From Saprospiraceae bacterium (GTDB taxonomy: Bacteria; Bacteroidota; Bacteroidia; Chitinophagales; Saprospiraceae): a stretch of DNA of 64,000 bases. How positions within the stretch are numbered: the first letter of the stretch is position 1; each line of letters opens with the position of its first letter. The notes beneath the pieces were generated by a model. The model was given only the letters and a program-made list of their open reading frames with translations. It ran no database searches and was not told the origin of the DNA. The DNA lies in the NCBI GenBank assembly GCA_041746735.1, contig JBGTGP010000051.1, positions 56,434 through 120,433 of the forward strand. Direction: 5' to 3'. Below are positions 1 to 64,000 of this stretch, piece after piece. Position numbers and translations under genes: made by a program.

Positions 1-45
1 ATTTTTCAGATACTTGAATGAAGCAGATTTAAAAACCTTGTTCAT
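1..45 (-). CDS. possible 5' end of a gldL/porL-like gene running off the left edge (only 15 codons visible: MNKVFKSASFKYLKN)
   Basis: ATG at 45..43 on the minus strand, open to the window edge. Its position downstream of the gldK/porK-like gene fits the porP-porK-porL order. Far too short to confirm. Confidence 0.2.
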   Translation of the reverse strand, partial: MNKVFKSASFKYLKN

Positions 46-230
46 GCTGGTTGAGATGTTTTTGATGTTAAAAGAATAAGTTATTGAAAATTTCAGGTAT
101 TTCCCTTGTTCCACATGGCGGCGGAAGCACCTGTTATATTTTACATCTGGGTGTGATATTTATCCGATATCAACATTGCTCCGGAGTCTATGATGGGGCG
201 CATACGGCCGTAGAGCAACTGATTATCAAT

Positions 231-1472
231 TTACTTGGCATCATCTATCGCCCGGCCCAGGAATGTCAGGGCGCACCGGAAACCAATGTAGGATTTGGTG
301 GTATCCTGATACTCCCAATGACGGGTACCAGTCTGCAGATAATAGGCTACATCTTTCCATGAACCTCCGCGGATCACCTTACGCTTGTAGACCGGAGGAT
401 CGTCCGGTTTGGCATCGTACTTTATATCCGGGTTGTTGTCATGTACAATCGAATGAGCGTTTTCGAAATACGCCGTTTCGGTCCATTCGGCAACGTTTCC
501 GGACATGTTGTATAACCCATAGTCATTGGGGAAATACGCATCTGATTTTACGGTATAATGTCCTCCGTCTTCCGGATAGTTACCGCGGCCGGGTTTAAAG
601 TTGGCCAGCAGACATCCTTTGGCATTCCGAAGACCATAGCCACCCCATGGATAAGGAGCCAGATCATGGCCACCTCGGGCTGCATATTCCCACTCATGTT
701 CTGTCGGTAGTCTAAACTCTTCCGTATTGGGCTCATCGCCCTTAAATGTATTCCAGAGATTGGTCCTCCACGCGCAGAAGGCTTTGGCCATTTTCCAATT
801 GACACCGACTACAGGATAGTCATCAAACGCCGGGTGCCAGAAATAATTACGGGTAAACGGCTCGTTGTAAGAGTATGCGAAGTCCCGAATCCATACCAGG
901 GTATCCGGATAAATACTGACTTCCTCTCTGTTGATAATTTCACTTCTCTTGCCTTTGAATGAGGTGCTGGCGGCTTTCTTCCAGTCTTTCCATTCATACT
1001 TATAGATCAACTCACGGGTATCCAGTTCCTTCTTTCCTGCAAAAACGTCATCTCCCTGGAAATACATGTCGGTGAGCGTTTCATCCGCCCAGTCAATTTC
1101 ATAATCCCAGTCGATGGACTGGTTGCCTTCTTCATCTTCCCGGAAATGGTCCAGCATGGAATGGGCAATGGAATCCCGAACATAATACACAAACTGACGG
1201 TACTCATTGTTTGTGATTTCCGTATCGTCCATAAAGAAACCGACGATCGAAACAGCAAGTGGACGCTGGATATAGCTATTAAAGATATCCTGATCCGACT
1301 GACCGATATGGAAGGTACCGCTTTTGATGTACTCCATACCATAGGGATTGATCCCGGTGTACTTCGGCCGATCCATCACGCCAACCAACTGCCCTGACTC
1401 TTTGGTGCCACAAGCACTAAAGAGAGAAGCCACTGCCAGAATGGCCAATACTGAGATTGTAATGTTCCTCAT
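231..1472 (-). CDS. gldK: T9SS/gliding lipoprotein of the FGE-sulfatase (SUMF1) fold, GldK/PorK-like (GldJ paralog not excluded)
   Basis: Lipoprotein signal (LFSAC). N-terminus reads GQLVGV..PYGMEYIKSGTFHIGQSDQD..FFMDDTEITNNEYRQFV. C-terminus reads RGGSW..RCA, typical of the FGE-sulfatase domain. Lies directly downstream of a PorP/SprF gene, as in the porPKLMN operon. Confidence 0.65.
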   Translation of the reverse strand: MRNITISVLAILAVASLFSACGTKESGQLVGVMDRPKYTGINPYGMEYIKSGTFHIGQSDQDIFNSYIQRPLAVSIVGFFMDDTEITNNEYRQFVYYVRDSIAHSMLDHFREDEEGNQSIDWDYEIDWADETLTDMYFQGDDVFAGKKELDTRELIYKYEWKDWKKAASTSFKGKRSEIINREEVSIYPDTLVWIRDFAYSYNEPFTRNYFWHPAFDDYPVVGVNWKMAKAFCAWRTNLWNTFKGDEPNTEEFRLPTEHEWEYAARGGHDLAPYPWGGYGLRNAKGCLLANFKPGRGNYPEDGGHYTVKSDAYFPNDYGLYNMSGNVAEWTETAYFENAHSIVHDNNPDIKYDAKPDDPPVYKRKVIRGGSWKDVAYYLQTGTRHWEYQDTTKSYIGFRCALTFLGRAIDDAK

Positions 1473-1817
1473 CCTTTTTAAAAAAGTTTCGCTGTTGCGG
1501 GTATCTTGTAAAAGAGGCGTAAAGATACTTTTTGAAAATGATATCCAACAAATATCTTTTTTTAATCCTCGCCTGCGACAGCATATTTTATGCCAACAAA
1601 GGTTGTAACGACATATTATCTAGTCATATTTTATGAGTTTAGGAATTTAAATTTGGTTAGGCTCCAAACTCATATTGGATGAAATGAAAATATGTAACAA
1701 ACACATCATTAAGCCAATATGCTCATATTATTGTTTATCCATCCGGATAGGATCGTTCAAATGCCCTATATCCCGTTCGTATATCATTGTAGACCCTGTT
1801 GACATCCGGGATTAATT

Positions 1818-2792
1818 CTACAGATGTCTTGGATTGTAAATGATCCTGGGTGGCAGTCCTGCACCGATCGTTTTGCCCAGATTGTACTTCAGAAGCAATT
1901 CATGAGTACCCTGATGCACGGTGCGAAGTCGACTAAGACCTATATCATATCCATAATGGAGAAAGAACTTTGGGGACAGCCGGACCCCGGCGGTAATCAT
2001 AATTGCATCAAAATTATTGCGGCCAAACCCTCTGTATCCCACACCGGCAGTAACGAGATTCTGCCATTCCATCCGCAGTGCCACTTCAGCCTGGGTTTGA
2101 ATAAAGTCTGTTTTAACGTACACGACCGGATACAAAGATACTTGTTCAAATGATTCAAAAAAGTATTCTCCAAAAAAATGAAAAACAGGGCGCGGAGATA
2201 CGTGTATATCCTCTCCCAACCTAATGCCGGCAGGGTAATAGCCGGTCATCGAAACACCAGCTTCAAACTCATTGCCCGCAACGTACATGCCTCCTTCCAA
2301 AATCGGAGAGGTTCCATTGACAATTCCATTAGGCAAATGGATATCGCCATGGTTAATGATTGAGCCTTCATAGGTACCATCCGGAGCACGGAGCCGGGCG
2401 CCATCCAGTGACCTTTGCGAAATACCCAGCCTCAGCCCTCCTGAAAAAAGGCCTGAACCTGATTCATGGATATAATTGTAGGAGGCCAGGAAGGCAGTGG
2501 ATTTTTCCGCACCGAGCGATTCACTGAGGATTTGAAATCCGAGCGCGCCCTGCCAAAGATAAAACGGCAGATGGACGTTGAGCATTCTGGTCTCCGGATT
2601 GCCCTCCAATCCGGCCCATTGAGACCTGTACTGCAAACCTGCAGCCAGGCTCCGCTCCATACCGCCGAACGCCGGATTGAAAGCGTATCGCTCATGCATA
2701 AAGAGGCTATACTGTCCGGCAAACTGACCATATCCCTGGCTTGCTGTCAGCAGCAGAATTCCTGTGATCATATATTGCCATTTCATCTTCAT
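1818..2792 (-). CDS. porP: type IX secretion system membrane protein, PorP/SprF family
   Basis: Signal peptide, then QYSLFMHERYAFNPAFGG, the characteristic PorP/SprF N-terminal motif. About 320 aa with beta-barrel-like composition. Upstream of gldK/porK-like gene on the same strand. Confidence 0.75.
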   Translation of the reverse strand: MKMKWQYMITGILLLTASQGYGQFAGQYSLFMHERYAFNPAFGGMERSLAAGLQYRSQWAGLEGNPETRMLNVHLPFYLWQGALGFQILSESLGAEKSTAFLASYNYIHESGSGLFSGGLRLGISQRSLDGARLRAPDGTYEGSIINHGDIHLPNGIVNGTSPILEGGMYVAGNEFEAGVSMTGYYPAGIRLGEDIHVSPRPVFHFFGEYFFESFEQVSLYPVVYVKTDFIQTQAEVALRMEWQNLVTAGVGYRGFGRNNFDAIMITAGVRLSPKFFLHYGYDIGLSRLRTVHQGTHELLLKYNLGKTIGAGLPPRIIYNPRHL

Positions 2793-3041
2793 TCACCAGC
2801 CTTTTCTTCTTCGTAGTCAGATACGCTCTTATATTGTGTGCGGCTTCCGACGGGTAACATAGTTATTTTTCTTCAATACAAAGCGGCTTCAGAGATGAAA
2901 CCGAAATGACATGCTCCTGACCCGCCACTTTCCTCCGCCCAATCAGCATTGACACAAACTAAGGGGTTCCATCCGCATAGTCACTCTTAATCGGGAAAAT
3001 ACTACTTATCAAAATGCACATCATCATGGGATTGTTCAACT

Positions 3042-3824
3042 TCATGGCTCGATCCGCAGAGTCAGACCGTCATACCCGAGCCGGATTGGATCAGGCAGTC
3101 GTTTCTCTGCCTCAGCGTGAAGCCCCATATCATGGCTGATATGGGTCAGAAAACATCTGGAAGGTTTGAGCATATCACACAGGCTGATCACGTCCTCTAC
3201 ATTCAGGTGGGTGGGGTGAGGCTTGAACCGAAGGCCATTCAGGATCAGTACATCCAGATTCTGCAATAATGACATGCTGGACTCCGGAATAAATTTGGCA
3301 TCGGTGACATACGCCAGACGGCCGATCCTGTATCCCAGCACTGGCATATCACCATGATCGACCGGGATCGGAATGATATGAACATCCCTGAAGGTAAATG
3401 GTGCATGATCAATCGTGACGGCATGTACTTTGGGCTTTCCTGCATAGGTATACAGCGGATCAAAGGCATAATCAAAACGTCGCTTTACCTCCAATAGGGT
3501 CCTTTCGCTTCCCATGACGGGCATATCCCGGTTATAGAGGAAATTGATCGGACGGATGTCGTCAAGGCCTGAGACATGGTCATTGTGTTCATGGGTGAGC
3601 AGGATGCCATGAATATCCAGGATCCGGTTGGCCAGTAATTGTTGCCTAAAATCAGGACCAATGTCAATGGACAATCCGGTATCGCCCGACTTGACATAGG
3701 CAGCGGTTCTCAGTCTTTTATCTTTTGGGTGGTGCGAGGTGCAAACGATACAATGACATCCGATGACCGGGATCCCCTGAGATGTGCCGGTACCCAGTAA
3801 CGTAATATGCAGTTCCGGGTTCAC
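3042..3824 (-). CDS. MBL-fold metallo-hydrolase (PhnP-like)
   Basis: N-terminal LGTGTSQGIPVIGCHCIVC and metal motif THEHNDHVSGLDD (HxHxDH). Confidence 0.8.
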   Translation of the reverse strand: MNPELHITLLGTGTSQGIPVIGCHCIVCTSHHPKDKRLRTAAYVKSGDTGLSIDIGPDFRQQLLANRILDIHGILLTHEHNDHVSGLDDIRPINFLYNRDMPVMGSERTLLEVKRRFDYAFDPLYTYAGKPKVHAVTIDHAPFTFRDVHIIPIPVDHGDMPVLGYRIGRLAYVTDAKFIPESSMSLLQNLDVLILNGLRFKPHPTHLNVEDVISLCDMLKPSRCFLTHISHDMGLHAEAEKRLPDPIRLGYDGLTLRIEP

Positions 3825-4099
3825 GAAGCGTGAAGGAGAAAGGATTTTCTCAATTTTTTAAACCAATCCAGGTGCTCCTCCGAAAGGCCTTCCATTGAAA
3901 TTTTTCCGGTTTCCAGGATCTCGAGTAGGGTATTCATCCGGGCTTCCACATCGAAAAAACGATTGATAATGACAATATTTTTGCCGGCTACAATACAATA
4001 ACCGGATTGGAAATTGCCTTTTTCATACCGAACCGTAATCTTTAGCTCCCGAAAGAGATCTTCCAGCTTATTGAGATTATGCTTGGTATATTTGATCAT
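3821..4099 (-). CDS. hypothetical small protein (92 aa)
   Basis: ORF overlapping the downstream MBL gene start by 4 bp, suggesting translational coupling. No family recognised. Confidence 0.45.
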   Translation of the reverse strand: MIKYTKHNLNKLEDLFRELKITVRYEKGNFQSGYCIVAGKNIVIINRFFDVEARMNTLLEILETGKISMEGLSEEHLDWFKKLRKSFLLHAS

Positions 4100-4174
4100 T
4101 ATTTCTGTCGCTTTACTTTACTTTAACCATGCCGAAGATGAAAAAGATTTCATTTTCCGACTCAACATCCGGCC

Positions 4175-4831
4175 ATGAAATTAGATAATTCTTTGATATG
4201 TCTCCGATCGGTGATGCTGCTGTTGGTGGTGATGCTGTTGCAGGTTCCGGCAGGAGCTCAGCGTTTTGCTGCCGGGCTGGTCGGTGGCTTTAATGCTTCA
4301 CAGATTGATGGTGATGACCTGGCGGGCTTTGACAAAGTGGGTCTGACAGGGGGTATAAAAGCCATTATGGACCTAAAATCCGCTTGGGATTTCAATATTG
4401 AATTTCTGTACAGTGAACGGGGAAGCCGACCGGATATCTTCAACCCGGACTATGACCCCGATATCGAGATCACGCTCAAGTATGCCGAGATTCCGGTTTA
4501 TATCAGTCTGGGAGACTGGTGGCAAAAGGAAGGCGAGTATTATAAAGTGTCTGCCCATGCCGGCCTGAGTTATGCCCGGCTGATCAGCGCGCGCACAGTA
4601 GACTATTATCACCCATCAGAAGAGTCCTACGACAAACTGGTACCTCTCTTCAATGACAATGACCTGTCCTGGATGCTGGGTGTATCCTATCGCATGAGCA
4701 AATCCTTTGGAATCACCGGCCGATATACACGAGGTATTACCCCTTTGCTAAGCCCGGAGAAACACAATCTGGCGATCCGACGTTTGTTGACCTACTATAT
4801 GACCTTTCGACTGGAATATTATTTCAACTAA
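4175..4831 (+). CDS. outer-membrane beta-barrel (porin-family) protein
   Basis: Signal peptide (LLQVPAGAQ), alternating beta-strand pattern, C-terminal aromatic residue pattern (LEYYFN). Confidence 0.6.
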   Translation: MKLDNSLICLRSVMLLLVVMLLQVPAGAQRFAAGLVGGFNASQIDGDDLAGFDKVGLTGGIKAIMDLKSAWDFNIEFLYSERGSRPDIFNPDYDPDIEITLKYAEIPVYISLGDWWQKEGEYYKVSAHAGLSYARLISARTVDYYHPSEESYDKLVPLFNDNDLSWMLGVSYRMSKSFGITGRYTRGITPLLSPEKHNLAIRRLLTYYMTFRLEYYFN

Positions 4832-4834
4832 ATC

Positions 4835-5329
4835 ATGCAAAACAGCATTATCAAATCCACACTGGCGCTTACATGTCTACTCTGCCTCTGGGGATGTCAG
4901 CCTCAGAAAAAAGAAACGGTCGCGGAAACAGCTACCGCTCCTTCCTACCCTGCTCTGGGTAATGCTGAAGTCAGCAAACTCTACGCAGAGGCGGATCAGG
5001 TCGATATTATATTTTTCCATCTTCCAGTGAGTGTCAATCAGGATGACCCGACCAGTGTAAAAACAACGGTGCTCTATGTCACACCGGCACCGCCCAAAAT
5101 TACGGGTTCCTGTCAGGCGATGGCGCGGCTGACGTGGATGTCCCAGGGTACGATCATCCGGGAGGCCGATGTGCACCTGAGTCCGGGTTGTCAATATTTG
5201 CTGTTTATGGAAAACAACCAACCGATAGCGGCCAATGCCATGTCCAAGGCCGGCGTGGATTTTTTCAACAATGTGGTCACCCAGGTTGAACAGCAAAAGA
5301 AGCAGATGGAGCAAGTCCTTCGAAAATGA
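4835..5329 (+). CDS. hypothetical lipoprotein
   Basis: Lipobox LWGC near the N-terminus. Starts 3 nt after the previous gene and overlaps the next by 4 bp. Confidence 0.5.
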   Translation: MQNSIIKSTLALTCLLCLWGCQPQKKETVAETATAPSYPALGNAEVSKLYAEADQVDIIFFHLPVSVNQDDPTSVKTTVLYVTPAPPKITGSCQAMARLTWMSQGTIIREADVHLSPGCQYLLFMENNQPIAANAMSKAGVDFFNNVVTQVEQQKKQMEQVLRK

Positions 5330-6237
5330 CGGGTGAACGGCTTGCCGTGATCGACCTGGGATCAAACACATTTCATCTGCTGATATGTGAAGCCCGGCCC
5401 AATGCACTTCCGGTCGTCATTTTCAAAGAAAGGATCTATGTCAAACTGGCCTCTGGTGGATTGGACCGTATCGATAACGCAAGTGTTCAGAGAGCCGTTG
5501 ATGCTATGCAGCGCTTTGGGGAGCATCTCCGGGCGTATGATGTCAGTCGTGTTCGTGCCATAGGGACATCAGCACTTCGGGAGGCTCAGAATGGCAAGAC
5601 AGTTGCCCAGCGGTTATCTGAGGTTTCAGGGATCGTCGTCGAAATTATTGACGGCTCCAGAGAGGCTGGATATATCCTCCAGGGTATCCGGTCTTGTATT
5701 CCCGCATTCGATCGTCCCGGGTTGATCATGGATATTGGTGGAGGCAGCGTTGAATTTATCTTATACAAAGGGGATCGTATATTTTTCAAAGGGAGTTATC
5801 GGATTGGGGTAGCTGTTCTATACCGGGCCTTTCATCACACAGATCCCATCAATACCGCTGAGTTGGAGCTGTTGCATCAACATTTGGATTCTGTGCTGAA
5901 ACCCCTTATTGACGTAGTCAGGAAAGCCGGGACCTATAATCTGGTAGGCGCAAGCGGTTCCTTTGAAGTCATCCATGATGTCATGCCTGTATTGTATGCC
6001 GGAGACCATTGGTCGGAGCTCGACCTCCGCCAATTAGAGGACTACCTGGACTACATCATCAGCAGTAACATGAAAGTGCGTCGGCAGATACCCGAGATTC
6101 CTATTGAAAGATTGGACTATATCGTGGTGGCGTATACACTTATCCGGTATATTATCCGGCAAATTCCACCTGATAAGCTCTTCTATTGTGATTATGCTCT
6201 TAAAGAAGGGGTATTGGAGGAGATGCTTCAAAATTAA
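5326..6237 (+). CDS. Ppx/GppA family phosphatase (exopolyphosphatase-like)
   Basis: AVIDLGSNTFHLLI and DIGGGSVEF, the ASKHA-fold phosphate-binding motifs typical of Ppx/GppA. Confidence 0.8.
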   Translation: MTGERLAVIDLGSNTFHLLICEARPNALPVVIFKERIYVKLASGGLDRIDNASVQRAVDAMQRFGEHLRAYDVSRVRAIGTSALREAQNGKTVAQRLSEVSGIVVEIIDGSREAGYILQGIRSCIPAFDRPGLIMDIGGGSVEFILYKGDRIFFKGSYRIGVAVLYRAFHHTDPINTAELELLHQHLDSVLKPLIDVVRKAGTYNLVGASGSFEVIHDVMPVLYAGDHWSELDLRQLEDYLDYIISSNMKVRRQIPEIPIERLDYIVVAYTLIRYIIRQIPPDKLFYCDYALKEGVLEEMLQN

Positions 6238-6293
6238 TTTTTGATCAGTCTAAAATATAATTTAGTTTAATTAAAATAAAATACCTTTACCCC

Positions 6294-7784
6294 ATGGAAA
6301 TTTGGCAAATACTCCAGGAGCCCTGGGCGCTCAGGGCGTTAGCCGCCTCGACTATGGTCGGTGTTACTTGTGGGATGTTGGGTACTTTTATTGTGCTTCG
6401 AAATATGTCTCTCATTGGGGATGCCTTATCTCATGCTATTCTACCCGGCGTTGTCGTGGCTTTTGCGATTTTGGGATACAATACCCTGGGGTTTTTCTTT
6501 GGTTCGGTAGCTGCAGGCATCCTCTCGGCTGTCGCCATCACCTGGATCCAACAACATGTGCGGACTAAAAATGATGCAGTTATCGGCATAGTTTTCACAG
6601 CCATGTTTTCCATTGGGGTAATAGGCATTTCTTCCATCTCCAGGACGGGTGTTCATCTGGATCTTAAAGATTTCCTCTTTGGCAATGTGCTTGGCGTGTC
6701 TAACGATGATCTCTGGATGACCGGGATGGTTATGGTGCTGGTGGCGGGAAGTTGTATCATTCTCTTCCGGTATTTATTTGCCTCTACCTTTCAACCCACC
6801 ATAGCCTCCACTATGGGTATTCCCGTGAAAAGTATTCACTATTACCTGATGTTGCTGTTATCCTTTGCTGTGGTGGCCGCCATGCAAACCGTCGGCGTCA
6901 TTCTCGTGGTGGCGATGCTGATCACGCCTGCTTCGACAGCTTTATTGTTAGCTCAAAGGTTATCAAAGGTGGTATGGATTGCGGCTGTCGCGGGTTTTAT
7001 CAGCAGTTTGTCCGGGCTCATCCTGTCCATTCTCTATGAAATGCCTCCTGGTCCTGCAATTGCTGTCATGGCCACCGTACTTTACCTGGTAGCCGCGTTT
7101 TTTTCTCCTCAGCAGGGACTGATCACGCGCTGGCTGCGGAGTCAACAACAAAAGCAAAAAATCCGGCTGGAAGATATTTTGAAAGCGATTTATAAAATCG
7201 AGCTGCATCAACCTGCTGATCTGACGACTCTTGCCGGAAAAATGTCTGTGGCGCTCTCCCGCTTAAAGACGGACGTACAGCACCTTTTGAAAAGGAATCT
7301 ATTGTCGAAAGGTCCGGGGACCACTTTGGTGCTGACAGAACGTGGAAAGGAACAAGCCAACCATCTCATTCGCGCACATCGGCTATGGGAAAGCTACCTG
7401 GTTCATGAAATGGGTATGGACCCTGATCATATACATGATGAAGCCGAACGGTACGAGCATATTTTGTCTGCTGAAGAAATTGATGAAATGGATCATCAAT
7501 TAGGGTATCCCGCTCTTGATCCCCATGGATCTCCCATTCCCAGTAAAGAAACATCTCCGTCGCTGGCACTGGACCGGCTGAGTATTCGGGAGACCGGAAG
7601 GATTGCCCAACGTCAACCCGGAGCGCAGATCGCACACCAGTTATGGGATCTGGGTCTGGGACCCGGAGATGAATTTATTGTTGACCAACTGGATACAGAT
7701 GTCAGAATTCGGGTAAAGGATCAGGTGATCTTCATTCCCGGGGATATGGCCCGTATGATCAGTGTAGAGCGTACGGAGGGATAG
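6294..7784 (+). CDS. metal (Mn/Zn/Fe) ABC transporter permease (ABC-3 family) fused to a full DtxR/MntR-type metalloregulator (HTH + dimerisation + FeoA/SH3-like domain)
   Basis: About 280 aa of polytopic membrane domain resembling ZnuB/MntB/TroD. This is followed by RAHRLWESYLVHEMG..HDEAERYEHILS..LGYPALDPHGSPIP (DtxR dimerisation/metal site) and a C-terminal FeoA-like segment. Confidence 0.75.
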   Translation: MEIWQILQEPWALRALAASTMVGVTCGMLGTFIVLRNMSLIGDALSHAILPGVVVAFAILGYNTLGFFFGSVAAGILSAVAITWIQQHVRTKNDAVIGIVFTAMFSIGVIGISSISRTGVHLDLKDFLFGNVLGVSNDDLWMTGMVMVLVAGSCIILFRYLFASTFQPTIASTMGIPVKSIHYYLMLLLSFAVVAAMQTVGVILVVAMLITPASTALLLAQRLSKVVWIAAVAGFISSLSGLILSILYEMPPGPAIAVMATVLYLVAAFFSPQQGLITRWLRSQQQKQKIRLEDILKAIYKIELHQPADLTTLAGKMSVALSRLKTDVQHLLKRNLLSKGPGTTLVLTERGKEQANHLIRAHRLWESYLVHEMGMDPDHIHDEAERYEHILSAEEIDEMDHQLGYPALDPHGSPIPSKETSPSLALDRLSIRETGRIAQRQPGAQIAHQLWDLGLGPGDEFIVDQLDTDVRIRVKDQVIFIPGDMARMISVERTEG

Positions 7785-7787
7785 CGA

Positions 7788-8162
7788 TCATTCTTCTTCT
7801 GATCCCATCTGTTGATCTGCCCGGAGTTGTCTGAGCAGGGTATCCATTTTAAAAAACTCATCCAGTGAATCATCCAGGAAATACTGAAGCTCGGGCATAC
7901 GTCTTAATTGCTTACCTACTTTACCCCCAAGTACGTAGCGTAGCCTGGATCCGTTTTCATGCATAGCCATGATTACTTCCTGTTTATGATCTGTATTAAA
8001 AACAGAAAGGTAAACTTTAGCATTCTGCAGATCGGGAGAAACGGAAACGCGGGTAACCGTCACCATCGCTTTGTCAAACATATTCGGGCCTTCTTCCATC
8101 AACACCATACTAAATTGTCTGCGCAACAATTCATTGATTTGCTTTTGTCGCTTCGTTTCCAT
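7788..8162 (-). CDS. rbfA: 30S ribosome-binding factor RbfA
   Basis: 124 aa with RQKQINELLRRQFS..VTVTRVSVSPDLQNAKVYLSV, typical of RbfA. Confidence 0.85.
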   Translation of the reverse strand: METKRQKQINELLRRQFSMVLMEEGPNMFDKAMVTVTRVSVSPDLQNAKVYLSVFNTDHKQEVIMAMHENGSRLRYVLGGKVGKQLRRMPELQYFLDDSLDEFFKMDTLLRQLRADQQMGSEEE

Positions 8163-8299
8163 GCCGGAAGAGATTTTGAGATTACGGATCGGGTTAAAAG
8201 TAAGGCATAAATCCCTTTTGCCCTAAAACCCTCTCCTGCTGATACGCTCCGGAGTAATTATCTTTCCCCTTTCGGAAAAAGGACAACCTTTACTGCACC

Positions 8300-10405
8300 G
8301 TGGATTCCATACTGCACCAGCCTATTGAATACCTGAAGGGTGTCGGCCCTGTCCGCGGTGAATTACTGCGCAAAGAATTGGGCCTCCACCGTATCGGTGA
8401 TTTGCTTTGGGACCTGCCCTTCCGGTATATTGATAAATCTCAGATCACCACCATTCGTCAGGCGCGGTCGTCTACTGAACCCGTCCAACTCAAAGGAAAA
8501 TTTTCTGACAAGCGCATTGAAGGCAGTGGTCATAAAAAGCGTCTGGTGGCCAGCTTTGAAGATGAGAGTGGGAGTCTGGAGGTCCTGTGGTTTCAACGGG
8601 CCAAAGAAATAGACCAATGGGTTGAGCTGGGAAGGCCATATCTGCTATACGGAAAGCTTCAGGATTTCAGAGGCCGATATAATATAGTGCATCCGGAAAT
8701 AGAAGAAATTTCTCCAGAAAAAAACGTAGCCCCCGGACTGGAACCTGTATACAGCAGCACAGAAAAACTGGTGACCCGCGGACTCGACAGCAAGGGTCGT
8801 CGTAGAATAGTCCAACATCTGATCAGCCAGCTACGGCCTCATGACCTACCCGATAATTTACCTGCCCCGGTGATCCAAAAACTTCGGTTTCTGAACCGAT
8901 ATGAAACGATCCGCAAAGTACATTTCCCGACATCGCAGGAAGAACTTACACTGGCCCGTAACAGGCTCAAATTTGAGGAATTGTTTTTCCTTCAACTCAT
9001 GCTTTTGCGGGCAAAAGTCAAACGGGATCAGACGGTCAAGGGGTTTGTATTTAAGGAAGTTGGACAGATATTCAATACATTTTACAATGAGCACCTCCCT
9101 TTTACACTGACCGGAGCGCAAAAAAGGGTACTTCGGGAGATACGTCAGGATATGGGCTCCGGACATCAGATGAACCGTCTATTACAAGGCGATGTGGGTA
9201 GTGGCAAGACCATTGTAGCCCTCATGTGTATGTTACTTGCGGTAGACAATGGCTATCAGTCCGTCCTGATGGCTCCGACAGAAGTACTGGCCATGCAACA
9301 CCTGGCCTCCATCACCGAATTAGTAGAAGGTCTTGATCTGCAGGTCGCTTTTTTGTCCGGCAGTGTCACCGGCAAAGAACGAGCGATTGTTCTGGAAGGA
9401 ATAAAAACGGGGGCTATACATATCCTATTGGGGACGCATGCCGTCATTGAAGAGGGTGTATCCTTTGCGAATCTAGGGCTGGCCATTACAGATGAGCAAC
9501 ATCGATTTGGTGTAGCCCAGCGGGCTCAGATGTGGACTAAATCTCCGCTTCATCCACCGCATGTCCTGGTGATGACGGCTACACCCATTCCCCGCACTCT
9601 GGCACTCACCATCTACGGAGATCTTGATGTATCGATACTGGATGAGTTGCCCCCCGGCCGCAAACCTGTTGTGACCACCCAGCGAACAGAAGCGCATCGT
9701 GGCAGGGTCATGGAGTTTGTTCGTCAGGAAATCCGTAAAGGCCGGCAAGTCTATGTGATCTACCCGCTGATCGAGGAGTCTGAAAAACTGGATCTGGAAA
9801 ATCTGCAGGACGGATATGAGCGGTTGCTGGAACAGTTTCGAAGGCCAGAGTATCAGATATCAGTTGTGCATGGCCGCATGAAAGCAGACGTTAAGGGGGA
9901 AGAGATGCAGCGTTTTAAAGACAACAAAACACAGATCATGGTTTCTACGACCGTGATCGAAGTCGGTGTCAACGTTCCCAATGCTACGGTCATGATTATT
10001 GAAAATGCCGAGCGGTTTGGTTTGGCGCAACTGCATCAATTGCGAGGACGGGTGGGTCGGGGTGCTGATCAGTCCTATTGCATTTTGATGACCAGTTATA
10101 AATTATCCAAAACGGCTCGCGAACGACTTGATGTGATCTGTAAAAGCAATGACGGATTTGTGATTGCCGAAGCTGACATGAAGCTTCGGGGGCCTGGTGA
10201 TATAGCCGGGACTCGGCAGAGCGGGGCCTTTGAATTTAAAGTAGCCAACCTGGTAGAGGATCAAGCGATCCTCAGTACGGCCCGTATGGTGGCGGAGGAC
10301 ATCCTCACCCGTGATCCGGGACTGAAACTCCCCGAACATCTCACGCTATCCCGTTTTCTAACTACTGATTACAAATACAAACAGGACTGGTCTAGAATAT
10401 CTTAA
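8300..10405 (+). CDS. recG: ATP-dependent DNA helicase RecG
   Basis: GTG start. N-terminal LKGVGPVRGELL wedge region. Helicase motifs GDVGSGKT, DEQHRFG, TATPIPRT, QLHQLRGRVGRG. Confidence 0.95.
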   Translation: MDSILHQPIEYLKGVGPVRGELLRKELGLHRIGDLLWDLPFRYIDKSQITTIRQARSSTEPVQLKGKFSDKRIEGSGHKKRLVASFEDESGSLEVLWFQRAKEIDQWVELGRPYLLYGKLQDFRGRYNIVHPEIEEISPEKNVAPGLEPVYSSTEKLVTRGLDSKGRRRIVQHLISQLRPHDLPDNLPAPVIQKLRFLNRYETIRKVHFPTSQEELTLARNRLKFEELFFLQLMLLRAKVKRDQTVKGFVFKEVGQIFNTFYNEHLPFTLTGAQKRVLREIRQDMGSGHQMNRLLQGDVGSGKTIVALMCMLLAVDNGYQSVLMAPTEVLAMQHLASITELVEGLDLQVAFLSGSVTGKERAIVLEGIKTGAIHILLGTHAVIEEGVSFANLGLAITDEQHRFGVAQRAQMWTKSPLHPPHVLVMTATPIPRTLALTIYGDLDVSILDELPPGRKPVVTTQRTEAHRGRVMEFVRQEIRKGRQVYVIYPLIEESEKLDLENLQDGYERLLEQFRRPEYQISVVHGRMKADVKGEEMQRFKDNKTQIMVSTTVIEVGVNVPNATVMIIENAERFGLAQLHQLRGRVGRGADQSYCILMTSYKLSKTARERLDVICKSNDGFVIAEADMKLRGPGDIAGTRQSGAFEFKVANLVEDQAILSTARMVAEDILTRDPGLKLPEHLTLSRFLTTDYKYKQDWSRIS

Positions 10406-10534
10406 GGAGGCAGTGATTTGGCACAAAATCGAATGGCTCTATCGATAAAATCAGGACCGGCATCTAAATACTACTCCGCATAACCCGGAGAATGACGTAC
10501 ATTTCAACTGTCAATACGCAAAACCAGTAAGTTT

Positions 10535-10816
10535 ATGGGACCCAGATATAAAGTCACCGGATGTGCTCGCTTTTTTTTGTTCCTGATCCTCTTTGTGCCG
10601 GCTGTATTTTTTGGGGCCGCGTATATCCGGGGAGAAAACGGTTTGCACATCCTGCGGGATTTCTATCACAGTATCGCAGGTAGTTCAGGTACCACGTCAG
10701 AAAAAAAGCAGGACTCTGACACCTACGATACCGAAGACCTGCAACGGCAATTACAAAAAGCGCAGGAAGAAATCAGGGAATTGAAAAAGAGGATTGAAGA
10801 ACTGGAAAAACAATAG
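10535..10816 (+). CDS. hypothetical membrane-anchored coiled-coil protein (93 aa)
   Basis: One N-terminal TM helix and a charged C-terminal heptad-like tail (LQKAQEEIRELKKRIEELEKQ). Confidence 0.4.
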   Translation: MGPRYKVTGCARFFLFLILFVPAVFFGAAYIRGENGLHILRDFYHSIAGSSGTTSEKKQDSDTYDTEDLQRQLQKAQEEIRELKKRIEELEKQ

Positions 10817-11051
10817 AAGGATTTTCAGTTGGCGCTACTGTGTGGGTGCATTCCATCAGGATAGTAATATAAAATCAACATCTACGCTGTCCAGGCGGAA
10901 TACCTGTTATACTCGATGTCAAGATGGTGTACACATGGTGTAAAAACGGACACTTCAAATGGCTTCTCCGTCTACATGTGGAAAAGAGTGAAGAAATATC
11001 TTTTTCTTTGCTGCCTGAATTTTTCAACTATTGACACGACTACACGACGAT

Positions 11052-12011
11052 ATGAGTCAGATCAGGATACTTGCCAATGACGGCATCGATGATGCCGGTA
11101 AAACCATGCTGGAAGCCGCTGGATTTGAAATCGTAACGACGCATTTTCCGGCGGAAGAACTGGAACAACGTCTGCAGGACTTTGATGCCATTACAGTACG
11201 AAGTGCGACACAGGTGCGTAAGGCGCTGATTGATGCATGTCCCAGGCTCAAAGCCATAGGACGAGGTGGTGTCGGTATGGACAATATCGATGTCATGTAT
11301 GCACGGGAACAGGGACTAGGTGTATATAACACACCCGCAGCCTCATCCCGATCGGTCGCCGAGTTGGTGCTCGGGCATACCTTTACCCTCTTTCGCCATT
11401 TACATACGGCAAACCGGTCTATGCCGCAAGACGGACAGACAGATTTTGCCAATCTTAAAAAGCAATGCAGCGCCGGTTATGAGCTGTTGGGAAAAACCAT
11501 GGGTGTTATTGGGTTTGGTCGAATAGGTCAGGAAGTAGCTCGTCTGGCTCTTTCCATGGGAATGAAGGTCGTAGCTGTTGATCCTTTTGTCAAAGAAGCC
11601 GAAATTTCGATTGAAGTGCATGGAGCTGATGCAGCACTGCACGTCAAGGTGGTCACGATTTCGATGGACGAAGTTTTACGCTCCGCTGATGTGATCACAA
11701 TCCATATTCCTAAATCAGATAGGCCTGTCATCGGTCAGCCGCAACTGCCTCTGTTAAAACGGGGGGTCGTTCTTATCAACACCGCACGCGGGGGAGTCTT
11801 TAATGAGGATGCCTTACTTGAAGGCCTGGACACGGGTATCATCGGTGGTGTAGGATTGGATGTGTTTGTGGGAGAGCCTTCTCCGCGTGCGGATCTTCTG
11901 GCTCATCCCAGAATCTCCCTGACGCCTCATATTGGTGGATCAACTGCTGAAGCGCAGGAAAATGTTGGCAAAGAGCTGGCCGGATTGTTAATCCGCCATT
12001 TTAAAGCCTAG
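11052..12011 (+). CDS. D-isomer-specific 2-hydroxyacid dehydrogenase, likely D-3-phosphoglycerate dehydrogenase (short form without ACT domain)
   Basis: NAD-binding GVIGFGRIGQEVA, plus NTARGG and PHIGGST catalytic regions. Start moved from TTG 11031 to in-frame ATG 11052. Confidence 0.8.
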   Translation: MSQIRILANDGIDDAGKTMLEAAGFEIVTTHFPAEELEQRLQDFDAITVRSATQVRKALIDACPRLKAIGRGGVGMDNIDVMYAREQGLGVYNTPAASSRSVAELVLGHTFTLFRHLHTANRSMPQDGQTDFANLKKQCSAGYELLGKTMGVIGFGRIGQEVARLALSMGMKVVAVDPFVKEAEISIEVHGADAALHVKVVTISMDEVLRSADVITIHIPKSDRPVIGQPQLPLLKRGVVLINTARGGVFNEDALLEGLDTGIIGGVGLDVFVGEPSPRADLLAHPRISLTPHIGGSTAEAQENVGKELAGLLIRHFKA

Positions 12012-12684
12012 TCTTTTCTCTGCCGCATAATATATCCAATTGATTTTGCTGGAGAACCTTCAGGTAGTCGTTTTCGTCCATAAGTTCCGCTCCCATAGAA
12101 CGCATGTGTGGCGTATCCTGTTGACAATCGATCCAGGCCAGTCCCTCTTTCGCTAATCTTTGGGCGAGTGTAATAAAACCCACCTTGGAAGCATTAGGAC
12201 GCAGGGCAAACATACTTTCGCCAACAAAAATATTGCCCAGCAGGATACCATACAGGCCCCCTGCCAGGCCTTCTGCATCATAGACTTCCACGGAATGCGC
12301 GTAACCCAATTGGTGCAATTCCGAATACGCATCCATCATCTCCGGCATGATCCAGGTTCCAGACTGACCCGGACGGTAAACCGTCGCGCAGTTGGACATG
12401 ACCATTTTAAAGGCTTGATTGAAGGTCACTTTAAAAGTCCCTTTGTTGATACAATTCCGGACAGAGTGAGAGACATGTACATTTTCGGGGCGCACCATCA
12501 ATCGCGGAGCAAGCCACCACCACAGGAGTGGTTGACCTTCATGGTACCAGGGAAAGATGCCCCAACGATATGCCAACAGGAGACGTGCCGGAGAAAGATC
12601 ACCACCGATTGCCAGCAGGCCATCAGGATCGCATACTACCGGATGGGGAAATATGAGTTCGTCACCGAGGGAAAAGACAGGCAT
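12001..12684 (-). CDS. aat: leucyl/phenylalanyl-tRNA--protein transferase
   Basis: LLLAYRWGIFPWY..PLLWW.P.PR and GESMF motifs typical of Aat. 3' end overlaps the convergent dehydrogenase gene by 11 bp. Confidence 0.85.
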   Translation of the reverse strand: MPVFSLGDELIFPHPVVCDPDGLLAIGGDLSPARLLLAYRWGIFPWYHEGQPLLWWWLAPRLMVRPENVHVSHSVRNCINKGTFKVTFNQAFKMVMSNCATVYRPGQSGTWIMPEMMDAYSELHQLGYAHSVEVYDAEGLAGGLYGILLGNIFVGESMFALRPNASKVGFITLAQRLAKEGLAWIDCQQDTPHMRSMGAELMDENDYLKVLQQNQLDILCGREKTRL

Positions 12685-12695
12685 TTACAGGTGCA

Positions 12696-13007
12696 TCACC
12701 TGTTGACTTTCTCGTGCTCGATAATGGCATTGAGTCCACGGTCTACCAAGCCGTCTTTGAGGGGTTTGAGTTCCTCAAATGTTCCGAGCTTGACACTCGC
12801 ACGTCCTTTGGTATGGATGATCCAGGCAAGTTGCTCGGATTGCTCATTGGTATGATGAAGCAGGTCTATAAAGCATTCGATGACCCACTCAAAAGTATTG
12901 TAATCATCATTGAGGACGATGAGTTGAGTCTGCTCACCATGGGTGGTCAACTCGTCAACCAATACATCTTCAGCTTCTTTGTTTTGGCTATCGTACAACA
13001 TGGGCAT
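12696..13007 (-). CDS. clpS: ATP-dependent Clp protease adaptor ClpS
   Basis: LIVLNDDYNTFEWVIECFIDLLHHTNEQSEQLAWIIHTKGRASV is the typical ClpS core. The 160-aa ORF-track version would overlap the peroxiredoxin gene, so the start was set at ATG 13007 (103 aa). Confidence 0.85.
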   Translation of the reverse strand: MPMLYDSQNKEAEDVLVDELTTHGEQTQLIVLNDDYNTFEWVIECFIDLLHHTNEQSEQLAWIIHTKGRASVKLGTFEELKPLKDGLVDRGLNAIIEHEKVNR

Positions 13008-13035
13008 TAAAAAATTAAGAACAAAGAAATCGTAG

Positions 13036-13521
13036 TCACCTCCAGGAAACCGACTGCAAGGTACGAAGGGATTTCTGTACTGCATCCAGATCGGGCATTT
13101 TTCCAGCTTTTTCAAGTACTTCGGCATGACAGATGATCCCTTCTCCATCCAGCACAAAAACGGCCCTCTTGGCCACACCGCTCATCCCGAGACTGAACTC
13201 CTCATACATGACATCATAGGCTCGTATGACCTCTTTATTGAAATCAGAGAGCAGTCTGAAATTGAGGTTGTAGTCCTGCTTATACCGGGCCAGGCTCTGG
13301 GGCGAATCCACAGAAATAGCGAGGATCTCTGCCTTCAGACCTTCGTAGATATGGATATCATCACGGGTGGCGCAGAGTTCTTTTGTACAGGTACTGGTAA
13401 AAGCCAGTGGAAAAAACAGAAGCACCACCGGGTGACCTGCAAAATCACTCAGATGGATGAGCTCTTTTTCTGAAGAATAAAGCGAAAAATCTGGGGCTTT
13501 ATCACCGGGTTGGATAGACAT
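13036..13521 (-). CDS. peroxiredoxin (AhpC/TSA-Bcp-like)
   Basis: GDKAPDFSL..VVLLFFPLAFTSTCTKELC, containing the peroxidatic Cys motif. Confidence 0.85.
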   Translation of the reverse strand: MSIQPGDKAPDFSLYSSEKELIHLSDFAGHPVVLLFFPLAFTSTCTKELCATRDDIHIYEGLKAEILAISVDSPQSLARYKQDYNLNFRLLSDFNKEVIRAYDVMYEEFSLGMSGVAKRAVFVLDGEGIICHAEVLEKAGKMPDLDAVQKSLRTLQSVSWR

Positions 13522-13603
13522 GACAGGTTCGTTGAAGTGCGTTAACGATATGGATGACTTTTAATGTGCTATACTTGCGGAAGAGATAACAATACGCTGT
13601 CCG

Positions 13604-14485
13604 TTGAGTTTAAAAAGGGCTTATATCGATCTTCATATTGCGGTGATCCTGCTGGCCTTTACCGCGATTCTGGGCGATCTGATCACGTTGTCTGCGAGTG
13701 TACTGGTTTGGTGGCGAACGCTGATCGCCGGAGTTGGAATTGGGGCATGGCTACTCCTTTCCGGAGGCATGCGATGGGATTGGGTCAGGACTAAGACCAA
13801 AATTTATATACTGGGAGCTCTGGTGGCCATCCACTGGATTTGTTTTTTTGGATCGATCAAACTGGCCAATGCTTCCACGGCACTGATCTGTTTTGCCACG
13901 ATCTCGCTGTTTACTGCCATGATTGAGCCGTGGATTACAGGTCGCAAGCGACAGCGTCATGAGTTGGTCTTTGGATTGATGGTGATTCCCGGGATTGTGC
14001 TCATTGCCGGCCGTGCACAGGGAGATCTGATGTGGGGTATTGTGCTGGGGATACTGGCTGCCTTTCTGGTGGCTGTGTTTTCCAGTCTTGAAAAAAAATG
14101 GATCCCTGAAATCGATCCCGCCCACATGACCTTCCTGCAGATGGCTGGTGCCTGGGCTGCGATGTGCATCTGGATGACCGGAGAAGCCGGCTGGCGAGGG
14201 GTGGACGTCTTTATGCCAACCCAGCAAGATTGGATTTATCTTTTAATCCTCGGGCTGATCTGCACAAGCATTGCCTGGGTTCTTGCGGCCAGAGCCATTC
14301 GTTCGGTAACGGCCTATGACTCTGTCATGGTCATCAATCTTGAACCTGTCTACGGCATCATCATGGCGTTGCTTCTCCTCGACGATAGTAAAGAACTGAC
14401 GCTGTACTTCTACATCGGGGCCTCGATCATCCTGGCATCTGTGATTCTTCATCCGATCTGGCAATACCGTTATGCTCGCAACTGA
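13604..14485 (+). CDS. DMT superfamily (EamA-like) transporter
   Basis: About 10 TM helices arranged as two EamA-like halves. TTG start, with no upstream in-frame ATG. Confidence 0.65.
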   Translation: MSLKRAYIDLHIAVILLAFTAILGDLITLSASVLVWWRTLIAGVGIGAWLLLSGGMRWDWVRTKTKIYILGALVAIHWICFFGSIKLANASTALICFATISLFTAMIEPWITGRKRQRHELVFGLMVIPGIVLIAGRAQGDLMWGIVLGILAAFLVAVFSSLEKKWIPEIDPAHMTFLQMAGAWAAMCIWMTGEAGWRGVDVFMPTQQDWIYLLILGLICTSIAWVLAARAIRSVTAYDSVMVINLEPVYGIIMALLLLDDSKELTLYFYIGASIILASVILHPIWQYRYARN

Positions 14486-15119
14486 AATTCAACTTTACGC
14501 CGATTCACTCAGCAACGTGGATGACCCCGTGCTGGCCGAAATAGAACGGTCAACTCATCTCCATACGATAGCGCCTCAAATGCTGAGTGGTAAAGTACAG
14601 GGGGCTTTGCTGACCTTGCTGACATCGCTGATACGGGCCAGGCAAGTGCTTGAGATCGGGACCTTTACTGGCTATGGTACAATCTGTCTGGCACGTGGAT
14701 TGGATCCGGCTCCTGGTAGCAAAGTTGTCACGATAGAATCCAATCCGGAATTTTCATTTCTGATACAAAAACACCTTCGTCTGGCGGGCATGATCGAACG
14801 GGTGGAATGTCTGACCGGAGATGCTTTACGACTTATTTCGACAAGAGAGGAACAATGGGACCTGGTCTACATTGATGCCAACAAACAGGAATATCTGTCG
14901 TACTATGAAGCCGTCGTGGATCAGGTGCGTCCTGGTGGGCTGATCCTTACGGACAATGTACTCTGGGGAGGCAAGGTGGTTTATGCTCCAGAGGATGTTG
15001 ATGCGAAAGTCATCCGGCGGTACAATGAACTCCTCTTTCGGGATCCCCGGGTAGACGTTTTGATAGTACCCCTGCGGGATGGGTTGAGTATCGCCAGAAG
15101 GACAACTGTCAATCGATGA
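14472..15119 (+). CDS. class I SAM-dependent O-methyltransferase (caffeoyl-CoA OMT-like family)
   Basis: VLEIGTFTGYG SAM motif and DLVYIDANK..GGLILTDNVLW, typical of O-methyltransferase family 3. Confidence 0.8.
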   Translation: MLATEIQLYADSLSNVDDPVLAEIERSTHLHTIAPQMLSGKVQGALLTLLTSLIRARQVLEIGTFTGYGTICLARGLDPAPGSKVVTIESNPEFSFLIQKHLRLAGMIERVECLTGDALRLISTREEQWDLVYIDANKQEYLSYYEAVVDQVRPGGLILTDNVLWGGKVVYAPEDVDAKVIRRYNELLFRDPRVDVLIVPLRDGLSIARRTTVNR

Positions 15120-15147
15120 CCTGACAGTACTGCGTACCTTTGCTCAA

Positions 15148-16284
15148 GTGGCCGGTATCTATATCCATATTCCATATTGCAGAAAGGCATGTCATTACTG
15201 CAACTTTCATTTTTCTACTTCCTTTCAAACCCGCCAGGAACTGATCAGCGCCATGTTGGTGGAGATCGAATTGCAGGCAGGATATCTGAAGGGGGCCATG
15301 ATAGAAACAATTTACTTTGGAGGTGGAACACCCTCTGCTATTCCGGCGGAGGACATCGAAAAGTTACTTTCCGCCATTCAGTCCATATACCCCCTCTCCC
15401 CTATGGCCGAAATCACACTGGAAGCCAATCCGGAAGATATACATACTGAAAAGCTGAGGGTCTGGACCGGATCAGGTATCAACCGTTTAAGTATAGGCGT
15501 GCAGTCCTTTCAAGACGAAATATTGGCTGCCTGGAACCGAAGTCATTCCGGAGAGCAAGCCCTGACATCCATCCAATTGGCACAATCGGCCGGCATCACG
15601 AACATTACTGCCGACCTGATCTATGGTGGACCGGGATTGGGCGATCAAGACTGGATGTCCAATATTAAAATGCTTGTGGATTCAGATATTCCACATATAT
15701 CCTGTTATGCCCTGACAGTTGAGCGTGGTACGGCGCTCCATCATCATATTCATACCGGCAAAACCAAATCACCAGATGACGATCAGGCTAACCGGCAGTA
15801 TGGAATCCTCCAAAAAATGATGCAGGAATATGGATTCAGACAATACGAAGTGAGCAATTTTGCCAAACCCGGTTTTGAATCAAAACACAATTCAAGCTAC
15901 TGGCATGGTGTCCATTACCTGGGCATTGGCCCTGCCGCTCACAGTTTTGATGGTAACTCACGTCAATGGAATGTGGCCCATAATGTCCGGTATATCCAGA
16001 AAATGCAGGAAAAGGAAATACCTTTTGAAAAGGAGATCCTTACACATCGGGACCGATACAACGAAATGGTCATGACGGGTCTTCGAACCTCAGCCGGCAT
16101 AGATCTGAATCAAATACAATTGCTTGGTAATGACTTTGAAAAACACCTGCTACATCAGCTGGCCGGGTATCTGGAAGAGCAAAAACTCATGATGACACCA
16201 GATCGTCGGATGGTGTTGCGGCCGGAATATTATTTCTTCGCTGACGGAATAGCCTCTCAGGGATTCATGGACGACAGTTCGTAG
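15148..16284 (+). CDS. hemW: radical SAM heme chaperone HemW (HemN-like)
   Basis: GTG start. IYIHIPYCRKACHYCNF (CxxxCxxC) and a HemN C-terminal-like domain. Confidence 0.85.
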   Translation: MAGIYIHIPYCRKACHYCNFHFSTSFQTRQELISAMLVEIELQAGYLKGAMIETIYFGGGTPSAIPAEDIEKLLSAIQSIYPLSPMAEITLEANPEDIHTEKLRVWTGSGINRLSIGVQSFQDEILAAWNRSHSGEQALTSIQLAQSAGITNITADLIYGGPGLGDQDWMSNIKMLVDSDIPHISCYALTVERGTALHHHIHTGKTKSPDDDQANRQYGILQKMMQEYGFRQYEVSNFAKPGFESKHNSSYWHGVHYLGIGPAAHSFDGNSRQWNVAHNVRYIQKMQEKEIPFEKEILTHRDRYNEMVMTGLRTSAGIDLNQIQLLGNDFEKHLLHQLAGYLEEQKLMMTPDRRMVLRPEYYFFADGIASQGFMDDSS

Positions 16285-16328
16285 TTGACGTTAATTTTTA
16301 CGGAAGAATAAAAACCAGTAGGCCTGGA

Positions 16329-18425
16329 TTATTTCAATTTGCCGAGGAGTTGAATCGCTGCTTCAGCTATAACCGTTCCGGGGCCAAAGATTGCCATCAC
16401 GCCCAGCGTATAGAGGCGCTCATGATCCTGATCCGGAATAATACCTCCTACCACGACACCAATATCCGGACGACCCAATTGATGAAGGGCATTCAGGGTA
16501 GCGGGTACCAGGACATTGTGGCCGGCGGCCAGTGAGGAGATACCGAGGATATGGACATCATTTTCAGCAGCCTGAAGTGCGGCTTCCTCCGGAGTCTGAA
16601 AGAGTGGACCGATGTCGACATCCCAGCCGAGATCGGCAAAACTGGTCGCGATAACCTTAGCGCCGCGGTCATGTCCGTCCTGTCCGAGTTTGGCTACCAT
16701 GATACGCGGACGACGTCCGGCTTTAGCTGCAAAATCATCAGCCGCGGACCGGGCTTTCTTAAATGCATCATTCATACTGATCTCTTTGGCATAAACACCG
16801 GAAATAAGCATCGGAGATGCCGTATACCGGCCAAAAGCTGTTTCCATAGCATCACTGATCTCACCCAGGGTGGCTCTGTGACGGGCTGCGTCTACTGCGG
16901 CAGATAGTAGGTTCCCTTTTCCGGAGATTGCTATTTGAGTCAATGTATGCAGTGAATTCTTTACTTCCTGAGCGTTTCGGCTTTCCTTCACTTGTCGAAG
17001 TCGAGCCAACTGAGCCTGGGTGACGGTGGTATTATCGACTTCCAACAGTTGAAGCGGCGTCTCTTCTTCAGGACGGAAAATATTAACCCCGACTATTTTG
17101 TCCCTGCCGGTATCAATCCGGGCCTGGCGCCGTGCCGCTGCTTCTTCAATACGCATCTTGGGAATGCCGGTTTCCATCGCTTTTGCCATACCTCCGAGTT
17201 CCTCCACCTCCTGAATATGACGCCATGCCGTGTGAATAAGGTTGTCCGTCATAGATTCCATCAACTGTGAGCCGCCATATAAATCGATCCAGCTGCAAAT
17301 GCCGGATGTTTTTTGCAAAAAGTGTTGTGTTGCTCTGGCGATGCCAGCGGTGTGATCAGAGGGAAGTGCGAGGGCTTCATCCAGCGCGTTGGTATGCAAT
17401 GATTGCGTTCCACCCAACACCGCAGAAAGTGCTTCAATCGTCGTCCGGGCTATATTATTGTAGGGGTCCTGAGCGGTCAGACTCCAGCCGCTGGTCTGGC
17501 AATGGGTGCGGAGTGCAAGTGACTTTGGATCTTTGGCTCCAAATCCACTCACGATCTCCGCCCACATGACACGGGCGGCCCGCATCTTGGCCACCTCAGT
17601 AAGATGGTCCATACCTATACCCCAGAAAAAAGAAAGCCGTGGTGCAAATCCATCGACCTCCAAACCGGCCGCTACTCCGGTGCGCAAATATTCCCAGCCA
17701 TCTGATAAGGTGTACGCCAATTCGAGATCGGCAGTTGCACCGGCCTCATGCATATGGTATCCGGAAATACTGATCGAATTGAACCGGGGCATATGCGTGG
17801 CCAGGAAAGAGAATATATCTCCGACGATCCGCATGGAGGGTTTGGGTGGATAGATATAGGTGTTTCGCACCATAAACTCCTTGAGAATGTCATTCTGAAT
17901 CGTTCCGGTCAAATCAGAAAGAGCGACACCCTGCTCCTCGGCTGTCACAATAAAAAACGCCATCACCGGAATGACCGCACCGTTCATCGTCATGGAGACT
18001 GACATTTTGTCCAACGGTATCTGATCAAAAAGGAGTTTCATGTCTTCCACCGTGTCGATAGCTACTCCGGCTTTGCCGACATCTCCAATGACGCGTGGAT
18101 GATCCGAATCATAACCCCGATGGGTCGGCAGATCAAAAGCCACTGAAAGCCCTTTCTGCCCTGCCGCCAGATTGCGGCGATAGAAGGCATTGCTTTCTTC
18201 TGCTGTAGAAAAACCAGCATATTGCCGTATCGTCCATGGACGGATCAGGTACATGGTGGAATAGGGTCCGCGAAGAAAGGGGGGAAGACCTGAAACATAA
18301 CCTTCCAGAGGAAATTTTTGGCGTTCCGGTGCACGGTCCTGTGACCAGTCCCATTTCATCTCAGGCATCATGCCACGCTGGCTCATCCGGTAAAAGTAAA
18401 GAATACGGAACGCACTTGTCACCAT
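16329..18425 (-). CDS. methylmalonyl-CoA mutase (single polypeptide with C-terminal B12-binding domain)
   Basis: [18 protein letters not shown], the [10 protein letters not shown] motif, and C-terminal [11 protein letters not shown] (DxHxxG cobalamin motif). The start is uncertain, with alternative Met codons at 18386 and 18371. Confidence 0.9.
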
Positions 18426-18465
18426 AATTCTGTCTAATTTCGCCCCACCATTTCAACAACTGCTC

Positions 18466-19752
18466 TTGATACATTTTGAAAAACACATCCTGGACAATGG
18501 CCTGACGGTACTGATCCACCAGGATCTTCATACACCGCTGGTGACCACCAATGTGCTGTATAAAGTCGGTTCCAGAGATGAATCGCCGGAACGAACCGGG
18601 TTCGCCCACTTGTTTGAACACCTCATGTTTGGGGGTTCAAAACATGCGGAATCCTTTGATGACATCATCCAGTTGGCAGGTGGTGAGTGTAATGCTTACA
18701 CCAATGCTGATATCACCAATTTCTACAATACCCTTCCGGCCGTCAATCTGGACACCGCACTATGGCTGGAAGCGGACCGAATGCAGTTTCTGAATATCAA
18801 CCAAAAGACACTCAGTACCCAGCAGCAGGTCGTCATTGAAGAGTTTAAAGAAACCTGTATCAATCAGCCGTATGGATTGGTCTGGCATAAACTGGCGGAT
18901 CTGTGTTACAAATTGCATCCGTACCGATGGCCGACCATTGGACTCCGAATGGAGCATATAGCAGAGGCTGAGCTCCGTGATGTTCAATCCTTTTATAGCA
19001 CCTATTATGGGCCTAACAACGCCATTCTTTCCATCGCAGGGCCTATTGATCCGAAGGTGGTTTTAGAAATGGTACAGCACAGATTCGGGTCCATTCCTTC
19101 CCGCCCGGTGACCCGTTTGCACCGTCTTACAGAGGTTGATCAAACGGCATCCAGGGTCCTGACCGACGAAGGAAAATATCCCTCTTCGGTGCTCTACCTG
19201 GCCTGGCTGATGGATGGTCGTAATGGACCAGACTATTATGCATTTGATCTGGTCAGTGATGTGATGAGTCTGGGCCGGTCCGCTATTTTTTACCAGCGAA
19301 TGGTGAAAGAATTGAAGGTGTGTGCGCATATGGATGCCTATATCACCGGTGCTGAAGACCAGGGTTTATTTATCCTGGAGCTGCGACCCGCTGCATCGAT
19401 CCCCATGGACGTTATGGAGGGACATCTTTGGGATGAACTCAAAAAATTGCAACAAGAAGACATACCGGAAAGTGTATTGCAAAAATTGAAAAATAAAAAT
19501 GAAAGTACTGTATGCTTCAGCAATGTCAGTGCCTCGCACAAGTCTACTAATCTCGGCTATTATGAAAGTCTGGGTGACGCTAACCTTATCAATACCGAAG
19601 CGGATCGAATCGCGGAACTCACGGCTCCTGATATCCGCCGTGCAGCTTGCCACCTGCGTCAAGACAATGTAAATATCCTCAGACTTATAGGGCAACAAAG
19701 CGAAGGAAGCCTTGTGTTGCAACCTGAGGTGGACGAAGATGAGGATGAATAA
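18466..19752 (+). CDS. M16 family (pitrilysin/insulinase) zinc peptidase
   Basis: LDNGLTV.., then the inverted zinc motif HLFEH (HxxEH). TTG start is required because the first in-frame ATG (18625) lies after the zinc motif. Confidence 0.85.
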   Translation: MIHFEKHILDNGLTVLIHQDLHTPLVTTNVLYKVGSRDESPERTGFAHLFEHLMFGGSKHAESFDDIIQLAGGECNAYTNADITNFYNTLPAVNLDTALWLEADRMQFLNINQKTLSTQQQVVIEEFKETCINQPYGLVWHKLADLCYKLHPYRWPTIGLRMEHIAEAELRDVQSFYSTYYGPNNAILSIAGPIDPKVVLEMVQHRFGSIPSRPVTRLHRLTEVDQTASRVLTDEGKYPSSVLYLAWLMDGRNGPDYYAFDLVSDVMSLGRSAIFYQRMVKELKVCAHMDAYITGAEDQGLFILELRPAASIPMDVMEGHLWDELKKLQQEDIPESVLQKLKNKNESTVCFSNVSASHKSTNLGYYESLGDANLINTEADRIAELTAPDIRRAACHLRQDNVNILRLIGQQSEGSLVLQPEVDEDEDE

Positions 19753-19761
19753 AACTGGCCT

Positions 19762-22671
19762 TTAATAGCGAAATTGTAGACCGTCCATCAGATTGAGCGG
19801 ATGGAAGAGTTTGAAATTGGCCATAAATGAAATGCGTTCGAACCATCTGTCCCGAATGACATAAGAAAGGCTTTCACGAATGTCACGGCTCTCCAGAAAC
19901 GGTATAAAAACTTCAAACACATCTTTCATCAATACGACCGAAACACCACCGCTATAACTCAGTTGGGTGGTTTGGGTAATAATCGAGGGATACACCGCTG
20001 CATCCAGATAAAAATGGATCACTTTGAAAGGGAGTGCTGAGCTGGCCCCTCCACCGAACATCCATTGATCACCAATACCGATTGTCGACAGCGTCTTCAA
20101 CCCTGCATCCCGCATAAAGACCTGCCTGGAAAAAAGACCACTGACAGCATTCCGGCCGCCGAGCCATTCATCAAACATATAGTCGCGCGCAAAAAATCCG
20201 CTGGATGCCATACCATTAATGGACAATATGGTATTCGCCGCCGGCTGGTCAAAGACCGGGAGCCAACCGCCATATCCGTGTACCCAAATACCGCGCATTC
20301 TATCCTTTCCAACAAAATGCTGCCGGTAATGAAGGTTCAGTCTTACAAAGCCCTGGCCGGCCTGGACATTTGCCCTGGCCGAATACGGTCGTAGTGCATG
20401 ATCAGAGCGTCGGTGAAACGCGAGCTCGTGCACACCATAGGTGCGGGAATCCATCGTGAAGACGTACTGATCGTAATTGATCCCCCGGCCGTACTCCTGC
20501 CCGATATGGACATATCTATAGCTTAGCCACTGATGGATCAAGGGCGAACGTAAAGAAGGTTTGAACCGTAAAGCCAATGCAGGTGACAGGCGCGTATAGC
20601 TATCTCTGAACTGGTAATGCGTGTCGACGTTATATCCAAAGCGCGAGGCACTAAAAGACAAGAGCAGTTTGTCAAATGACCGGCCCTGGAGATCACCGAT
20701 GTACCGGAATTCACCTACCCCTCGAAGTGATTTGCTTTCAAGCCCATACATAGGCGCCAGCAGGAATTTGAGGCGCTGCTGCGGAAATATTCCTGACATG
20801 ACAGCGAGGCCAGGCATGAGGCCATCCGTCACATTATTTCCAAAAAAGGGTGTGGCAGATACCTGCCAGACACCGTAGCTTCCCACTTTTGGGATTAGTG
20901 AAAAGCGAGGAAAGAAAGGCCGTGGTAAAACCTGTCTACCCCACAACGTATTGACGCCTTCCAGCCCTTCGTACAGGCGGATAGCGTCCGCTTTGAAATC
21001 AAGATGGATGATCTTTCGACCTACAAATGCCGGAATCCAGTGATCCCTGACTTTCGTTCCTTTTTTAAACGTAGAAAGTTTGAGCGGCACCATGACCTCA
21101 CCATGATTTTCGAGCGTCACTTCCTTCTTGGATGGTCGAAGCCGGGATGCTCTGTAATCATTTTTATGGGCGTGGTGAATCCACTGGTCAAAAAACCAGC
21201 CAAGATCACATTCACAGGACCCTTCAAAGGATTGCCTGAGCAACTCAGGTGTGACATGGGTAAAGGCATGTGCATCGAAATAGTCACGATACATACGCTT
21301 CATCTTTTCAGCCCCCAGCATCTCCTGCATCATCACCAGTCCAAGGGATGGAAGGTGATAGGCGCTCATAGCGTACTGTTCCCCGGACTGGAATTCAGGA
21401 AGCGTCGCTGGAGGTTGTAAGGTGCCTTGCCTGCGCATAAAGTGCAACATCGCCGCCGATTGTGACATGGATATCCGACTATCCAGTATCTCGGGAAGGA
21501 ATTGGTCCCGATACGAGGGCTGAAAAAGGGCCATGTATTGTGCTTCCAGAAATGTATTCAGGCCTTCATCAAGCCACGGGTGTGCGCGTTCGTCATTGGC
21601 CAAAATGCCATACAACCAGGTGTGTCCGATCTCGTGTGCAATGGCCAGATCCAATAGAGCAGTATCCCCTGTGTGACTGATCTGAGCTAACATCGGATAT
21701 TCCATAAAACCGGCCCTACTGCCGGGTGTATGAACGATGGACATCCGGGGGTACGGGTACGTTCCGAGCCAGTCGCTATAAAAACGAAGCGCCCGTTCGG
21801 CATACACCGATGCACGTTGCCAGACATGTTGGTAGGCTGTATCCGTGTACACGTGAAGCTCAGTCGTATGGCCTTCCGGCAACCCTACCGTATACCAGTC
21901 ATGCCTGAATGTTGGACTGGCAAACCAGGCAAAATCAATAACCTGTTGTGCCGAGAAGGTCCACACCGTCTTTTTCTCTTCCTGTCGGGCATGCGTCATA
22001 ACACCTGTAGCGGCTACAATATAATCGGGAGGTGTATGCACCTCCACCTCAAAATCAGCAAAATCATTGAAATACTCCCCGCTATCCAGATAGGGCATTG
22101 GGTTCCATCCTTGCTCGTTGTGGACGGCCAGGTGCGGAAACCATTGCGTCAGTTGATACGTGTTTCCTGCGCGACCCAGTCTCGAAAATGATTGAGGGAT
22201 TTTCAGGACGAAGTCACAATGAATCTTTATAGATGCACCAGGTAAAAGTGGTTCAGTCAAATTCAACCACCCAATATCCAGATGATTGGTATCAATTGAA
22301 AAAAAAACCGGCTGATCAGGTGCCTCAAAACGGAGTTTATCAAAACCGCCGAGTTGCTCTTTTCGGGCGTTGTGAAATTCAATACGACCTTGTCGGAGCA
22401 TTTGGCGGCCCATTGCGGTGTTTTTGCGGCTGTAGGCATTGGGCCAAAGGTGGATCGCCAACTTGTCCATTGAGATAGTAGAACGATTGGTATAAGATAT
22501 GTCCATGGTTCCGGACAACGTATGTTGCGCCGTATCTAAAGTGACCAGAATAGCATAAAATGGACGCTGGGCTAACGATACCAGAGAAATCGAGAAGACA
22601 AAAGAAAACAATATCAGATATCGTAGCGCCCTCCTGACAAACCAGGATTCCGCGGCAAGGTGTAATGGCAT
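19762..22671 (-). CDS. large M1-family (gluzincin) metallopeptidase-like protein, secreted/membrane-associated
   Basis: IAHEIGHTWLYG (HExxH) followed by WLDEGLNTFLE (third zinc-ligand Glu). N-terminal signal/anchor. Long C-terminal extension of unknown type. Confidence 0.75.
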   Translation of the reverse strand: MPLHLAAESWFVRRALRYLILFSFVFSISLVSLAQRPFYAILVTLDTAQHTLSGTMDISYTNRSTISMDKLAIHLWPNAYSRKNTAMGRQMLRQGRIEFHNARKEQLGGFDKLRFEAPDQPVFFSIDTNHLDIGWLNLTEPLLPGASIKIHCDFVLKIPQSFSRLGRAGNTYQLTQWFPHLAVHNEQGWNPMPYLDSGEYFNDFADFEVEVHTPPDYIVAATGVMTHARQEEKKTVWTFSAQQVIDFAWFASPTFRHDWYTVGLPEGHTTELHVYTDTAYQHVWQRASVYAERALRFYSDWLGTYPYPRMSIVHTPGSRAGFMEYPMLAQISHTGDTALLDLAIAHEIGHTWLYGILANDERAHPWLDEGLNTFLEAQYMALFQPSYRDQFLPEILDSRISMSQSAAMLHFMRRQGTLQPPATLPEFQSGEQYAMSAYHLPSLGLVMMQEMLGAEKMKRMYRDYFDAHAFTHVTPELLRQSFEGSCECDLGWFFDQWIHHAHKNDYRASRLRPSKKEVTLENHGEVMVPLKLSTFKKGTKVRDHWIPAFVGRKIIHLDFKADAIRLYEGLEGVNTLWGRQVLPRPFFPRFSLIPKVGSYGVWQVSATPFFGNNVTDGLMPGLAVMSGIFPQQRLKFLLAPMYGLESKSLRGVGEFRYIGDLQGRSFDKLLLSFSASRFGYNVDTHYQFRDSYTRLSPALALRFKPSLRSPLIHQWLSYRYVHIGQEYGRGINYDQYVFTMDSRTYGVHELAFHRRSDHALRPYSARANVQAGQGFVRLNLHYRQHFVGKDRMRGIWVHGYGGWLPVFDQPAANTILSINGMASSGFFARDYMFDEWLGGRNAVSGLFSRQVFMRDAGLKTLSTIGIGDQWMFGGGASSALPFKVIHFYLDAAVYPSIITQTTQLSYSGGVSVVLMKDVFEVFIPFLESRDIRESLSYVIRDRWFERISFMANFKLFHPLNLMDGLQFRY

Positions 22672-22773
22672 GTTTCAAAAATAGGAAAATCATGGTGGCT
22701 AGACCGTACGCATTTCCGGAAGCCCAAAAAGTGGAATCAAAGATTTTATACACCTTGCAGAAAAAATAGCGGA

Positions 22774-23583
22774 ATGACCGAACGACTCCTGCCTGTGCTT
22801 CGGGAAGCTTCTCAAGCCATCCTCGAAATTTATGCTGACGAAGACCGGTTTCAGACTGAGGTAAAAGGCGACCAGAGTCCGCTGACGGCAGCCGACCGGC
22901 GTTCCAACGAAATCATCTGTGCCGCGCTGGCCGATCTGTATCCCGGTATCCCTGTCATCTCTGAGGAGACACGTCAGGTGCCGTATGCGCAACGTGCTGG
23001 TTTCCCGCGTTTTTTTCTGGTCGATCCTTTGGATGGTACAAAGGAGTTTATTAAACGAAATGGTGAGTTTACCATCAACATTGCCTACGTAGAAGGCCAG
23101 TCTCCGGTAGGCGGATATGTGTATGTACCATGCTCTGGTTTGGCGTATGTTGCCCAGCGGGGTCTCGGGGCGTACCGTGTGCAGGATGATGGCCGCCGGG
23201 AAATGCTGAAGTCAAGACCTTTTTTTCTCCATGATGCCGCACTCCGGGTTGTGGCTTCCAGAAGTCACCGGGATCCGTTGACGGAAAGAATGATCTCTCT
23301 GCTCCTGGAACCTGAGATTGTCGCCACGGGAAGCTCCTTGAAATTTTTACGTATTGCTGAAGCTGAGGCTGACTTTTATCCACGCCTTGCACCCACGATG
23401 GAGTGGGATACGGCGGCTGCGCAATGCATCTTGGAGGAATCCGGAGGCAGCATCGTTCATTTTGAGCGCTTGGTTCCGCTGGTATACAACAAGCCGGATT
23501 TACTTAATCCTAACTTTATTGCTATGGGGGCTTTGCTGGATCCGGAATCGCTTGCCGCGATGGCAGAGGCGATACGTACATGA
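22774..23583 (+). CDS. cysQ: 3'(2'),5'-bisphosphate nucleotidase CysQ
   Basis: Inositol monophosphatase fold motifs SEE..., VDPLDGTKEF, WDTAA. Confidence 0.85.
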   Translation: MTERLLPVLREASQAILEIYADEDRFQTEVKGDQSPLTAADRRSNEIICAALADLYPGIPVISEETRQVPYAQRAGFPRFFLVDPLDGTKEFIKRNGEFTINIAYVEGQSPVGGYVYVPCSGLAYVAQRGLGAYRVQDDGRREMLKSRPFFLHDAALRVVASRSHRDPLTERMISLLLEPEIVATGSSLKFLRIAEAEADFYPRLAPTMEWDTAAAQCILEESGGSIVHFERLVPLVYNKPDLLNPNFIAMGALLDPESLAAMAEAIRT

Positions 23584-23693
23584 ACAGTCCTATACCTTTC
23601 CGGAGCGGAAGTACGGTAGAAGTTCATATTAAATAAAATCGGCATACGTTTTGCAGGATACATCCTGTATCTAAAACCGTAAACCGTATCTAC

Positions 23694-24191
23694 ATGCGCC
23701 ACGTGACGTCAAAGCTCATGCTATGTCTGAGCCTTTGTACCCTATTCTGCTGCTCCCCCAAACCCTTCACTGCCGTGATGGTCCGGCCGGCATCCTGTTC
23801 GGATCAGGTTCAATTTGCTGAAGCGGCTTCCATGGGACATCTGCTATCTTTTGCGGATAAAATGCACAAGCCGGTGTTCCTTTATTTCTGTGTGCCTTGG
23901 GTTGAGCCCTGCAAGCGGATGGAACAGTACGTATTTACCCAAAACGAAATGGCGTCGTATTATAACCGGAACTTCATCAACTACAAGGTGAATGTGGAAG
24001 GTAGCCATGCTGCATCAGACCTGGCCAACAAGTTTGGAGTGACTTCCTTTCCTACCATGGTGTATGTCGATGGTAAAGGCAAAGTCATGCGTCGGCATAC
24101 GGGCCCGGCGACTGCAGCGCAATTGCTGGAGATAGGTTATTTTCTACACGAAGCCGTCGAGAAAGAATATCTGACCCTTGGAGGCAGGTGA
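23694..24191 (+). CDS. thioredoxin-fold lipoprotein
   Basis: Lipobox LFCCS. VFLYFCVPWVEPCK (degenerate CxxC-type site) and FGVTSFPTMVYVD, typical of the thioredoxin fold. Confidence 0.6.
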   Translation: MRHVTSKLMLCLSLCTLFCCSPKPFTAVMVRPASCSDQVQFAEAASMGHLLSFADKMHKPVFLYFCVPWVEPCKRMEQYVFTQNEMASYYNRNFINYKVNVEGSHAASDLANKFGVTSFPTMVYVDGKGKVMRRHTGPATAAQLLEIGYFLHEAVEKEYLTLGGR

Positions 24192-24289
24192 CGGTGTTGT
24201 CTTAACCTGATGATATGAGTCAACCTTACACTACACGTAGGACTATGCATTGCGGGTCTAATGGCTTTTCTTACGTGATCCATACTCCA

Positions 24290-26110
24290 TCAGGATTCCT
24301 CCGGCGTTGAGCCTGATCGAAGTGCCGCTATGATACGTGTTGCAGCGGATGGTCCGGCGACCTTGACGATCTCCTCTTCAGGGGCTTCCCTTAATTTCTT
24401 TACGGATCCAAAATGCTTAAGGAGTTTAGTAGCCGTCTTGTCCCCTATTCCCTTGATCTCCGTAAGGCCGGTTTTGGTGAGAGATTTACTACGGGCATTC
24501 CGATGAAAGGTGATGGCAAAACGATGCGCTTCATTCCGTATCTGCTGTATCAGTCGCAATGATTCTGATTTCTTGTCAATATAGAGCGGAATCGTATCTC
24601 CCGGAAAATATATTTCCTCCAGTTTTTTGGCAATGCCAATGACCGTCAACCGATCCCGAATCCCGAGGGCATCAATCGCTTCCATCGCCGCACTCAATTG
24701 ACCTTTTCCACCATCAATGACCACGAGGTCCGGAAGGTTTACATTCTCATCCAGCATTCGCTTATATCGCCGTTCGACGATCTCCCGCATAGAGGCAAAG
24801 TCATCTGGTCCTTCGACCGTTTTGATATGGAAATGCCGATAATCCCTTTTGGCCGGTCGTGCGTTTTTGAAAACAACACAGGAGGCCACCGGATGTGAGC
24901 CCTGAATATTACTATTGTCAAAACATTCGATATGCAATGCAGGACGGTCCATCCGCAGATCCTGTTGCAGCCGGCCCAGAATTCTTTCCGCCGGAGTTTG
25001 CTTCTGCACATGGCGAAGTTTGTCTTTCTGTTTTTGAAGCAGAAAATACCTGACATTCTTTAGAGAAAGATCAAGCAACTCCTTCTTTTCACCGCGCTGC
25101 GGAATGGTCTGGCTAACTCCCTGTTCGACCAGTTCGACATGATACGGCACTACGATCTCCTCGGTGATACTATTAAATTTCTCACGCAGCCGATCGATCG
25201 TGTAGGCCAGCAATTCTGGTTCATCCTGATTGAGATTCTTTTGCAACTCCTGCGTATAGCTGTTGATAATAGCTCCCTGCACCACCTTCAGATAGTTGAC
25301 ATACGCGTATGTATCATCCGTGGCGATGCTAAAGACATCAAGGTCTCGCTCCAGGTGGCTGACCACGGTTGACCTGGATTGATAGTCTTCAAAAAGGGTC
25401 AGTTTCTCTTTGATCTGTTGAGCTTTTTCAAATTCCATTTCCAGGGCATGGTGGTCCATACGTGACTTCAGATGGAGGATGACATCCCGAAAATGTCCCT
25501 TTAAGATATTGCGGACCTGGTCAATACGGGTATTGTAGGCATCTTCGCTTTCGAATCCTTCGCAGGGTCCCAGACAATTTTTGATATGATACTCCAGGCA
25601 TACCTTGTATTTTTTTGCCGCTATGGGTTGAGGATTGAGCAAGAGCGTGCAGGTTCGCAGCGGGAAAATTTTCTTTACGATCTCCAGAATCTCTTTCACT
25701 CTGGCTTTGGAGGTATAGGGTCCAAAATAGGTCGATCCATCCCGGATCACTCTGCGGGTCAGGAAGACACGGGGAAACCGTTCGTTTTTAATGCAGATAA
25801 ACGTATATGACTTGTCGTCCTTCAGGTTGACATTATAGCGGGGCTGTAGCTGTTTGATGAGCGTATTCTCCAGCAATAAAGCATCTTGTTCGCTTTCCAC
25901 GATCGTGAACTCGAAATGGTGTGCATGGCGAACCATCGTCCGGGTTTTGAAATACTGGTGCTTTTTATCCCCGAAATAGGAGGCGAGGCGATGGCGCAAA
26001 CTTTTGGCTTTGCCGACATAAATGACCTTGCCTTCTTCGTTGAGGAAGCGATATACTCCTGGACCTTTCGGAATGGAATCTGATACTGCCTTGTAATCGT
26101 CATCCGTCAT
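24290..26110 (-). CDS. uvrC: excinuclease ABC subunit C
   Basis: GIY-YIG N-terminus (GVYRF..GKVIYVGKAKSLRHR), UvrBC-interaction region, RNase H-like endonuclease and C-terminal (HhH)2. Confidence 0.95.
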   Translation of the reverse strand: MTDDDYKAVSDSIPKGPGVYRFLNEEGKVIYVGKAKSLRHRLASYFGDKKHQYFKTRTMVRHAHHFEFTIVESEQDALLLENTLIKQLQPRYNVNLKDDKSYTFICIKNERFPRVFLTRRVIRDGSTYFGPYTSKARVKEILEIVKKIFPLRTCTLLLNPQPIAAKKYKVCLEYHIKNCLGPCEGFESEDAYNTRIDQVRNILKGHFRDVILHLKSRMDHHALEMEFEKAQQIKEKLTLFEDYQSRSTVVSHLERDLDVFSIATDDTYAYVNYLKVVQGAIINSYTQELQKNLNQDEPELLAYTIDRLREKFNSITEEIVVPYHVELVEQGVSQTIPQRGEKKELLDLSLKNVRYFLLQKQKDKLRHVQKQTPAERILGRLQQDLRMDRPALHIECFDNSNIQGSHPVASCVVFKNARPAKRDYRHFHIKTVEGPDDFASMREIVERRYKRMLDENVNLPDLVVIDGGKGQLSAAMEAIDALGIRDRLTVIGIAKKLEEIYFPGDTIPLYIDKKSESLRLIQQIRNEAHRFAITFHRNARSKSLTKTGLTEIKGIGDKTATKLLKHFGSVKKLREAPEEEIVKVAGPSAATRIIAALRSGSTPEES

Positions 26111-26490
26111 ATATCGGTAAACTCATCTGCGATCATACCTTTGAGGAGATACTCAGCAGAGGCCGGATTGGTGGCCAGCGGAAGATTATGTACATCGCAC
26201 AGGCGCATGAGCATCTGGACATCAGGTTCATGCGGGTGCTTACCGAGCGGATCGCGAAAGAAAAAAACGAAATCGACCTCTCCGGCAGCGACTTTAGCGC
26301 CAATCTGTGCATCTCCGCCGTGGGGGCCGGAGAGGACCTTGGTGACCTTAAAACCTGCTTTTTCCAAAAAGGTGCCTGTTGTCGCGGTAGCGATGAGTTC
26401 CGTATTGCGAAACAGGTCCTTATGCTGGAGGAGGAAAGACACCAGGTCTGCTTTTTTACCATCATGGGCGATCATCGCGATTCGGAGCAT
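26107..26490 (-). CDS. mgsA: methylglyoxal synthase
   Basis: IAMIAHDGKKADL..ATGTT..SGP.GGD, typical of MgsA. 4-bp overlap with the uvrC start. Confidence 0.9.
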   Translation of the reverse strand: MLRIAMIAHDGKKADLVSFLLQHKDLFRNTELIATATTGTFLEKAGFKVTKVLSGPHGGDAQIGAKVAAGEVDFVFFFRDPLGKHPHEPDVQMLMRLCDVHNLPLATNPASAEYLLKGMIADEFTDI

Positions 26491-26573
26491 AGGCGCAATT
26501 GTTAGTATTTTGTGGGGTAAAGTTCATCAAAAATCAAATTCCCGGCACTATACGGGGACATTTCCCATTCACT

Positions 26574-29321
26574 ATGAAATACATCCTCACCCTTTCGCTT
26601 TTCATGCTTTTCTTCACCGTTTTGCAAGGTCAATCCGGCGCGAAAAAAATATTGGATCATCCCGATTTTCTGATCTGGAATACGCTGCAAGACAGTCGGA
26701 TCTCGGCGGATGGGCGCTATGTGATCTATCGGACTGTGCCGGGAGAAGGTGACGGAAAACTCCGGATCTATGATGCTCTGACGACCATTACCTTTACTCT
26801 GGACCGGGTCAGTAAGGCGGCAATAGATTATGATGGCCGGTATGTATATGGCCTGATCAGCCCTCACCGGGATAGTTTACGCAACCTCGAACGACGTAAG
26901 GTGAATAAAAAAGAATGGCCTTGTGATACACTATTTATTGCCTTGCTGCCTATGCAATCCATCACCCGAATACCTTATGTCAAGGACTATACAGCACCTG
27001 AAAAGCTAGGAGGTTGGTTGTCCTATACCCTGAGTGATCAGGCTTTTCCCGCCGACACGAGCAAGACTAAAAAAAAGACTAAAAAAGATATTGTTCACCT
27101 GATCATTCGTCAACTTACGACAGGAAGGGAAGATACCCTCAGGCATGTATTGGAACATGTTTGGGCGGAAAAAGCACCTGTGCTGGTTGCTGCTACAGGC
27201 GCCAGAGACTCCACCGAAACAGCAGGGGTAGCGTGCTGGGTAGAGCATACCTGGAGGTATATTAAAAGACAAAAGGGCGAGTACACTAAACTATCTCTGG
27301 CACAACCTGGCAATCAGGTTGCTTTTGTAGCACACTTTGACACCACCCAACTACAGGTGAAGCCTTGGGAGTTATTCTATTACGACTTCAAAACTGATTC
27401 CGCGCAATCGATAGCCCGAAAGAACACATCATCCCTGCCTCTCGTCAGTCAGCATAGTGACCTGAGATGGAGTGAGGATGGAAAATACCTGTACTATGGT
27501 CGTGCTGAGATTCCTTACATCAAAGACACTACCCTTTTGTCGGATGAAATCGTGGATGTCGAAGTATGGTCGACAGATGATCCAATACTGTATACGGTGC
27601 AGAATGTCAATAAAAGCAATGAAGAAAAAAGGGCATACACCTTTGTCTATGACACACAGAGTGGACAGCATACCGGTTTGTCAAGTCCGGCCTGGGAAAC
27701 TGTTGTTTTCGGAATAGACCGTAACGGGCGGTATGCTCTGACCTACACCGAGAAGCCTTATCTGAAAGAAGCTACCTGGGAGGGTGAAGTCCGGAAAGAC
27801 CTGGCCAGGGTCGATTTACTGACAGGGGCGGTCATGCCTTTTAGAAAAGGACTATACACCCATCCACGTATTTCACCCGCCGGGACCTATGCCTATGGAT
27901 ACAGTGTAGCGGACAGTACATGGTGGGTGTGCAACCTGGCTACAGGAACTTTGCGATGGATGGACCGAAAAGGACGCAACGGTTTTTCAGACGAACAATT
28001 TGATATGCCGTCCCATCCCCATTCTTATGGATTGGCCGGATGGATACAAGCAGACCAGTCTTTAATCGTGTATGACCGATATGATCTATGGGCCTGGTCA
28101 CCTGAACAAAGTGCTGATCCCGTTGCTCTGACAAATGGCCGGAGTAGGCAGCAAATATACCGGTATGTCAGAACGAATCCGGAAGAACGATACCTGTCAC
28201 CTACTGACCCCTGGTTGATCCATGTCAGGGATGACATCAGTAAGTCCAGTGGGTATACCTGGTTTAGACCATCATCCATGACGCTGGATGAGCCTATCAC
28301 TGCGCCGTATGAATACAGCCGTCAGGTCACCCGTGCCCGAAATGCGGAGAGTTGGCTCTTTCAAAAAGAAAATTTTGAGACCTTTCCGGACTTGCGTCTG
28401 TCTACAGATGCTTTTCAAACAGACCGACAGATCTCTGAGGTCAATCCGCAACAAAAGGATTATGCATGGGGTAGTATCCGGCTGTATCACTGGAAAGACT
28501 GGCAGGATCAAATGCGTACAGGATTGCTGGTGTTACCGCCCGGATATGATACGCTACGGAGTTATCCGATGATCGTCAACTTTTATGAGCGGTCTTCTGA
28601 CAACCTGCACAGTCACCCTACCCCGGTACCGCACAGATCGACGATCAATTATGCGTTTTATGCCAGCAGAGGCTATGTCATCTTTAACCCGGATATCGAA
28701 TATCGAACAGAAATGCCAGGCGAGAGTGCCTATCAGATCGTCATGTCCGGCACTACGAGTCTGGTTCGAGACCGGATAGCCGATCCGGAAAACATGGCCT
28801 TGCAAGGGCATTCCTGGGGTGGATATCAGATCGCCTATATTGTCACCCGAACTCCAATGTTCAAATGTGCGGCAGCTGGTGCGGCAGTGGTGAATATGAC
28901 CAGTGCGTATGGTGGTATTCGTTGGGGAACGGGTATGGCTCGAATGTTTCAGTACGAGAAAAGCCAGAGTCGTTTGGGGAAGTCACTTTGGCAGGACCAG
29001 AATATATATCTTCAAAATTCGCCGCTTTTCAAAGCAAATAAAATCGAAACGCCACTCTTGCTGATGCACAACGATGAGGATGCGGCGGTACCCTTTGAGC
29101 AGGCCATTGAGTTTTATCTGGCGCTTCGCCGACTGGATAAAAAGGCATGGCTCCTCAATTACCGGGGTGAACCTCACTGGCCGGTCAAGTGGCATAACCG
29201 AAAAGATTTTCAGTTGCGTATGAGTCAGTTTTTCGACCACTACCTGATGGGAAAGCCCATGCCGGAATGGATGGCTAAAGGGGTTCCTGCTGTGGCAAGG
29301 GGCATCAAATCGGGATTGTAA
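26574..29321 (+). CDS. S9 family serine peptidase (prolyl oligopeptidase/DPP-like) with long N-terminal beta-propeller region
   Basis: Catalytic GHSWGGY (GxSxGG), HNDEDAAVP (Asp) and GEPHW (His). Signal peptide begins at ATG 26574, so the start was moved from 26499. Confidence 0.85.
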   Translation: MKYILTLSLFMLFFTVLQGQSGAKKILDHPDFLIWNTLQDSRISADGRYVIYRTVPGEGDGKLRIYDALTTITFTLDRVSKAAIDYDGRYVYGLISPHRDSLRNLERRKVNKKEWPCDTLFIALLPMQSITRIPYVKDYTAPEKLGGWLSYTLSDQAFPADTSKTKKKTKKDIVHLIIRQLTTGREDTLRHVLEHVWAEKAPVLVAATGARDSTETAGVACWVEHTWRYIKRQKGEYTKLSLAQPGNQVAFVAHFDTTQLQVKPWELFYYDFKTDSAQSIARKNTSSLPLVSQHSDLRWSEDGKYLYYGRAEIPYIKDTTLLSDEIVDVEVWSTDDPILYTVQNVNKSNEEKRAYTFVYDTQSGQHTGLSSPAWETVVFGIDRNGRYALTYTEKPYLKEATWEGEVRKDLARVDLLTGAVMPFRKGLYTHPRISPAGTYAYGYSVADSTWWVCNLATGTLRWMDRKGRNGFSDEQFDMPSHPHSYGLAGWIQADQSLIVYDRYDLWAWSPEQSADPVALTNGRSRQQIYRYVRTNPEERYLSPTDPWLIHVRDDISKSSGYTWFRPSSMTLDEPITAPYEYSRQVTRARNAESWLFQKENFETFPDLRLSTDAFQTDRQISEVNPQQKDYAWGSIRLYHWKDWQDQMRTGLLVLPPGYDTLRSYPMIVNFYERSSDNLHSHPTPVPHRSTINYAFYASRGYVIFNPDIEYRTEMPGESAYQIVMSGTTSLVRDRIADPENMALQGHSWGGYQIAYIVTRTPMFKCAAAGAAVVNMTSAYGGIRWGTGMARMFQYEKSQSRLGKSLWQDQNIYLQNSPLFKANKIETPLLLMHNDEDAAVPFEQAIEFYLALRRLDKKAWLLNYRGEPHWPVKWHNRKDFQLRMSQFFDHYLMGKPMPEWMAKGVPAVARGIKSGL

Positions 29322-29322
29322 C

Positions 29323-29691
29323 ATGGGTATACTGATCAGCGTGCATCCTAAATTGCCTACGCGGGATATGGATGTTACAAAGAGGTACTATCAAACTCAA
29401 CTTGATTTTGTTGTTGCTGGTGAATACCCGGAATATCTGATTCTGGTATGGGATGATATCGAAATCCATTTCTTTTCCTTTCCGGGCTTAAAGCGGGAGG
29501 AAAATTATGGGCAGGTCTATATCAGGACAAATAATATAGATCGGCTCTATCATTCTCTACTGGATAAAAAAGTAAAAATTCACCCTAACGGACATTTGGA
29601 AATGAAGCCGTGGGGGCAGCGGGAGTTTTCGTTATTGGATCCTGATAAAAACCTTCTGACTTTTGGTGAAAGTGTTCGGGTGGAGTTGTAA
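29323..29691 (+). CDS. VOC (glyoxalase/bleomycin-resistance) family protein
   Basis: 122 aa, beta-alpha-beta-beta-beta-like pattern. The C-terminal PWGQREFSLLDPDKNLLTF is typical of bleomycin-resistance-like VOC proteins. Confidence 0.65.
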   Translation: MGILISVHPKLPTRDMDVTKRYYQTQLDFVVAGEYPEYLILVWDDIEIHFFSFPGLKREENYGQVYIRTNNIDRLYHSLLDKKVKIHPNGHLEMKPWGQREFSLLDPDKNLLTFGESVRVEL

Positions 29692-29725
29692 AGTTATGCA
29701 GATCTTCATACGCGTCACAGATTCA

Positions 29726-30751
29726 TTAGTCATCTAACCATTCTACGACTACCTTTCCTATACTTTTTCGGGCTTCAACAAATGCGTGGGCATCAGCCAG
29801 TTGGCCGGAAGGAAAAATGCGGCCGATGTGGGGCTTAAGAACGCCTTCCTGGTACAGTTGCTGAACGCCGCGGAAAGACGTTGCGATCATGTCCGGTCGA
29901 TAGTCGGCGATGCGGAGCATATTAATTCCTATGAGGCTTTGGGATTTACCGAGGTAGGCAATAGGTGAAAAAAGTCCGAAGCCCCAGGCCAGTCGAAGTA
30001 ATGGTATAATCCCTTTTTTTCCACTCAGCGCAGCGGCTCCGAGTGAAATAATACGACCACCTGGAGCGAGAAAGGATTTTGCGATCCGGATGGACTTTCC
30101 GCCGATATTGTCAAATACGACGTCAACCTTTCCATCGAGATGCTGATGAAGGTAGGTCTGATACTGAGTTTCATGGTGATTGATGACATGTTGCACACCC
30201 AGCGTATGCAGATAATCTGCTTTATCCTTACCGCCTGCTACACCGATCACCGTACAACCGCGCCAGAGGGCAATCTGAATCAGCGCAGTACCCAATCCGC
30301 CTGCCGCTGCATGAATCAATACCTTCTCCTCAGGGAGTAGTGTCTGGGCCTGCATGGTAGCATGCCAGGCCGTAACGCATTGAGTGGCCAGAGCACATCC
30401 AATGCCGATAGGTGCATCATTCGGGAGCAATCCTACAGCTTCAGCCCGGGTGACAGCATAGCGGGCATACCCTCCAAAGCGAGTGAGGGCAAATACCCGA
30501 TCTCCTTTCCGTAAACCAATTACATCCGGACCTGTCTGATCAATAACGCCTTCCACATCATACCCAATAACACAAGGTAACGGGGGACATTCCCGGTACA
30601 ATCCCTGTCTGGCCATGATATCTGCGTAGTTAAGACCAAAGGCTGTCACCCGGATGCGAACTTCTCCCAGACCGGGCATGGGATCCGGAACTTCTTTGAG
30701 TTGAAAAGAAAGAGATGGCGTACTATGGCGAACGAGCAGATGAGCGAGCAT
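29726..30751 (-). CDS. zinc-type alcohol dehydrogenase-like / NADPH:quinone oxidoreductase (MDR superfamily)
   Basis: GLNYADIMARQG and the AAGGLGTALIQIA nucleotide-binding motif. Confidence 0.8.
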   Translation of the reverse strand: MLAHLLVRHSTPSLSFQLKEVPDPMPGLGEVRIRVTAFGLNYADIMARQGLYRECPPLPCVIGYDVEGVIDQTGPDVIGLRKGDRVFALTRFGGYARYAVTRAEAVGLLPNDAPIGIGCALATQCVTAWHATMQAQTLLPEEKVLIHAAAGGLGTALIQIALWRGCTVIGVAGGKDKADYLHTLGVQHVINHHETQYQTYLHQHLDGKVDVVFDNIGGKSIRIAKSFLAPGGRIISLGAAALSGKKGIIPLLRLAWGFGLFSPIAYLGKSQSLIGINMLRIADYRPDMIATSFRGVQQLYQEGVLKPHIGRIFPSGQLADAHAFVEARKSIGKVVVEWLDD

Positions 30752-31047
30752 AAAGTCAATTTTGATTAGAATCCAATAGCAGGGGCTTCATAAAACAACC
30801 GGTCTCAAACGATCAGCCGGCTCTGAAAATATTGAATTCTGTGGAAATTAGCGTATACACGTGTGAAAGTGTTCTGCTAAAGGGCCCTCAACGCCTTTTT
30901 AGCCCGATGTGTTTAGATGCAAAAATATGGATGACCCGTGTACCTGCGATGTAGCCGGATGGAAACCCGTCGGAAATACATTCTTATTAGAAACTTCTAA
31001 GGAATAGTAAATACCGGATAAACCGGAGAAATGCCTTCCTTTTTGAG

Positions 31048-31055
31048 TACCTTTG
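31048..31055 (+). promoter_or_regulatory. Bacteroidota-type -7 promoter box TACCTTTG upstream of the PAP2/haloperoxidase-like gene
   Basis: Exact TAnnTTTG match, 19 nt before ATG 31075. Confidence 0.35.
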
Positions 31056-31074
31056 TCCCTGAAAATATCTCCTC

Positions 31075-32400
31075 ATGCGAATCCGGATTTTCGCTCCCTT
31101 GTTGCTCCTCCTCGCGCTTCATACTGCGTGTAATCAAAATGGTTTTGACAACTCGGTTTGCGCCAATACTTCATACATCCATCAGGCAGTTGATAAAACG
31201 ACCGACATCATTGTACATGATATATTCTCTCCGGTTGTTGCGGCGCGTATATATGCTTATGCGTCAATTGCGTTGTATGAAACGCTACGCCATGGAGATT
31301 CATCCTATAAAAGCCTGGCCGGCCAATTACATGAACTGACCGAGGTCCCCGCGCCTCCATCTGACCCTGCTGTCGATATCCATATTGCTGGTATGCATGC
31401 GTACACGACCGTCGCAAAGGCGCTTGTGTTTTCAGAAGTGGATATGGAAGATTTTCGTGTAGCCATTTATGATGATCTGAAAAGTAAGGGCGTACCGGAG
31501 TCCACTATTGCAGCATCCAAAGCGTATGGTCAGACTGTAGCCGATCACATATTGGCGTGGTCCAAAAAAGATAATTATGCGGAGACCCGGAGCGCCACGA
31601 AATTTACCGTCTCCAATCAACCTTCCCGCTGGCAGCCTACGCCTCCCGGATTTATGGAAGGCGTCGAACCCAACTGGCGACTTATACGCCCCATGGTCAT
31701 TGACAGTGCCAGTCAGTTTACTCCACTTCCTCATACCCCGTTCAGTACGGATAAGAACTCGCTTTTTTATAAGCAGGCCATGGAAGTCTACACGGCTGTA
31801 GATTCCGGAAAAGAAGAAAAACTGGCTATTGCCAATTTCTGGGATTGCAATCCTTACGTGATGCATCAACAGGGCCACCTGATGTTTGCTACTAAAAAAA
31901 TCACACCGGGCGGACACTGGATGGGCATTGCAGGTATCGCATCCCGCAAAGCAGGGCTGGACATGGTCGGCACAGCTGAGGCCTATGCACTGACCGCTAT
32001 TGGTTTGTTTGATGGTTTTATCAGTTGCTGGGATGAAAAATTCAGAAGCAATCTGGTACGTCCTGAGACTTTTATCAACCGATATATCGATCCAAACTGG
32101 GTGCCGACACTTCAGACACCGCCATTTCCGGAACATACCAGTGGTCACAGCGTGATTTCTACGGCATCTTCAGTGATTCTGACCAGATTGTTTGGAGAAA
32201 ACTTTGCGTTTTCGGATAGTACTGAAGTACCTTACGACCTGCCTGTGCGTGATTTTAATTCCTTTAAGGAAGCAGCGGCAGAAGCAGCGATCAGCCGATA
32301 TTATGGAGGTATTCATTATATGCCTGCCATCGAATATGGTGTATCACAAGGTGAAAAAGTGGGTGAATACATCATGGCTAAGATTAACACACGCCAATAG
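31075..32400 (+). CDS. PAP2 superfamily protein of the vanadium-dependent haloperoxidase / acid phosphatase type, lipoprotein
   Basis: Lipobox LHTAC. All three PAP2 motifs are present in order: KFRSNLVRP (Kx6RP), TSGHS (PSGH-like), SRYYGGIH (SRx5H). Confidence 0.7.
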   Translation: MRIRIFAPLLLLLALHTACNQNGFDNSVCANTSYIHQAVDKTTDIIVHDIFSPVVAARIYAYASIALYETLRHGDSSYKSLAGQLHELTEVPAPPSDPAVDIHIAGMHAYTTVAKALVFSEVDMEDFRVAIYDDLKSKGVPESTIAASKAYGQTVADHILAWSKKDNYAETRSATKFTVSNQPSRWQPTPPGFMEGVEPNWRLIRPMVIDSASQFTPLPHTPFSTDKNSLFYKQAMEVYTAVDSGKEEKLAIANFWDCNPYVMHQQGHLMFATKKITPGGHWMGIAGIASRKAGLDMVGTAEAYALTAIGLFDGFISCWDEKFRSNLVRPETFINRYIDPNWVPTLQTPPFPEHTSGHSVISTASSVILTRLFGENFAFSDSTEVPYDLPVRDFNSFKEAAAEAAISRYYGGIHYMPAIEYGVSQGEKVGEYIMAKINTRQ

Positions 32401-32463
32401 GGTTTCTGTTTTTGGTCTTCCATAACCGGGTGGTTATCTTTAGCCTTCATTTGGTGATAGGTT

Positions 32464-33846
32464 ATGGACTACAGAATCGAAAAAGACAGTATTGGCCCCG
32501 TCAAAGTACCATCCAATGTGTACTGGGGCGCTCAAACACAACGCAGTAAGGACAATTTCAAGATTGGAGGCCATCGGATGCCGATCGAGGTCATTCGTGC
32601 TTTTGCCATCCTGAAAAAAGCAGCTGCGCTTACCAATCAGGAACTAGGTGTACTTCCTCAGCCTAAAGCTCGGCTGATTGCCAGAGTCTGTGATGAAATT
32701 CTGAAGGGTCAGCTTGATGATCAGTTTCCTCTTGTCGTCTGGCAGACCGGATCTGGTACACAGTCCAATATGAACCTCAATGAGGTCATTGCCAACCGGG
32801 CACATGTACTTAAAGGGGGGAAACTGGAAGATGTCAAAAAAATCCTCCACCCCAATGACGATGTCAATAAATCTCAATCCTCTAATGATACGTTCCCTAC
32901 GGCAATGAGTATTGCGGCTTACCGCTATCTCGCTGAACACACCTTACCTGCCCTACGGGTATTGCATACATCGCTCGACCGGAAGTCAAAAGCTTTTAAA
33001 AATGTGGTGAAGATCGGCCGGACCCACCTGATGGATGCCACGCCGTTGACCCTTGGACAGGAGTTTAGCGGCTATGCGGCGCAGGTGGAACACGCCATTA
33101 AAGCGGTTGAAAATACCCTGCCTCATCTGGCTGAGTTGGCGTTGGGTGGCACGGCTGTCGGTACAGGATTGAATACACCGAAAGGGTATGATCGGTTGGT
33201 TGCCAAGAAAATTGCCACCCTTACAGGTCATCCTTTTAAAACCGCCAAAAACAAATTTGAATCTCTGGCAGCACATGACGCTATCGTAGCATCCCACGGT
33301 GCTCTAAAGTCCGTAGCTGTAGCGCTCAATAAGATCGCGAATGATATCCGGTTGCTGGCTTCAGGTCCTCGGAGTGGTATCGGTGAGCTCAATATACCCA
33401 GTAATGAACCTGGTTCCTCCATTATGCCTGGAAAAGTCAATCCCACACAATCGGAAGCTTTGACGATGGCGATGGCGCAGGTCATCGGGAATGACGTTAC
33501 GATTAATGTTGGTGGTATGCAGGGTCATTTTGAGCTCAATGTGTTCAAGCCTGTGATCATCTTCAACTTTCTGACCTCTGCCCGACTGATCGCAGATGCT
33601 TCGATGAGTTTTGTAGAGCACTGTGTGGATGGAATAGAGGCCAATCAGCCCCGCATCAAAATGCATCTCGACAATTCACTGATGCTGGTGACTGCCCTTA
33701 ATACCCATATTGGCTATGACAAGGCTGCGGAGATCGCGAAAAAAGCACATAAGGAAAATACAACACTAAAAGAGGCGGCCATCACATTGGGGTATCTCAC
33801 TGCTACCCAGTTTGACCAATGGGTGCGCGCAGAGGATATGGTGTAA
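32464..33846 (+). CDS. fumC: class II fumarate hydratase
   Basis: [16 protein letters not shown] signature and [10 protein letters not shown], 460 aa. Confidence 0.95.
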
Positions 33847-33905
33847 CCCCACCAACATTGGTTTTATCGTGTATCGTGTAACATTTTTTCTTGCCGCATC
33901 TGGTA

Positions 33906-34283
33906 TTAAAACCGGAGCGACGCCCAGATGCTGCCAAGGACCAGGACGACCAGCATCAGTCCCATACCAAATATATAAGCTGTTCCAACACCAGGGCCTT
34001 GTTCAGAGTGAGCCTGTAGACTCCTGCTCAAAACCAGATGGCCACCAATAATTCCGGCGATCCAAAGACGAAGCAAGAGCAGTGGTTTGAAAGACATAGA
34101 GACAAAATATAATCCAAACGTCATCGGGAGCATCAGTAATGGAATAATGTATGTCGTGGAGATCCAAAATGAATCCATGGATCTGACAGGCGAAGAGGTC
34201 AACCGGGCGATCAGGAGTACCCATCCGTAATAGATGAGCCACATCACTTCTGGTCCGAGGAGAAAAGGAATAAGACGTTTCAT
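33906..34283 (-). CDS. hypothetical integral membrane protein (about 4 TM)
   Basis: Hydrophobic helices throughout. No family recognised. Confidence 0.45.
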   Translation of the reverse strand: MKRLIPFLLGPEVMWLIYYGWVLLIARLTSSPVRSMDSFWISTTYIIPLLMLPMTFGLYFVSMSFKPLLLLRLWIAGIIGGHLVLSRSLQAHSEQGPGVGTAYIFGMGLMLVVLVLGSIWASLRF

Positions 34284-34293
34284 ACAAACAAAA

Positions 34294-34950
34294 TTATTGC
34301 TGTGCAGTGGACACTATGATCGTATCCTTTTGGATCGAGTACAAATGGCCCGGAGCCTGATCGCGCAGAATGCGTCGGGCGACAAACTCAAGAATCGGCA
34401 TACGGTCTTCGAGGGGGAGGTTGGTATTTCGCACCCAACTTTCTTCATCCGGCACATGGACAATAGCCAGAACATCATATCCACCAAACTCGTACCAAAA
34501 TCGGAGTACGACATCTTGCCTGTAAAATATGACTGTACCTGAGCGTCCTTCACTGATATACTCCACATGTCCGATATGATCTTCAGTGATTTTGTCGAAT
34601 CCCATGTCCATCCAGATTTCAGCTAACTGTTGGGGATCAAGTCCAAGCCATTTTTTCAATTGCAATGAGGGAATGCCGGCCTTGATCAGTCGGGTCACAA
34701 CATCGCGATGGACCTTATGCTGTAGCTGTCCCAAATAGGTCTCCCGGTGCTGTTCGATCAGCTCAGCTGAAATCTTCTCTGCCTCTCGCTGAATTTTCTG
34801 AAGCTCCTGCTTTGCGGCTACTTGCTCCTCTATGGCGTGTGCCTTTGCCTCGCGGGCCTCAGCGGCGAGAAGATCGAGATGTGCCAGGGCGTCTTTCATC
34901 GTCTGCTCAAAAACATTTCGATCCGTCTCGTGATGCGGGGGTGATGTCAT
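34294..34950 (-). CDS. hypothetical protein, N-terminal coiled coil plus C-terminal globular domain
   Basis: A/E/K-rich heptad region (AAEAREAKAHAIEEQVAAKQELQKIQREAEKI). No family recognised. Confidence 0.5.
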   Translation of the reverse strand: MTSPPHHETDRNVFEQTMKDALAHLDLLAAEAREAKAHAIEEQVAAKQELQKIQREAEKISAELIEQHRETYLGQLQHKVHRDVVTRLIKAGIPSLQLKKWLGLDPQQLAEIWMDMGFDKITEDHIGHVEYISEGRSGTVIFYRQDVVLRFWYEFGGYDVLAIVHVPDEESWVRNTNLPLEDRMPILEFVARRILRDQAPGHLYSIQKDTIIVSTAQQ

Positions 34951-34992
34951 GTATTGCTTAATGTTGAGTCCATCTGTGGCTGGTGCATACCC

Positions 34993-35277
34993 CTAATTCC
35001 ATCGGGGCTTTCCTATCATAATCACCAGCGCGAAAAGGATAACGACCACGCCTGGAATAGAAGCAGCGACGAGGATTCCATTTGCAAGAGATAGCTTACC
35101 ACTATTCTTCAACATTTGCGTCCCCAGTAAAATACCCCCTATTAACAGCAGGATGATCATCCAAAGCCCGATATTCCGGCCATTGACACTTCCGTCATTC
35201 AGCCCAACAAAAAAGAAATAGATCGGGATCAACGCCATGACTATATTGAAAATCCAAAGTACCCAGAACGTATTCAT
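34993..35277 (-). CDS. hypothetical small membrane protein (3 TM)
   Basis: 94 aa, three hydrophobic helices. Confidence 0.45.
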   Translation of the reverse strand: MNTFWVLWIFNIVMALIPIYFFFVGLNDGSVNGRNIGLWMIILLLIGGILLGTQMLKNSGKLSLANGILVAASIPGVVVILFALVIMIGKPRWN

Positions 35278-35300
35278 TTTATGTTATTGATGTGAGATAA

Positions 35301-37091
35301 TTAAGAAATGAATTTAAGCTTTTTCATCCCATAGGCCAACAAAAAAGACAAGAAAAACACAATGGTCCCAAGGACAGCAAATCTGGCGATCAGATCTCCC
35401 CATTGGGTATAAAAGGTCACCTGAGTCTCGGGGACTACATGACCTTTGATAGCGATGGCTTCTCCATACAATGTCGGCTGGTGAATCCTGCCCCATATAT
35501 CAATAAAACACGATATCCCTGTATTGGCACTACGGGCAATGGGGCGTCGATGTTCGATCGCGCGCAGGGAACCGAGTTTGAGGTGCTGGATATGTCCGGG
35601 GGTATTATCCCACCAGCCATCATTGGTCACGATAAATAAAGCCGTTGCACCTTTCTTGACATACTCCCCCATGTAAGCGCCATATACCGACTCGTAACAG
35701 ATAACCGGCGCCACGTGGAGTGGTCCTCCTGTAAATACATCTCGTTCTGCCTGTTTGGTGTGTCCTTCATAGCTGCCTCCCAATTTGTCTACTATGGGTC
35801 TCATAAAGAAGAGAACATCTCTGAATGGAAACATTTCTGGTCCTGGCACAAGTTTAGATTTGAAATACACCTGATAAGTGTCTGACCCGGATGCGAGTTG
35901 GATCGCAGAATTTTGAATATCCCACAACGTTGTATCACCCCGTGCATCGATATGGGTTCGGTAAGTATGGTGTGGCAAATGATCCTTCTCTAAAACCCGG
36001 AAGGATGAAATACCTGTCACCAGCCGTAGGTTTTGAAAAGAATCGACGAGACTTTGCATCAGTTGGACATAGACATTGTCCCGAAATGTATTCAGCCTGA
36101 TGCCTTCAAAGCTGGTTTCGGGAAATACGAGGTAACGTGTAGTACTATCGATTTGGTCGAGTGATAACTGCATAAACCGCAATGCCTGTGTTCGTTGGGG
36201 GATTTCAAATTTCTCATAATGAGGTTCGAAATTGGGTTGCACCACGACTATAGAAACCGGGTCCGTATTACTTTCCTCTACCTGGTTCCATATCCAAACG
36301 GACAGCAATATGGGCAGACATACCAGGGCGATAAAGACCCCGATGGGAAGGGATTTGGCTCTGAGCCAGCGAACGATTATGGAATATCCCAGGTAGTTGA
36401 CCAGCAAGATCCAAAGCGATCCTCCGAAGATGCCGGTATATTCATACCATTGAATGGCCCATGGATACTGAGCGAGTGCATTTCCGAGTGTGAGCCAGGG
36501 CCATGAGATATCCCAGAAGTGATGTATGTATTCGAAGGAGATCCAAATCGAAAAAAAGACCCACATGGACCAACGGTGATGGACCTGATGGCGTATGACA
36601 TGGATGATGGCCAAGACTGTGGCCATGAGTGCGGCATTTAGAAAATTGGCGACGATACCAGCGATGAGTGCTGTATTGGTGACCCAAAATGTGGCGATGA
36701 TATTCCACAGAACGAAGGCATGGAAACTGAAAAGAAACACCTGTCCGGGCATCACTTTATCCTTCCGCTGATACACTCCATTTTCGACAGCGAGCAATGG
36801 AATCCAGGCGAGGAAAATGATCCAGGTCAATGGTGATGGCGGGAAACCTACACCCAACATAACACCGGAAAGTGTGGCTGCACCCAGCCATTTGCGTCGC
36901 GTAGGATCGGGAGGATAAAAAAACATCACAATGGCCATCCAAAAGGACAGGAGCATGACCAGGGGCCACCATCCCCAAAGAGGAAGTCGAAGCATCTGCC
37001 AGGATGAAAAAGTGCCCAGGGTAAGCAGAAACAGGATGGTCAAGTTTCTGGCTGTCAACCAGGGTTTTGGGGCAGAGGTGGATTCCGGCAT
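35301..37091 (-). CDS. lnt: apolipoprotein N-acyltransferase
   Basis: Multi-TM N-terminal half plus a C-terminal nitrilase-fold domain (VVQPN..., ICYESVY with catalytic Cys, VTNDGWW). Confidence 0.85.
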   Translation of the reverse strand: MPESTSAPKPWLTARNLTILFLLTLGTFSSWQMLRLPLWGWWPLVMLLSFWMAIVMFFYPPDPTRRKWLGAATLSGVMLGVGFPPSPLTWIIFLAWIPLLAVENGVYQRKDKVMPGQVFLFSFHAFVLWNIIATFWVTNTALIAGIVANFLNAALMATVLAIIHVIRHQVHHRWSMWVFFSIWISFEYIHHFWDISWPWLTLGNALAQYPWAIQWYEYTGIFGGSLWILLVNYLGYSIIVRWLRAKSLPIGVFIALVCLPILLSVWIWNQVEESNTDPVSIVVVQPNFEPHYEKFEIPQRTQALRFMQLSLDQIDSTTRYLVFPETSFEGIRLNTFRDNVYVQLMQSLVDSFQNLRLVTGISSFRVLEKDHLPHHTYRTHIDARGDTTLWDIQNSAIQLASGSDTYQVYFKSKLVPGPEMFPFRDVLFFMRPIVDKLGGSYEGHTKQAERDVFTGGPLHVAPVICYESVYGAYMGEYVKKGATALFIVTNDGWWDNTPGHIQHLKLGSLRAIEHRRPIARSANTGISCFIDIWGRIHQPTLYGEAIAIKGHVVPETQVTFYTQWGDLIARFAVLGTIVFFLSFLLAYGMKKLKFIS

Positions 37092-37163
37092 ATGGCGCTA
37101 GGTGTGTGTAGCATTCAGCATCGTCCGGCAAGATACAAAGCCGGCTGACGGTCGGAGGTATGA

Positions 37164-39308
37164 TTAACTGATGGGCATCCCACTTTCGTCAGATGCCGCC
37201 TGAACAAAAAGAAGACGGCCGTCATCATGCTGGGCCATGAGGATCATACCCTGTGAATCAACACCACGGATCTTACGGGGTTCGAGGTTCGCTAAAATGA
37301 CAACTTGCTTTCCGGGTAACTCAGCAGGTGCATAATGCTGCGCGATTCCACTCACGACCGTGCGCTGTATGCCTTTTACATCCAGGGTCAGTTTGAGGAG
37401 TTTGTCTGCTTTCGGCACGGTTTCGGCTGCAAGAATGGTGGCCGTCCGGATATCCATTTTTGCAAACTCATCATAACTAACAGGAGGTTTACTTACTTGT
37501 TGTTTTGGTTCACCTACCGGCTCCGTAGCAGCGGATGACATAGCATGGAGATTCTCAATTTGCTTCTGCACCCATTCATCTTCGATACGGCTAAAGAGAT
37601 GTTCGGGTTGTGCAAGCTGATGATCGTCCGGTATAAGTTTTTCTCCCGCGGCGAGGCTGTCCAGGGTTGTGACCCACACACCTTGTTCGGTAAATGGTCC
37701 CAGGTTAAGCAACTTACGCAATCGAGCTGAGGCATCCGGCATAAAAGGATGCAAGGCGGTGCTCATTGCGGCGAGATACTGAATGCATAAGTTCAGGACG
37801 GCCTTTACTGTTTCAGGTTCGTCTTTCTGGGTTTTCCAGGGTTCATTAAACTGGAGGATCTGATTGCCGGCCGTGGCGATGTCGAGTACGGCTTTGAGCC
37901 CTTCCCGAAAATCATATCTGGAGATCGCATCCTGCACGGACCACATACGGTCGAAGAGATCCATCATTTCAACTTCGTGCCATGATGCTTCGTCATCTCC
38001 GCGGGTGCCTACGATCGGGGTATCCTCATCAAAGGAAGGGACTTTTCCTTCATAGTATTTGTGGTTCAGGACCAGAACTCGCTGAACAAAATTGGCTAGT
38101 GTTCCAACAAGATCTGCGTTGACATCGGACTGATAACCTTTCCAGGTAAACTCGGCGTCCTTTTGTTCAGGCATGTTTTTAGTCAGCACATAGCGCAGGG
38201 CATCTGTTTGCTCTGGATACGCTTCCAGAAATTCATGCACCCAAATGGCCCAGTTACGTGATGTAGAAATCTTTTGTTCTTCCAGGTTGAGAAATTGATT
38301 GGCAGGAACATTGACGGGCAGATTATATTGACCGTGCGCCTTCAGGATGGCCGGGAAGATGAGGCAATGAAAGACGATATTGTCTTTACCAATAAAATGA
38401 ATGACATTGGATTCCGGATCCTGCCAGTAGGCTTTCCAATCCTTACCGTGATCGGCGGCCCATTGTTTGGTTGCGCTTACATAGCCGATAGGCGCATCCA
38501 TCCAGACATATAGTTTTTTGCCTTCAGCACCGGGTATCTCCTGTGGTACATCTACACCCCAGTCGAGATCGCGGGTCATAGCACGAGGTTGCAGACCGCC
38601 GTCGAGCCAGGATTTACATTGGCCCAGGACGTGTGCTTTCCAATCGTTTGGATCGTGATGTTCCTGGCCCTCAAGGATGCCTGTTTCTACCCAGGGGCGG
38701 AGCCAGGATTCATACTGATCCAGAGGAAGATACCAGTGGCGTGTCTTGCGAAGAATCGGTTTAGTTCCCGTTATGGTGGAGACGGGGTTGATGAGTTCGA
38801 GAGGACTTAATGAAGAGCCGCATTTTTCGCATTGATCTCCATAAGCATCCGGATTACTGCACTTCGGACATGTACCTTTGATATATCGGTCGGCCAGAAA
38901 CTTTGCGGCTTGTTCATCGTAATACTGTTCGGACTCCTCTTCGACAAACTGACCTTTGGTGTAGAGGGTCCGAAAGAAGTCCTGAGCGGTTTCGTGATGG
39001 AGTGGAGAAGAGGTACGGTGATATATATCAAATGAGATCCCTGCCTTTCGGAATGTTTCTTCAAACAGTGCGTGGTACTTATCGATGATGGCCTGAGGAG
39101 TCGACTCTTCTTTAAGGGCGCGGATGGTAATGGCGGCGCCATGTTCGTCAGAGCCGCAGATAAAAGCTACATCGTGATCCAGCATCCTCAGCATTCGAAC
39201 ATAAATATCTGCGGGGATATATGCACCGGTGAGGTGTCCTATGTGTAGGGGGCCGTTGGCATATGGCAATGCCGAGGTCACAAGATATCGCCTGGGGGGC
39301 TGGATCAT
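37164..39308 (-). CDS. metG: methionine--tRNA ligase with C-terminal tRNA-binding (Trbp111/EMAP-like) domain
   Basis: TSALPYANGPLHIGH (HIGH), KISTSRN (KMSKS variant), CPKC..CEKC zinc knuckle. Start set at ATG 39308. The ORF-track GTG 39458 extension merely reads through the heptamer repeat. Confidence 0.95.
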   Translation of the reverse strand: MIQPPRRYLVTSALPYANGPLHIGHLTGAYIPADIYVRMLRMLDHDVAFICGSDEHGAAITIRALKEESTPQAIIDKYHALFEETFRKAGISFDIYHRTSSPLHHETAQDFFRTLYTKGQFVEEESEQYYDEQAAKFLADRYIKGTCPKCSNPDAYGDQCEKCGSSLSPLELINPVSTITGTKPILRKTRHWYLPLDQYESWLRPWVETGILEGQEHHDPNDWKAHVLGQCKSWLDGGLQPRAMTRDLDWGVDVPQEIPGAEGKKLYVWMDAPIGYVSATKQWAADHGKDWKAYWQDPESNVIHFIGKDNIVFHCLIFPAILKAHGQYNLPVNVPANQFLNLEEQKISTSRNWAIWVHEFLEAYPEQTDALRYVLTKNMPEQKDAEFTWKGYQSDVNADLVGTLANFVQRVLVLNHKYYEGKVPSFDEDTPIVGTRGDDEASWHEVEMMDLFDRMWSVQDAISRYDFREGLKAVLDIATAGNQILQFNEPWKTQKDEPETVKAVLNLCIQYLAAMSTALHPFMPDASARLRKLLNLGPFTEQGVWVTTLDSLAAGEKLIPDDHQLAQPEHLFSRIEDEWVQKQIENLHAMSSAATEPVGEPKQQVSKPPVSYDEFAKMDIRTATILAAETVPKADKLLKLTLDVKGIQRTVVSGIAQHYAPAELPGKQVVILANLEPRKIRGVDSQGMILMAQHDDGRLLFVQAASDESGMPIS

Positions 39309-39353
39309 AACTTGACTGAATCTGGGGGCGAAGGTAGTCAATATGTAAATGTT

Positions 39354-39374
39354 CTTGCGCGTATTGCGCGCAAG
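39354..39374 (-). other. perfect 8-bp GC-rich hairpin (CTTGCGCG-CAATA-CGCGCAAG on the minus strand) 46 nt upstream of the metG ATG
   Basis: Inverted repeat read directly from the sequence. Function (leader structure, weak terminator of tag or protein site) unknown. Confidence 0.5.
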
Positions 39375-39376
39375 GT

Positions 39377-39438
39377 GGGTAAAGGGTAAAGGGTAAAGTG
39401 GGGAGTGGGGAGTAGGGAGTAGGGAGTGGGGAGTGGGG
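39377..39438 (+). repeat. heptamer microsatellite block 1: (GGGTAAA)3 then (GGGGAGT/AGGGAGT)5 + GGGG
   Basis: Read directly from the sequence. 7-nt period throughout. Confidence 0.95.
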
Positions 39439-39485
39439 TGCTTCGACCCGCTTGACACATCCTCGTGCTACAGCTCAGCAACCGT

Positions 39486-39538
39486 GGGGAGTGGGGAGTA
39501 GTGAGTAGTGAGTGGGGAGTGGGGAGTGGGGAGTGGGG
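39486..39538 (+). repeat. heptamer microsatellite block 2: (GGGGAGT)2 (AGTGAGT)2 (GGGGAGT)3 GGGG
   Basis: Read directly from the sequence. Separated from block 1 by a 47-bp unique spacer. Confidence 0.95.
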
Positions 39539-39547
39539 AATAGTTCT

Positions 39548-40129
39548 TTATGGCGTTAAAAGTTTTTTGCGTCTGAAGCACTTGATCATGTGATCATTGT
39601 ACATGCCGACAGCTTGCATGAAGGCGTAGACGATGGTGGAGCCTGTAAAACTGAAACCTCGTTTTTTAAGGTCTTTACTCAGGGCATCGCTTTCAGGAGA
39701 GTTGGCTCGAAAATCCTTTTCGGAACGAATCGTATTGACAATGGGCTTGCCATCAACGAAGGACCAGAGGTGGGTACTAAAGTTGAGGCCCTGATCCTGC
39801 ATATCGAGAAAGGCTCTTGCATTGGTACGTGCTGACCATACCTTTTGGCGGTTGCGGATGATGCGTTCGTCGAGCAGGATTTTCTCCAGTTTTTTGTCCG
39901 TGTAGCGGGCGATTTTGTCTGGATCGAGATTGTCAAAAACGGACATGTAGCCCTCCTGGCGGCGCAGGATTGTAATCCAGCTCAGGCCGGCCTGGGCGCC
40001 ATCCAGGATAAGTTTGGCGAACAGGGCTTTCGGATCATATTCGGGGACACCCCAGACCGTATCATGGTAATGGATATAGAGGGGATCGTTTCCGCACCAT
40101 AAGCAGCGGGTTATCGAATCGGATTTCAT
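39548..40129 (-). CDS. tag: DNA-3-methyladenine glycosylase I
   Basis: RCLWCGNDPLYIHYHDTVWGVP..LILDGAQAGLSW, typical of Tag. Start set at ATG 40129. The upstream extension is a Pro/His-rich translation of a C-rich leader. Confidence 0.9.
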   Translation of the reverse strand: MKSDSITRCLWCGNDPLYIHYHDTVWGVPEYDPKALFAKLILDGAQAGLSWITILRRQEGYMSVFDNLDPDKIARYTDKKLEKILLDERIIRNRQKVWSARTNARAFLDMQDQGLNFSTHLWSFVDGKPIVNTIRSEKDFRANSPESDALSKDLKKRGFSFTGSTIVYAFMQAVGMYNDHMIKCFRRKKLLTP

Positions 40130-40266
40130 GGGAGGAAGGTAAGGAGAAGTGGGATGATTGGAAATGGAAAAGGGGTGGGTGGGCGGATGATATTGGATAA
40201 GCTGGTGAAAGGGATTGGAGGGGCGGGTGGTGCTTGGAGGATGAGAATCCGGAAGCAAACTGTCAG

Positions 40267-40790
40267 GACTGATTTCGTCGAAATACGTCGGAAGATGACT
40301 GTGGTTATTAGGTTGTGGGCATTTTCAAAACAACATATTATTGCAATCTAACTTATGTTTGAAGTGACTGATTTCGTCGAAATCCATCGCGAGATAGTTG
40401 ATTTTATTGGGTCGTAGAGGTTTTCAACACAATATATTATTAAATTATTAATATGTTTCATCCGACTGATTTCGTCGAAATCCGTCGCGAGATAGTTGAT
40501 TTTATTGGGCTGTAGAGGTTTTTAACACAATATATTATTAATATTGTTAATATACTTTATCCGACTGATTTCGTCGAAATCCGTCGCGAGATAGTTGATT
40601 TTGTTAGGTTGTAGAGGTTTTTAACACAATATATTATCAATATTATTAATATGTTTCGTCCGACTGATTTCGTCGAAATCCGTCGCGAGATATTTGCTTT
40701 TATTGGGTCGTAGAGGTTCTTAACACCATATATAATTGAAATTTATTATTCATTCAATCCAACGGAGTTCATAGAAATCCCTCAATCAAC
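40267..40790 (+). repeat. Array A: tandem 99-bp repeat, five units plus a decayed sixth
   Basis: Unit starts (GACTGATTTCG...) at 40267, 40366, 40464, 40563 and 40662, with a degenerate copy from 40761. Counted directly from the sequence. Confidence 0.95.
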
Positions 40791-40942
40791 CCCCGTGATC
40801 ATTGACATCCCGTAAAGTCCAGCTTTCATCCTTCATCCCATCCGCTTCAATAACCTCTGTACATCCAACACGCCTACCCTACCCCTCACCTTCTCCATAG
40901 CAGCCATCACCTCCCTCACTTAAACCTGTCCAGCCAAATCCG

Positions 40943-40950
40943 TACTTTTG
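40943..40950 (+). promoter_or_regulatory. Bacteroidota-type -7 promoter box TACTTTTG upstream of hmgA
   Basis: Exact match to the TAnnTTTG consensus, 12 nt before ATG 40963. No convincing -33 TTTG seen. Confidence 0.3.
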
Positions 40951-40962
40951 AAGAAAAAAACA

Positions 40963-42126
40963 ATGCCCGTCTACCATACACTCGGATCCATCCCCCAGAA
41001 ACGCCACACGGTATTTGAAAAACCAGCAGGTGGAATCCACTACGAGCAACTTTTTGGTACTATCGGCTTCGACGGAATGTCATCCCTCCTCTACCACCTG
41101 CATCGTCCCACTCAGGTCCGACACATAGGAGAAGCCATAAACGTCATGCCCAAGATCGCAGTCGAACATAATATGACTGCCCGCCTGCTCAAAGGTTTTG
41201 ATATACCCCGCGCCAACGACTGGCTGACGTCCCGCCATCCGCTCCTCATCAATAAAGACATACATGTGGGCCTGGCCGCTCCCACTCAATCCCTGACCGA
41301 ATATTTTTATAAAAATGCCGATGCCGATGAAATGATCTTTGTTCACCGCGGATCGGGCACCCTGCGTACTTTCCTCGGCAATATCCCTTTCGAGTACGGA
41401 GACTATCTGATCATACCCCGCGGCATGATCTACCAGATTGATTTCGATACGGAAGACAATCGCCTGCTCTATGCAGAATCCTTCCACCCGATCTACACGC
41501 CTAAGCGATATCGCAACTGGTTCGGCCAACTCCTCGAACACTCCCCATTTTGTGAACGCGATTACAAACTGCCCCGCGTACTGGAAACCTATGATGAAAA
41601 AGGAGATTTTCTGATCAAAATCAAAAAGCAGGGACAACTTCATCAACTGATCTATGCCACCCATCCTTTTGATGTTGTCGGATGGGACGGCTACAATTTT
41701 CCGTATGGATTTTCCATTCACAACTTTGAACCCATTACCGGACGTGTACACCAACCGCCCCCAGTTCATCAGACCTTTGAGACCAAAGCCTTTGTCGTGT
41801 GCTCTTTCTGCCCGAGACTCTACGATTATCATCCGAAAGCGATCCCGGCACCTTACAACCACAGTAATATTGATTCCGACGAAGTCCTCTACTATGTGGA
41901 TGGCGATTTTATGAGCCGCAACAACATCGCACAAGGCCATATCACGCTCCACCCTGCCGGGATTCCGCATGGACCAGCACCCGGAGCCTACGAAAGAAGC
42001 ATCGGCCAGACCGTAACAGAAGAACTGGCTGTCATGATCGACACCTTTGCACCACTCATGGTCACTGAGCATGCGCTCAAGATTGATGATGGTGTCTACT
42101 TTCAATCCTGGATCGGAGAGGAATAA
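40963..42126 (+). CDS. hmgA: homogentisate 1,2-dioxygenase
   Basis: About 387 aa bacterial short-form HGD with conserved C-terminal HPAGIPHGP region. Clustered with fahA and hppD. ATG 40963 preferred over TTG 40948, which lies inside a TAnnTTTG box. Confidence 0.85.
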   Translation: MPVYHTLGSIPQKRHTVFEKPAGGIHYEQLFGTIGFDGMSSLLYHLHRPTQVRHIGEAINVMPKIAVEHNMTARLLKGFDIPRANDWLTSRHPLLINKDIHVGLAAPTQSLTEYFYKNADADEMIFVHRGSGTLRTFLGNIPFEYGDYLIIPRGMIYQIDFDTEDNRLLYAESFHPIYTPKRYRNWFGQLLEHSPFCERDYKLPRVLETYDEKGDFLIKIKKQGQLHQLIYATHPFDVVGWDGYNFPYGFSIHNFEPITGRVHQPPPVHQTFETKAFVVCSFCPRLYDYHPKAIPAPYNHSNIDSDEVLYYVDGDFMSRNNIAQGHITLHPAGIPHGPAPGAYERSIGQTVTEELAVMIDTFAPLMVTEHALKIDDGVYFQSWIGEE

Positions 42127-42237
42127 TTGCGGACCCACATCTACTGCACAAATCAGTCAATTATAATCTGATCCTATTACATTTTATACTATTTCGTCTT
42201 TTTACAAACAAACATTTTCGTTAAATTTTGACAGCCT

Positions 42238-43476
42238 ATGACCTCGTGGATAGATATACCTCAGGATTCAGATTTCACTATCCACAACATCCCATTTGGA
42301 ATTGCCACACACGCTGACAGAACTTTCGTCTGCAGCCGGATCGGAGATCATGTTATCGACTTGTATCAAATAGCTACAACAGGCCTTTTCCAGGGCTTGA
42401 TGTTTGACATAAACGTGTTCCGGGAATCCTCATTGAATGCCTTTATTCGGCTGGGAAAAGACATAACACGCGAAGTTCGGATCCGGCTGCAAGAGACGCT
42501 GAGCAACGGACATTCACCTTTACGGCATGTATCGGAAGCCTTTATCTTACCCGACAAGGTTGTAATGCGATTACCTGTAGAGATTGGTGACTATACGGAC
42601 TTTTATTCCAGCATCGAACATGCAACCAACGTCGGAATGATGTTTCGTGATCCTGCCAATGCTTTGCTCCCCAATTGGCGTCACCTTCCCGTTGGTTATC
42701 ATGGCAGGGCTTCCTCTATTGTGGTGAGCGGGACCCCTATACATCGACCCTGGGGTCAGGTAAAGCCAAAGGATGCGGAAGTGCCTGTGTTTTCCAAAAC
42801 AAGCAGACTCGATTTTGAGTTGGAAATGGGGTTTGTGATTGGAAAGGAAAGTCATCTGGGCTCTGTTATTACCACCCAGGAGGCGGAGGACTATATCTTT
42901 GGACTGGTCTTGTTCAATGATTGGTCTGCACGTGATATTCAAGCATGGGAATACGTTCCCCTGGGACCCTTTCTCGCTAAAAATTTCTTTTCGTCTATGT
43001 CCCCCTGGATCATACCCCTTGAGGCCCTTGAACCTTTCAGAGTGGCGGGACCTGTTCAGGATCCCGCTGTACTGCCCTATCTGCAATACGATGGATTGAA
43101 AAATTATGATATTCAACTGGAAGTGGCTATTGCGCCGGCAGGGCACATTGATTCGATTGTATCGCGCTCCAATTTTAAATATATGTACTGGAATATGTGC
43201 CAGCAACTCGCGCATCATACAGTCAATGGCTGCAATGTGCGTGTGGGGGATCTAATGGCCTCCGGTACGATCAGTGGGCCAGATGAAAAGTCGTATGGTT
43301 CCATGCTGGAGTTGGCCTGGAGTGGTACCAAACCTCTTACCCTTCCGGATGGTGTACAACGCTCCTTTATTGAGGACGGAGATCAGGTCACGCTCCGTGG
43401 ATGGGCTGAAAAGGAAGATATACGGGTAGGTTTTGGTGAAGTAAAAAACCGGGTTATTGATGAAACCGTATCCTAA
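42238..43476 (+). CDS. fahA: fumarylacetoacetase
   Basis: FSIHNIPFG-type N-terminus (DFTIHNIPFGIA), DYTDFYSS, the FAH-fold LDFELEMG motif, GDLMASGTISG. Confidence 0.9.
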   Translation: MTSWIDIPQDSDFTIHNIPFGIATHADRTFVCSRIGDHVIDLYQIATTGLFQGLMFDINVFRESSLNAFIRLGKDITREVRIRLQETLSNGHSPLRHVSEAFILPDKVVMRLPVEIGDYTDFYSSIEHATNVGMMFRDPANALLPNWRHLPVGYHGRASSIVVSGTPIHRPWGQVKPKDAEVPVFSKTSRLDFELEMGFVIGKESHLGSVITTQEAEDYIFGLVLFNDWSARDIQAWEYVPLGPFLAKNFFSSMSPWIIPLEALEPFRVAGPVQDPAVLPYLQYDGLKNYDIQLEVAIAPAGHIDSIVSRSNFKYMYWNMCQQLAHHTVNGCNVRVGDLMASGTISGPDEKSYGSMLELAWSGTKPLTLPDGVQRSFIEDGDQVTLRGWAEKEDIRVGFGEVKNRVIDETVS

Positions 43477-43543
43477 GCATGTTGTTACAATGGCTATACA
43501 TACTTAAGGATTAAAGCCAGCTTTTCAGGCCGTTCATATCCCG

Positions 43544-43551
43544 TATATTTG
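43544..43551 (+). promoter_or_regulatory. Bacteroidota-type -7 promoter box TATATTTG upstream of hppD
   Basis: Exact TAnnTTTG match, 27 nt before ATG 43579. Confidence 0.35.
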
Positions 43552-43578
43552 TCAAATAAATTTAATGTCATCTCTATC

Positions 43579-44709
43579 ATGTCTCAACTCACACAAACAC
43601 AGACTTCCAACGAAACGCTGATCGATTTTCTTCCTATCCACGGTACGGACTATGTGGAGCTTTATGTCAGCAATTCCAAGCAAGCTGCTCATTTCTATAA
43701 AACCGCTTTTGGCTTCCAATCCTTTGCGTACAGAGGCTTGGAAACCGGCGAAAAGCATGTAGAATCATACGTGATCCGCCAGGATAAGATCAAGCTGATC
43801 CTGACCTCCCCCCTGCACAGTGGCACTGAGATCGGACGCCATATTGACAAGCATGGGGATGGGGTCAAAGTCATAGCCCTTTGGGTCGATGATGCCACTG
43901 ATGCTTGGGATCAAACCACAGCAAGGGGCGCGAAGTCCTTTATGACACCTACCGTGGAAGAAGATCAACATGGCCGCGTCGTACGTTCCGGCATCCATAC
44001 CTATGGTGAAGTTGTTCATATTTTTGTGGAGCGCAAAGACTATACGGGGACATTCCTTCCTGGATATACACCCTGGACTTCAACCTACAATCCGACACCC
44101 GTGGGCTTAAAGTTTGTGGACCACATGGTCGGCAATGTGGCCCAGGGCCGGATGAATCACTGGGTAAAATTTTATGAAGACGTAATGGGTTTTAAAAATA
44201 TTCTCACGTTTGATGACAAGGATATTTCGACGGAATATACCGCGCTGATGAGTAAGGTGATGAGCAGTGGGAACGGGTATATCAAGTTTCCGATTAATGA
44301 ACCTGCTGCCGGTAAGAAGAAATCTCAGGTTGAGGAATATCTGGATTTCTATGAGGATGAAGGCGTGCAGCATCTCGCTGTGGCTACTGACAATATCATC
44401 GATACGGTCATCAAACTGCGGGACCGTGGTGTTGAGTTTCTTCGGGTACCATCGACATACTACGATACCGTGCTGGACCGGGTGGGCGAAATCGATGAAG
44501 ACCTTGCTCCGCTTCAAGAACTGGGCATCCTCATCGACCGCGACAATGAAGGCTATCTGTTACAACTTTTTACCAAACCCGTACAGTCCCGTCCAACCAT
44601 GTTTTTTGAGATCATCCAGCGCAAAGGAGCCAAATCATTTGGCAAGGGTAATTTCAAAGCTTTGTTTGAAGCTATTGAAAGAGAACAGGAACTGAGAGGA
44701 ACGCTTTAG
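43579..44709 (+). CDS. hppD: 4-hydroxyphenylpyruvate dioxygenase
   Basis: Two VOC modules with SQVEEYLDFYEDEGVQHLA and FFEIIQRKG..FGKGNFKALFEAIE, typical of HppD. Start moved to ATG 43579 because TTG 43549 lies inside a -7 box. Confidence 0.9.
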   Translation: MSQLTQTQTSNETLIDFLPIHGTDYVELYVSNSKQAAHFYKTAFGFQSFAYRGLETGEKHVESYVIRQDKIKLILTSPLHSGTEIGRHIDKHGDGVKVIALWVDDATDAWDQTTARGAKSFMTPTVEEDQHGRVVRSGIHTYGEVVHIFVERKDYTGTFLPGYTPWTSTYNPTPVGLKFVDHMVGNVAQGRMNHWVKFYEDVMGFKNILTFDDKDISTEYTALMSKVMSSGNGYIKFPINEPAAGKKKSQVEEYLDFYEDEGVQHLAVATDNIIDTVIKLRDRGVEFLRVPSTYYDTVLDRVGEIDEDLAPLQELGILIDRDNEGYLLQLFTKPVQSRPTMFFEIIQRKGAKSFGKGNFKALFEAIEREQELRGTL

Positions 44710-44858
44710 CCCTCGGGGGGTTTAGGGCAATATTAGTTGCCCGACTGAATGGTTGATCCATAAGAGTGAAAGGTCCTCATGAAAATGTACTGCTGCACGA
44801 CCCAAAGAAAAGTGTAGACTTGTTCCATATACGATAATCATATTTAAATTCTTTCCCA

Positions 44859-45479
44859 TTGAAAACACCACTGGTTTCTCCGCTGCCTGAAACGGATCCT
44901 TCGATCCAGGATCTGGTGACATTCTACAACGAAACATTAGGGTTTTGTCCCAACAGTGTGAAGACCATGCAGCGACGGCCTGCCATCGCGGATGCGTTTA
45001 TCCGGCTCAATAAGGCGGTGATGGAAAATCACGGAAGAGTCACCAGTGCTCTTAAACGACTGATCGCGTATATCTCCAGCTATACCACAGGATGTCAGTA
45101 CTGTCAGGCGCATACCATACGTGCCGCTGAACGGTATGGTGCAAATGATGCGCAGCTACAACATATTTGGGAATACCGAACGCATCCTGCATATACAGCG
45201 GCTGAGCGTGCGGCATTGGACTTTGCCGTAGCGGCGTCTTCGGTACCCACCAGTGTAGACGAAGACATCAAAGTCAATCTTCGCCAATACTGGGATGAGG
45301 GTGAGATCGTCGAAATAGCAGGAGTCGTAGCGCTATTTGGTTACCTCAATCGTTGGAATGATTCCATGGGTACGACACTTGAGCAAGGGGCTATCGAATC
45401 CGGAGACAAGTTTCTGTCTGCGCACCAGTGGACCGGTGGTAAACATCGTCGTGAATCAGACCATAAAAATACCCTTTAG
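44859..45479 (+). CDS. carboxymuconolactone decarboxylase (AhpD-like) family protein, 'peroxidase-related enzyme' type
   Basis: The GCQYCQAH CxxC-containing motif, characteristic of the AhpD/CMD fold. TTG start, with no earlier in-frame ATG. Confidence 0.65.
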   Translation: MKTPLVSPLPETDPSIQDLVTFYNETLGFCPNSVKTMQRRPAIADAFIRLNKAVMENHGRVTSALKRLIAYISSYTTGCQYCQAHTIRAAERYGANDAQLQHIWEYRTHPAYTAAERAALDFAVAASSVPTSVDEDIKVNLRQYWDEGEIVEIAGVVALFGYLNRWNDSMGTTLEQGAIESGDKFLSAHQWTGGKHRRESDHKNTL

Positions 45480-45549
45480 GTTCGGGTGCCAAACCCGGCA
45501 GGGCGTTGATTGAGAATCATTACTCCAACTCTGCCTACCTTCGGGAGGC

Positions 45550-46788
45550 TTAAATAGTCTCGGTATAATTTAGATCAGCCGTGAAAGTTTCACGCATTTT
45601 CCAAAGCGCTGCGTATGCTATGGCTGCCAGGATCACGGCCACGACCATGGAGGCTTTCAGGATATCGCCGGAATAGACATCATCCCTAAAAAACTGGTAC
45701 ATCAGGATAATGACCGGCAGTGACCCTCTTACAAAATTGGGGACTGTGGTCGTCACAGTCGCCCGGATATTGGTTCCAAACTGCTCGGCCGCTATCGTCA
45801 CAAAGATCACCCAGTATCCTACTGAAAAGCCCATAGCCATACAGAGCAGATAAAACATTGACACTGAAATACCATGCGCATTGAGATACACAAAGACCAT
45901 GGCGAGGTTTAAGGTGAGAAAAATGGCCATGACTTTCTTGCGACTGCGCAGCATCTGGCTCAGCAAACCACTCATGATATCCCCGAAGACCAACCCACCA
46001 TAACACCACGCAATAGCATGCCCGGCGCGAATAACTTCTGCATTCTGTACCTGAAGGGCTTTGGCAAATTCAGGCGAGAATGTAATCAATACACCGACTA
46101 AAAACCATAAGGGTATTCCAATCAGAATACATCTCAGATACCGGGCAAACCTTTGCCGGTCCGTAAACAGAGAAAAAAACTGTCCCCGACCGGTCTGATG
46201 TCGTTCTATCTCCTTAAACATGAATGACTCCCGCACACTCATGCGGAGCAATAGTAATAGCAAGCCCAAAACACCGCCAGCATAATAACACAAGCGCCAG
46301 TCTTCAAAGATCTGGTACACAAAATTGGCCACCACAGCACCGGTCAGGCCCACGGAGGCGACGATCATAGTCCCGTAGCCGCGCTTCTCCTTGGGCAGTG
46401 TCTCCGCGACTAACGTGATACCTGCACCGAGTTCTCCCGCGAGACCTATGCCGGCAATAAATCGCCAGAAGGCATATGCTTCAACGGTATTGACCATGCC
46501 ATTGGCGATATTGGCAACGGAATACGTAAATATTGAGCCAAATAAGACTGAGAGTCTGCCTTTCTTATCTCCCAGAATACCCCAAAGGATTCCACCGATC
46601 AGCATTCCATACATCTGCATGCTGATCAGAAACTCGCCCTGATCCCGGTTGGCCTGACCTGTGATACCGAGATCCGTCAGACTGGCGGTCCGCACGATCC
46701 CGAAGAGCAGGAGATCATAGATATCAACAAAATAGCCCAGCGCGGCGACGATGACAGCTGGAGTTAGGAGTCGGGTGGATTGGGTCAT
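45550..46788 (-). CDS. MFS transporter
   Basis: 12 TM-like helices with GILGDKKGR (the loop 2-3 MFS motif). Confidence 0.8.
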   Translation of the reverse strand: MTQSTRLLTPAVIVAALGYFVDIYDLLLFGIVRTASLTDLGITGQANRDQGEFLISMQMYGMLIGGILWGILGDKKGRLSVLFGSIFTYSVANIANGMVNTVEAYAFWRFIAGIGLAGELGAGITLVAETLPKEKRGYGTMIVASVGLTGAVVANFVYQIFEDWRLCYYAGGVLGLLLLLLRMSVRESFMFKEIERHQTGRGQFFSLFTDRQRFARYLRCILIGIPLWFLVGVLITFSPEFAKALQVQNAEVIRAGHAIAWCYGGLVFGDIMSGLLSQMLRSRKKVMAIFLTLNLAMVFVYLNAHGISVSMFYLLCMAMGFSVGYWVIFVTIAAEQFGTNIRATVTTTVPNFVRGSLPVIILMYQFFRDDVYSGDILKASMVVAVILAAIAYAALWKMRETFTADLNYTETI

Positions 46789-46903
46789 ATAGTTGGTTAT
46801 AGACTGACTGGTGATCTCCGGAACTTTGCAGTGACCTATCCCTCCAGTGCCGGACCATTTTCATTGGCGAAAAGTAGTAAGACTCAGGCAAATCAACTGA
46901 CCT

Positions 46904-46940
46904 ACATGCAAAAGAAAACCCGGCTGATGTGCAACCGGGT
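46904..46940 (-). terminator. intrinsic terminator downstream of the outer-membrane barrel gene
   Basis: Minus-strand RNA reads ACCCGGUUG-CACAU-CAGCCGGGU followed by UUUUCUUUUG. 9-bp stem (one G-U pair), 5-nt loop, U-rich tail. Begins 34 nt after the stop at 46974. Confidence 0.65.
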
Positions 46941-46973
46941 CAAATCGTATAAGATGAAAAGTGTTTCTGTGTA

Positions 46974-48110
46974 TTACATACCCGTACCATGTGCCATGGC
47001 GGAATGACCTCTCCCGTTGATCCTGTAGGTCACGCCAAGATTGAGCAGGTAATCCGCAAATGCGGCATCGCCATGGGTATTGTTACCGGTCTGCTCAGTG
47101 CGCTGCTTGTCCAGATAACTTTGGGTCCGGTTGCGCGCGATCGCAAAAGGCATTGAAAAGTTCACTGCCAGATTGCCTCTATTATAATTGATGCCGGGCT
47201 CCAGCCCGATAGAATACCCCGGACGTCGATATGCATTGCTACCGCCTATAAGGTCTTCAGCCGGAACGCCTTCCATTCTGCCTCCACCATATACACTCAA
47301 ACCTTGTAAGGGGGTGACATAGGTAAATCCTATACGTGCAAGGTATTGATCCGGTACTGCAAATTCGGTTCCGCCAGCCTGTTGATTACGAATAAGCACT
47401 CCGTTGCTTTCCTGAATGCCAAACATGTAGAACAACGTGGTATTGATCGAAAACCGGTCTGACAGGATGTGATAGCCCTGTAGATCGAGTGAAGGGCTAA
47501 TGCCTCCATCACCGGGCTGGATTGATTGATCGACCACCAACTCTCGTTCTTCATTGCGGTCAGGACCCTGATTGTAAAACGTGTCTTTGTAATCATACTT
47601 GCCGGTATTCAATTTTACACCCAATCCGATCGCATAGTTGAATGTGGGATGGCGGTCCGGATTGAACAGCCAATAGCCTACACCCAACCGGATATCTGAA
47701 AGGCCTTGGGAGCTCGTAGCATGACGCTGGCCCAGTCCATTTGGGGGATTGCCGCCATGTTCATACATAGAGGTCCGGTGATGAAATACAAAAGGAAGCG
47801 TAAAAGTCGCATAGGTGCGATTGGAGACAGCATAATTGACCGTAAAATCAAGGAAAGATGATTTGTTGATCACTTCCGTACCGTTTTGCACTCTTTGGAC
47901 TTCTTCATGTGTGCCGCGATAATGCCGGTAGGATTTAAAATAACGCACATTGGTCCCGATGAGGAAGTCGCCTTTGTTGAGAAATACACCAGTGCCCGAT
48001 CCACTGCCGCAGCCTGAAAAGGAGCGGATAGCTACACAGCCCTGAGCATCAGCCTGTTGGAAGGCTCCCATGATCAAAACTGTAAGGAGGAGGTAGAAAC
48101 GCTTAACCAT
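46974..48110 (-). CDS. putative outer-membrane beta-barrel protein
   Basis: Signal peptide from ATG 48110 (MVKRFYLLLTVLIMGAFQQADAQG), alternating beta-strand pattern, G/N/Y-rich loops. An intrinsic terminator follows. Confidence 0.5.
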   Translation of the reverse strand: MVKRFYLLLTVLIMGAFQQADAQGCVAIRSFSGCGSGSGTGVFLNKGDFLIGTNVRYFKSYRHYRGTHEEVQRVQNGTEVINKSSFLDFTVNYAVSNRTYATFTLPFVFHHRTSMYEHGGNPPNGLGQRHATSSQGLSDIRLGVGYWLFNPDRHPTFNYAIGLGVKLNTGKYDYKDTFYNQGPDRNEERELVVDQSIQPGDGGISPSLDLQGYHILSDRFSINTTLFYMFGIQESNGVLIRNQQAGGTEFAVPDQYLARIGFTYVTPLQGLSVYGGGRMEGVPAEDLIGGSNAYRRPGYSIGLEPGINYNRGNLAVNFSMPFAIARNRTQSYLDKQRTEQTGNNTHGDAAFADYLLNLGVTYRINGRGHSAMAHGTGM

Positions 48111-48292
48111 TAAAAAGTGATTTAAAATAAAAAGTGGAATGTTTAGCAATAGCAAAATCAGGGATTTAAATATCCTGAAGTCTTCTACTATTTGGAAGGT
48201 CAAAAATAGAGCCAAATTTAGACTTGGTCCGGATAGAAGTACGAAATTGGCTTAGAATACACTTAGAATTTCATTAAAAATCTCAAATTCGT

Positions 48293-49006
48293 TTAGTCGC
48301 CTACCATAAACGCAGAGATTTTCCAATTTCCGTCAACATTCTTGTACAGAAAAAGCCTGTATCCCATTGGGCTATACACATAACGCCAGTTGACCCAGCC
48401 ACGATACTTCCGGTCATAGGTCTCGACCAGGTACCATTCGGGATCACCGGCGTCGTTGCGTCCGGATTCAGCGGCACCTGCTATTGTCTCATCGTAGAGG
48501 TACCATATGGTGTTATAACTCAATTGTGAAAGTACCGGAGCCCTGGTATCTGGTTTTTCGCGGAGATTGACATTCTTGCCGGTAATCACGCCGAGGCTAT
48601 AGTAGTCCACATCGACTTCAAAATCCATGTCGTATACATATGGGAAAACAAACTGGTACCTGCCGGTCTCATCCGCCATATCCTGCAGATAGACACCGCC
48701 CAGCTCCACAACATGCTTGAGCACCGGCCATAGTTTACCTTCCGGTTTGTGTGGTTGCCATACGTCTATAAACTCTTCCAGCCCGCCTTCGCCGCCAATG
48801 GCTCCGGAGACATTTTGATCTACTACTGAGAGAAGGAATTCGGCATCTTTCTGCTCAATGGCTTTGCGCAACAAAGTGGTGAAAGCCATCAAAGATGGGT
48901 CCCGGTCTGTTTCATTCCGGGGTGGGAATGTTGGTCCCTGCGCCCCGGCCATCATTGACGTAAAAAGGAAGATACTCATCAAAAGGATGATTCTCATCAG
49001 ATTCAT
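48293..49006 (-). CDS. secreted hypothetical protein with SH3b-like segment
   Basis: Signal peptide. GKNVNLREKPDTRAPVLSQLSYNTIWYL resembles a bacterial SH3 domain. 4-bp overlap with the upstream permease gene. Confidence 0.5.
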   Translation of the reverse strand: MNLMRIILLMSIFLFTSMMAGAQGPTFPPRNETDRDPSLMAFTTLLRKAIEQKDAEFLLSVVDQNVSGAIGGEGGLEEFIDVWQPHKPEGKLWPVLKHVVELGGVYLQDMADETGRYQFVFPYVYDMDFEVDVDYYSLGVITGKNVNLREKPDTRAPVLSQLSYNTIWYLYDETIAGAAESGRNDAGDPEWYLVETYDRKYRGWVNWRYVYSPMGYRLFLYKNVDGNWKISAFMVGD

Positions 49007-50427
49007 TTCGATGACTTTTTGATATGAAAGTATAAATACAAAGGTATGCCTATAGCTGTAAGTGCTATGCCCATGATGGAATTGATAAACTGTGATTGGC
49101 CGGATACATAATTAGTAATATCGGTATACAGGGTCATGCATAAAAAGAACCCCGTGAATGATATAAAAACTAAGGGTACTACCGGATACCCCCAAACCTT
49201 ATAGGGCCGATGCACATCCTTCATTTTATGTCGCAATACAAAAATACCAAGGGCGCTCATGCCATAAAAGAACCAACTGACAAATATCAACATATCGGTC
49301 AGCATATCAAATGAACCGCTGATGACCAGTATGGATGCCCAGAAGCCATGTAATACCAGAGCATTTCCCGGGGTATCAAACCGGGGATGTGCCACTCCAA
49401 AGATTCTAAAAAAGTGTCCGCTGTTTGAAACGGCAAAGGTGACCCTCGTCGTGGACAAAATGTTAGCATGCGTGCTACCTAGCGTCGATAGAATGACCAG
49501 GAGGGCGATGCATGCTCCCCCCGCACTACCAAAGACCAACCGGGCTGCATCTGAAGCCACTAGTTCAGATGTAGCCATTATGCTGACTGGCATGACATAG
49601 AGAAACGCAAGATTGACCATAACATAAAGGAGAATACAAATGCATATCCCAAGAAAAAGGCTGCGCGGAATCACACGCTGTGGGTTACGGATTTCTCCGG
49701 CTACAAAGCCAATATTGTTCCATCCGTCAAACGCCCAAAACGCACCAGCAGCTGCGGCCATTACGGCTCCGGCCAAGGCCCATCCCTGAGGCCAGATATT
49801 CGCATCGTTGGTGACAAAATTTTTTATCTGACCATTGTCAGAAAAAAAGATCGCCAGTACGATCATGACGATCGCAGCAATTTTAAGCATCGTAAATAAG
49901 ACCAAAACATTCCCGCCAACACGGGTACTGCGATAGCTGATCAGTGTCAAAACCCATACCACTAAAACAGTCATAGACTTGACTCCTGCATTTTGCAAAG
50001 GATAGATATAACCAATGAAGGGGATACTAATGGCTAACGATTGTTCTACCTCATCTGAAAACCGTGGAAAAGAAAAAAAATACTCGAGATAGGTGGACAT
50101 GACATAGGCTATGGAAGCGACTCCGGCCGTATTGAACACGGCAAAAGCTGCCCAACCATATAGGAAAGCAAAAAAATTCCCATACATTTTTTTAAAAAAA
50201 ACATACTGCCCTCCGGTCTCGGGCAGCATTGCGGCTATCTCTGCATTTCCAAGTGCCCCAAATAGAGTGATGACGCCTGCTCCAACCCATACAACAATCA
50301 ACAACTCTGGCGAACCTAACTGAGCTGCCATGGTGGCCGGCTTCATGAATATACCTGAACCAATCACACTACCTGCGACAATGGAGACCCCTGTCCACAC
50401 ACCAAAAGTTCGGGTCAGAGGTTTCAT
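49003..50427 (-). CDS. APC superfamily amino acid permease
   Basis: 12 TM. N-terminal IVAGSVIGSGIF motif and AEIAAMLPETGG. Confidence 0.8.
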   Translation of the reverse strand: MKPLTRTFGVWTGVSIVAGSVIGSGIFMKPATMAAQLGSPELLIVVWVGAGVITLFGALGNAEIAAMLPETGGQYVFFKKMYGNFFAFLYGWAAFAVFNTAGVASIAYVMSTYLEYFFSFPRFSDEVEQSLAISIPFIGYIYPLQNAGVKSMTVLVVWVLTLISYRSTRVGGNVLVLFTMLKIAAIVMIVLAIFFSDNGQIKNFVTNDANIWPQGWALAGAVMAAAAGAFWAFDGWNNIGFVAGEIRNPQRVIPRSLFLGICICILLYVMVNLAFLYVMPVSIMATSELVASDAARLVFGSAGGACIALLVILSTLGSTHANILSTTRVTFAVSNSGHFFRIFGVAHPRFDTPGNALVLHGFWASILVISGSFDMLTDMLIFVSWFFYGMSALGIFVLRHKMKDVHRPYKVWGYPVVPLVFISFTGFFLCMTLYTDITNYVSGQSQFINSIMGIALTAIGIPLYLYFHIKKSSK

Positions 50428-51515
50428 GCCTGGCCGGAAAGGGCTGCTGCGAGAAGGCGATGAAAATGATGCGTCCCCTGTTCCCTCGTCACAGAATATC
50501 GTCCATGGGTATAATGCCTCGAACGAATGCCCTTCTGTACCGCCTGCACGACGGCTTCATCCTCCATCTCCACCCGAAAGAGATCCGAACCCGCACCCTG
50601 GTCAAGCAAATGCTCGTTCCACACATACGTATAAAATGAAACGATTGTCTTGTCTATTTCTACAGGACGGACGACATTGACAGAAAGTCCCCAGGGATAA
50701 AAATTGAACATCATATTGGGGAATACCCAGAAGTAATATGCCCCTACCCTTTTACCAAAATCAGGACTTGCCGGCGGTATGTCAAACACAGGCTCACCCT
50801 CTTTGGCCAGTCCTATCTGCAAACTTGAAAAAGGAAACAATTCGGTGGTATAGCTGCCATAGTCTATCACTGCATTGAGTCCGGCATGGACAAATGGGAT
50901 ATGAAACCCTTCCAGATAATTCTCACAATAAAGCGCCCAATTGGCCTCCACGGTATAGTCCTGCGAAAGATCCGGTCTGAAATAAAAATCATCCACCGGA
51001 AGCCATGCCAGCCGACGCAGCATATCGTTGAAATACATATCCGGCTGCGCCTCGCCATCAAGTGAAATGAACAGCCATTGGCCCCATTGAAATAAGGGCA
51101 GCGATGCCAGATTGTCCCGTGACGTTGGAAAATCTTTGACCTCTTTAAACTCAGGCATAGATGTAAATATGCCATCCAAACCAAAGCGGCGGCCGTGGTA
51201 CCTGCATTGCACCTGATGAGCGGTACAGGGAGTGTGCACCAGGAGATTTCCCCGATGTGTGCATACGTTGGACAGGCACCGCAACTGACCCTGTTGATCG
51301 CGTGACCATAGCAAAGGTTCGTCCAGAAAATGTTCGAGTAGGATAAATGGAAAAAGACTTCCCTGCACAGGTGCCTGCCGTGTATCCCCTGCCCATTGCC
51401 AGCCTTTCGAAAAGATCAACTCCTTCGCGCTTTCAAAAACGGCCGGACTGGTATACACTTCCTTTGAGATCGTCTCAGCGCTGGCAATGTCCGGATGAAC
51501 AAAATACTTTTGCAT
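50424..51515 (-). CDS. Rieske [2Fe-2S] non-heme iron oxygenase, alpha-subunit type (choline monooxygenase-like group)
   Basis: Rieske motif CTHRG...CRYHGRRF and mononuclear iron motif ENYLEGFHIPFVH (E-x3-E-x2-H-x4-H). Confidence 0.8.
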   Translation of the reverse strand: MQKYFVHPDIASAETISKEVYTSPAVFESAKELIFSKGWQWAGDTRQAPVQGSLFPFILLEHFLDEPLLWSRDQQGQLRCLSNVCTHRGNLLVHTPCTAHQVQCRYHGRRFGLDGIFTSMPEFKEVKDFPTSRDNLASLPLFQWGQWLFISLDGEAQPDMYFNDMLRRLAWLPVDDFYFRPDLSQDYTVEANWALYCENYLEGFHIPFVHAGLNAVIDYGSYTTELFPFSSLQIGLAKEGEPVFDIPPASPDFGKRVGAYYFWVFPNMMFNFYPWGLSVNVVRPVEIDKTIVSFYTYVWNEHLLDQGAGSDLFRVEMEDEAVVQAVQKGIRSRHYTHGRYSVTREQGTHHFHRLLAAALSGQA

Positions 51516-51561
51516 AAATAGAGTACCTGTTTTCAGGAAAGATAATGGTAATCATATTACC

Positions 51562-52185
51562 TCAACCTTGTAAAAGCTCTCCGGCTATACCGGCACGCAA
51601 ATGACGTCGCCATCGGTAAAATCCCCAAATCGAAATTCCGGTATAGATCAGAAACAATAGCGCGAACAAAATGCCATCACTTTTCCAATACAAAATGACA
51701 TAGAGGATGTCAATGACGATCCAGTAAATCCAATTGTGCAGATCCTTGCGAATCAGGAGTAAAGTACTCCAGACCGAAAGCAAGGTGAGTACCGTATCCA
51801 TATACCCATAACGGGCTTCCGCATAGTGTACAAGCCCAATAGACACCGGCCAGCTCAATACCAGGCACAAGGCAATGGCAACTCCATGATAGAATGCGGA
51901 AGACGTGACTACAGGCTTTAGGGTTTGCTGCGATTGACCTCTACGCCATTGCACCAAACCCACCACACCGATGCCGATATAGAAAATCTGGAGGACCCCA
52001 TCCGCAATCAAAAAATAATCTGTAAAACTTTTCCAGGCAATGCAGGCAGCGCTGAGAATTCCAAACCACCAGCATGACGGCTTCTCATAGGCGGCGAGGA
52101 TCACATAGATACAGCCTGAGATCAATCCGATCCATTCCCATGCATCCTGCCGGGCGATCTGATCCCACAGCAATTGGAGGCTCAA
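51562..52185 (-). CDS. pnuC: nicotinamide riboside transporter PnuC family
   Basis: About 207 aa, 7 TM, W-rich helices (WEWIG..., WWFGI..., IYWIVIDILYV), typical of PnuC. TTG start. Confidence 0.7.
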   Translation of the reverse strand: MSLQLLWDQIARQDAWEWIGLISGCIYVILAAYEKPSCWWFGILSAACIAWKSFTDYFLIADGVLQIFYIGIGVVGLVQWRRGQSQQTLKPVVTSSAFYHGVAIALCLVLSWPVSIGLVHYAEARYGYMDTVLTLLSVWSTLLLIRKDLHNWIYWIVIDILYVILYWKSDGILFALLFLIYTGISIWGFYRWRRHLRAGIAGELLQG

Positions 52186-52219
52186 GGGTCAGGATGTTTC
52201 ATCGCTGCGCAACAGAACT

Positions 52220-54646
52220 CTATTTAATGAGTTCAAAAGAATACTTCAGAATGTAGACTATGGGATTGCGTGTCTTGGGATCATGTTGCTTGAGGATGAT
52301 CTCAATGTCTGTCGTTTCGCTGATCTCCTTTTCCGAGCTGTCGAAGGTGGCTTTAATGGTGCCTTTCTCACCCGGCTTGAAGACCCTAAACTGTGGCCAT
52401 TCAAGCGTTGTGCATTCGCAGGAGGAAATCAATTCGATCTCGATGGGTTGATTCCCGATGTTAGTAAATGAGTAGCTCATCTCCCGTTTCTCTCCTTTCT
52501 TTACCCGACCCAGTTCGACCAGTTCCTTATCAAACAGGAGGCTGATCTTGGGGTCAGAGGCCGGAACAGTTCCTTTGGAAGGCGCTGGGATGGTTTTGCT
52601 ACTACTCAGTTCCTTTTTTTTTTGATCACCGAGGTCGGACTTCTTCACTTCGATCGTGGTAGGTCCGGCGATGATCTTAAACTCGGTCCGGCGGTTGACC
52701 CGATGCTCCGCATCTGTACAATCAATGCCATTGATGCAGTGATTGAGGATCTGGGATTCACCATAGCCGACTGCTTCGATCCGGCCTTCTTTGATTCCTT
52801 TTGCCACAAGCCAGTTCTTGGCCGACTGGGCCCGTCGCTGGGAGAGTCTGGTGTTATAGGCATCATTTCCCTGCGCATCCGTATGGGATGACAATTCGAT
52901 GACCATGTCGGGATATTGCTTCATCAGTCCCAGTAAGAAGCTGAGATCTTTTACCGCATCCGTCAGAATCTTGTCATCGTCAAAATCATAGTAGATATTG
53001 TTGAGCCGTATCGCTTCGTTGATCGTCACCGTTTCCATACTGGCGTCCACAGGCTTTTTCGCCAGTTTGACCGTGCGGCGTATCGTATGATTATCGATCA
53101 GGCCTACTGTATTGAACTCAAATTCTGCAGGTTGATATCCATCTCTTTCGACGAGAGCTTTATAGGCTTTGTCCTGGTCCAGTGGAAACTGAAAATCATG
53201 GATTTTCTGATTGGTTTGCTGTTGTGATTTTCCGGTCTTGCCCCGATCCAATTCGAATACCGTGACTTTGGCACCGAGGAGCGGCACATTGCCTTCATAG
53301 ACACTGGTGATCAGGTCAATGATGATATCCCGGATATGGAACTGGTAGATGTCATCGCAACAGGTTTTGGATTTAAGTGAGCGGGCTTCATCATCCGGGC
53401 GGTTTGAGACCAAAAATCCGAGTTTTCCTTCCTCATTGACGGAGAAATAGAGGTCATCATAGGATGAATTGTAACCAGCTCCCAAATTTTCCACTTTGCT
53501 CCATTCCTGGCCGGTCCAGTCTGATCTGAAAATATCAAATCCGCCAAGTCCGGGATGACCTGTTGAGGAGAAGTAGAGGCGATTGTTGAGGTAGAACGGT
53601 GTTTCTTCGTCAGCCGACGTATTAATAGTCGGGCCCAAATTAACTGGCCGGGCATACGTTTCGTCATTGATACGATCCGAATAATAGAGGTCAAAACCAC
53701 CAAATCCCCCGGGCATATCGGATGAAAAGAAGAGAACTTCTTTTCCAAAAAGGACACCCGGAGTGGGCTGCTTGGCAATATAGTTGCCATTGATGCCTTG
53801 TAGTTCTACAGCGGGGCCCCAGTTTTGGGCTTTGCCGACACTCATATAGATTTTGCTTTCTGTCAGGTCATTGCCGGTGAGGACGGAGCGGGTGAAAAAC
53901 ATCCGGCTCCCATCAGATGAAAAGCTAGGGCTACCGGTGTGATACCCTTCACGATTGACCTTATCATTGAGTGCTTTGGGTACCTTCCAACTCGACTCTT
54001 TATCCTTTTCAGAGGCATATATTTTCAAATAGTAATCACCTTGCTTGCCATCCAGCTTTATGATTTCGCGGGTTCGCATGGAGGCGAAATAGAGATTACC
54101 GTCAGGGCTCAAAAAAGGAGATGCATCCGTATAGGAGTAGTTGACAGTTCTGCCGGCATTCTTGACCACCAGATCGATGGGGGGTTTGGATTGCATCGCC
54201 AGTTGGATACCGGCCACTTCATTATCTGCGAGGACAAGCAGGCTATCTGCCGGATCAAGTCCGGCGTAAAAATTAAATGCATCGATAGACTCCTGATACT
54301 TGCCCAATACTTTAAGGACCTGAGCATATTGAAAGACGGAATGCGGGTATTTTGCGCCTTGATCTTTTTGCACGATGCGCTCCAGCCATCGCTCGGCACG
54401 GACGTAATCGCGGAGTTTGATCTGAAGGGTGGCAATCTGCGCGGCTATATCCGGATCACGGGTCTCCTTGTAGGCATTTTCATACCACTCCAGAGCAGTA
54501 TAATAGTCCGGTATGGCGAGACTGGCTTCGGCGGTTTCGATCATCATGTGGATGGGTACTTCATCCAACGGCTGGGCTACCACCCAAGTGGACAGCATCA
54601 AACAACATGAAAAAAATAAAAATTTTGCTCTGCTCATCATTTCCAT
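52220..54646 (-). CDS. OmpA-family protein with TPR, PD40/TolB-like beta-propeller repeats and a C-terminal DUF1573 domain
   Basis: PD40 repeats (SPFLSPDGNLYFAS, SPSFSSDGSRMFFT), OmpA domain (SSHTDAQGNDAYNTRLSQRRAQS..VGYGES), DUF1573-like tail (FTNIGNQPIEIELISSCECT). ATG 54646 overlaps the upstream stop as TAATG and is preferred to TTG 54661. Confidence 0.8.
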   Translation of the reverse strand: MEMMSRAKFLFFSCCLMLSTWVVAQPLDEVPIHMMIETAEASLAIPDYYTALEWYENAYKETRDPDIAAQIATLQIKLRDYVRAERWLERIVQKDQGAKYPHSVFQYAQVLKVLGKYQESIDAFNFYAGLDPADSLLVLADNEVAGIQLAMQSKPPIDLVVKNAGRTVNYSYTDASPFLSPDGNLYFASMRTREIIKLDGKQGDYYLKIYASEKDKESSWKVPKALNDKVNREGYHTGSPSFSSDGSRMFFTRSVLTGNDLTESKIYMSVGKAQNWGPAVELQGINGNYIAKQPTPGVLFGKEVLFFSSDMPGGFGGFDLYYSDRINDETYARPVNLGPTINTSADEETPFYLNNRLYFSSTGHPGLGGFDIFRSDWTGQEWSKVENLGAGYNSSYDDLYFSVNEEGKLGFLVSNRPDDEARSLKSKTCCDDIYQFHIRDIIIDLITSVYEGNVPLLGAKVTVFELDRGKTGKSQQQTNQKIHDFQFPLDQDKAYKALVERDGYQPAEFEFNTVGLIDNHTIRRTVKLAKKPVDASMETVTINEAIRLNNIYYDFDDDKILTDAVKDLSFLLGLMKQYPDMVIELSSHTDAQGNDAYNTRLSQRRAQSAKNWLVAKGIKEGRIEAVGYGESQILNHCINGIDCTDAEHRVNRRTEFKIIAGPTTIEVKKSDLGDQKKKELSSSKTIPAPSKGTVPASDPKISLLFDKELVELGRVKKGEKREMSYSFTNIGNQPIEIELISSCECTTLEWPQFRVFKPGEKGTIKATFDSSEKEISETTDIEIILKQHDPKTRNPIVYILKYSFELIK

Positions 54647-55713
54647 TAGAATCGTGGACAAAAAATAATGGGATCCGGTTTGGGCCTTTTGTAGACCCTG
54701 CCCATATACTGGGCGGCCAACTCAAATCCGCCCTGTGTACCGCTGGCTGTAGAGAGGCTTGATACATTGAGATCGTAGGCAATCATCACCCTGATGTCTC
54801 GGATATCCGCACCCAACATGATCTGAATGGCATCACCGATGCCGGCCCCGCTTCTATACCCTAAACCTCCTTTCATCACAATTTGTTTTTCTGCATCATA
54901 CAGATAATCCAGCATGGCCTGAGCTACAAACGTATTAGCAGCGCTTTTAAATAGTTTCTGGTAGGAAAGGTTTGGTAGAAAACGGATCCGATCAGACAGT
55001 ACGGTAGACATGCCGATGTGGGCGTACCCTCTTGGATCGATGCGGTAATTCCCTCCAGTGGACAGGAGGGAGAAATCCGGCCGGCCAAATTTGCCCGCAG
55101 CGATGCCGATGAAAAACTCATCCGTTTTATTGATTTTGGACGTGAGTTTAAGGCCTCCGACATGATCGAGAAAGGAGTTGCCTTTCTGATCCATATTGAT
55201 GATACTCAGGTCGAGGGAGCTTGATGGATTTCCGGACACCAGACCATCTTCGAAGCGAAGGTTGGCCACATTCTTAATCCTTCGTTGCACACCACCGGTC
55301 TGGTAGGCTAATGATAGCACACTATTGCCTTTCTTTCCCATGGAAAGATGATAGGCAGCACTCAACTTGTAAGAGGTCTGTGCCAAACCGGCAGTGCCTG
55401 ATTTGTCGGTATAGAAAAACAACCCGACGCCCACCCAGTCTTTCTCCTTAAAGCCTCTGAGGATGGGAGCATCGATAGAAAAAGTGGGGGTGGTAAATGC
55501 GCCGTTTCCGGCTACGCTTCTGTATTGATCTCGGTACAGTCCTGAAATTCTGTACGATCCATAGAAGCCTCCGGTATTGGCTGGATTGAACGCCAGAGGC
55601 GTCATCGGATGGAGGGTAAAATGAATGTCCTGTCCATTGGTCATCCCTGCCATGCAGGAAAACAACAAGGCGAAAAGGAACTGTGGGGGTAGTCGAAGTA
55701 GCATCATATACAA
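54646..55713 (-). CDS. PorP/SprF family T9SS membrane protein (second copy in window)
   Basis: Signal peptide, then IHFTLHPMTPLAFNPANTGGF, the family motif. About 355 aa, C-terminal ...FCPRF. Confidence 0.75.
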   Translation of the reverse strand: MYMMLLRLPPQFLFALLFSCMAGMTNGQDIHFTLHPMTPLAFNPANTGGFYGSYRISGLYRDQYRSVAGNGAFTTPTFSIDAPILRGFKEKDWVGVGLFFYTDKSGTAGLAQTSYKLSAAYHLSMGKKGNSVLSLAYQTGGVQRRIKNVANLRFEDGLVSGNPSSSLDLSIINMDQKGNSFLDHVGGLKLTSKINKTDEFFIGIAAGKFGRPDFSLLSTGGNYRIDPRGYAHIGMSTVLSDRIRFLPNLSYQKLFKSAANTFVAQAMLDYLYDAEKQIVMKGGLGYRSGAGIGDAIQIMLGADIRDIRVMIAYDLNVSSLSTASGTQGGFELAAQYMGRVYKRPKPDPIIFCPRF

Positions 55714-55789
55714 TCAATAGCGATTTTCCAACCGGTTTTATGATCCAAACAGCCTGCAAAATATCAATAATTGACGTTATTACGTCGGG

Positions 55790-56806
55790 ATGGGGTCTAA
55801 AGGCAAAATTAAGTGTACAAATGCCAGGTACTTGCTGCTTGCGGTGGTGATGATCTGTTGTGTGCGGATGGAATCCGGGCTGGCGCAGCGGGATACCCTT
55901 GGTTTTTGGGATACGCCCGGGGCTTTCCATAAGGGTCGGTTTTGGGGGGCTGCAGGGACGGGGAGTGTCGCGTTGGGCGGGACCTTGTTTGCGCTGAGTA
56001 CGTTTTGGTATAATGACTATCCGCAAACCTCATTTCACTTTTTTGATGACCGTCGGGAATGGCTTCAAATGGATAAGGCCGGGCATATGTTTACGGCCTA
56101 TTTTCTGTCGGATTGGAGTTATTATGGGGCGCGATGGACGGGCATGTCGCGCAGTTCTTCGATCTGGGCGGGGATGTTTTCGGCATTTGGGATACAGGGG
56201 TCGCTGGAGGTACTAGATGGGTTTTCGTCGGGATGGGGATTTTCATGGTTTGATATTGGGGCCAATCTGGCGGGGAGTGCTTTGTGGGGTGTACAGCAGG
56301 CTTCGTGGGATGAGCAGCGGATACGGATGAAAGTTTCGGGTACCTATCGCCGGTATCCGAATGAGATAGTTACGGGTATACCGGGTGGAAGTAATACACT
56401 GGCAATGCGGGCAAAGGACTTGTATGGGTCTGGTATTTTGCAGACGTTTCTGAAGGATTACAATGCACAAACAATATGGATATCGGTCAATATCGGTTCG
56501 TTTTTGGGTGAGAGTCAGCGCTTTCCGGGGTGGCTCAATTTGGCTGTTGGGTATGGGGCTGAGAATATGTTTGGTGGTATAGAAAACAAGTGGGAGGCTC
56601 AAGGCAACAAGTATGAGGTTTCGGGGGAATTGTATCCTCGCTATCGGCAGTGGTATTTATCGCCGGATGTGGATTTGAGTCGTATACGGGTCAAGAGTCG
56701 GCCTTTTCGTATGGTGTTGGGGATGTTGAATGTGTTTAAGTTGCCTGCTCCGGCGTTGGAGATTCGGGGACGGGGGGGTGTGAGGTGGAGGTGGTTGCAT
56801 TATTAG
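55790..56806 (+). CDS. DUF2279-like (YfiM-like) membrane/periplasmic protein
   Basis: DKAGHMFTAYF and a G/W-rich pattern, as remembered for DUF2279. The family assignment is tentative. Confidence 0.45.
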   Translation: MGSKGKIKCTNARYLLLAVVMICCVRMESGLAQRDTLGFWDTPGAFHKGRFWGAAGTGSVALGGTLFALSTFWYNDYPQTSFHFFDDRREWLQMDKAGHMFTAYFLSDWSYYGARWTGMSRSSSIWAGMFSAFGIQGSLEVLDGFSSGWGFSWFDIGANLAGSALWGVQQASWDEQRIRMKVSGTYRRYPNEIVTGIPGGSNTLAMRAKDLYGSGILQTFLKDYNAQTIWISVNIGSFLGESQRFPGWLNLAVGYGAENMFGGIENKWEAQGNKYEVSGELYPRYRQWYLSPDVDLSRIRVKSRPFRMVLGMLNVFKLPAPALEIRGRGGVRWRWLHY

Positions 56807-56822
56807 GTTGAGGGTTTGCAAG

Positions 56823-57430
56823 GGACGGATTTCGACTCAAAAACACATGTAGGATTTTAATAATACGTTGTTTCGCAAATGGCTATAGCCCAATAACAAC
56901 AGGCATCCAGCGACGGATTTCGACGAAATCAGTCCAAGAGAACATATTAAATGTTTCAATAATACGTTATTCTGAAAATGGCTACAGCCCAATATCCACA
57001 GCCAACCAGCGACGGATTTCGACGAAATCAGTCGGAGAGAACATATTATATATTTAAATAATACGTTGCTTTAAAAATGGCTACAGCCCAATATCCACAG
57101 CCAACCAGCGACGGATTTCGACGAAATCAGTCCAAGAGAACATATTAAATGTTTCAATAATACGTTATTCTGAAAATGGCTACAGCCCAATAACCACAGC
57201 CATCCAGCGACGGATTTCGACGAAATCAGTCGGAGAGAACATATTATATATTTAAATAATACGTTGCTTTAAAAATGGCTACAGCCCAATAACCACAGCC
57301 ATCCAGCGACGGATTTCGACGAAATCAGCCGGGTCAAACATTCCAGAAAAACCAACAATTTCTACCCTGAAAATCCTCCACATCCCAATAATACCAACCA
57401 AACCCCGGCGTATTGCGCCGAAATCAGCCC
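56823..57430 (-). repeat. Array B: the same 99-bp repeat family in inverted orientation, four intact units flanked by decayed ones
   Basis: CGACGGATTTCGACGAAATCAG at 56911, 57010, 57109, 57208 and 57307, exactly 99-bp phase. Decayed copies at 56823 and 57406. The core is the exact reverse complement of the array A core. Confidence 0.95.
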
Positions 57431-57476
57431 AAGCCATCATACCCCACCATACTCCTATTGAAACCGCCGAAAACCC

Positions 57477-58616
57477 CTACTCCCCTATTCCCAACCACGA
57501 CTTCACCGCACCTACCAACTGCTTCTGGATATTTGGATTCGCTCCAACCGCCAATATTACCGATATCAGCAAACCAATCAACGCCGACCCCACATCTTTT
57601 AGAATAATCCGTAGGGCCTTAAACTTATGCGTATATCCCGTCTTGATCCGCGAAAGACTGATCGCAATCTCCCGCCCACCAATCACACCCAAAAAGACCC
57701 ACGTCGTACTCATCGGGACCGTACTGATAAACAATTTATAAATCAACATCACCACATAACTGAAGTCAATCAGCGTCGCCGCCCGAACATCCGATATACG
57801 GGACTTCTCACTCACAATCCGTTGGATCTTATCTCCCTTGAGGTACAACAATAAGCCTAACCCAAAAAAGATCGTCCCCCCGAAGATGAGAAACTGAAGC
57901 GTATCCAACCGCCGCGGTAAAAAAACCGCCACATTGGCCCCATCCTGCATCACCCAGACCGACCACAAACACCCGCTGACGATCCACTGGATCACCGTCC
58001 AGGCAGGATTGGTCTTTCGCTGGCTAAAATATTTTTTAATCAGATTGTACCCCAGATACCAGATCAGAAAGGAAACCATAAACGCCAACCCATATCCCGA
58101 AAGACTCTTGCCAATGATGGACGTAATCCCCGTTGCATCCACACTAAACACACTCAACATCAAAAATGTCGTCGATACCGGCATCCGCAGCCGCGTCAGA
58201 ACCAACAAAACGATAGGCGCAATAATCTGGAAAAAACTGAACTCCTCCGGGTGAGGATACTTGGTGACCCCCTCATCATTCAGTAATCGCTGGTACGTCA
58301 CATCACCATCATAGTAAAACCAACTAAACGTGACGGTGATCAAAAAAATACCCCCAATAAACAGCCACATTATCCACCACTTCCTCTTTTTGTTGCTTTC
58401 AATAAATGTCCCCAGGGATTGAATACTGTCATTGGCCACTGTCGAATACGCCGCAAATAAAAATCCCACCCACATCGCCGACCGGCCAAAATAGACCATC
58501 ACAGATGCCAGCAATGCTCCCGTCAGTACAATCAGTAAAAATGTCCGCTCGGTCACCAGGTAATCCAGAACGTTGAGCGGCCGGTTGGCCCGGGGTGCTT
58601 TCCTTAGCTTGGACAT
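57477..58616 (-). CDS. polytopic membrane protein, distant PiT/PHO4 (inorganic phosphate transporter)-like
   Basis: Duplicated PiT-like signatures: VANDSIQSLGT and QDGANVAVF (GANDVAN-like), PVSTTF and PMSTTW..GVIGG (PVSTTH..G-like). Confidence 0.45.
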   Translation of the reverse strand: MSKLRKAPRANRPLNVLDYLVTERTFLLIVLTGALLASVMVYFGRSAMWVGFLFAAYSTVANDSIQSLGTFIESNKKRKWWIMWLFIGGIFLITVTFSWFYYDGDVTYQRLLNDEGVTKYPHPEEFSFFQIIAPIVLLVLTRLRMPVSTTFLMLSVFSVDATGITSIIGKSLSGYGLAFMVSFLIWYLGYNLIKKYFSQRKTNPAWTVIQWIVSGCLWSVWVMQDGANVAVFLPRRLDTLQFLIFGGTIFFGLGLLLYLKGDKIQRIVSEKSRISDVRAATLIDFSYVVMLIYKLFISTVPMSTTWVFLGVIGGREIAISLSRIKTGYTHKFKALRIILKDVGSALIGLLISVILAVGANPNIQKQLVGAVKSWLGIGE

Positions 58617-58810
58617 CTTACTTACAAAATCAGGTGGTTACACATATTATTAAGCGGCGCAAAGATAGACCCTCCTCCCTTCCTCCATCTAAGACTTCGC
58701 TCAAGTTATTGTTAATTCCTTAAGGTTCAATTTCCAAAATTTTTACATCCCCTTTACATTGCCCACATCTCGACAGATTTCATCCTAATAGCCCTGCCTG
58801 GTAATTCCGG

Positions 58811-60010
58811 TTACATTCGTTTCATTGCAAGTACTCCCAATACAGGTCCTGGTAAGAGTAAAAGAAAGATAAACTCAACACGGATAAAAGCTATCATCCA
58901 TGTTACAAGCTGTATACTCAAAACCGTCACACCAAATCCCAGACTCAACACAGCCGTCAGCGCCGTCCCCCTGTATCCATCCGGCACAGTTTGCGTCACC
59001 AACGCAGAAAATTGCGGCGAATCCAGTATGACCACCACCCCCCAAAAAATCAAAAATAACAGCACCACCCAATCTATTGATAAGGTTAATATCCAGGGTG
59101 AAACAGCACAACAAATGCCTGATATCAACAATGCCCTAAAGGCAACTCTATAACTCCCGACCTTGCGTGCTATATATCCACCCTGCACACACCCCAACGC
59201 CCCCGCAGCAATCACCCCAAAAGATATCAAGGCAACGCACTTTTCATCCAATGCTGCTGTGCAAATCGTCCGACCCACCACATACGGTACAAAAGTCCAA
59301 AAGGCATAGAGTTCCCACATATGGCCGAAATATCCAAAGGCAATAGCCCGAAATTCCTTTTGGCTAAATACCTTTAAAAAAGAACCCACTTTAAAGTTGA
59401 AGTGTCTCGTCCGATACGGACCATCCGGTATAAAAAAGTATACCAGCAATCCCCCTGCCACCGACATTAACGACGTGGTCAACATGACGATTCGCCAATC
59501 CCAACCGGTTTGCAAATAAACCAGCAAATGCGGAAATGCCGTACCCAATACCAATGCTCCCACCAGATAACCAAGAGCCTTACCCAACTCATGCTGATAA
59601 TAATCCGCCGCTATCTTCATCCCCACAGGATATACACCGGCGAGAAAAAACCCCGTTAAAAAGCGCGAACCATACATCATGCTCATCTCCCCTTCGGATA
59701 TGACCATGCCTGCACTGCAACAAGCAGCGATAAGGGCACTCACCAGAAACACACCTGAAGGGCTAAACCTGTCCGCAATGGCCAATGCAGCAAAAACCAG
59801 CGTTCCTCCTATAAAGCCAAGCTGTACCGATGTCGTCAAATGACCGATAACTTCCGGCATCAAGCCAAACTCCGCGACAAGATCCCGGATCACGCTGTTG
59901 CCGGCAAACCACAATGAAACACATAAAAACTGAGAGATCACCAACAATACCAATACCCGTGCTCGACCGGGATAGGTCTGTGGCATCGTATCACCTGCCT
60001 GTTGTTTCAC
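58811..60010 (-). CDS. MFS transporter
   Basis: 12 predicted TM helices, about 400 aa. Confidence 0.7.
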   Translation of the reverse strand: MKQQAGDTMPQTYPGRARVLVLLVISQFLCVSLWFAGNSVIRDLVAEFGLMPEVIGHLTTSVQLGFIGGTLVFAALAIADRFSPSGVFLVSALIAACCSAGMVISEGEMSMMYGSRFLTGFFLAGVYPVGMKIAADYYQHELGKALGYLVGALVLGTAFPHLLVYLQTGWDWRIVMLTTSLMSVAGGLLVYFFIPDGPYRTRHFNFKVGSFLKVFSQKEFRAIAFGYFGHMWELYAFWTFVPYVVGRTICTAALDEKCVALISFGVIAAGALGCVQGGYIARKVGSYRVAFRALLISGICCAVSPWILTLSIDWVVLLFLIFWGVVVILDSPQFSALVTQTVPDGYRGTALTAVLSLGFGVTVLSIQLVTWMIAFIRVEFIFLLLLPGPVLGVLAMKRM

Positions 60011-60046
60011 CCGGCTAACTTACGAATACTGCAATTCAACGACAGC

Positions 60047-61786
60047 TCACTGTACCCGTGAGCCGGCAAGTTTGATATCCGCATGTGCCCAAGCTTCTTT
60101 CAGCAAACGGTCTGTGGCTGCAGCCTGGTCAGGCTGCTTGTTGTCCAGATACGCTTTCTTTAAACCACTGAGTGCCCAGCCATTTTTTGGAAAAATCGTC
60201 AGGTCCTCTTTATACAGATCTATAGCCTCTCTGGCTCGTCCGGCATCCAGTAATATCGCTCCCAGATGATGACGCACAGAAAAGAACCAATCTGGTGGTT
60301 CGTTGTAATTCAATGCATCTTCCAGCACGACGGCTTCCTGCAATAATTTGATGCTTTCTTCCATCTTGCCCTCCTGAGCGAATATCTCGCCCTCCAACAC
60401 CTTTATACCAATCTCCACTACACTATACAGCGAATTGATGCCCCATATAGACATTGCTTTGAGCGTATCATCCTGACTGACCTGCTGCAGACGTGTCAAT
60501 TCCGCTTTGGCTTGTTCAATGTCTTGCATACCCAGATGCGCCATGCCTCTTGCATAGTGCATGATAGCTTGTGCGTATACAAGTTGTGAATCCGGTGCCG
60601 GCAACTTCAGTATGTCTTCCCAGGTGCCAAACTTGACATGCACGAAATAGGGTGTGACATAATAATGTTGAAGCGTAGCCAGATCGGGGATCAGCATACC
60701 TGTGTGGTTGACATGTCTGGCCATCTTGTGTGCTGCATCAATCGCCCATTCCTTCTTTCCTTCCAGCGTAGCCGTCGCCGTCAGAAAATGATAATTGTGC
60801 GGATAATAGGCCAGCGGGTAAGCGCCTTGCGCATGACATTGCGTCACGTACATACTGTCTTGTTTCAGGGCATTAATATTGGCCAGGGAGCCAAAGTGAT
60901 AATCCCCAGTGTTGATATAGATATGCGACGGCATGTGCACCAGATGGCCTGCCTTGGCCACAAGACCGTCATCAAATTTCTTTGCACTGACCAATGCTTT
61001 CTCTGGCGTAGGAGAGGCTTCCCAGGCATGTATGTTATAGTGATGTCCACCGGGATGATCGGGATCCAGCCGGATACATACATCGATAGCGCGTATGATC
61101 TCCTGTGTCCAGGGCCGGGGTGTCCCGTCTTTTTCCCATAAATCCCATGGATGCATATCCATCAACGATTCAGCATAGATGGCCGCGATATTGATATCGT
61201 CCGGATAACGGTGATGCATGACTTTCATCGCCTCCATAAAGGCACTGTCGAGGTGTCGCCGGTCATCGGGGACTTCACGGCTATACCGCAGGACCATAGC
61301 TTCAATCAGATCCCTTTCTTTTTGTGTAGCAGAAGTTGACCATTTCCGGGCCTTGAGTACCGCATCATAGGCGCGCGCATAATTGTCAGGTTCCATCCCT
61401 GCATTATAGTTGGGGCCTAAAACAAAAGCATATCCCCAATAACACATCGCACAGGTACTGTCCAACCGACTGGCATGATAAAATGACCTTGCAGCCTCCG
61501 CGTGATTAAACGCATAAGCAAAAAGCAAACCCTGATTGAAAAACTTCTGTGCTTCTGGATTTGTAGTCGTGACCGGATAATGCAATAGATCCATACCTTC
61601 AAACACCGGAGCCGGATCGCCTGTGGCATACCAGTCGGCATCCGACAACTGCGGTGCGCACCGCATCGGGGATGGTGCAAAGATGTCAACCTGTACCGAA
61701 TCTGGTTTGCGGCAGCCTTGAGCCGCGACGATCAGGACAATGAATAGAATTGATGAGTACTTGTGTAAAATGGGAGAACACCTCAT
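60047..61786 (-). CDS. TPR-repeat lipoprotein of unknown function
   Basis: Lipobox AAQGC after ATG 61786. C-terminal TPR-like helices (ALEDALNYNEPPDW..., GRAREAIDLYKEDL). Confidence 0.55.
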   Translation of the reverse strand: MRCSPILHKYSSILFIVLIVAAQGCRKPDSVQVDIFAPSPMRCAPQLSDADWYATGDPAPVFEGMDLLHYPVTTTNPEAQKFFNQGLLFAYAFNHAEAARSFYHASRLDSTCAMCYWGYAFVLGPNYNAGMEPDNYARAYDAVLKARKWSTSATQKERDLIEAMVLRYSREVPDDRRHLDSAFMEAMKVMHHRYPDDINIAAIYAESLMDMHPWDLWEKDGTPRPWTQEIIRAIDVCIRLDPDHPGGHHYNIHAWEASPTPEKALVSAKKFDDGLVAKAGHLVHMPSHIYINTGDYHFGSLANINALKQDSMYVTQCHAQGAYPLAYYPHNYHFLTATATLEGKKEWAIDAAHKMARHVNHTGMLIPDLATLQHYYVTPYFVHVKFGTWEDILKLPAPDSQLVYAQAIMHYARGMAHLGMQDIEQAKAELTRLQQVSQDDTLKAMSIWGINSLYSVVEIGIKVLEGEIFAQEGKMEESIKLLQEAVVLEDALNYNEPPDWFFSVRHHLGAILLDAGRAREAIDLYKEDLTIFPKNGWALSGLKKAYLDNKQPDQAAATDRLLKEAWAHADIKLAGSRVQ

Positions 61787-61908
61787 GATAAAGTGGTGGT
61801 TTACGTAAAAGAAATACACCGGTTTCAACCATAAAGGTCAGTACACGCATCACCATACACAATCCCATAAATTGGGGATAGGAGTTTCAAGCACTCTTCG
61901 TTTCCTGA

Positions 61909-63534
61909 TCAGGATGATTTAGACGACCGGATCACACTCAAATATTTAATCAGTTCTTCTCTGACGCGGGGTGCCAGCAGGAATAAGCCCAGCATATTGG
62001 GAAACACCATCGCGAAGATCATCGCATCTGAAAAGTCAATAACCGCGCCCAACGATGCGGACGCTCCGATGACCACAAAGGCAAGAAATAATACCTTATA
62101 ACTCAGATCAGATGCGCGGCCACGACCGAACAAATACTTCCAGGACTGTAATCCATAATAGGACCAGGATATCATCGTAGAGAATGCAAACAGCACCACC
62201 GCCACGGTCAGCACATACGAGAAATGCGGAATGACAGCATTGTATGCCGCGGAGGTAAGGCCTACACCGGCAGCCGTACTGGTGTCGGCTACTGCACCAT
62301 ATACAAATACGCCATCCATATTGTACAGGACAATCACCAGTGCGGTCATTGTGCAGATCACGACGGTATCAATAAAAGGCTCAAGCAAGGATACCAATCC
62401 TTCCGATGCAGGGTACTTGGTCTTTACTGCAGCATGGGCGATAGATGCCGAACCCGTACCGGCTTCGTTGGAAAAAACAGCCCGGCGAAAGCCCTGGATC
62501 AGCACACCAAAAAATCCACCCACAGCCGCATCCGGTGAAAACGCCGAACGCACGATGAGCATGATCGCATCATCCAACTGCGTAAAATGAAACAAGAGAA
62601 TAATAATTGAAGCAATAACATAGAGTATCGCCATGAAGGGTACTACTTTCTCTGTGACATTCGCGATACGCTTGATCCCGCCAATGATCACCACACCCAC
62701 CATGATCGCCATGACCAGCCCGATAAAGAATCCGGCTGAACCACTCTGGATGCCGGCCATCTGGACGATCTGAGCAGCAGCCTGATTGGCCTGAAACGCA
62801 TTCCCTCCGCCGAAAGAACCGCCGACGCAAAAGATCGCAAAGAGGACTGCCAGTACTTTACCCAGTCCCCCCATATTCATTTCCTTAAGTCCCCGGCTGA
62901 GATAATACATCGGCCCCCCGTGTACTACCCCATTCTTGTCAATATCACGGTATTTCACCCCGAGGGTACATTCGACAAACTTCGAAGACATACCGAGCAG
63001 ACCGCAGATAATCATCCAAAAGGTGGCACCGGGTCCGCCGAGACTCACGGCCACCGCTACCCCGGCTATATTGCCAAGACCAACTGTCCCGGAGACAGCC
63101 GTAGCCAGTGCCTGAAAGTGATTGACTTCACCGATCTGGGACTCGTCCCGGATGGTATCCCGGATATCACCGGTTTCGGTGATATTGACTTCAGCGGACT
63201 TGATCACTCCGCCATTTTGGTCCAGGTAGTCATATTTGCCCCGCACGACGCGCACCGCCAGACCAAACTTCCGGATATTGACAAAAGCAAAATAAAGTGT
63301 GAAGAAAAAAGCTCCACCGACCAGCAGGATGACGACGAAAGGAACAGATATCGTCGGGGTAAATTCAATCGGGTAAAAAACAACCCTGCCCCATGCTTCC
63401 GCGACGGGAGCAAACCATTCATTCACCCGTTCATCAAGACCCCTCTCTGCCGTCTGCGCTTCCTGTGCCCAGGTCAGTAACGGGCTCAATACGGCAATCA
63501 ATAAGGCAATAAGCCGTAGGCTGGTTTTCTTCAT
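61909..63534 (-). CDS. alanine/glycine:cation symporter (AGCS) family
   Basis: [19 protein letters not shown] and [10 protein letters not shown], signatures of sodium:alanine symporters. Confidence 0.85.
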
Positions 63535-63773
63535 GGATATTTTATTCTGTTTCGGGCGCTTAAGGTATTTACTTATTTTAGTTTTTAGGTCTTCTGACCA
63601 TTTTTTTTTGTTGAATACAGGCCTTTAGACGACATACTCCGCTTATAGTACAGGCCGCTCGATCCGGACGTGTTGCTGTGAAATACCGCTTCCTGAAAAT
63701 CTGTTATTTTGGCTCCCCAAACCGTCTGCAGTCCGTATTGGACCAGCTTGGCGACTTTTAATGACTTCCGGTT

Positions 63774-64000
63774 ATGAAAAAACTTCCTCTCCATGTACGC
63801 ATCCTCATCGGGATGGCTGCGGGTATTCTTTTGGGTGTCATCGCGATTCGGTTTGATGGCGGTGCGCAGGGAGTGAAAGACTATATCAAGCCTTTCGGCA
63901 CCATTTTTATCAATCTGCTCAAGCTCATCGCTGTGCCCCTGATCCTGGCTTCGCTGGTGAAAGGAGTGTCTGATCTCAAGGACATCAGCAAACTCTCCAA
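63774..64000 (+). CDS. dicarboxylate/amino acid:cation symporter (DAACS, GltP-like), 5' partial, runs off the right edge
   Basis: ATG 63774, open to the window end. MKKLPLHVRILIGMAAGILLGV..FINLLKLIAVPLILASLV is the typical DAACS N-terminus. Not in the ORF track because there is no stop. Confidence 0.7.
   Translation, partial: MKKLPLHVRILIGMAAGILLGVIAIRFDGGAQGVKDYIKPFGTIFINLLKLIAVPLILASLVKGVSDLKDISKLS

Follow-up and report, generated by a model that had tools for sequence, protein, structure and literature searches.

The two strongest GC-skew flips among the 64,000 positions of the Saprospiraceae DNA analysed here (the window) fall inside two arrays of the same 99-bp repeat, whose units carry a conserved short palindrome. 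Because the arrays lie exactly at these sharp flips of strand composition, the repeats are suggested to mark sites of repeated breakage, stalling or resynthesis. Array A, located between tag and hmgA, is interpreted as one of two lineage-specific, non-coding minisatellite copies placed at recurrent two-sided DNA processing points, a reading to which we assign a probability of roughly 0.4.

Array A consists of five 99-bp units on the plus strand (40267-40760), supported by Tandem Repeats Finder (TRF), units in register, an alignment and nhmmer E-values of 1e-22 to 1e-24. TRF delimits the array at 40267-40749 with a period of 99, 4.9 copies and matches of 84-90%. The earlier note's description of a non-coding tandem repeat, phased at 99 bp and strongly conserved in its core, is upheld, including unit starts at 40267, 40366, 40464, 40563 and 40662, lengths of 99/98/99/99/99 bp, and a 24-nt core (GACTGATTTCGTCGAAATCCGTCG) that is exact in three units and carries one mismatch in two. 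Each unit proceeds from the palindromic 24-nt core through a TTATTGGGyyGTAG box and a T-run to an AT-rich tail. The ATTGGGyyGTAG box attributed to the units is present but takes deviating forms in units 1 and 4 (ATTAGGTTGTGG and GTTAGGTTGTAG). A decayed sixth copy, also proposed from the first inspection, is recognizable at 40761-40790 on the plus strand (AACGGAGTTCATAGAAATCCCTC), where the inner palindrome is kept with one mismatch (GAGTTCATAGAAATC). Stops interrupt all six frames of the array, in agreement with its non-coding character. Across the 64-kb window, ten cores with at most one mismatch are found versus none expected from shuffles. In a separate short-read assembly of this organism the contigs stop at both arrays and end in partial units, so that the repeat is real in the reads; the array copy numbers are those of the NCBI contig only.

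The flanking genes tag (39548-40129, minus strand) and hmgA (40963-42126, plus strand) are divergent, as claimed, and confirmed by Pfam. The gap between them does hold the array, but with these start codons it measures 833 bp and not 818 bp. A -7 promoter box of the Bacteroidetes type TAnnTTTG (TACTTTTG, 40943-40950, plus strand) belongs to hmgA, and it sits within the sole 27 bp of the gap that relatives share. As hmgA has its own box in this conserved segment, the array is not needed as the hmgA promoter.

A second array of the same family, missing from the earlier note, occupies 56836-57429 in the opposite orientation. Its five 99-bp units (56836-57330, minus strand) are defined by TRF periods of 99 and 198, core matches, the units themselves and their alignment, and have minus-strand core starts at 57330, 57231, 57132, 57033 and 56934. 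Two unit subtypes alternate to produce a 198-bp higher-order repeat, visible both to TRF and in the alignment. Array B opens with a degenerate unit (57331-57429, minus strand; nhmmer E 8e-17, alignment row B57429deg) and closes with a half-core (56822-56835, minus strand), identified from its sequence and a weak nhmmer match to model positions 11-23, that lies 16 bp past the stop codon of the DUF2279 gene. Since the permease-DUF2279 gap is 670 bp here and at most 130 bp in relatives, array B is a lineage-specific insertion. Downstream of array A is hmgA, and downstream of array B is the antisense strand of a lipoprotein gene. A tie between the arrays and an adjacent gene family was considered and rejected, as the 379-aa protein, a conserved membrane permease, has no relationship to the 432-aa protein; no remnant of the relatives' 432-aa gene was found in the window. 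Pfam annotation assigns only housekeeping functions to the window genes, among which there is no transposase, nuclease or DNA-binding gene able to act on the core, and no long inverted repeats were found bracketing the arrays.

The core is a 23-nt imperfect palindrome, GAC-T-GATTTC-GTC-GAAATC-C-GTC, that is confined to intergenic DNA and has A-T in six of the nine pairs of its stem. This palindromic nature had been overlooked in the first description. Between arrays A and B the core is identical at 24 of 24 positions, as against 68% identity over the remaining 75 nt (P about 1e-4), and variable columns make up 3 of 24 in the core versus 53 of 75 in the rest of the unit (Fisher 6e-7); whole-unit identity within an array is 80-98%. 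In a relative whose MetRS is 84% identical, the arms GATTTC/GAAATC are invariant and the 3-nt centre is variable. Two samples of that relative show one difference in 99 nt of palindrome versus 21 in 231 nt of spacer (p = 0.006). By these comparisons the palindrome, rather than the remainder of the unit, is the part under constraint, most probably owing to a protein that recognizes a symmetric site or a hairpin. Expansion and homogenization by unequal recombination are indicated by the edge units, which are the most diverged of an array, and by the higher-order repeat of array B.

The first inspection had proposed that the unit would be neutral satellite or REP-like DNA if it were a common dispersed element, or if it were absent from all relatives and untranscribed. 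The idea of a common dispersed element is not borne out, as two loci are seen in about 157 kb (84 kb by direct reading, the remainder inferred from breaks in the short-read assembly) and other genomes have none. No relative examined carries the full 99-bp unit, but the palindrome arms persist in one of them, the relative introduced above, as a loose cluster of GATTTC-N3-GAAATC in the same neighbourhood. Further arrays were not found when genomes and metagenomes were scanned for the exact core; the three genome and two metagenome matches are all single chance matches in GC-rich coding DNA. A phage or plasmid origin was rejected, with no BLAST match in collections of phages and plasmids and 0 viral contigs.

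The arrays coincide with abrupt changes in strand composition. Measured as the skew of the left 1 kb minus that of the right 1 kb, the flips inside the two arrays reach 0.71 and 0.58, the next-largest flip in the window being 0.21; relative to a background SD of 0.073, the array flips amount to about 10 and 8 SD. To the left of array A (39000-40266) the plus strand is G-rich, with a GC skew of +0.26 to +0.45 through heptamer repeats, tag and a G-rich spacer. The heptamers, (GGGTAAA)3, (AGTGGGG)6 and (GTGGGGA)8, were located by TRF and k-mer analysis upstream of metG (39377-39539, plus strand). To the right (40790-42200) the minus strand is G-rich, with a plus-strand skew of -0.15 to -0.40 through the hmgA leader and hmgA. 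Array B follows suit, the plus strand being G-rich on its left (55700-56835, skew +0.21 to +0.43; DUF2279 gene) and the minus strand on its right (57430-60450, plus-strand skew -0.14 to -0.47; permease, MFS genes and the 3' end of a TPR gene). On both sides the G-enriched strand is the one whose 3' end points at the array, and this polarity is alike at both arrays despite their opposite gene arrangements and orientations. These extreme local switches had also escaped the earlier note, and they are the feature that makes the arrays unusual.

At fourfold sites, G accounts for 0.47-0.58 in the skewed flanks versus 0.27-0.31 in the background, G being gained while A, C and T are lost. The skew is not an effect of gene expression or codon usage, since it extends into non-coding flanks and its polarity does not differ between divergent and convergent pairs of genes. 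If single-stranded DNA were simply deaminated, C-to-T change would be expected; T is not raised in the flanks, and C-to-T deamination was rejected as the cause. As the gain of G is not a C-to-T change, an extra assumption is needed, for example that C is inserted opposite damaged bases or that the repair polymerase is biased. A polarized substitution spectrum is no more than suggestive, with too few informative sites because synonymous sites are near saturation. No clear acceleration of protein divergence was seen inside the skew domains.

Comparison with relatives links the skew to the repeat at locus B, where it is absent from orthologous loci without an array: the permease has a skew of +0.50 here versus -0.10 and +0.02 in array-less orthologues, and the DUF2279 gene +0.64 versus 0.00. 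In the relative with the palindrome cluster, the cluster adjoins the top flip of that locus (0.55), which is the same flip as at the arrays. The palindrome-less relatives differ among themselves, skew being flat in L010, L020 and L021, while L016 and L019 flip moderately (0.40) at the tag-proximal gap; the skew at locus A may therefore be in part older or otherwise caused. The association of repeat and skew covers three loci in two species only. Between the two samples of the relative, no polymorphism gradient from the cluster was detected (p = 0.65, low power), the pattern being a patchy recombination mosaic.

In the mechanism proposed here, the 23-nt imperfect palindrome with its GATTTC/GAAATC arms would be the functional kernel. 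A protein may bind the core, and breaks or nicks at the array palindromes would be followed by outward resection and resynthesis over 1-3 kb on both sides. Over evolutionary time such repair synthesis could enrich G on the strand whose 3' end is directed toward the array, and the same repair events could drive tandem expansion. A limit on the break model is that the palindrome is short (23 nt) and AT-rich; SbcCD cleavage in E. coli has been demonstrated for palindromes of hundreds of bp. When 5'-3' resection proceeds to both sides of a break, the resulting mutation tracts change strand at the break, with the same sign as here (PMC6786661), and in E. coli break-proximal mutagenesis peaks within 2 kb and is ascribed to resection and gap filling (PMC3607216). 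Palindromes are hotspots of breakage (PMC4245961). A more far-reaching and quite tentative proposal is that palindrome-cored arrays are built-in sites at which two-sided breakage, nicking or fork arrest recurs, and whose repair may have written the kilobase-scale, strand-symmetric G enrichment and thereby altered amino-acid composition.

An unlikely but still serious alternative treats the repeat as a neutral or selfish minisatellite with which the flank skew has no connection, the skew reflecting gene-specific composition or both features accumulating at permissive junctions. The unit is absent from every other genome scanned, and this genome and its relatives have many intergenic repeats. 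In A units 2-5, a variant without the second hairpin (considered below) was still amplified, as indifferent amplification predicts. The moderate flips of L016 and L019 occur at the same junction with the palindrome absent, and ordinary flips of 0.3-0.37 are found in coding sequence elsewhere. Such indifference does not, however, account for a core whose conservation, across arrays as well as across species, is far above that of the remaining unit, nor for the coincidence of the two largest flips in 64 kb with the two arrays. The absence of skew from the array-less orthologues at locus B tells against it too, as do the inclusion of non-coding flanks and the polarity shared by divergent and convergent pairs.

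A somewhat more doubtful alternative is that the array is a set of tandem small-RNA genes resembling NsiR1, or one long sponge RNA of repeated hairpins. Each unit would then have a promoter in the AT-rich tail, a start at the core hairpin and an end at a terminator-like hairpin followed by a U-run. The core strand of the B units is predicted to form three hairpins at -26 to -28 kcal/mol (z -2.8 to -3.3), with UUUU after the second, and G-U pairs let it fold better than its complement. Unit length is conserved, a Bacteroidetes -7-like box lies 4-7 nt upstream of each core and is exact in unit A1 (TATGTTTG), and the pattern of identical central copies and diverged edge copies is also that of the NsiR1 array (PMC9045159). 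Against this, A units 2-5 have a disrupted second hairpin (74% of cells paired), covariation does not rise above shuffles, and the 75 nt outside the core score inconsistently, with z of -2.9 and -1.5 for B as against +1.3, -0.6 and -1.2 for A, the opposite strand being similar. The three-hairpin RNA model was rejected on these grounds, the core hairpin alone holding up. A promoter in every unit is doubtful as well, the TAnnTTTG near-match that precedes each core being exact in 1 of 11 units, though the exact box is a good predictor of gene starts elsewhere in the genome, and a sigma-70 scan giving results at chance level. In addition, the relative keeps the palindrome only and no transcription unit, and the symmetric skew of the flanks would be left unexplained. 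That the non-core part is without supported RNA structure is a point on which the first description was silent.

Other identities were tried. The original statement that the repeat matches no known RNA family, IS end or CRISPR is correct. Rfam gave no match over the window at gathering thresholds, the best permissive scores being 13-18 bits versus cut-offs of 37-279, and the window holds no tRNA or tmRNA gene. CRISPR was rejected because the 75-nt inter-core segments are homologous to one another and are not unique spacers, and cas genes are absent from the window. A type III toxin-antitoxin system was rejected on unit length (99 nt versus about 36 nt for ToxI-like repeats) and the lack of partner genes, and an integron attC site on its misfitting anatomy and absent partner genes. 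A coding repeat was rejected although 99 nt would equal 33 codons: the antisense frame is nearly open in B, yet stops occur in the consensus sequences of both arrays. Differences between A and B fall 10/8/6 by codon position (p = 0.6), showing no third-position excess, codon changes are 13 non-synonymous versus 2 synonymous, and array translations match no Pfam family at cut-off.

There is a slim chance that the arrays form a protein-bound fork trap of the Ter/Tus or Ter/RTP kind, in which stalled forks would expose the lagging-strand template and the two oppositely oriented arrays, 16 kb apart, would catch forks between them. The plus-to-minus flip has the sign of a terminus, the arrays have opposite polarity, the cumulative skew is highest near array A, and most genes beyond about 45 kb, toward the right, are on the minus strand; by our own estimate the skewed tract is also similar in length to an Okazaki fragment. 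However, the background plus-strand GC3 skew is about +0.05 on the left and about 0 beyond array B, with no clear reversal, and an amplitude of 0.4 greatly exceeds ordinary replication skew. Skew is present on each of the four flanks, so that forks would have to reach each array from both sides, and the relative's cluster would need a terminus position too. No dif-like site was found using the proteobacterial consensus. A dif/Xer site was itself rejected, with no match at up to three mismatches to that consensus. An oriC or iteron identity was rejected with 13 DnaA-box near-matches versus 18.6 expected and a skew switch of the opposite sign.

The least probable of these alternatives holds that the array is a series of sites for a dimeric DNA-binding protein that serves in chromosome architecture or regulation, be it an operator decoy, a centromere-like element or a gyrase target, and that the G-rich flanks are selected Chi- or KOPS-like signals steering a translocase or nuclease. 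Invariant arms around a variable centre are the classic signature of a dimeric-protein operator. F-plasmid sopC is a tandem array of 43-bp units with an inverted repeat in each, and the units described here are alike in this respect. BIMEs bind gyrase and IHF (PMC3184786), and on both sides the G-rich words are directed toward the array, as correctly oriented Chi or KOPS sites would be. A discrete oriented motif of this type was rejected, however, since only a general enrichment of G and G-runs is left once the heptamer repeat is set aside. Fourfold-site G of 0.58 resembles mutational pressure rather than motif selection, a partner gene is absent nearby, and the 99-bp spacing is out of helical phase (9.4 turns).

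By itself, the array adds little to the many intergenic repeats that are restricted to one lineage. What the three independent loci, from two species, bring in addition is a palindrome family on or beside the strongest local GC-skew switch, with a skew polarity that follows the repeat and not transcription or array orientation. If the arrays are indeed sites of such recurrent breakage, nicking or fork arrest, this would be, to our knowledge, the first repeat-centred local domain of mutational asymmetry in a bacterial chromosome. Should the association hold genome-wide, short palindromic repeats could shape composition, codon usage and protein sequence over kilobases, and skew switches could serve as a sequence-only finder of fragile, recombinogenic or fork-pausing sites in uncultured bacteria. 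They could also allow the polarity and length of repair tracts to be read from natural sequences, and connect break repair mechanistically with the origin of tandem arrays. Some caution is warranted, as the arrays break short-read assemblies and long spurious antisense ORFs arise in the skewed flanks.

Among known systems, REP/BIME elements share the short imperfect palindrome (23 nt here versus a REP range of 21-65 bp), the strictly extragenic location, the species-specific sequence, the clustering and a presence that is polymorphic among close relatives (PMC3184786). They also resemble the present repeat in lying between convergent genes, as at array B and the relative's cluster, and they are gyrase binding and cleavage sites (PMC3184786). 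They differ in that the stem here is AT-rich and the REP stem G+C-rich, the copies here run head-to-tail at a fixed 99-bp period whereas BIME orientations alternate, and two loci are seen in the roughly 157 kb covered, as against hundreds of REP copies dispersed round a genome. There is no GTAG directly 5' of the hairpin, unlike in REP, and no RAYT (Y1 transposase) gene in the window or flanks. MIRU-type minisatellites, which are VNTR loci, and pneumococcal BOX elements are similar in that units of about 50-100 bp stand in tandem in more than one intergenic region, the central units homogenized and the edge units diverged; MIRUs, however, are not defined by a palindromic core, and their small ORFs overlap flanking stop and start codons, which is not seen here. 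NsiR1 of Nostoc has 12 tandem copies, each with its own promoter, whereas the present units have no promoter or terminator conserved in all of them and no supported RNA structure beyond the palindrome.

With regard to the skew, yeast and E. coli break tracts likewise have one strand-bias switch at one point over a few kb (PMC6786661, PMC3607216), and C is lost from the strand whose 3' end faces the break. Those tracts are experimental clusters from single events, whereas the composition described here is a fixed equilibrium in a wild genome and reflects a gain of G rather than C-to-T change. The combination of dif with FtsK-orienting sequences is also comparable in placing an intergenic palindromic site at a plus-to-minus switch with G-rich words directed inward (PMC3091885). 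However, dif occurs singly, its 28 bp made up of 11-bp arms around a 6-bp centre, as opposed to 10-12 copies in two arrays with a 3-bp centre, and the skew here is local (1-3 kb) and much stronger. Taken together, the repeat is best read as a REP/MIRU-like palindromic minisatellite that may mark recurrent two-sided DNA processing.

Tandem Repeats Finder places the 99-bp repeat where the earlier note had described it, between tag, a methyladenine glycosylase gene (39548-40129, minus strand), and hmgA, a homogentisate dioxygenase gene (40963-42126, plus strand). This array A spans 40267-40749 with a period of 99, 4.9 copies and 84-90% matches. Its units begin at 40267, 40366, 40464, 40563 and 40662 as claimed; three of them match the 24-nt core GACTGATTTCGTCGAAATCCGTCG exactly and the other two have a one-base mismatch to it, and a decayed sixth core lies at 40761. 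The flanking genes are indeed divergent, but the gap between them measures 833 bp with the start codons used here, not 818 bp. Across the window there are ten core copies with one mismatch at most, and none in shuffles. A sister array on the opposite strand, array B (56836-57429, core on the minus strand), was absent from the earlier text; it starts with a degenerate unit, continues with five good ones and ends in a half-core. The genes on either side of it are convergent and encode a DUF2279 lipoprotein and a conserved membrane permease. In an independent assembly of this organism from short reads (SRR28170463), contigs break at both arrays and retain partial units at their ends; the repeat is therefore no assembly artefact, with array copy number taken from one contig alone. 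Contigs L001, L011 and L012 of that assembly are 100% identical to the window over their overlap, and the assembly is fragmented at both arrays and apparently also at heptamer repeats near 39.4 kb. As these fragments illustrate, such repeats limit contig size in metagenome assemblies.

The heptamer repeats, (GGGTAAA)3, (AGTGGGG)6 and (GTGGGGA)8, occupy 39377-39539 directly upstream of metG and are pyrimidine-rich on its sense strand. Two relatives have a short tandem repeat of another, CGCCTT-type unit upstream of metG (L007:5901-6047 and L018 ~2380-2440), and the presence of a repeat there, though not its sequence, is conserved. In a third relative, (CTCTCGC)14 is found at another locus (L010:19636-19735).

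The core forms an imperfect palindrome, GAC-T-GATTTC-GTC-GAAATC-C-GTC. When the 11 units are aligned by core orientation, each has a length of 99 nt, barring one 1-nt deletion. Arrays A and B are identical at 24/24 core positions and at 51/75 others, and the chance of such core identity at the background rate is ~1e-4; variable columns number 3/24 in the core versus 53/75 elsewhere (Fisher 6e-7). Conservation also covers some smaller blocks, namely TTATTGGGyyGTAG, a T-run, CAAyrTATTATT and TAATATGTT. Divergence is greatest in the edge units, and within array B (56935-57330) two unit subtypes alternate in a 198-bp higher-order repeat whose two dimers are two substitutions apart. Diverged edges and a higher-order repeat are signatures of expansion and homogenisation via unequal recombination or slippage. 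One of the dimer substitutions gives rise to a pair of DnaA boxes close to consensus (ATATCCACA, at 56992 and at 57091).

The interest of the arrays lies in their association with GC skew and not in the repeat itself. Across 83 kb, third-position GC (GC3) skew per gene stays within ~±0.2, except in the genes next to the arrays. On the coding strand it is -0.41 in tag, left of array A, and -0.43 in hmgA to its right; at array B it is +0.64 in the DUF2279 gene on the left, and +0.50 in the permease gene and +0.46 in the MFS gene beyond it on the right. Read on the plus strand, both arrays have a G-rich left side and a C-rich right side, and the skewed flanks extend ~1.3 and 1.4 kb at array A and 1.1 and 3 kb at array B. 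When the skew of the right 1 kb is subtracted from that of the left 1 kb at all positions scanned, the top two values of this flip, 0.71 (position 56882) and 0.58 (position 40320), both fall within the arrays. The third-highest peak reaches 0.21, against a background SD of 0.073. The polarity is the same despite gene orientation (divergent at A, convergent at B) and core strand (plus at A, minus at B), and the skew extends over non-coding flanks too. It is therefore tied to the symmetric element and does not come from transcription or codon usage. At fourfold-degenerate sites on the strand with its 3' end toward the array, G reaches 0.47-0.58 where the background has 0.27-0.31, and each of A, C and T is reduced. 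First and second codon positions are also affected, the DUF2279 protein having 15 more Gly and 12 more Arg than its orthologue. A 352-aa ORF runs antisense across nearly all of hmgA (41080-42138, minus strand); most likely it is no gene and is a side effect of the high C content at hmgA third positions, which eliminates stops on the opposite strand.

MetRS places the organism in Saprospiraceae, with its nearest relatives 84% identical. Searching other genomes for the exact core returned chance matches alone, all of them in coding DNA of unrelated taxa. Over 84 kb of this genome, a profile search with the unit found full copies in the two arrays only, and the pattern of short-read assembly breaks suggests that further arrays are absent across ~157 kb. 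Among relatives, the tag-hmgA junction holds a 432-aa gene and a DUF2490 gene (L007), a 433- to 440-aa gene (L010, L020), a small ArsR-type gene (L016), a 425-aa gene and a small ArsR-type gene (L019) or next to nothing (L018). The 99-bp repeat was not found at this junction in the closest relative, represented by the samples L007 and L008; a 250-bp cluster there contains five or six palindromes that share the arms of the core (GGATTTC-nnC-GAAATC) and fall into three loosely periodic groups. The two samples differ at 1/99 nt in the palindromes and 21/231 nt in the spacers (p = 0.006). Given the common arms and this low divergence, the palindrome is older than the 99-bp unit, and it is the constrained part in both lineages. 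At the position of array B, relatives have a palindrome-free gap of at most 130 bp, so array B is a lineage-specific insertion. Over 8.4 kb the two samples are 98.7% identical overall, with their differences in blocks: difference-free runs alternate with dense patches, and a 54-bp spacer in the palindrome cluster has ~14 differences. This patchiness suggests recombination, or conversion from paralogous copies.

Relatives without array B are unskewed at its locus (permease gene -0.10 and +0.02; DUF2279 gene 0.00). The palindrome cluster of L007 sits at the top flip of its locus, 0.55; the adjoining 432-aa gene has a GC3 skew of +0.32, and in tag the fourfold sites reach 73% C, equivalent to G on the strand with its 3' end toward the cluster. 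Orthologous genes at the tag-hmgA locus are flat in the palindrome-less L010, L020 and L021. L016 and L019, also without the array's palindrome, have a moderate flip of 0.40 in the gap between their HTH gene and tag, and part of the skew at this locus may therefore be older or of other cause. Flips of 0.3-0.37 are also seen in ordinary coding DNA. The HTH gene in question is of ArsR/HTH_5 type, encodes 102 aa and lies at the tag end of the junction (L016:8785-9340, L019:4016-4911). Palindromes TATATACGGTATATACG flank it on both sides in L016 and a palindrome GTAAACGTTTGTAAACGTTTAC adjoins it in L019; these are probably operators of the ArsR-type regulator. The repeat-skew association is based on three loci in two species, and no bacterial precedent for it was found in the literature searched.

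In sign, the switch matches converging leading strands or, equivalently, two-sided 5'-to-3' resection from a central break, in which the strand with its 3' end facing the centre would be left single-stranded and the strand with its 5' end facing it resynthesised. In yeast, the mutation tracts left by such resection change strand at the break, with the same polarity (PMC6786661). Palindromes are break hotspots (PMC4245961), and REP clusters are gyrase cleavage sites (PMC3184786). In the favoured reading, the palindromes would be recognised or structurally fragile sites at which recurrent breaks or nicks would be mended from the sister chromosome. Unequal alignment in repair would expand and homogenise the array, while the flanks, repeatedly exposed and resynthesised, would drift towards G on one strand. 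Two links in this chain are inferred, the one between palindrome and break and the one between repair and the rise in G. Several results speak against this reading. The gain is of G and not T, and simple deamination fails to account for it. The few polarisable substitutions favour changes to G, C-to-G especially, with synonymous sites near saturation. No discrete Chi- or KOPS-like motif behind the G excess was found in the flanks, nor a polymorphism gradient away from the cluster between L007 and L008. A fork trap at the arrays would fit both the direction of the flip and the fact that arrays A and B face opposite ways; it requires, however, that forks reach the arrays from both sides, and across the window there is no clear reversal of background skew.

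Tandem small-RNA genes, for which NsiR1 is a precedent (PMC9045159), are a possible but weak reading of the arrays. On the core strand, B units are predicted to form three hairpins with z ~-3, namely the core itself, a stem resembling a terminator with a U-run after it, and an AT-rich stem. However, A units 2-5 have a disrupted second stem, covariation does not surpass that of shuffled controls, the z-scores of the non-core 75 nt are inconsistent on either strand, and the Bacteroidetes -7 box TAnnTTTG is exact in only 1/11 units. In this genome that box is a good predictor of gene starts, including that of hmgA (box at 40943-40950), with 10 of its 16 non-coding matches within ~200 nt upstream of a same-strand start. 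The hmgA box lies within the sole 27 bp of the gap kept in relatives.

A coding repeat is ruled out by stops in every frame, stops in both array consensus sequences, A-B differences spread evenly over codon positions (10/8/6, p = 0.6) and 13 non-synonymous versus 2 synonymous codon changes; no Pfam family reached cut-off. Antisense to the core, the plus strand at 56836-57429 can be read almost without interruption as a 33-aa repeat (..IIRCFxNGYSPIxT..QRRISTKSV), its 198 codons including only 2 stops, and the coding tests on it are negative. Rfam returned nothing at gathering thresholds and noise alone at permissive ones, in agreement with the earlier note, which had recognised no known RNA family, and no tRNA genes were found in the window. 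A CRISPR is likewise rejected, as the 75-nt inter-core segments are mutually homologous and cas genes are absent. A replication origin is rejected on DnaA-box near-matches fewer than expected and a skew switch of opposite sign, a dif site on no match to the standard consensus, and a phage or plasmid origin on no match in phage and plasmid collections. Housekeeping functions make up the whole window, and it contains no transposase, integrase or regulator as a partner gene.

Compared with REP/BIME elements, the stem is AT-rich, the copies are direct and phased, the loci are few, and no RAYT gene was found in the window; compared with MIRU, small ORFs overlapping the neighbours were not found. 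The element is not a member of the REP/BIME, MIRU or BOX families; it is closest in kind to REP/BIME palindromes, laid out as a MIRU or BOX minisatellite.

Follow-up and report, generated by a model that had tools for sequence, protein, structure and literature searches.

A 64-kb stretch of DNA from a Saprospiraceae bacterium (hereafter the window) carries two intergenic tandem arrays whose units are built on a short palindrome with a constrained core. We judge the chances to be about even that these arrays are a clade-restricted, REP/BIME-like dispersed palindromic element, the core of which is probably maintained through a sequence-specific factor, likely as a hairpin, and the arrays of which probably grew by unequal recombination. 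Constraint on the core, spread of the core over many loci, presence and absence of arrays between relatives and dyad symmetry that continues past the core were all observed. Mobility is inferred solely from the presence and absence between relatives, because no transposase, whether of the Y1/RAYT type or any other, was found in the window or beside any array.

Tandem Repeats Finder, applied to the 64-kb window, called 99-bp arrays at 40267–40749 and 56854–57433. Array A (40266–40784, forward strand) consists of five 99-bp units (A1, 40266–40364; A2, 40365–40462; A3, 40463–40561; A4, 40562–40660; A5, 40661–40759) and is closed by a degenerate sixth copy of the palindrome at 40760–40784, in which 18 of 25 positions agree with the 25-mer. 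The copy to which the preliminary description had drawn attention, CGACTGATTTCGTCGAAATCCGTCG (CGAC-T-GATTTCG-T-CGAAATC-C-GTCG), opens A3 at 40463–40487 on the forward strand and is, as described, a near-perfect palindrome around a single central base, with pairing at 11 of 12 arm positions (92%). The other forward-strand copies in array A occupy 40266–40290, 40365–40389, 40562–40586 and 40661–40685. Array B (56823–57430, reverse strand) is inverted relative to array A and carries the same kind of unit on the opposite strand: five good units (B1, 57233–57331; B2, 57134–57232; B3, 57035–57133; B4, 56936–57034; B5, 56837–56935), a decayed and degenerate unit B0 (57332–57430) and a terminal half-palindrome (56823–56836). 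Its palindromes, all on the reverse strand, lie at 56911–56935, 57010–57034, 57109–57133, 57208–57232 and 57307–57331, with a broken copy at 57406–57430.

The density in the window is therefore two arrays and ten good palindrome copies per 64 kb, all of them intergenic. When at most one mismatch is allowed, the dyad GATTTCGNCGAAATC occurs ten times in the window, against 0.02 occurrences expected, and all ten fall inside arrays A and B; a whole-unit profile search of the 64-kb window returned no match outside the two arrays. Although 99 bp is divisible by 3, a coding repeat was rejected, because the list of window ORFs contains none that spans either array. Array B has a 198-bp higher-order repeat, in which B1 resembles B3 and B2 resembles B4, with outside-core identities of 96% and 97%, respectively; this repeat and these identities indicate that the arrays were duplicated recently. 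Across both arrays, units of the same array are 73–97% identical outside the core. Because duplication within the arrays is recent, the window offers only about three independent lineages, namely A1, A2–A5 and B.

As units inside one array are recent copies, the informative comparison is the one between lineages. The B consensus and an A consensus built from A2–A5 differ at 23 of 99 columns overall and at 0 of 24 in the core, and the longest identical run is 26, a length for which permutation of the differences gives P = 0.007. Outside the core, unit A1 shares only 56–69% identity with the other units, but just one of its core positions is changed. Units of A and B share 51–69% identity outside the core, which is somewhat lower than the 70–75% that had been estimated for whole units. 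Exact copies of the 24-nt core had been counted in three of five A units and in all five B units; the first count stands (A3–A5), whereas in array B the core is exact in four of five, the deviant copy at 57307–57330 reading GGCT. The three core changes in the window are each singletons (in A1, A2 and B1), and none is compensated. These comparisons support a core under constraint, unlike the drifting remainder of the unit, and the recurrence of a 13-nt core in otherwise unrelated units, at the same locus and at many others, upholds the earlier preference for constraint over neutral drift. By contrast, the special conservation claimed for a 12-nt box in the spacer (ATTGGGCTGTAG, 40504–40515, forward strand) did not survive: the box consensus is ATTGGGTCGTAG in A and ATTGGGCTGTAG in B, with 2 differences in 12 positions as against 21 in 62 for the rest of the unit (Fisher P = 0.32), and the box is exact in five of ten units.

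A loose scan of metagenomes for two copies of ATTTCGNCGAAAT spaced 70–100 nt apart yielded 54 loci with the core ATTTCG-N-CGAAAT. Eight of these look like coincidences in coding DNA (seven high-GC loci and one 21-bp coding repeat); the other 46 are low-GC and mostly intergenic, with array periods of 37, 45, 47, 57, 79–80 and 85–99 bp. None of the metagenome loci shares the other 74 nt of the window unit. The arrays have a palindrome at both the start and the end. Because possession of the core was the criterion by which the metagenome loci were selected, its invariance among them is in part a product of the search, and only the window arrays and those of contigs L107/L108 are free of this search bias. 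In the DNA sampled without the core requirement, the tandem arrays with a period of at least 15 bp are window A, window B and L107/L108, all of which carry the core; the remaining tandem repeats are microsatellites of 6–24 bp.

Across the clade, at least 25 distinct array loci were counted, and every locus that could be placed belongs to the Saprospiraceae clade of the window, the only one in which the family has been seen so far. Orthologues of window-clade genes with 65–99% identity occur on L070, L102, L103, L094, L098, L075, L101 and L052; the metG products of L070, L102 and L103 are 84–85% identical to that of the window, and hmgA (L070, L102) is 89% identical. The named database matches are Saprospiraceae, as are the named close relatives of the window methionyl-tRNA synthetase (MetRS), and the symporter that adjoins the arrays of a 37-nt family is closest to Saprospiraceae proteins, some of which share contigs with MetRS relatives of the window. 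Queried against 185,579 species genomes, a set that does not include the source genome, CTGATTTCGNCGAAATNNNTCG gave 44 single matches, spread over unrelated phyla, and not one array; those in Bacteroidota, three in number, lie in coding-like sequence, and we regard all 44 as chance matches. The exact 22-mer had no match in metagenomes or in viral contigs, the tandem pattern had none in viral contigs, and a distant BLAST search of a plasmid collection with array A likewise returned none. A full-text literature search for the motif retrieved only unrelated primer or shRNA sequences and nothing relevant, and we came across no earlier account of such dispersed repeats in Saprospiraceae.

Arrays at the same chromosomal place can differ in everything except the core. 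On L070, L102/L103, L094 and L107/L108, the last chosen by protein alone, an array directly follows a DUF2490 gene and lies upstream of hmgA; the window has lost the DUF2490 gene, and array A occupies the same tag–hmgA spacer. The units in this spacer measure 99 bp in the window, 96 bp in L070, 97 bp in L102/L103 and 89 bp in L094 and L107/L108, and no homology between the window spacers and those of the syntenic hmgA arrays was detected outside the core (P = 0.11–1.0). Similarly, the spacer between the Wzy and UvrD genes holds 97-bp units in L060 and 47-bp units in L083/L089, the Wzy proteins being 76% identical. Two explanations are possible for such same-site arrays: persistence with turnover of all but the core, or repeated colonization of the same sites.

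The distribution among relatives is patchy, with arrays in the window, L070, L102/L103, L094 and L107. Five relatives selected by protein alone, through MetRS or symporter similarity or, for L048, as an hmgA relative, contain neither a copy of the motif nor a long-period array (L048, L104, L105 + L112, L110/L111 and L113; 122 kb together), where about 3.8 arrays would be expected at the density of the window (Poisson P of about 0.02). The site is also absent from the orthologous hmgA upstream regions of L048, L104, L105 and L110. Two pairs of filled and empty sites were found. In the first, the L070 array corresponds to about 25 nt in the otherwise near-identical L048; in the second, the gap between an MFS gene and the symporter gene is about 400 nt in L101, L052 and L075 but 24–51 nt in L112 and L113. 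By eye, no target-site duplication is evident at these filled and empty sites. The family amounts to a natural experiment, in which a 13-nt core stays constant over periods of 37 to 99 bp while the spacers are unrelated even at orthologous loci. The constrained part is thereby separated from the drifting part. A specific protein partner is also predicted.

The form in which the core might be recognized was also considered. The preliminary description had judged a 1-nt centre ill suited to an RNA hairpin loop. In the predicted fold, however, the palindrome forms on either strand a 6-bp stem capped by a GNC triloop, followed by a 1 × 1 mismatch and a 4-bp outer stem, at −11 kcal/mol, and the 1-nt centre accordingly does not rule out a hairpin. 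Complementarity also extends into the flanks of the core: across 41 array types, 52.3% of flank positions pair, compared with 40.6 ± 2.3 in shuffles, and the flank covariation score is 0.368 compared with 0.19 when shuffled (0 of 500 shuffles reach 0.368) and 0.10–0.21 with slid partners, although kinship among the sequences inflates these shuffle-based statistics. Flank position 1 is G-C in 23 and T-A in 10 of the 41 array types. Position 2 is unpaired in 35 of the 41, as T·C in the window and mostly as A·C elsewhere. Positions 3–6 pair as CGAC/GTCG in the window, as TGTC/GACA and TGAC/GTCA in the 37-nt family and as GAAAAYGT/ACGTTTTC in L061. Among 79 individual copies of the 37-nt family, uncompensated mismatches are frequent at positions 3 and 4 (C·T in 30, A·A in 22), which looks more like a sequence motif than a clean stem.

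Compensatory change had been put forward as the means of telling a structural role from a protein site, and the outcome is divided: inside the core the sequence itself is kept and no compensated change was found, whereas the arms that flank it covary. The architecture, in which an invariant apex and a fixed mismatch sit on an outer stem of variable sequence, is the one to be expected if a protein recognized the tip of a hairpin, although the evidence for this is not clean. A hairpin therefore appears likelier than a duplex site.

In the mechanism that we propose, the functional unit would be a short imperfect palindrome with an invariant core, (G/T)ATTTCG-N-CGAAAT(C/A), beyond which would lie one unpaired flank position and 3–5 complementary positions whose sequence varies by array type. 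The core would be recognized by a sequence-specific trans-acting protein, most likely on a hairpin folded in single-stranded DNA or RNA, and this protein may be the very enzyme that spreads the element. Such recognition would explain why the core is kept while the 20–75 nt between copies drift. Where two copies stand head to tail, unequal recombination would duplicate a palindrome together with its spacer, so that the resulting arrays would be flanked by palindromes at both ends and would contain higher-order repeats. Besides the repeat in array B, a 111-bp higher-order repeat is present in L101.

Among known kinds of repeat, the REP/BIME cluster is the closest, and the element would be a variant of it that lacks several defining features. 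REP families are unevenly distributed among species, and their clusters consist of single units or dimers reiterated in tandem with flanking DNA (PMC3733652). REPs of the CGTC group have stems of 8–9 bp and loops of 4–5 nt, form dimers that are mostly head-to-head or tail-to-tail and also lack a RAYT gene; a head-to-tail arrangement is rare among described REPs (PMC3733652). The present element resembles REP/BIME sequences in being a short imperfect extragenic palindrome (25 nt, within the usual 20–40 bp) that occurs at many loci across the clade, in being reiterated in tandem together with flanking DNA and in its very uneven spread among related species. As in CGTC REPs, the stem starts with A-T pairs. 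In some relatives the copies start with GTAGG or with TGTC, the latter having been reported as a variant of the CGTC tag. By contrast, the window copy has no unpaired GTAG/CGTC tag; its CGAC and GTCG ends pair mutually, and the CGTC it contains lies inside the paired 3′ arm. The stem is 7 + 4 bp (inner part 6–7) around a 1-nt centre rather than 8–9 bp with a 4–5-nt loop, and the copies are all head to tail rather than mostly head-to-head or tail-to-tail dimers. They were found in arrays only, with no singletons, and no RAYT gene was seen in the window or beside the arrays.

Other repeat systems are more distant in one or another respect. Centromeres of the F-plasmid sopC type are tandem direct repeats in which every unit holds a short inverted repeat as the binding site of a ParB-type protein. 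The present arrays share with them and with iterons the direct repetition of a unit that contains one conserved dyad-symmetric site. However, the present arrays are chromosomal, lie among housekeeping genes, recur at many loci and have no partition or replication gene alongside; moreover, they are missing from close relatives, and their period is anything from 37 to 99 bp. Intergenic minisatellites such as the MIRUs of mycobacteria and the pneumococcal BOX element (tandem boxB) have units that are homologous along their whole length. The present family has in common with them tandem intergenic units of 40–100 bp, variable copy number and predicted hairpins, but only the 13–25-nt palindrome is common between its loci, the remainder of the unit being unrelated. 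As in CRISPR arrays, a palindromic repeat alternates with spacers, and the arrays begin and finish with a repeat; unlike in CRISPR arrays, spacers of the same array are homologous to one another, cas genes are lacking and periods go down to 37 bp. A CRISPR array was rejected because of the 73–97% identity of the within-array spacers and the lack of cas domains in the window.

Of the alternatives to a REP/BIME-like element, one holds that the arrays are clusters of double-stranded sites to which a dimeric DNA-binding protein of the host attaches (operators, sites of a nucleoid-associated protein or centromere-like sites), with one dimer on each 15-bp dyad GATTTCG-N-CGAAATC, and we regard this as doubtful. 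It would account well for the conservation of sequence rather than of mere pairing, that is, for an invariant core with a free central base and no compensated changes. The half-site CGAAAT also appears in other arrangements, such as CGAAAT-AT-ATTTCG-C-CGAAAT in L102/L070, two dyads lie 15 bp apart in L060, L094 and L107, and the 37-nt family retains TGnCAG-core-CC(G/T)ACA, an asymmetric motif that is fixed and contains uncompensated mismatches. An odd centre in a 15-bp dyad is common among certain repressor families, for example TetR/tetO. However, complementarity reaches into the variable flanks, which a fixed protein would not need, and with periods from 37 to 99 bp the copies have no common helical phase. 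The motif is missing from the 122 kb of syntenic DNA of five relatives, including the orthologous hmgA upstream regions, and sites are filled in some relatives and empty in others.

The genes around the arrays also argue against such a site. By Pfam, the window genes (ORFs of at least 150 aa) are ordinary chromosomal ones, such as metG, tag, hmgA–fahA–hppD, transporters, uvrC, recG and methylmalonyl-CoA mutase, and the same survey found no mobile-element, partition, replication or cas gene. Array neighbours elsewhere include genes for an amidase, an O-antigen ligase, PGI, CarB, RNase Y, glutamine synthetase, cytochrome c and several transporters. These neighbours have no function in common, no regulator or partition gene adjoins the arrays, and an all-against-all comparison of ORFs within 3 kb of arrays showed no recurrent neighbour beyond synteny. 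The gene pairs around the arrays are in every orientation (about 14 tandem, 8 convergent and 3 divergent), which is not the pattern expected of promoter elements. Isolated copies of the palindrome, which the preliminary description had proposed to look for near promoters, were found nowhere, and in the window there are none near promoters; outside the arrays the half-sites ATTTCG and CGAAAT occur 11 and 32 times (17.7 and 20.8 expected), neither count being striking. The parS-like centromere, iteron or operator that had been suggested is not supported, given the unrelated neighbours, the lack of partner genes, of isolated copies and of a common helical phase, and the absence from 122 kb of relatives. 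A centromere or iteron array in particular does not fit the many loci, the lack of an adjacent partition or replication gene and the lack of a match in the plasmid collection, and an array of transcription-factor operators does not fit the functionally unrelated neighbours in all orientations, the empty orthologous hmgA regions and the lack of isolated copies.

It is likewise unlikely, in our estimate, that the arrays act as RNA, that is, as 3′ or intergenic parts of messages from neighbouring genes, with hairpins that titrate an RNA-binding protein or serve to stabilize, insulate or terminate transcripts. The predicted fold of the sense strand is better than that of the antisense strand (−29.4 versus −18.6 kcal/mol for the B unit, z = −3.6; −20.5 versus −13.8 kcal/mol for the A unit), and two further predicted hairpins contain G-U pairs, as this reading would have it. 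In the B-type unit a terminator-like hairpin is followed by a T run (57078–57103, reverse strand), so that hairpin and U run would be on the strand of the upstream gene; units A2–A5 do not have it. Both window arrays are co-oriented with an adjacent gene, the L102-type module is co-oriented with flanking genes at three of four loci, and all but about 3 of 25 arrays have at least one gene of which they lie downstream (about 22). However, the second and third hairpins are preserved neither in relatives nor from A to B, covariation is absent from the core, and one strand of the 37-nt family has a conserved A·C mismatch. The orientation of that family relative to neighbouring genes is mixed, at about 5 to 4, and the gene-pair orientations around arrays do not depart significantly from random expectation. 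No match to an Rfam family supports this reading either: with Rfam 15, no match reached the gathering threshold anywhere in the window, and array A gave only sub-threshold ones (E = 0.83 and 3).

There is also a slim chance that the invariant ATTTCG-N-CGAAAT hairpin is what a system not yet described in this Saprospiraceae clade recognizes, for instance a mobilizing enzyme with no relation to RAYTs that seeds and lengthens head-to-tail arrays, or a clade-specific host protein that uses the arrays and their G-rich and C-rich flanks as landmarks in the chromosome or in transcripts. In either case we would be dealing with bacterial repeats of a new class rather than with a variant of REP.

That the arrays are a neutral minisatellite, with a core conserved by chance or by gene-conversion homogenization, is very improbable: although units within an array are recent duplicates, up to 96–97% identical, and the 12-nt box has no excess conservation, the identity run remains significant even with two consensus sequences (P = 0.007), the core recurs in separate genomes in arrays whose units are unrelated, both at the same locus and elsewhere, and it is present in every array of at least 15-bp period that was sampled without requiring it.

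Several further candidates were dismissed. The two inverted arrays are not the ends of a 16-kb mobile or invertible segment, as the intervening housekeeping genes keep the order of the array-less relatives. A fork trap at the replication terminus was dropped, since the cumulative GC skew peak near 40 kb stems from a local G-rich tract and the arrays occur at many loci. Tandem promoters were rejected because there is no excess of sigma-70-like sites and, on visual inspection, the Bacteroidota −7 motif is matched poorly.

The wider biological weight of a REP/BIME-like element would be moderate, since it is unlike a gene-regulatory or segregation site; this would change if the partner protein proved to be new. 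In practical terms, the arrays break short-read assemblies, as seen in the contigs of the same organism that break off at both window arrays, and they could serve as strain-typing markers.

Finally, the arrays are bordered by DNA of opposite strand composition. The left flank of array A (40132–40265, forward strand) is G-rich, with a GC skew of +0.75, and the right flank, which extends up to the start of hmgA (40785–40962, forward strand), is C-rich, with a skew of −0.51. Both window arrays and many of the metagenome arrays are G-rich on the left (skew of +0.4 to +0.75) and C-rich on the right (−0.3 to −0.7), and the other intergenic regions of the window show no such skew, except for a heptamer tract at 39309–39547. 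Because the pattern is symmetric under reverse complementation, it gives no polarity. The left and right flanks are neither complementary nor homologous to each other, and we therefore rejected both pairing arms and homologous leaders as explanations; the flanks contain no canonical G-quadruplex motif. A C-rich tract is found upstream of hmgA in relatives too, including the array-less L048.

Units of the window's arrays carry a 25-nt palindrome with an invariant centre, ATTTCG-N-CGAAAT (the core). In one array type, represented by the metagenome loci L102, L070, L083, L062, L077 and L060, a second conserved palindrome, TTCGTA-GATA-TACGAA, comes after this core. Directly 5′ of the core in these arrays, CGAAAT-AT-ATTTCG is a palindrome in its own right. 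Together, these elements make the module a chain of overlapping dyads composed of TTCG and CGAA.

Array B (56823–57430, minus strand) contains a duplicated 198-bp block of two units (56837–57331), in which B1 matches B3 and B2 matches B4. The array of another metagenome locus, L101, contains a 111-bp block consisting of three 37-nt subunits. These blocks point to recent unequal exchange. Short-read contigs from the window's own organism were represented by Logan contigs L045, L046 and L047 (sample SRR28170463). One 16,271-bp Logan contig from this sample runs exactly from array A (40266–40784, plus strand) to array B, and a second stops at array B; assemblies break at the arrays.

Array A is bordered by a strongly G-rich left flank (40132–40265) and a C-rich right flank (40785–40962), and array B likewise by a strongly G-rich left flank (56760–56822) and a C-rich right flank (57431–57560). 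Many metagenome arrays have the same arrangement, which was not seen at other intergenic regions of the window; neither complementarity nor homology was found between the G-rich and C-rich flanks. The DUF2279 ORF (55790–56806) reaches with its final ~50 nt into array B's G-rich flank, and this part codes for a Gly-rich end. The DUF2490 ORF in L070 and L102, two relatives with an array upstream of hmgA, also terminates within a G-rich flank, with a C-terminus unlike that of L048, a relative lacking the core. Because these ORFs end in G-rich flanks, arrays and their flanks can rewrite the ends of adjoining ORFs.

The tag–hmgA interval, in which array A sits, varies in gene content. Several relatives (L048, L070, L102, L094 and L107) have a DUF2490 gene there; the window has lost it from its corresponding interval (40131–40963). 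L104 and L110 have a gene of 433–440 aa instead of DUF2490, and in L105 an ArsR-type HTH gene occupies the interval. Immediately 5′ of the hmgA start codon, AAATCCGTACTTTTGAAGAAAAAAA (40935–40962) is near-identical in L048, L070 and L102, with a shorter A run in L094; this stretch is likely a conserved element of hmgA, either a 5′ leader or promoter-proximal.

The spacer between metG and tag holds two runs of the heptamer GGGGAGT, of six (39397–39438) and eight (39484–39539) copies, separated by a 45-nt unique segment, and G-quadruplex-type motifs are present within this tract. Five relatives (L048, L104, L105, L107 and L110) likewise have intergenic microsatellites with periods of 6–8 nt and multiples thereof, the sequence differing each time (for example, CTCTCGC, AAATCAA, GGGCAGT, CACTCAC and CGCCTT). 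Short-period intergenic microsatellites look like a habit of the clade.

Follow-up and report, generated by a model that had tools for sequence, protein, structure and literature searches.

Several kinds of short repeated sequence in bacteria offer points of comparison for the locus described here. The MIRU-type VNTRs of Mycobacterium tuberculosis are intergenic tandem repeats of 46-101 bp, and the REP, BIME and REPIN elements are imperfect palindromes, clustered intergenically in enterobacteria, which are mobilised by RAYT transposases. In E. coli, some type I toxin-antitoxin systems are organized in repeats, as in the SIB/QUAD (ibs-sib) and LDR (ldr-rdl) families, and plasmid centromeres, e.g. 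sopC of the F plasmid, are made of tandem units each with an inverted repeat. Stem-loop-containing repeat families have moreover been catalogued across bacterial genomes (PMC2267715).

The window, that is, the whole stretch of 64,000 nucleotides analysed here, contains two arrays of a 99-bp unit, A and B, which lie about 16 kb apart in opposite orientations (Table 1). With moderate confidence, we regard them as a lineage-restricted, non-coding, intergenic minisatellite with a dimeric higher-order unit in B and a constrained, hairpin-forming core. As in minisatellites and VNTRs, the repeats stand head to tail outside coding sequence (period 99, 4.8-6.9 copies, both arrays intergenic) and evolve in concert, the mean identity being 89.5/99 within the centre of B and 84.7/99 within the centre of A versus 71.1/99 between the two arrays.

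Table 1. Positions, within the window, of the two arrays, their parts and the genes next to array B.
Feature	Position	Strand	Remarks
DUF2279 lipoprotein gene	55790..56806	+	Pfam PF10043; adjoins array B on the left and converges with the permease gene
Array B	56812..57492 (about)	-	About 6.9 units of 99 nt; TRF, repeat families, unit alignment, register table, nhmmer profile
Array B, left edge unit	56823..56910	+	Truncated core (11-nt deletion), diverged body, ancestral tail state
Array B, homogenised centre (units 1-4)	56911..57306	+	Two 198-bp dimers: a-T1, b-T1, a-T2, b-T2
Array B, right edge unit	57307..57405	+	Exact core, then decayed C-rich body; 58-63/99 identity
Array B, outermost decayed unit and partial unit	57406..57492	+	Extends over the final codons and the stop of the permease-like gene
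Example core of array B, GCGACGGATTTCGACGAAATCAGTCGG	57009..57035	.	27 nt; 12-nt arms, one central base, one conserved mismatch
Other cores of array B (27 nt)	56910, 57108, 57207, 57306	+	
In-phase 20-codon ORFs of array B (five)	56883..57341	-	Starts 57341, 57242, 57143, 57044, 56945
Conserved Bacteroidota membrane protein gene, 379 aa	57477..58616	-	'phosphate/sulfate permease' in UniRef names; 3' end overlapped by array B
Array A	40267..40786	+	Same family, opposite orientation; 5 units and a decayed sixth; between divergent tag and hmgA
Exact cores of array A	40460-40486, 40559-40585, 40658-40684		22-mer search
ORFs of array A	40355..40713	+	MFEVTDFVEIHREIVDFIGS, MFHPTDFVEIRREIVDFIGL, a third with its ATG mutated to ATA, and MFRPTDFVEIRREIFAFIGS; the peptides written out each end at a stop

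In their behaviour, the arrays resemble the MIRU-type VNTRs and the REP/BIME clusters; in sequence, they are members of no known family. With the MIRU-type VNTRs they share a similar unit size, the arrangement in direct tandem intergenic chromosomal arrays at several loci, and small ORFs in contact with the ends of neighbouring genes (here the unit supplies the stop of the permease gene), and they would likewise evolve by slippage or unequal exchange. They differ from them by the lack of any sequence relation, by the mere two loci observed here and by the 27-nt palindrome, which is not a MIRU feature. With the REP/BIME clusters they have in common a constrained imperfect palindrome with a conserved mismatch (12-1-12, in eight units), a location between genes, often convergent ones, and a tandem clustering with a period of about 100 bp. 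The REPs of BIMEs, however, alternate in orientation, whereas all the cores within an array are direct and spaced by 99 bp here, and a BIME identity was rejected on this ground. REPs also number hundreds per genome, against two arrays in about 84 kb here, and the window contains no RAYT/IS200-like gene, nor was a Y1-transposase domain seen in it. The stem-loop families of PMC2267715 are mostly dispersed single copies, whereas the units described here form homogenised tandem arrays with a dimeric unit.

The initial annotation, made from the sequence of array B, had placed five exact cores in 99-bp phase, and these positions agree with ours: the 22-mer CGACGGATTTCGACGAAATCAG is found without mismatch on the + strand at 56911, 57010, 57109, 57208 and 57307, where dinucleotide shuffles lead to an expectation of 0 occurrences. 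Run on the whole window, TRF delivers two solutions for 56854-57328, one of period 99 (4.8 copies, 89% matches) and one of period 198 (2.4 copies, 94% matches). Both decayed copies announced at the edges were recovered. The one at 56823 reads GGACGGATTTCGAC and is followed by an 11-nt deletion within the core, which accounts for its spacing of 88 bp, and its unit is 58-61/99 identical to the central units in register; the one at 57406 reads CGGCGTATTGCGCCGAAATCAG. The start of the array, 17 nt past the stop of the DUF2279-like gene, is likewise as first described (the ORF ends at 56806 and the first decayed core lies at 56823). On the right, array B extends beyond the end first given to it, to about 57492 and into the 3' end of the neighbouring gene, and the 99-nt unit profile gives an nhmmer match at 57369-57437 (E = 1e-6). 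In our analysis the units of B are oriented on the - strand, the phase of the initial annotation being that of the + strand.

The four central units of B differ from one another at exactly 11 columns, and these columns fall into two groups. Nine of them, at unit positions 25, 26, 40, 43, 47, 59, 60, 62 and 64, alternate in the a-b-a-b pattern that had been proposed for the bodies, while the two others, at positions 85 and 95 in the tail, set units 1 and 2 against units 3 and 4, again as proposed. Body and tail were thought to segregate differently, and the four-gamete test bears this out, all four combinations being present. Adjacent 99-mers in the centre of B are 88-90/99 identical; the two 198-bp dimers are identical at 194 of 198 positions, the four differences corresponding to the two tail sites in each half. 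The 198-bp duplication combined with gene conversion or unequal crossover, by which the mosaic had been explained, is consistent with this identity of the dimers, provided that an extra exchange is added to account for the order. No phase of a simple 198-bp duplication reproduces the succession a-T1, b-T1, a-T2, b-T2, so that one further exchange at the least must be assumed, either a second unequal crossover or conversion over a short tract, by which adjacent units that differ in their bodies came to share the two-site tail variant. Units 3 and 4, the decayed left unit of B and the oldest unit of A all have the tail state A..T. Since it is common to the old edge units, A..T is the ancestral state and T..A, carried by units 1 and 2, the derived one. 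The homogenised centre and decayed edges that had been noted for B are present in both arrays, and, at the level of sequence, the first interpretation of array B is thus supported. The facts given in the initial annotation all hold, although it mentions neither the near-palindrome nor the 20-codon ORF of the other strand.

Could the mosaic order or the copy number be an assembly artefact, due to collapse, to expansion or to the fusion of co-existing strains into a chimera, in an array that is itself real? We consider this improbable. The Logan assembly of SRR28170463 is of the same strain, and probably of the same reads, its contigs matching the window at 100% identity across tens of kb (without a mismatch in 11-21 kb). 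This assembly, made with k = 31, does not cross array B: its breaks coincide with the first and the last of the exact cores, the sequence stopping at 56933 and resuming at 57299, and it can be reasoned that no path shorter than the assembled order would use each variant junction once. By the same kind of reasoning, however, each 127-nt window across the assembled array B is unique, which would make it resolvable by longer k-mers or paired reads; moreover, the source contig (157.5 kb) spans both arrays and the heptamer repeat, and the same 99-bp architecture is seen independently in array A.

Array B had been described as the same family in inverted orientation, and array A does bear the same core on the opposite strand, its cores lying on the - strand in three exact copies and two copies with one mismatch; the MAFFT alignment of all 13 units from both arrays contains a single family. 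The central units of one array are 81-97/99 alike, while the edge units are identical to the central units of their own array at 54-84/99 (54-60 for B57440, 79-84 for B56945), and decayed units are present at all four array edges. The 5'-most unit of A is closer to the consensus of B (69/99) than to that of A (62/99). The higher identity within than between arrays, together with the divergence of the edges, constitutes the pattern of concerted evolution by unequal crossover and conversion.

The model that we propose for the evolution of the arrays, which is well supported, rests on the mis-aligned homologous exchange between units by unequal crossover, replication slippage and short-tract gene conversion. 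The pattern is observed directly, and from it we infer the process. The exchanges would homogenise the centre of the array and leave the old, diverged units at its edges. In B, the latest amplification would be that of the 198-bp dimer, after which the two-site tail variant would have moved between neighbouring units. The hairpin potential of the core would favour slipped mispairing between the flanking direct repeats.

How did the same unit come to stand at two places? The flanks of A and B have no homology, the scores of their local alignments falling within the shuffle range, and this rules out a segmental duplication as the source of the two arrays. The splitting of one ancestral array by a 16-kb inversion is also ruled out, by the fact that the junction of the permease and DUF2279 genes is ancestral in the relatives. 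The unit family was seeded at two unrelated intergenic sites 16 kb apart and in opposite orientations. Relatives whose permease is 77-82% identical keep the convergent permease/DUF2279 junction, with a 130-nt gap in one (L103) and overlapping genes in another (L102), and no trace of the repeat in either; the repeat is also absent from two further relatives (L100 and L101). As the junction is kept there without the array, B is, relative to these genomes, a lineage-specific insertion or expansion.

In the 99-bp unit, a near-palindromic core of 27 nt is joined to an AT-rich body of 72 nt. The core has the 12-1-12 form CGAC-T-GATTTCG-T-CGAAATC-C-GTCG, with the same mismatch in every unit, and is invariant in eight units, as eight exact 22-mers across both arrays. 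Between the consensuses of A and B, it is identical at 27 of 27 positions, whereas the rest of the unit is identical at 48 of 72 (67%; P about 1.8e-5). From this identity of the core between arrays whose remaining sequence has diverged, it follows that the core is the constrained part, and on this comparison it appears as the only part of the unit under sequence constraint. As single-stranded DNA, the core is predicted to form a hairpin of -6.6 to -7.9 kcal/mol (z = -3.0 to -3.5). An element that stays unchanged while the other positions diverge by a third implies a protein partner, a structural role or biased conversion, and the identity of the core could indeed stem from such conversion rather than from selection. 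No protein partner was identified for the core; its most likely role would be that of a hairpin, in DNA or in RNA, or of a site to which a dimeric protein binds. Array A begins and array B ends with a whole palindrome, and no duplicated target is visible; whole palindromes at the array ends indicate that the palindrome is not a junction of abutted transposon ends. A MITE was rejected on these same observations, which speak against terminal inverted repeats and a target-site duplication.

The large ORFs of the window are ordinary chromosomal genes, among them metG, tag, hmgA-fahA-hppD, the T9SS gene porP, transporters, recG, uvrC, fumarase and methylmalonyl-CoA mutase. No cas, transposase, recombinase, partition or peptide-maturation gene was found in the 64 kb among the ORFs scanned for domains, which comprised those of at least 150 aa in 1-37 kb and 19 non-nested ones of at least 80 aa in 37-64 kb. 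On the right side of array B, the stop of the permease gene at 57477 falls precisely into the 99-nt register in which the TAGs of all units lie, and GGGTTTTCGG, which follows this stop, resembles CCATTTTCAG of the unit. The protein ends in KSWLGIGE, against (S/N)(W/L)F in about 120 homologues. To judge from this register, array B supplies the last codons and the stop of the permease gene, and this C-terminus rewritten by the array is a small example of repeat-driven turnover of gene ends.

As regards the distribution of the family, the closest homologues of the DUF2279 protein bear the label Saprospiraceae and do not exceed 62% identity, while the identical protein is found in the 157.5-kb NCBI contig and in the Logan assembly of SRR28170463. 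The core 18-mer, searched in 185,579 species genomes (one per species), gave 90 single matches, mostly inside genes and none extending past the core; in viral contigs it gave one chance match. The exact core 20-mer had 0 matches in JGI metagenome contigs, and blastn of the repeat against plasmids and phages returned nothing. With the 99-nt nhmmer profile, arrays A and B were the only matches in the window and in the 105 loci retrieved. The same-strain sequence that was read, about 84 kb when some 20 kb of loci L093 and L105 are added to the window, contains just these two arrays. The lengths of the Logan contigs (95.5 kb, 16.3 kb and 42.7 kb) suggest that, over roughly the whole 157.5-kb source contig, this k = 31 assembly is interrupted at the heptamer repeat (39.4 kb) and at the two arrays only, and that the source contig is free of further arrays. 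The family thus looks low in copy number, at least locally. A literature search returned nothing on such arrays in Saprospiraceae.

Each unit also contains a small ORF, on the strand opposite to that of the core as first described: an ATG, 19 further codons and a TAG are followed by a 36-nt AT-rich spacer. The 20-aa peptides conform in B to MF[SD][WP][TA]DFVEIRRW[ML][AP]V[VD]IGL and the stop, or in a narrower form to MFS[WP]TDFVEIRRW[ML]AV[VD]IGL, and in A to MF[EHR][VP]TDFVEIRREIVDFIG[LS]. Most likely, this ORF is a by-product of the unit sequence. It might alternatively be that the units are tandem micro-protein genes, whose 20-aa peptides, conserved in the N-terminal half (MFxxTDFVEIRR) and variable and hydrophobic in the C-terminal one (WMAVVIGL, WLAVDIGL, EIVDFIGL), would be translated from a polycistronic RNA; we find this doubtful. 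The layout of the peptide does resemble that of a leader-plus-core precursor or of a pheromone-type peptide. The ATG, 20 codons and TAG stand in the same register in 8 of the 10 core-bearing units of both arrays, which have the start codon, the stop codon and the 63-nt frame in common, and the upstream spacer is AT-rich with an A at -3, as is typical of Bacteroidota start sites. The ORFs of B are co-directional with the permease gene and directly downstream of it, and those of A are co-directional with hmgA. In the decayed units, I-R-R and P-T are kept by way of synonymous changes: in the TDFVEIRR segment of two such units 7 of 13 changes are synonymous, and the excess of synonymous or conservative changes has a P of about 0.02, calculated post hoc.

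The statistics of the frame nevertheless argue against translation. The Nei-Gojobori pN/pS in the ORF frame is not consistently below that of two control frames (the ratio of A versus B is 1.65), and all three polymorphisms inside the ORFs of B are non-synonymous (3/3). The nine core codons have no synonymous difference between the arrays, which points to a constraint on the nucleotides themselves. Over half of the tandem units (52-62%) have an ATG ORF of 20 codons or more after shuffling, so that one of this size is to be expected by chance, and in 11-30% of random trials the ORF architecture outlasts a divergence equal to that observed. Homologues are equally lacking in the databases searched. 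The peptide has no match in Pfam or NCBIfam; the exact peptides are absent from a collection of 15 billion proteins, except for a 65-aa run-on ORF called in the source contig; and a word-index protein search gave nothing that shares words with them. A phmmer search with the 53-aa fused ORF against 1.84 billion representatives had just two matches, to a Sel1-repeat protein and to a repeat surface protein, and both are due to chance. The degenerate codon pattern M-x3-TDFVEIRR has 0 matches in viral contigs and 3 in JGI metagenomes, about the number estimated from the degeneracy of the pattern itself rather than from a shuffle control; one of the metagenome matches (L094) fits slightly better than the pattern demands, but stands alone, as a solo site, in GC-rich DNA. 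No gene for a maturation enzyme or an exporter is common to the two array sites.

Like the toxin repeats SIB/QUAD and LDR of E. coli, the arrays are direct and intergenic, occur at several loci and have an ORF of comparable size (roughly 18-35 codons) in each unit. Unlike them, they have units of 99 bp in which no promoter was detected, instead of units of 140-530 bp each with a promoter and an antisense RNA. The ibs and ldr peptides are hydrophobic membrane toxins, whereas the peptides here have a charged centre and only 8 hydrophobic C-terminal residues, and with their 20 aa are too short and too charged for such a role. A place among the tandem micro-ORFs or type I toxin repeats is not supported, there being no sign of purifying selection and no family match. 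It is a slim chance that the arrays are batteries of 20-codon genes for a hitherto unseen peptide family of Bacteroidota, with a conserved leader and a rapidly diversifying 8-residue hydrophobic C-terminus; if they were, unequal crossover and conversion within the arrays would be the engine that generates peptide variants. A pseudogene of a 33-residue repeat protein (99 = 3 x 33) is ruled out, the same in-frame stops being present in every unit of both arrays.

Slightly less probable again is that the units are tandem small-RNA genes or give a processed repeat transcript, each unit yielding some 75-99 nt of RNA whose 5' end has the core hairpin and which, in array B, also contains a terminator-like hairpin and then a U-run. 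On the - strand, the b-type units do have a terminator-like score (UGGCUGUGG…CUGUAGCCA then UUUUU), the core hairpin is predicted on both strands and a sequence close to a -7 box, TATTATTG, lies 11 nt before each ATG. But whole-unit folds on the ORF strand are no more stable than those of shuffles (z = -0.3 to -1.1; -0.3 to -2.3 for whole-unit folds overall), the B units have a second hairpin that array A does not conserve, and in intact units the core has no variation from which covariation could be read. The canonical Bacteroidota -33/-7 promoter was not found in the units, and per-unit promoters were rejected for lack of a canonical -7 box within them; hmgA has its own, TACTTTTG, at 40943, downstream of array A. 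Rfam, including its CRISPR-DR models, gave nothing at gathering thresholds, and at relaxed thresholds, up to a cut-off of E = 1, a single match with E = 0.87.

Hardly credible, and largely refuted by the homology of the inter-core segments, is the reading as a CRISPR-like array that is degenerate or orphan, or as a centromere- or iteron-like array of a mobile element: although the palindromic repeat stands at the start and at the end of the arrays, the core is as long as a CRISPR repeat and the tandem units with inverted repeats recall sopC, the 72-nt 'spacers' are homologous to each other and between arrays (67-97%; 88-97% within B and about 67% to A, where a CRISPR array has unique spacers), the scanned ORFs contain no Cas domain and Rfam no matching CRISPR-DR model, no cas, par or rep gene lies in the 64 kb, and the gene order conserved around the arrays in relatives indicates that the region is not an island but a syntenic chromosomal block of housekeeping genes without similarity to plasmids or phages.

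The minisatellite that we favour would be a compact bacterial case of traits usually discussed for eukaryotic satellites: a dimeric higher-order repeat, a homogenised centre, decayed edges and mosaic units derived from conversion. Its arrays are assembly breakpoints and would suit strain typing, as VNTR markers, in an uncultured Saprospiraceae lineage. A second array of this kind is found in a related Saprospiraceae MAG (GCA_035654115.1; L097, 12313-12631). It belongs to the same bacterial family and has a nearly equal period of 95 bp; as here, it is intergenic, lies beside a transporter gene and has a strong hairpin in each unit (-9.3 kcal/mol as DNA). Homology of the 99-bp family with this array was rejected, none being detectable, and the small ORF is not maintained in it. 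The 95-bp array has 3.4 copies in one assembly of that species and 2.4 in another, so that such arrays evidently arise time and again in Saprospiraceae and vary in copy number.

The 99-bp repeat family contributes coding sequence at the array lying between the DUF2279 gene and the permease-like gene (array B). The permease-like protein, which is conserved and 379 aa long, ends in ..KSWLGIGE*, whereas about 120 homologues end in ..(S/N)(W/L)F*, and the stop and last codons of its gene are derived from the repeat and in 99-nt register with array B.

A purine-/G-rich stretch of about 130-150 nt precedes each array on the unit strand (+ for array A, the copy of the family beside hmgA, and - for array B). 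When compared, the two stretches gave no alignment to each other, and the one before array B is a decayed unit. The hmgA gene possesses its own canonical Bacteroidota -7 box 13 nt 5' of its ATG, and its promoter is therefore independent of array A.

Positions of the features described
Feature	Locus	Position	Strand
Permease-like gene, stop and last codons	window	57477-57495	
Purine-/G-rich stretch, array A	window	40131-40262	+
Purine-/G-rich stretch, array B	window	57330-57476	-
hmgA -7 box TACTTTTG	window	40943-40966	
Near-palindrome GGACGGATTTTGTCGAAATTCGTCGCCTGATGCC	L094	1050-1094	
95-bp array	L097	12313-12631	
95-bp array	L098	12313-12539	
GGGTAAA x3, AGTGGGG x6, GTGGGGA x8	window	39377-39539	
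TAGTGAG, GTGAGAG	L097	11015-11100	
GTAAGACA x16	L097	5535-5660	
ABC-3/DtxR/FeoA ORF	window	6294-7784	
Metallo-beta-lactamase-fold gene (equivalent of 7649-8431)	window	3042-3824	-

A solitary near-palindrome resembling the core (the 27-nt near-palindrome of each unit) occurs in a JGI metagenome locus (L094, Ga0105100_10140059), in a GC-rich divergent promoter region adjoining a Tat-signal lipoprotein gene. The match to the core and to 10 nt beyond it exceeds what the search pattern required. The resemblance is probably due to chance, but the site may instead represent an operator of similar type.

The related Saprospiraceae MAG GCA_035654115.1 (L097, L098) carries, 3' of a PHO4 transporter gene, a 95-bp tandem array with a strong hairpin (GTTCGAG…CTCGAAC), unrelated to the 99-bp family. 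Within this species it counts 3.4 copies in the JGI assembly versus 2.4 in the NCBI assembly, and its copy number is therefore polymorphic.

Heptamer micro-arrays lie immediately 3' of metG, where the same strain's Logan contig (k = 31) apparently ends. Similar heptamers directly follow the DUF2279 stop in the relative, which also carries GTAAGACA x16 elsewhere, and intergenic regions of the Saprospiraceae family may commonly contain G-rich runs of heptamers.

Elsewhere in the window, an ABC-3 metal-transporter permease shares one ORF with a FeoA domain and with the C-terminal metal-binding domain of a DtxR-type iron-dependent repressor. For the metallo-beta-lactamase-fold protein, the precomputed Pfam list of the Logan annotation includes PF23023 (Anti-Pycsar Apyc1), and our own Pfam scan returned Lactamase_B families only.
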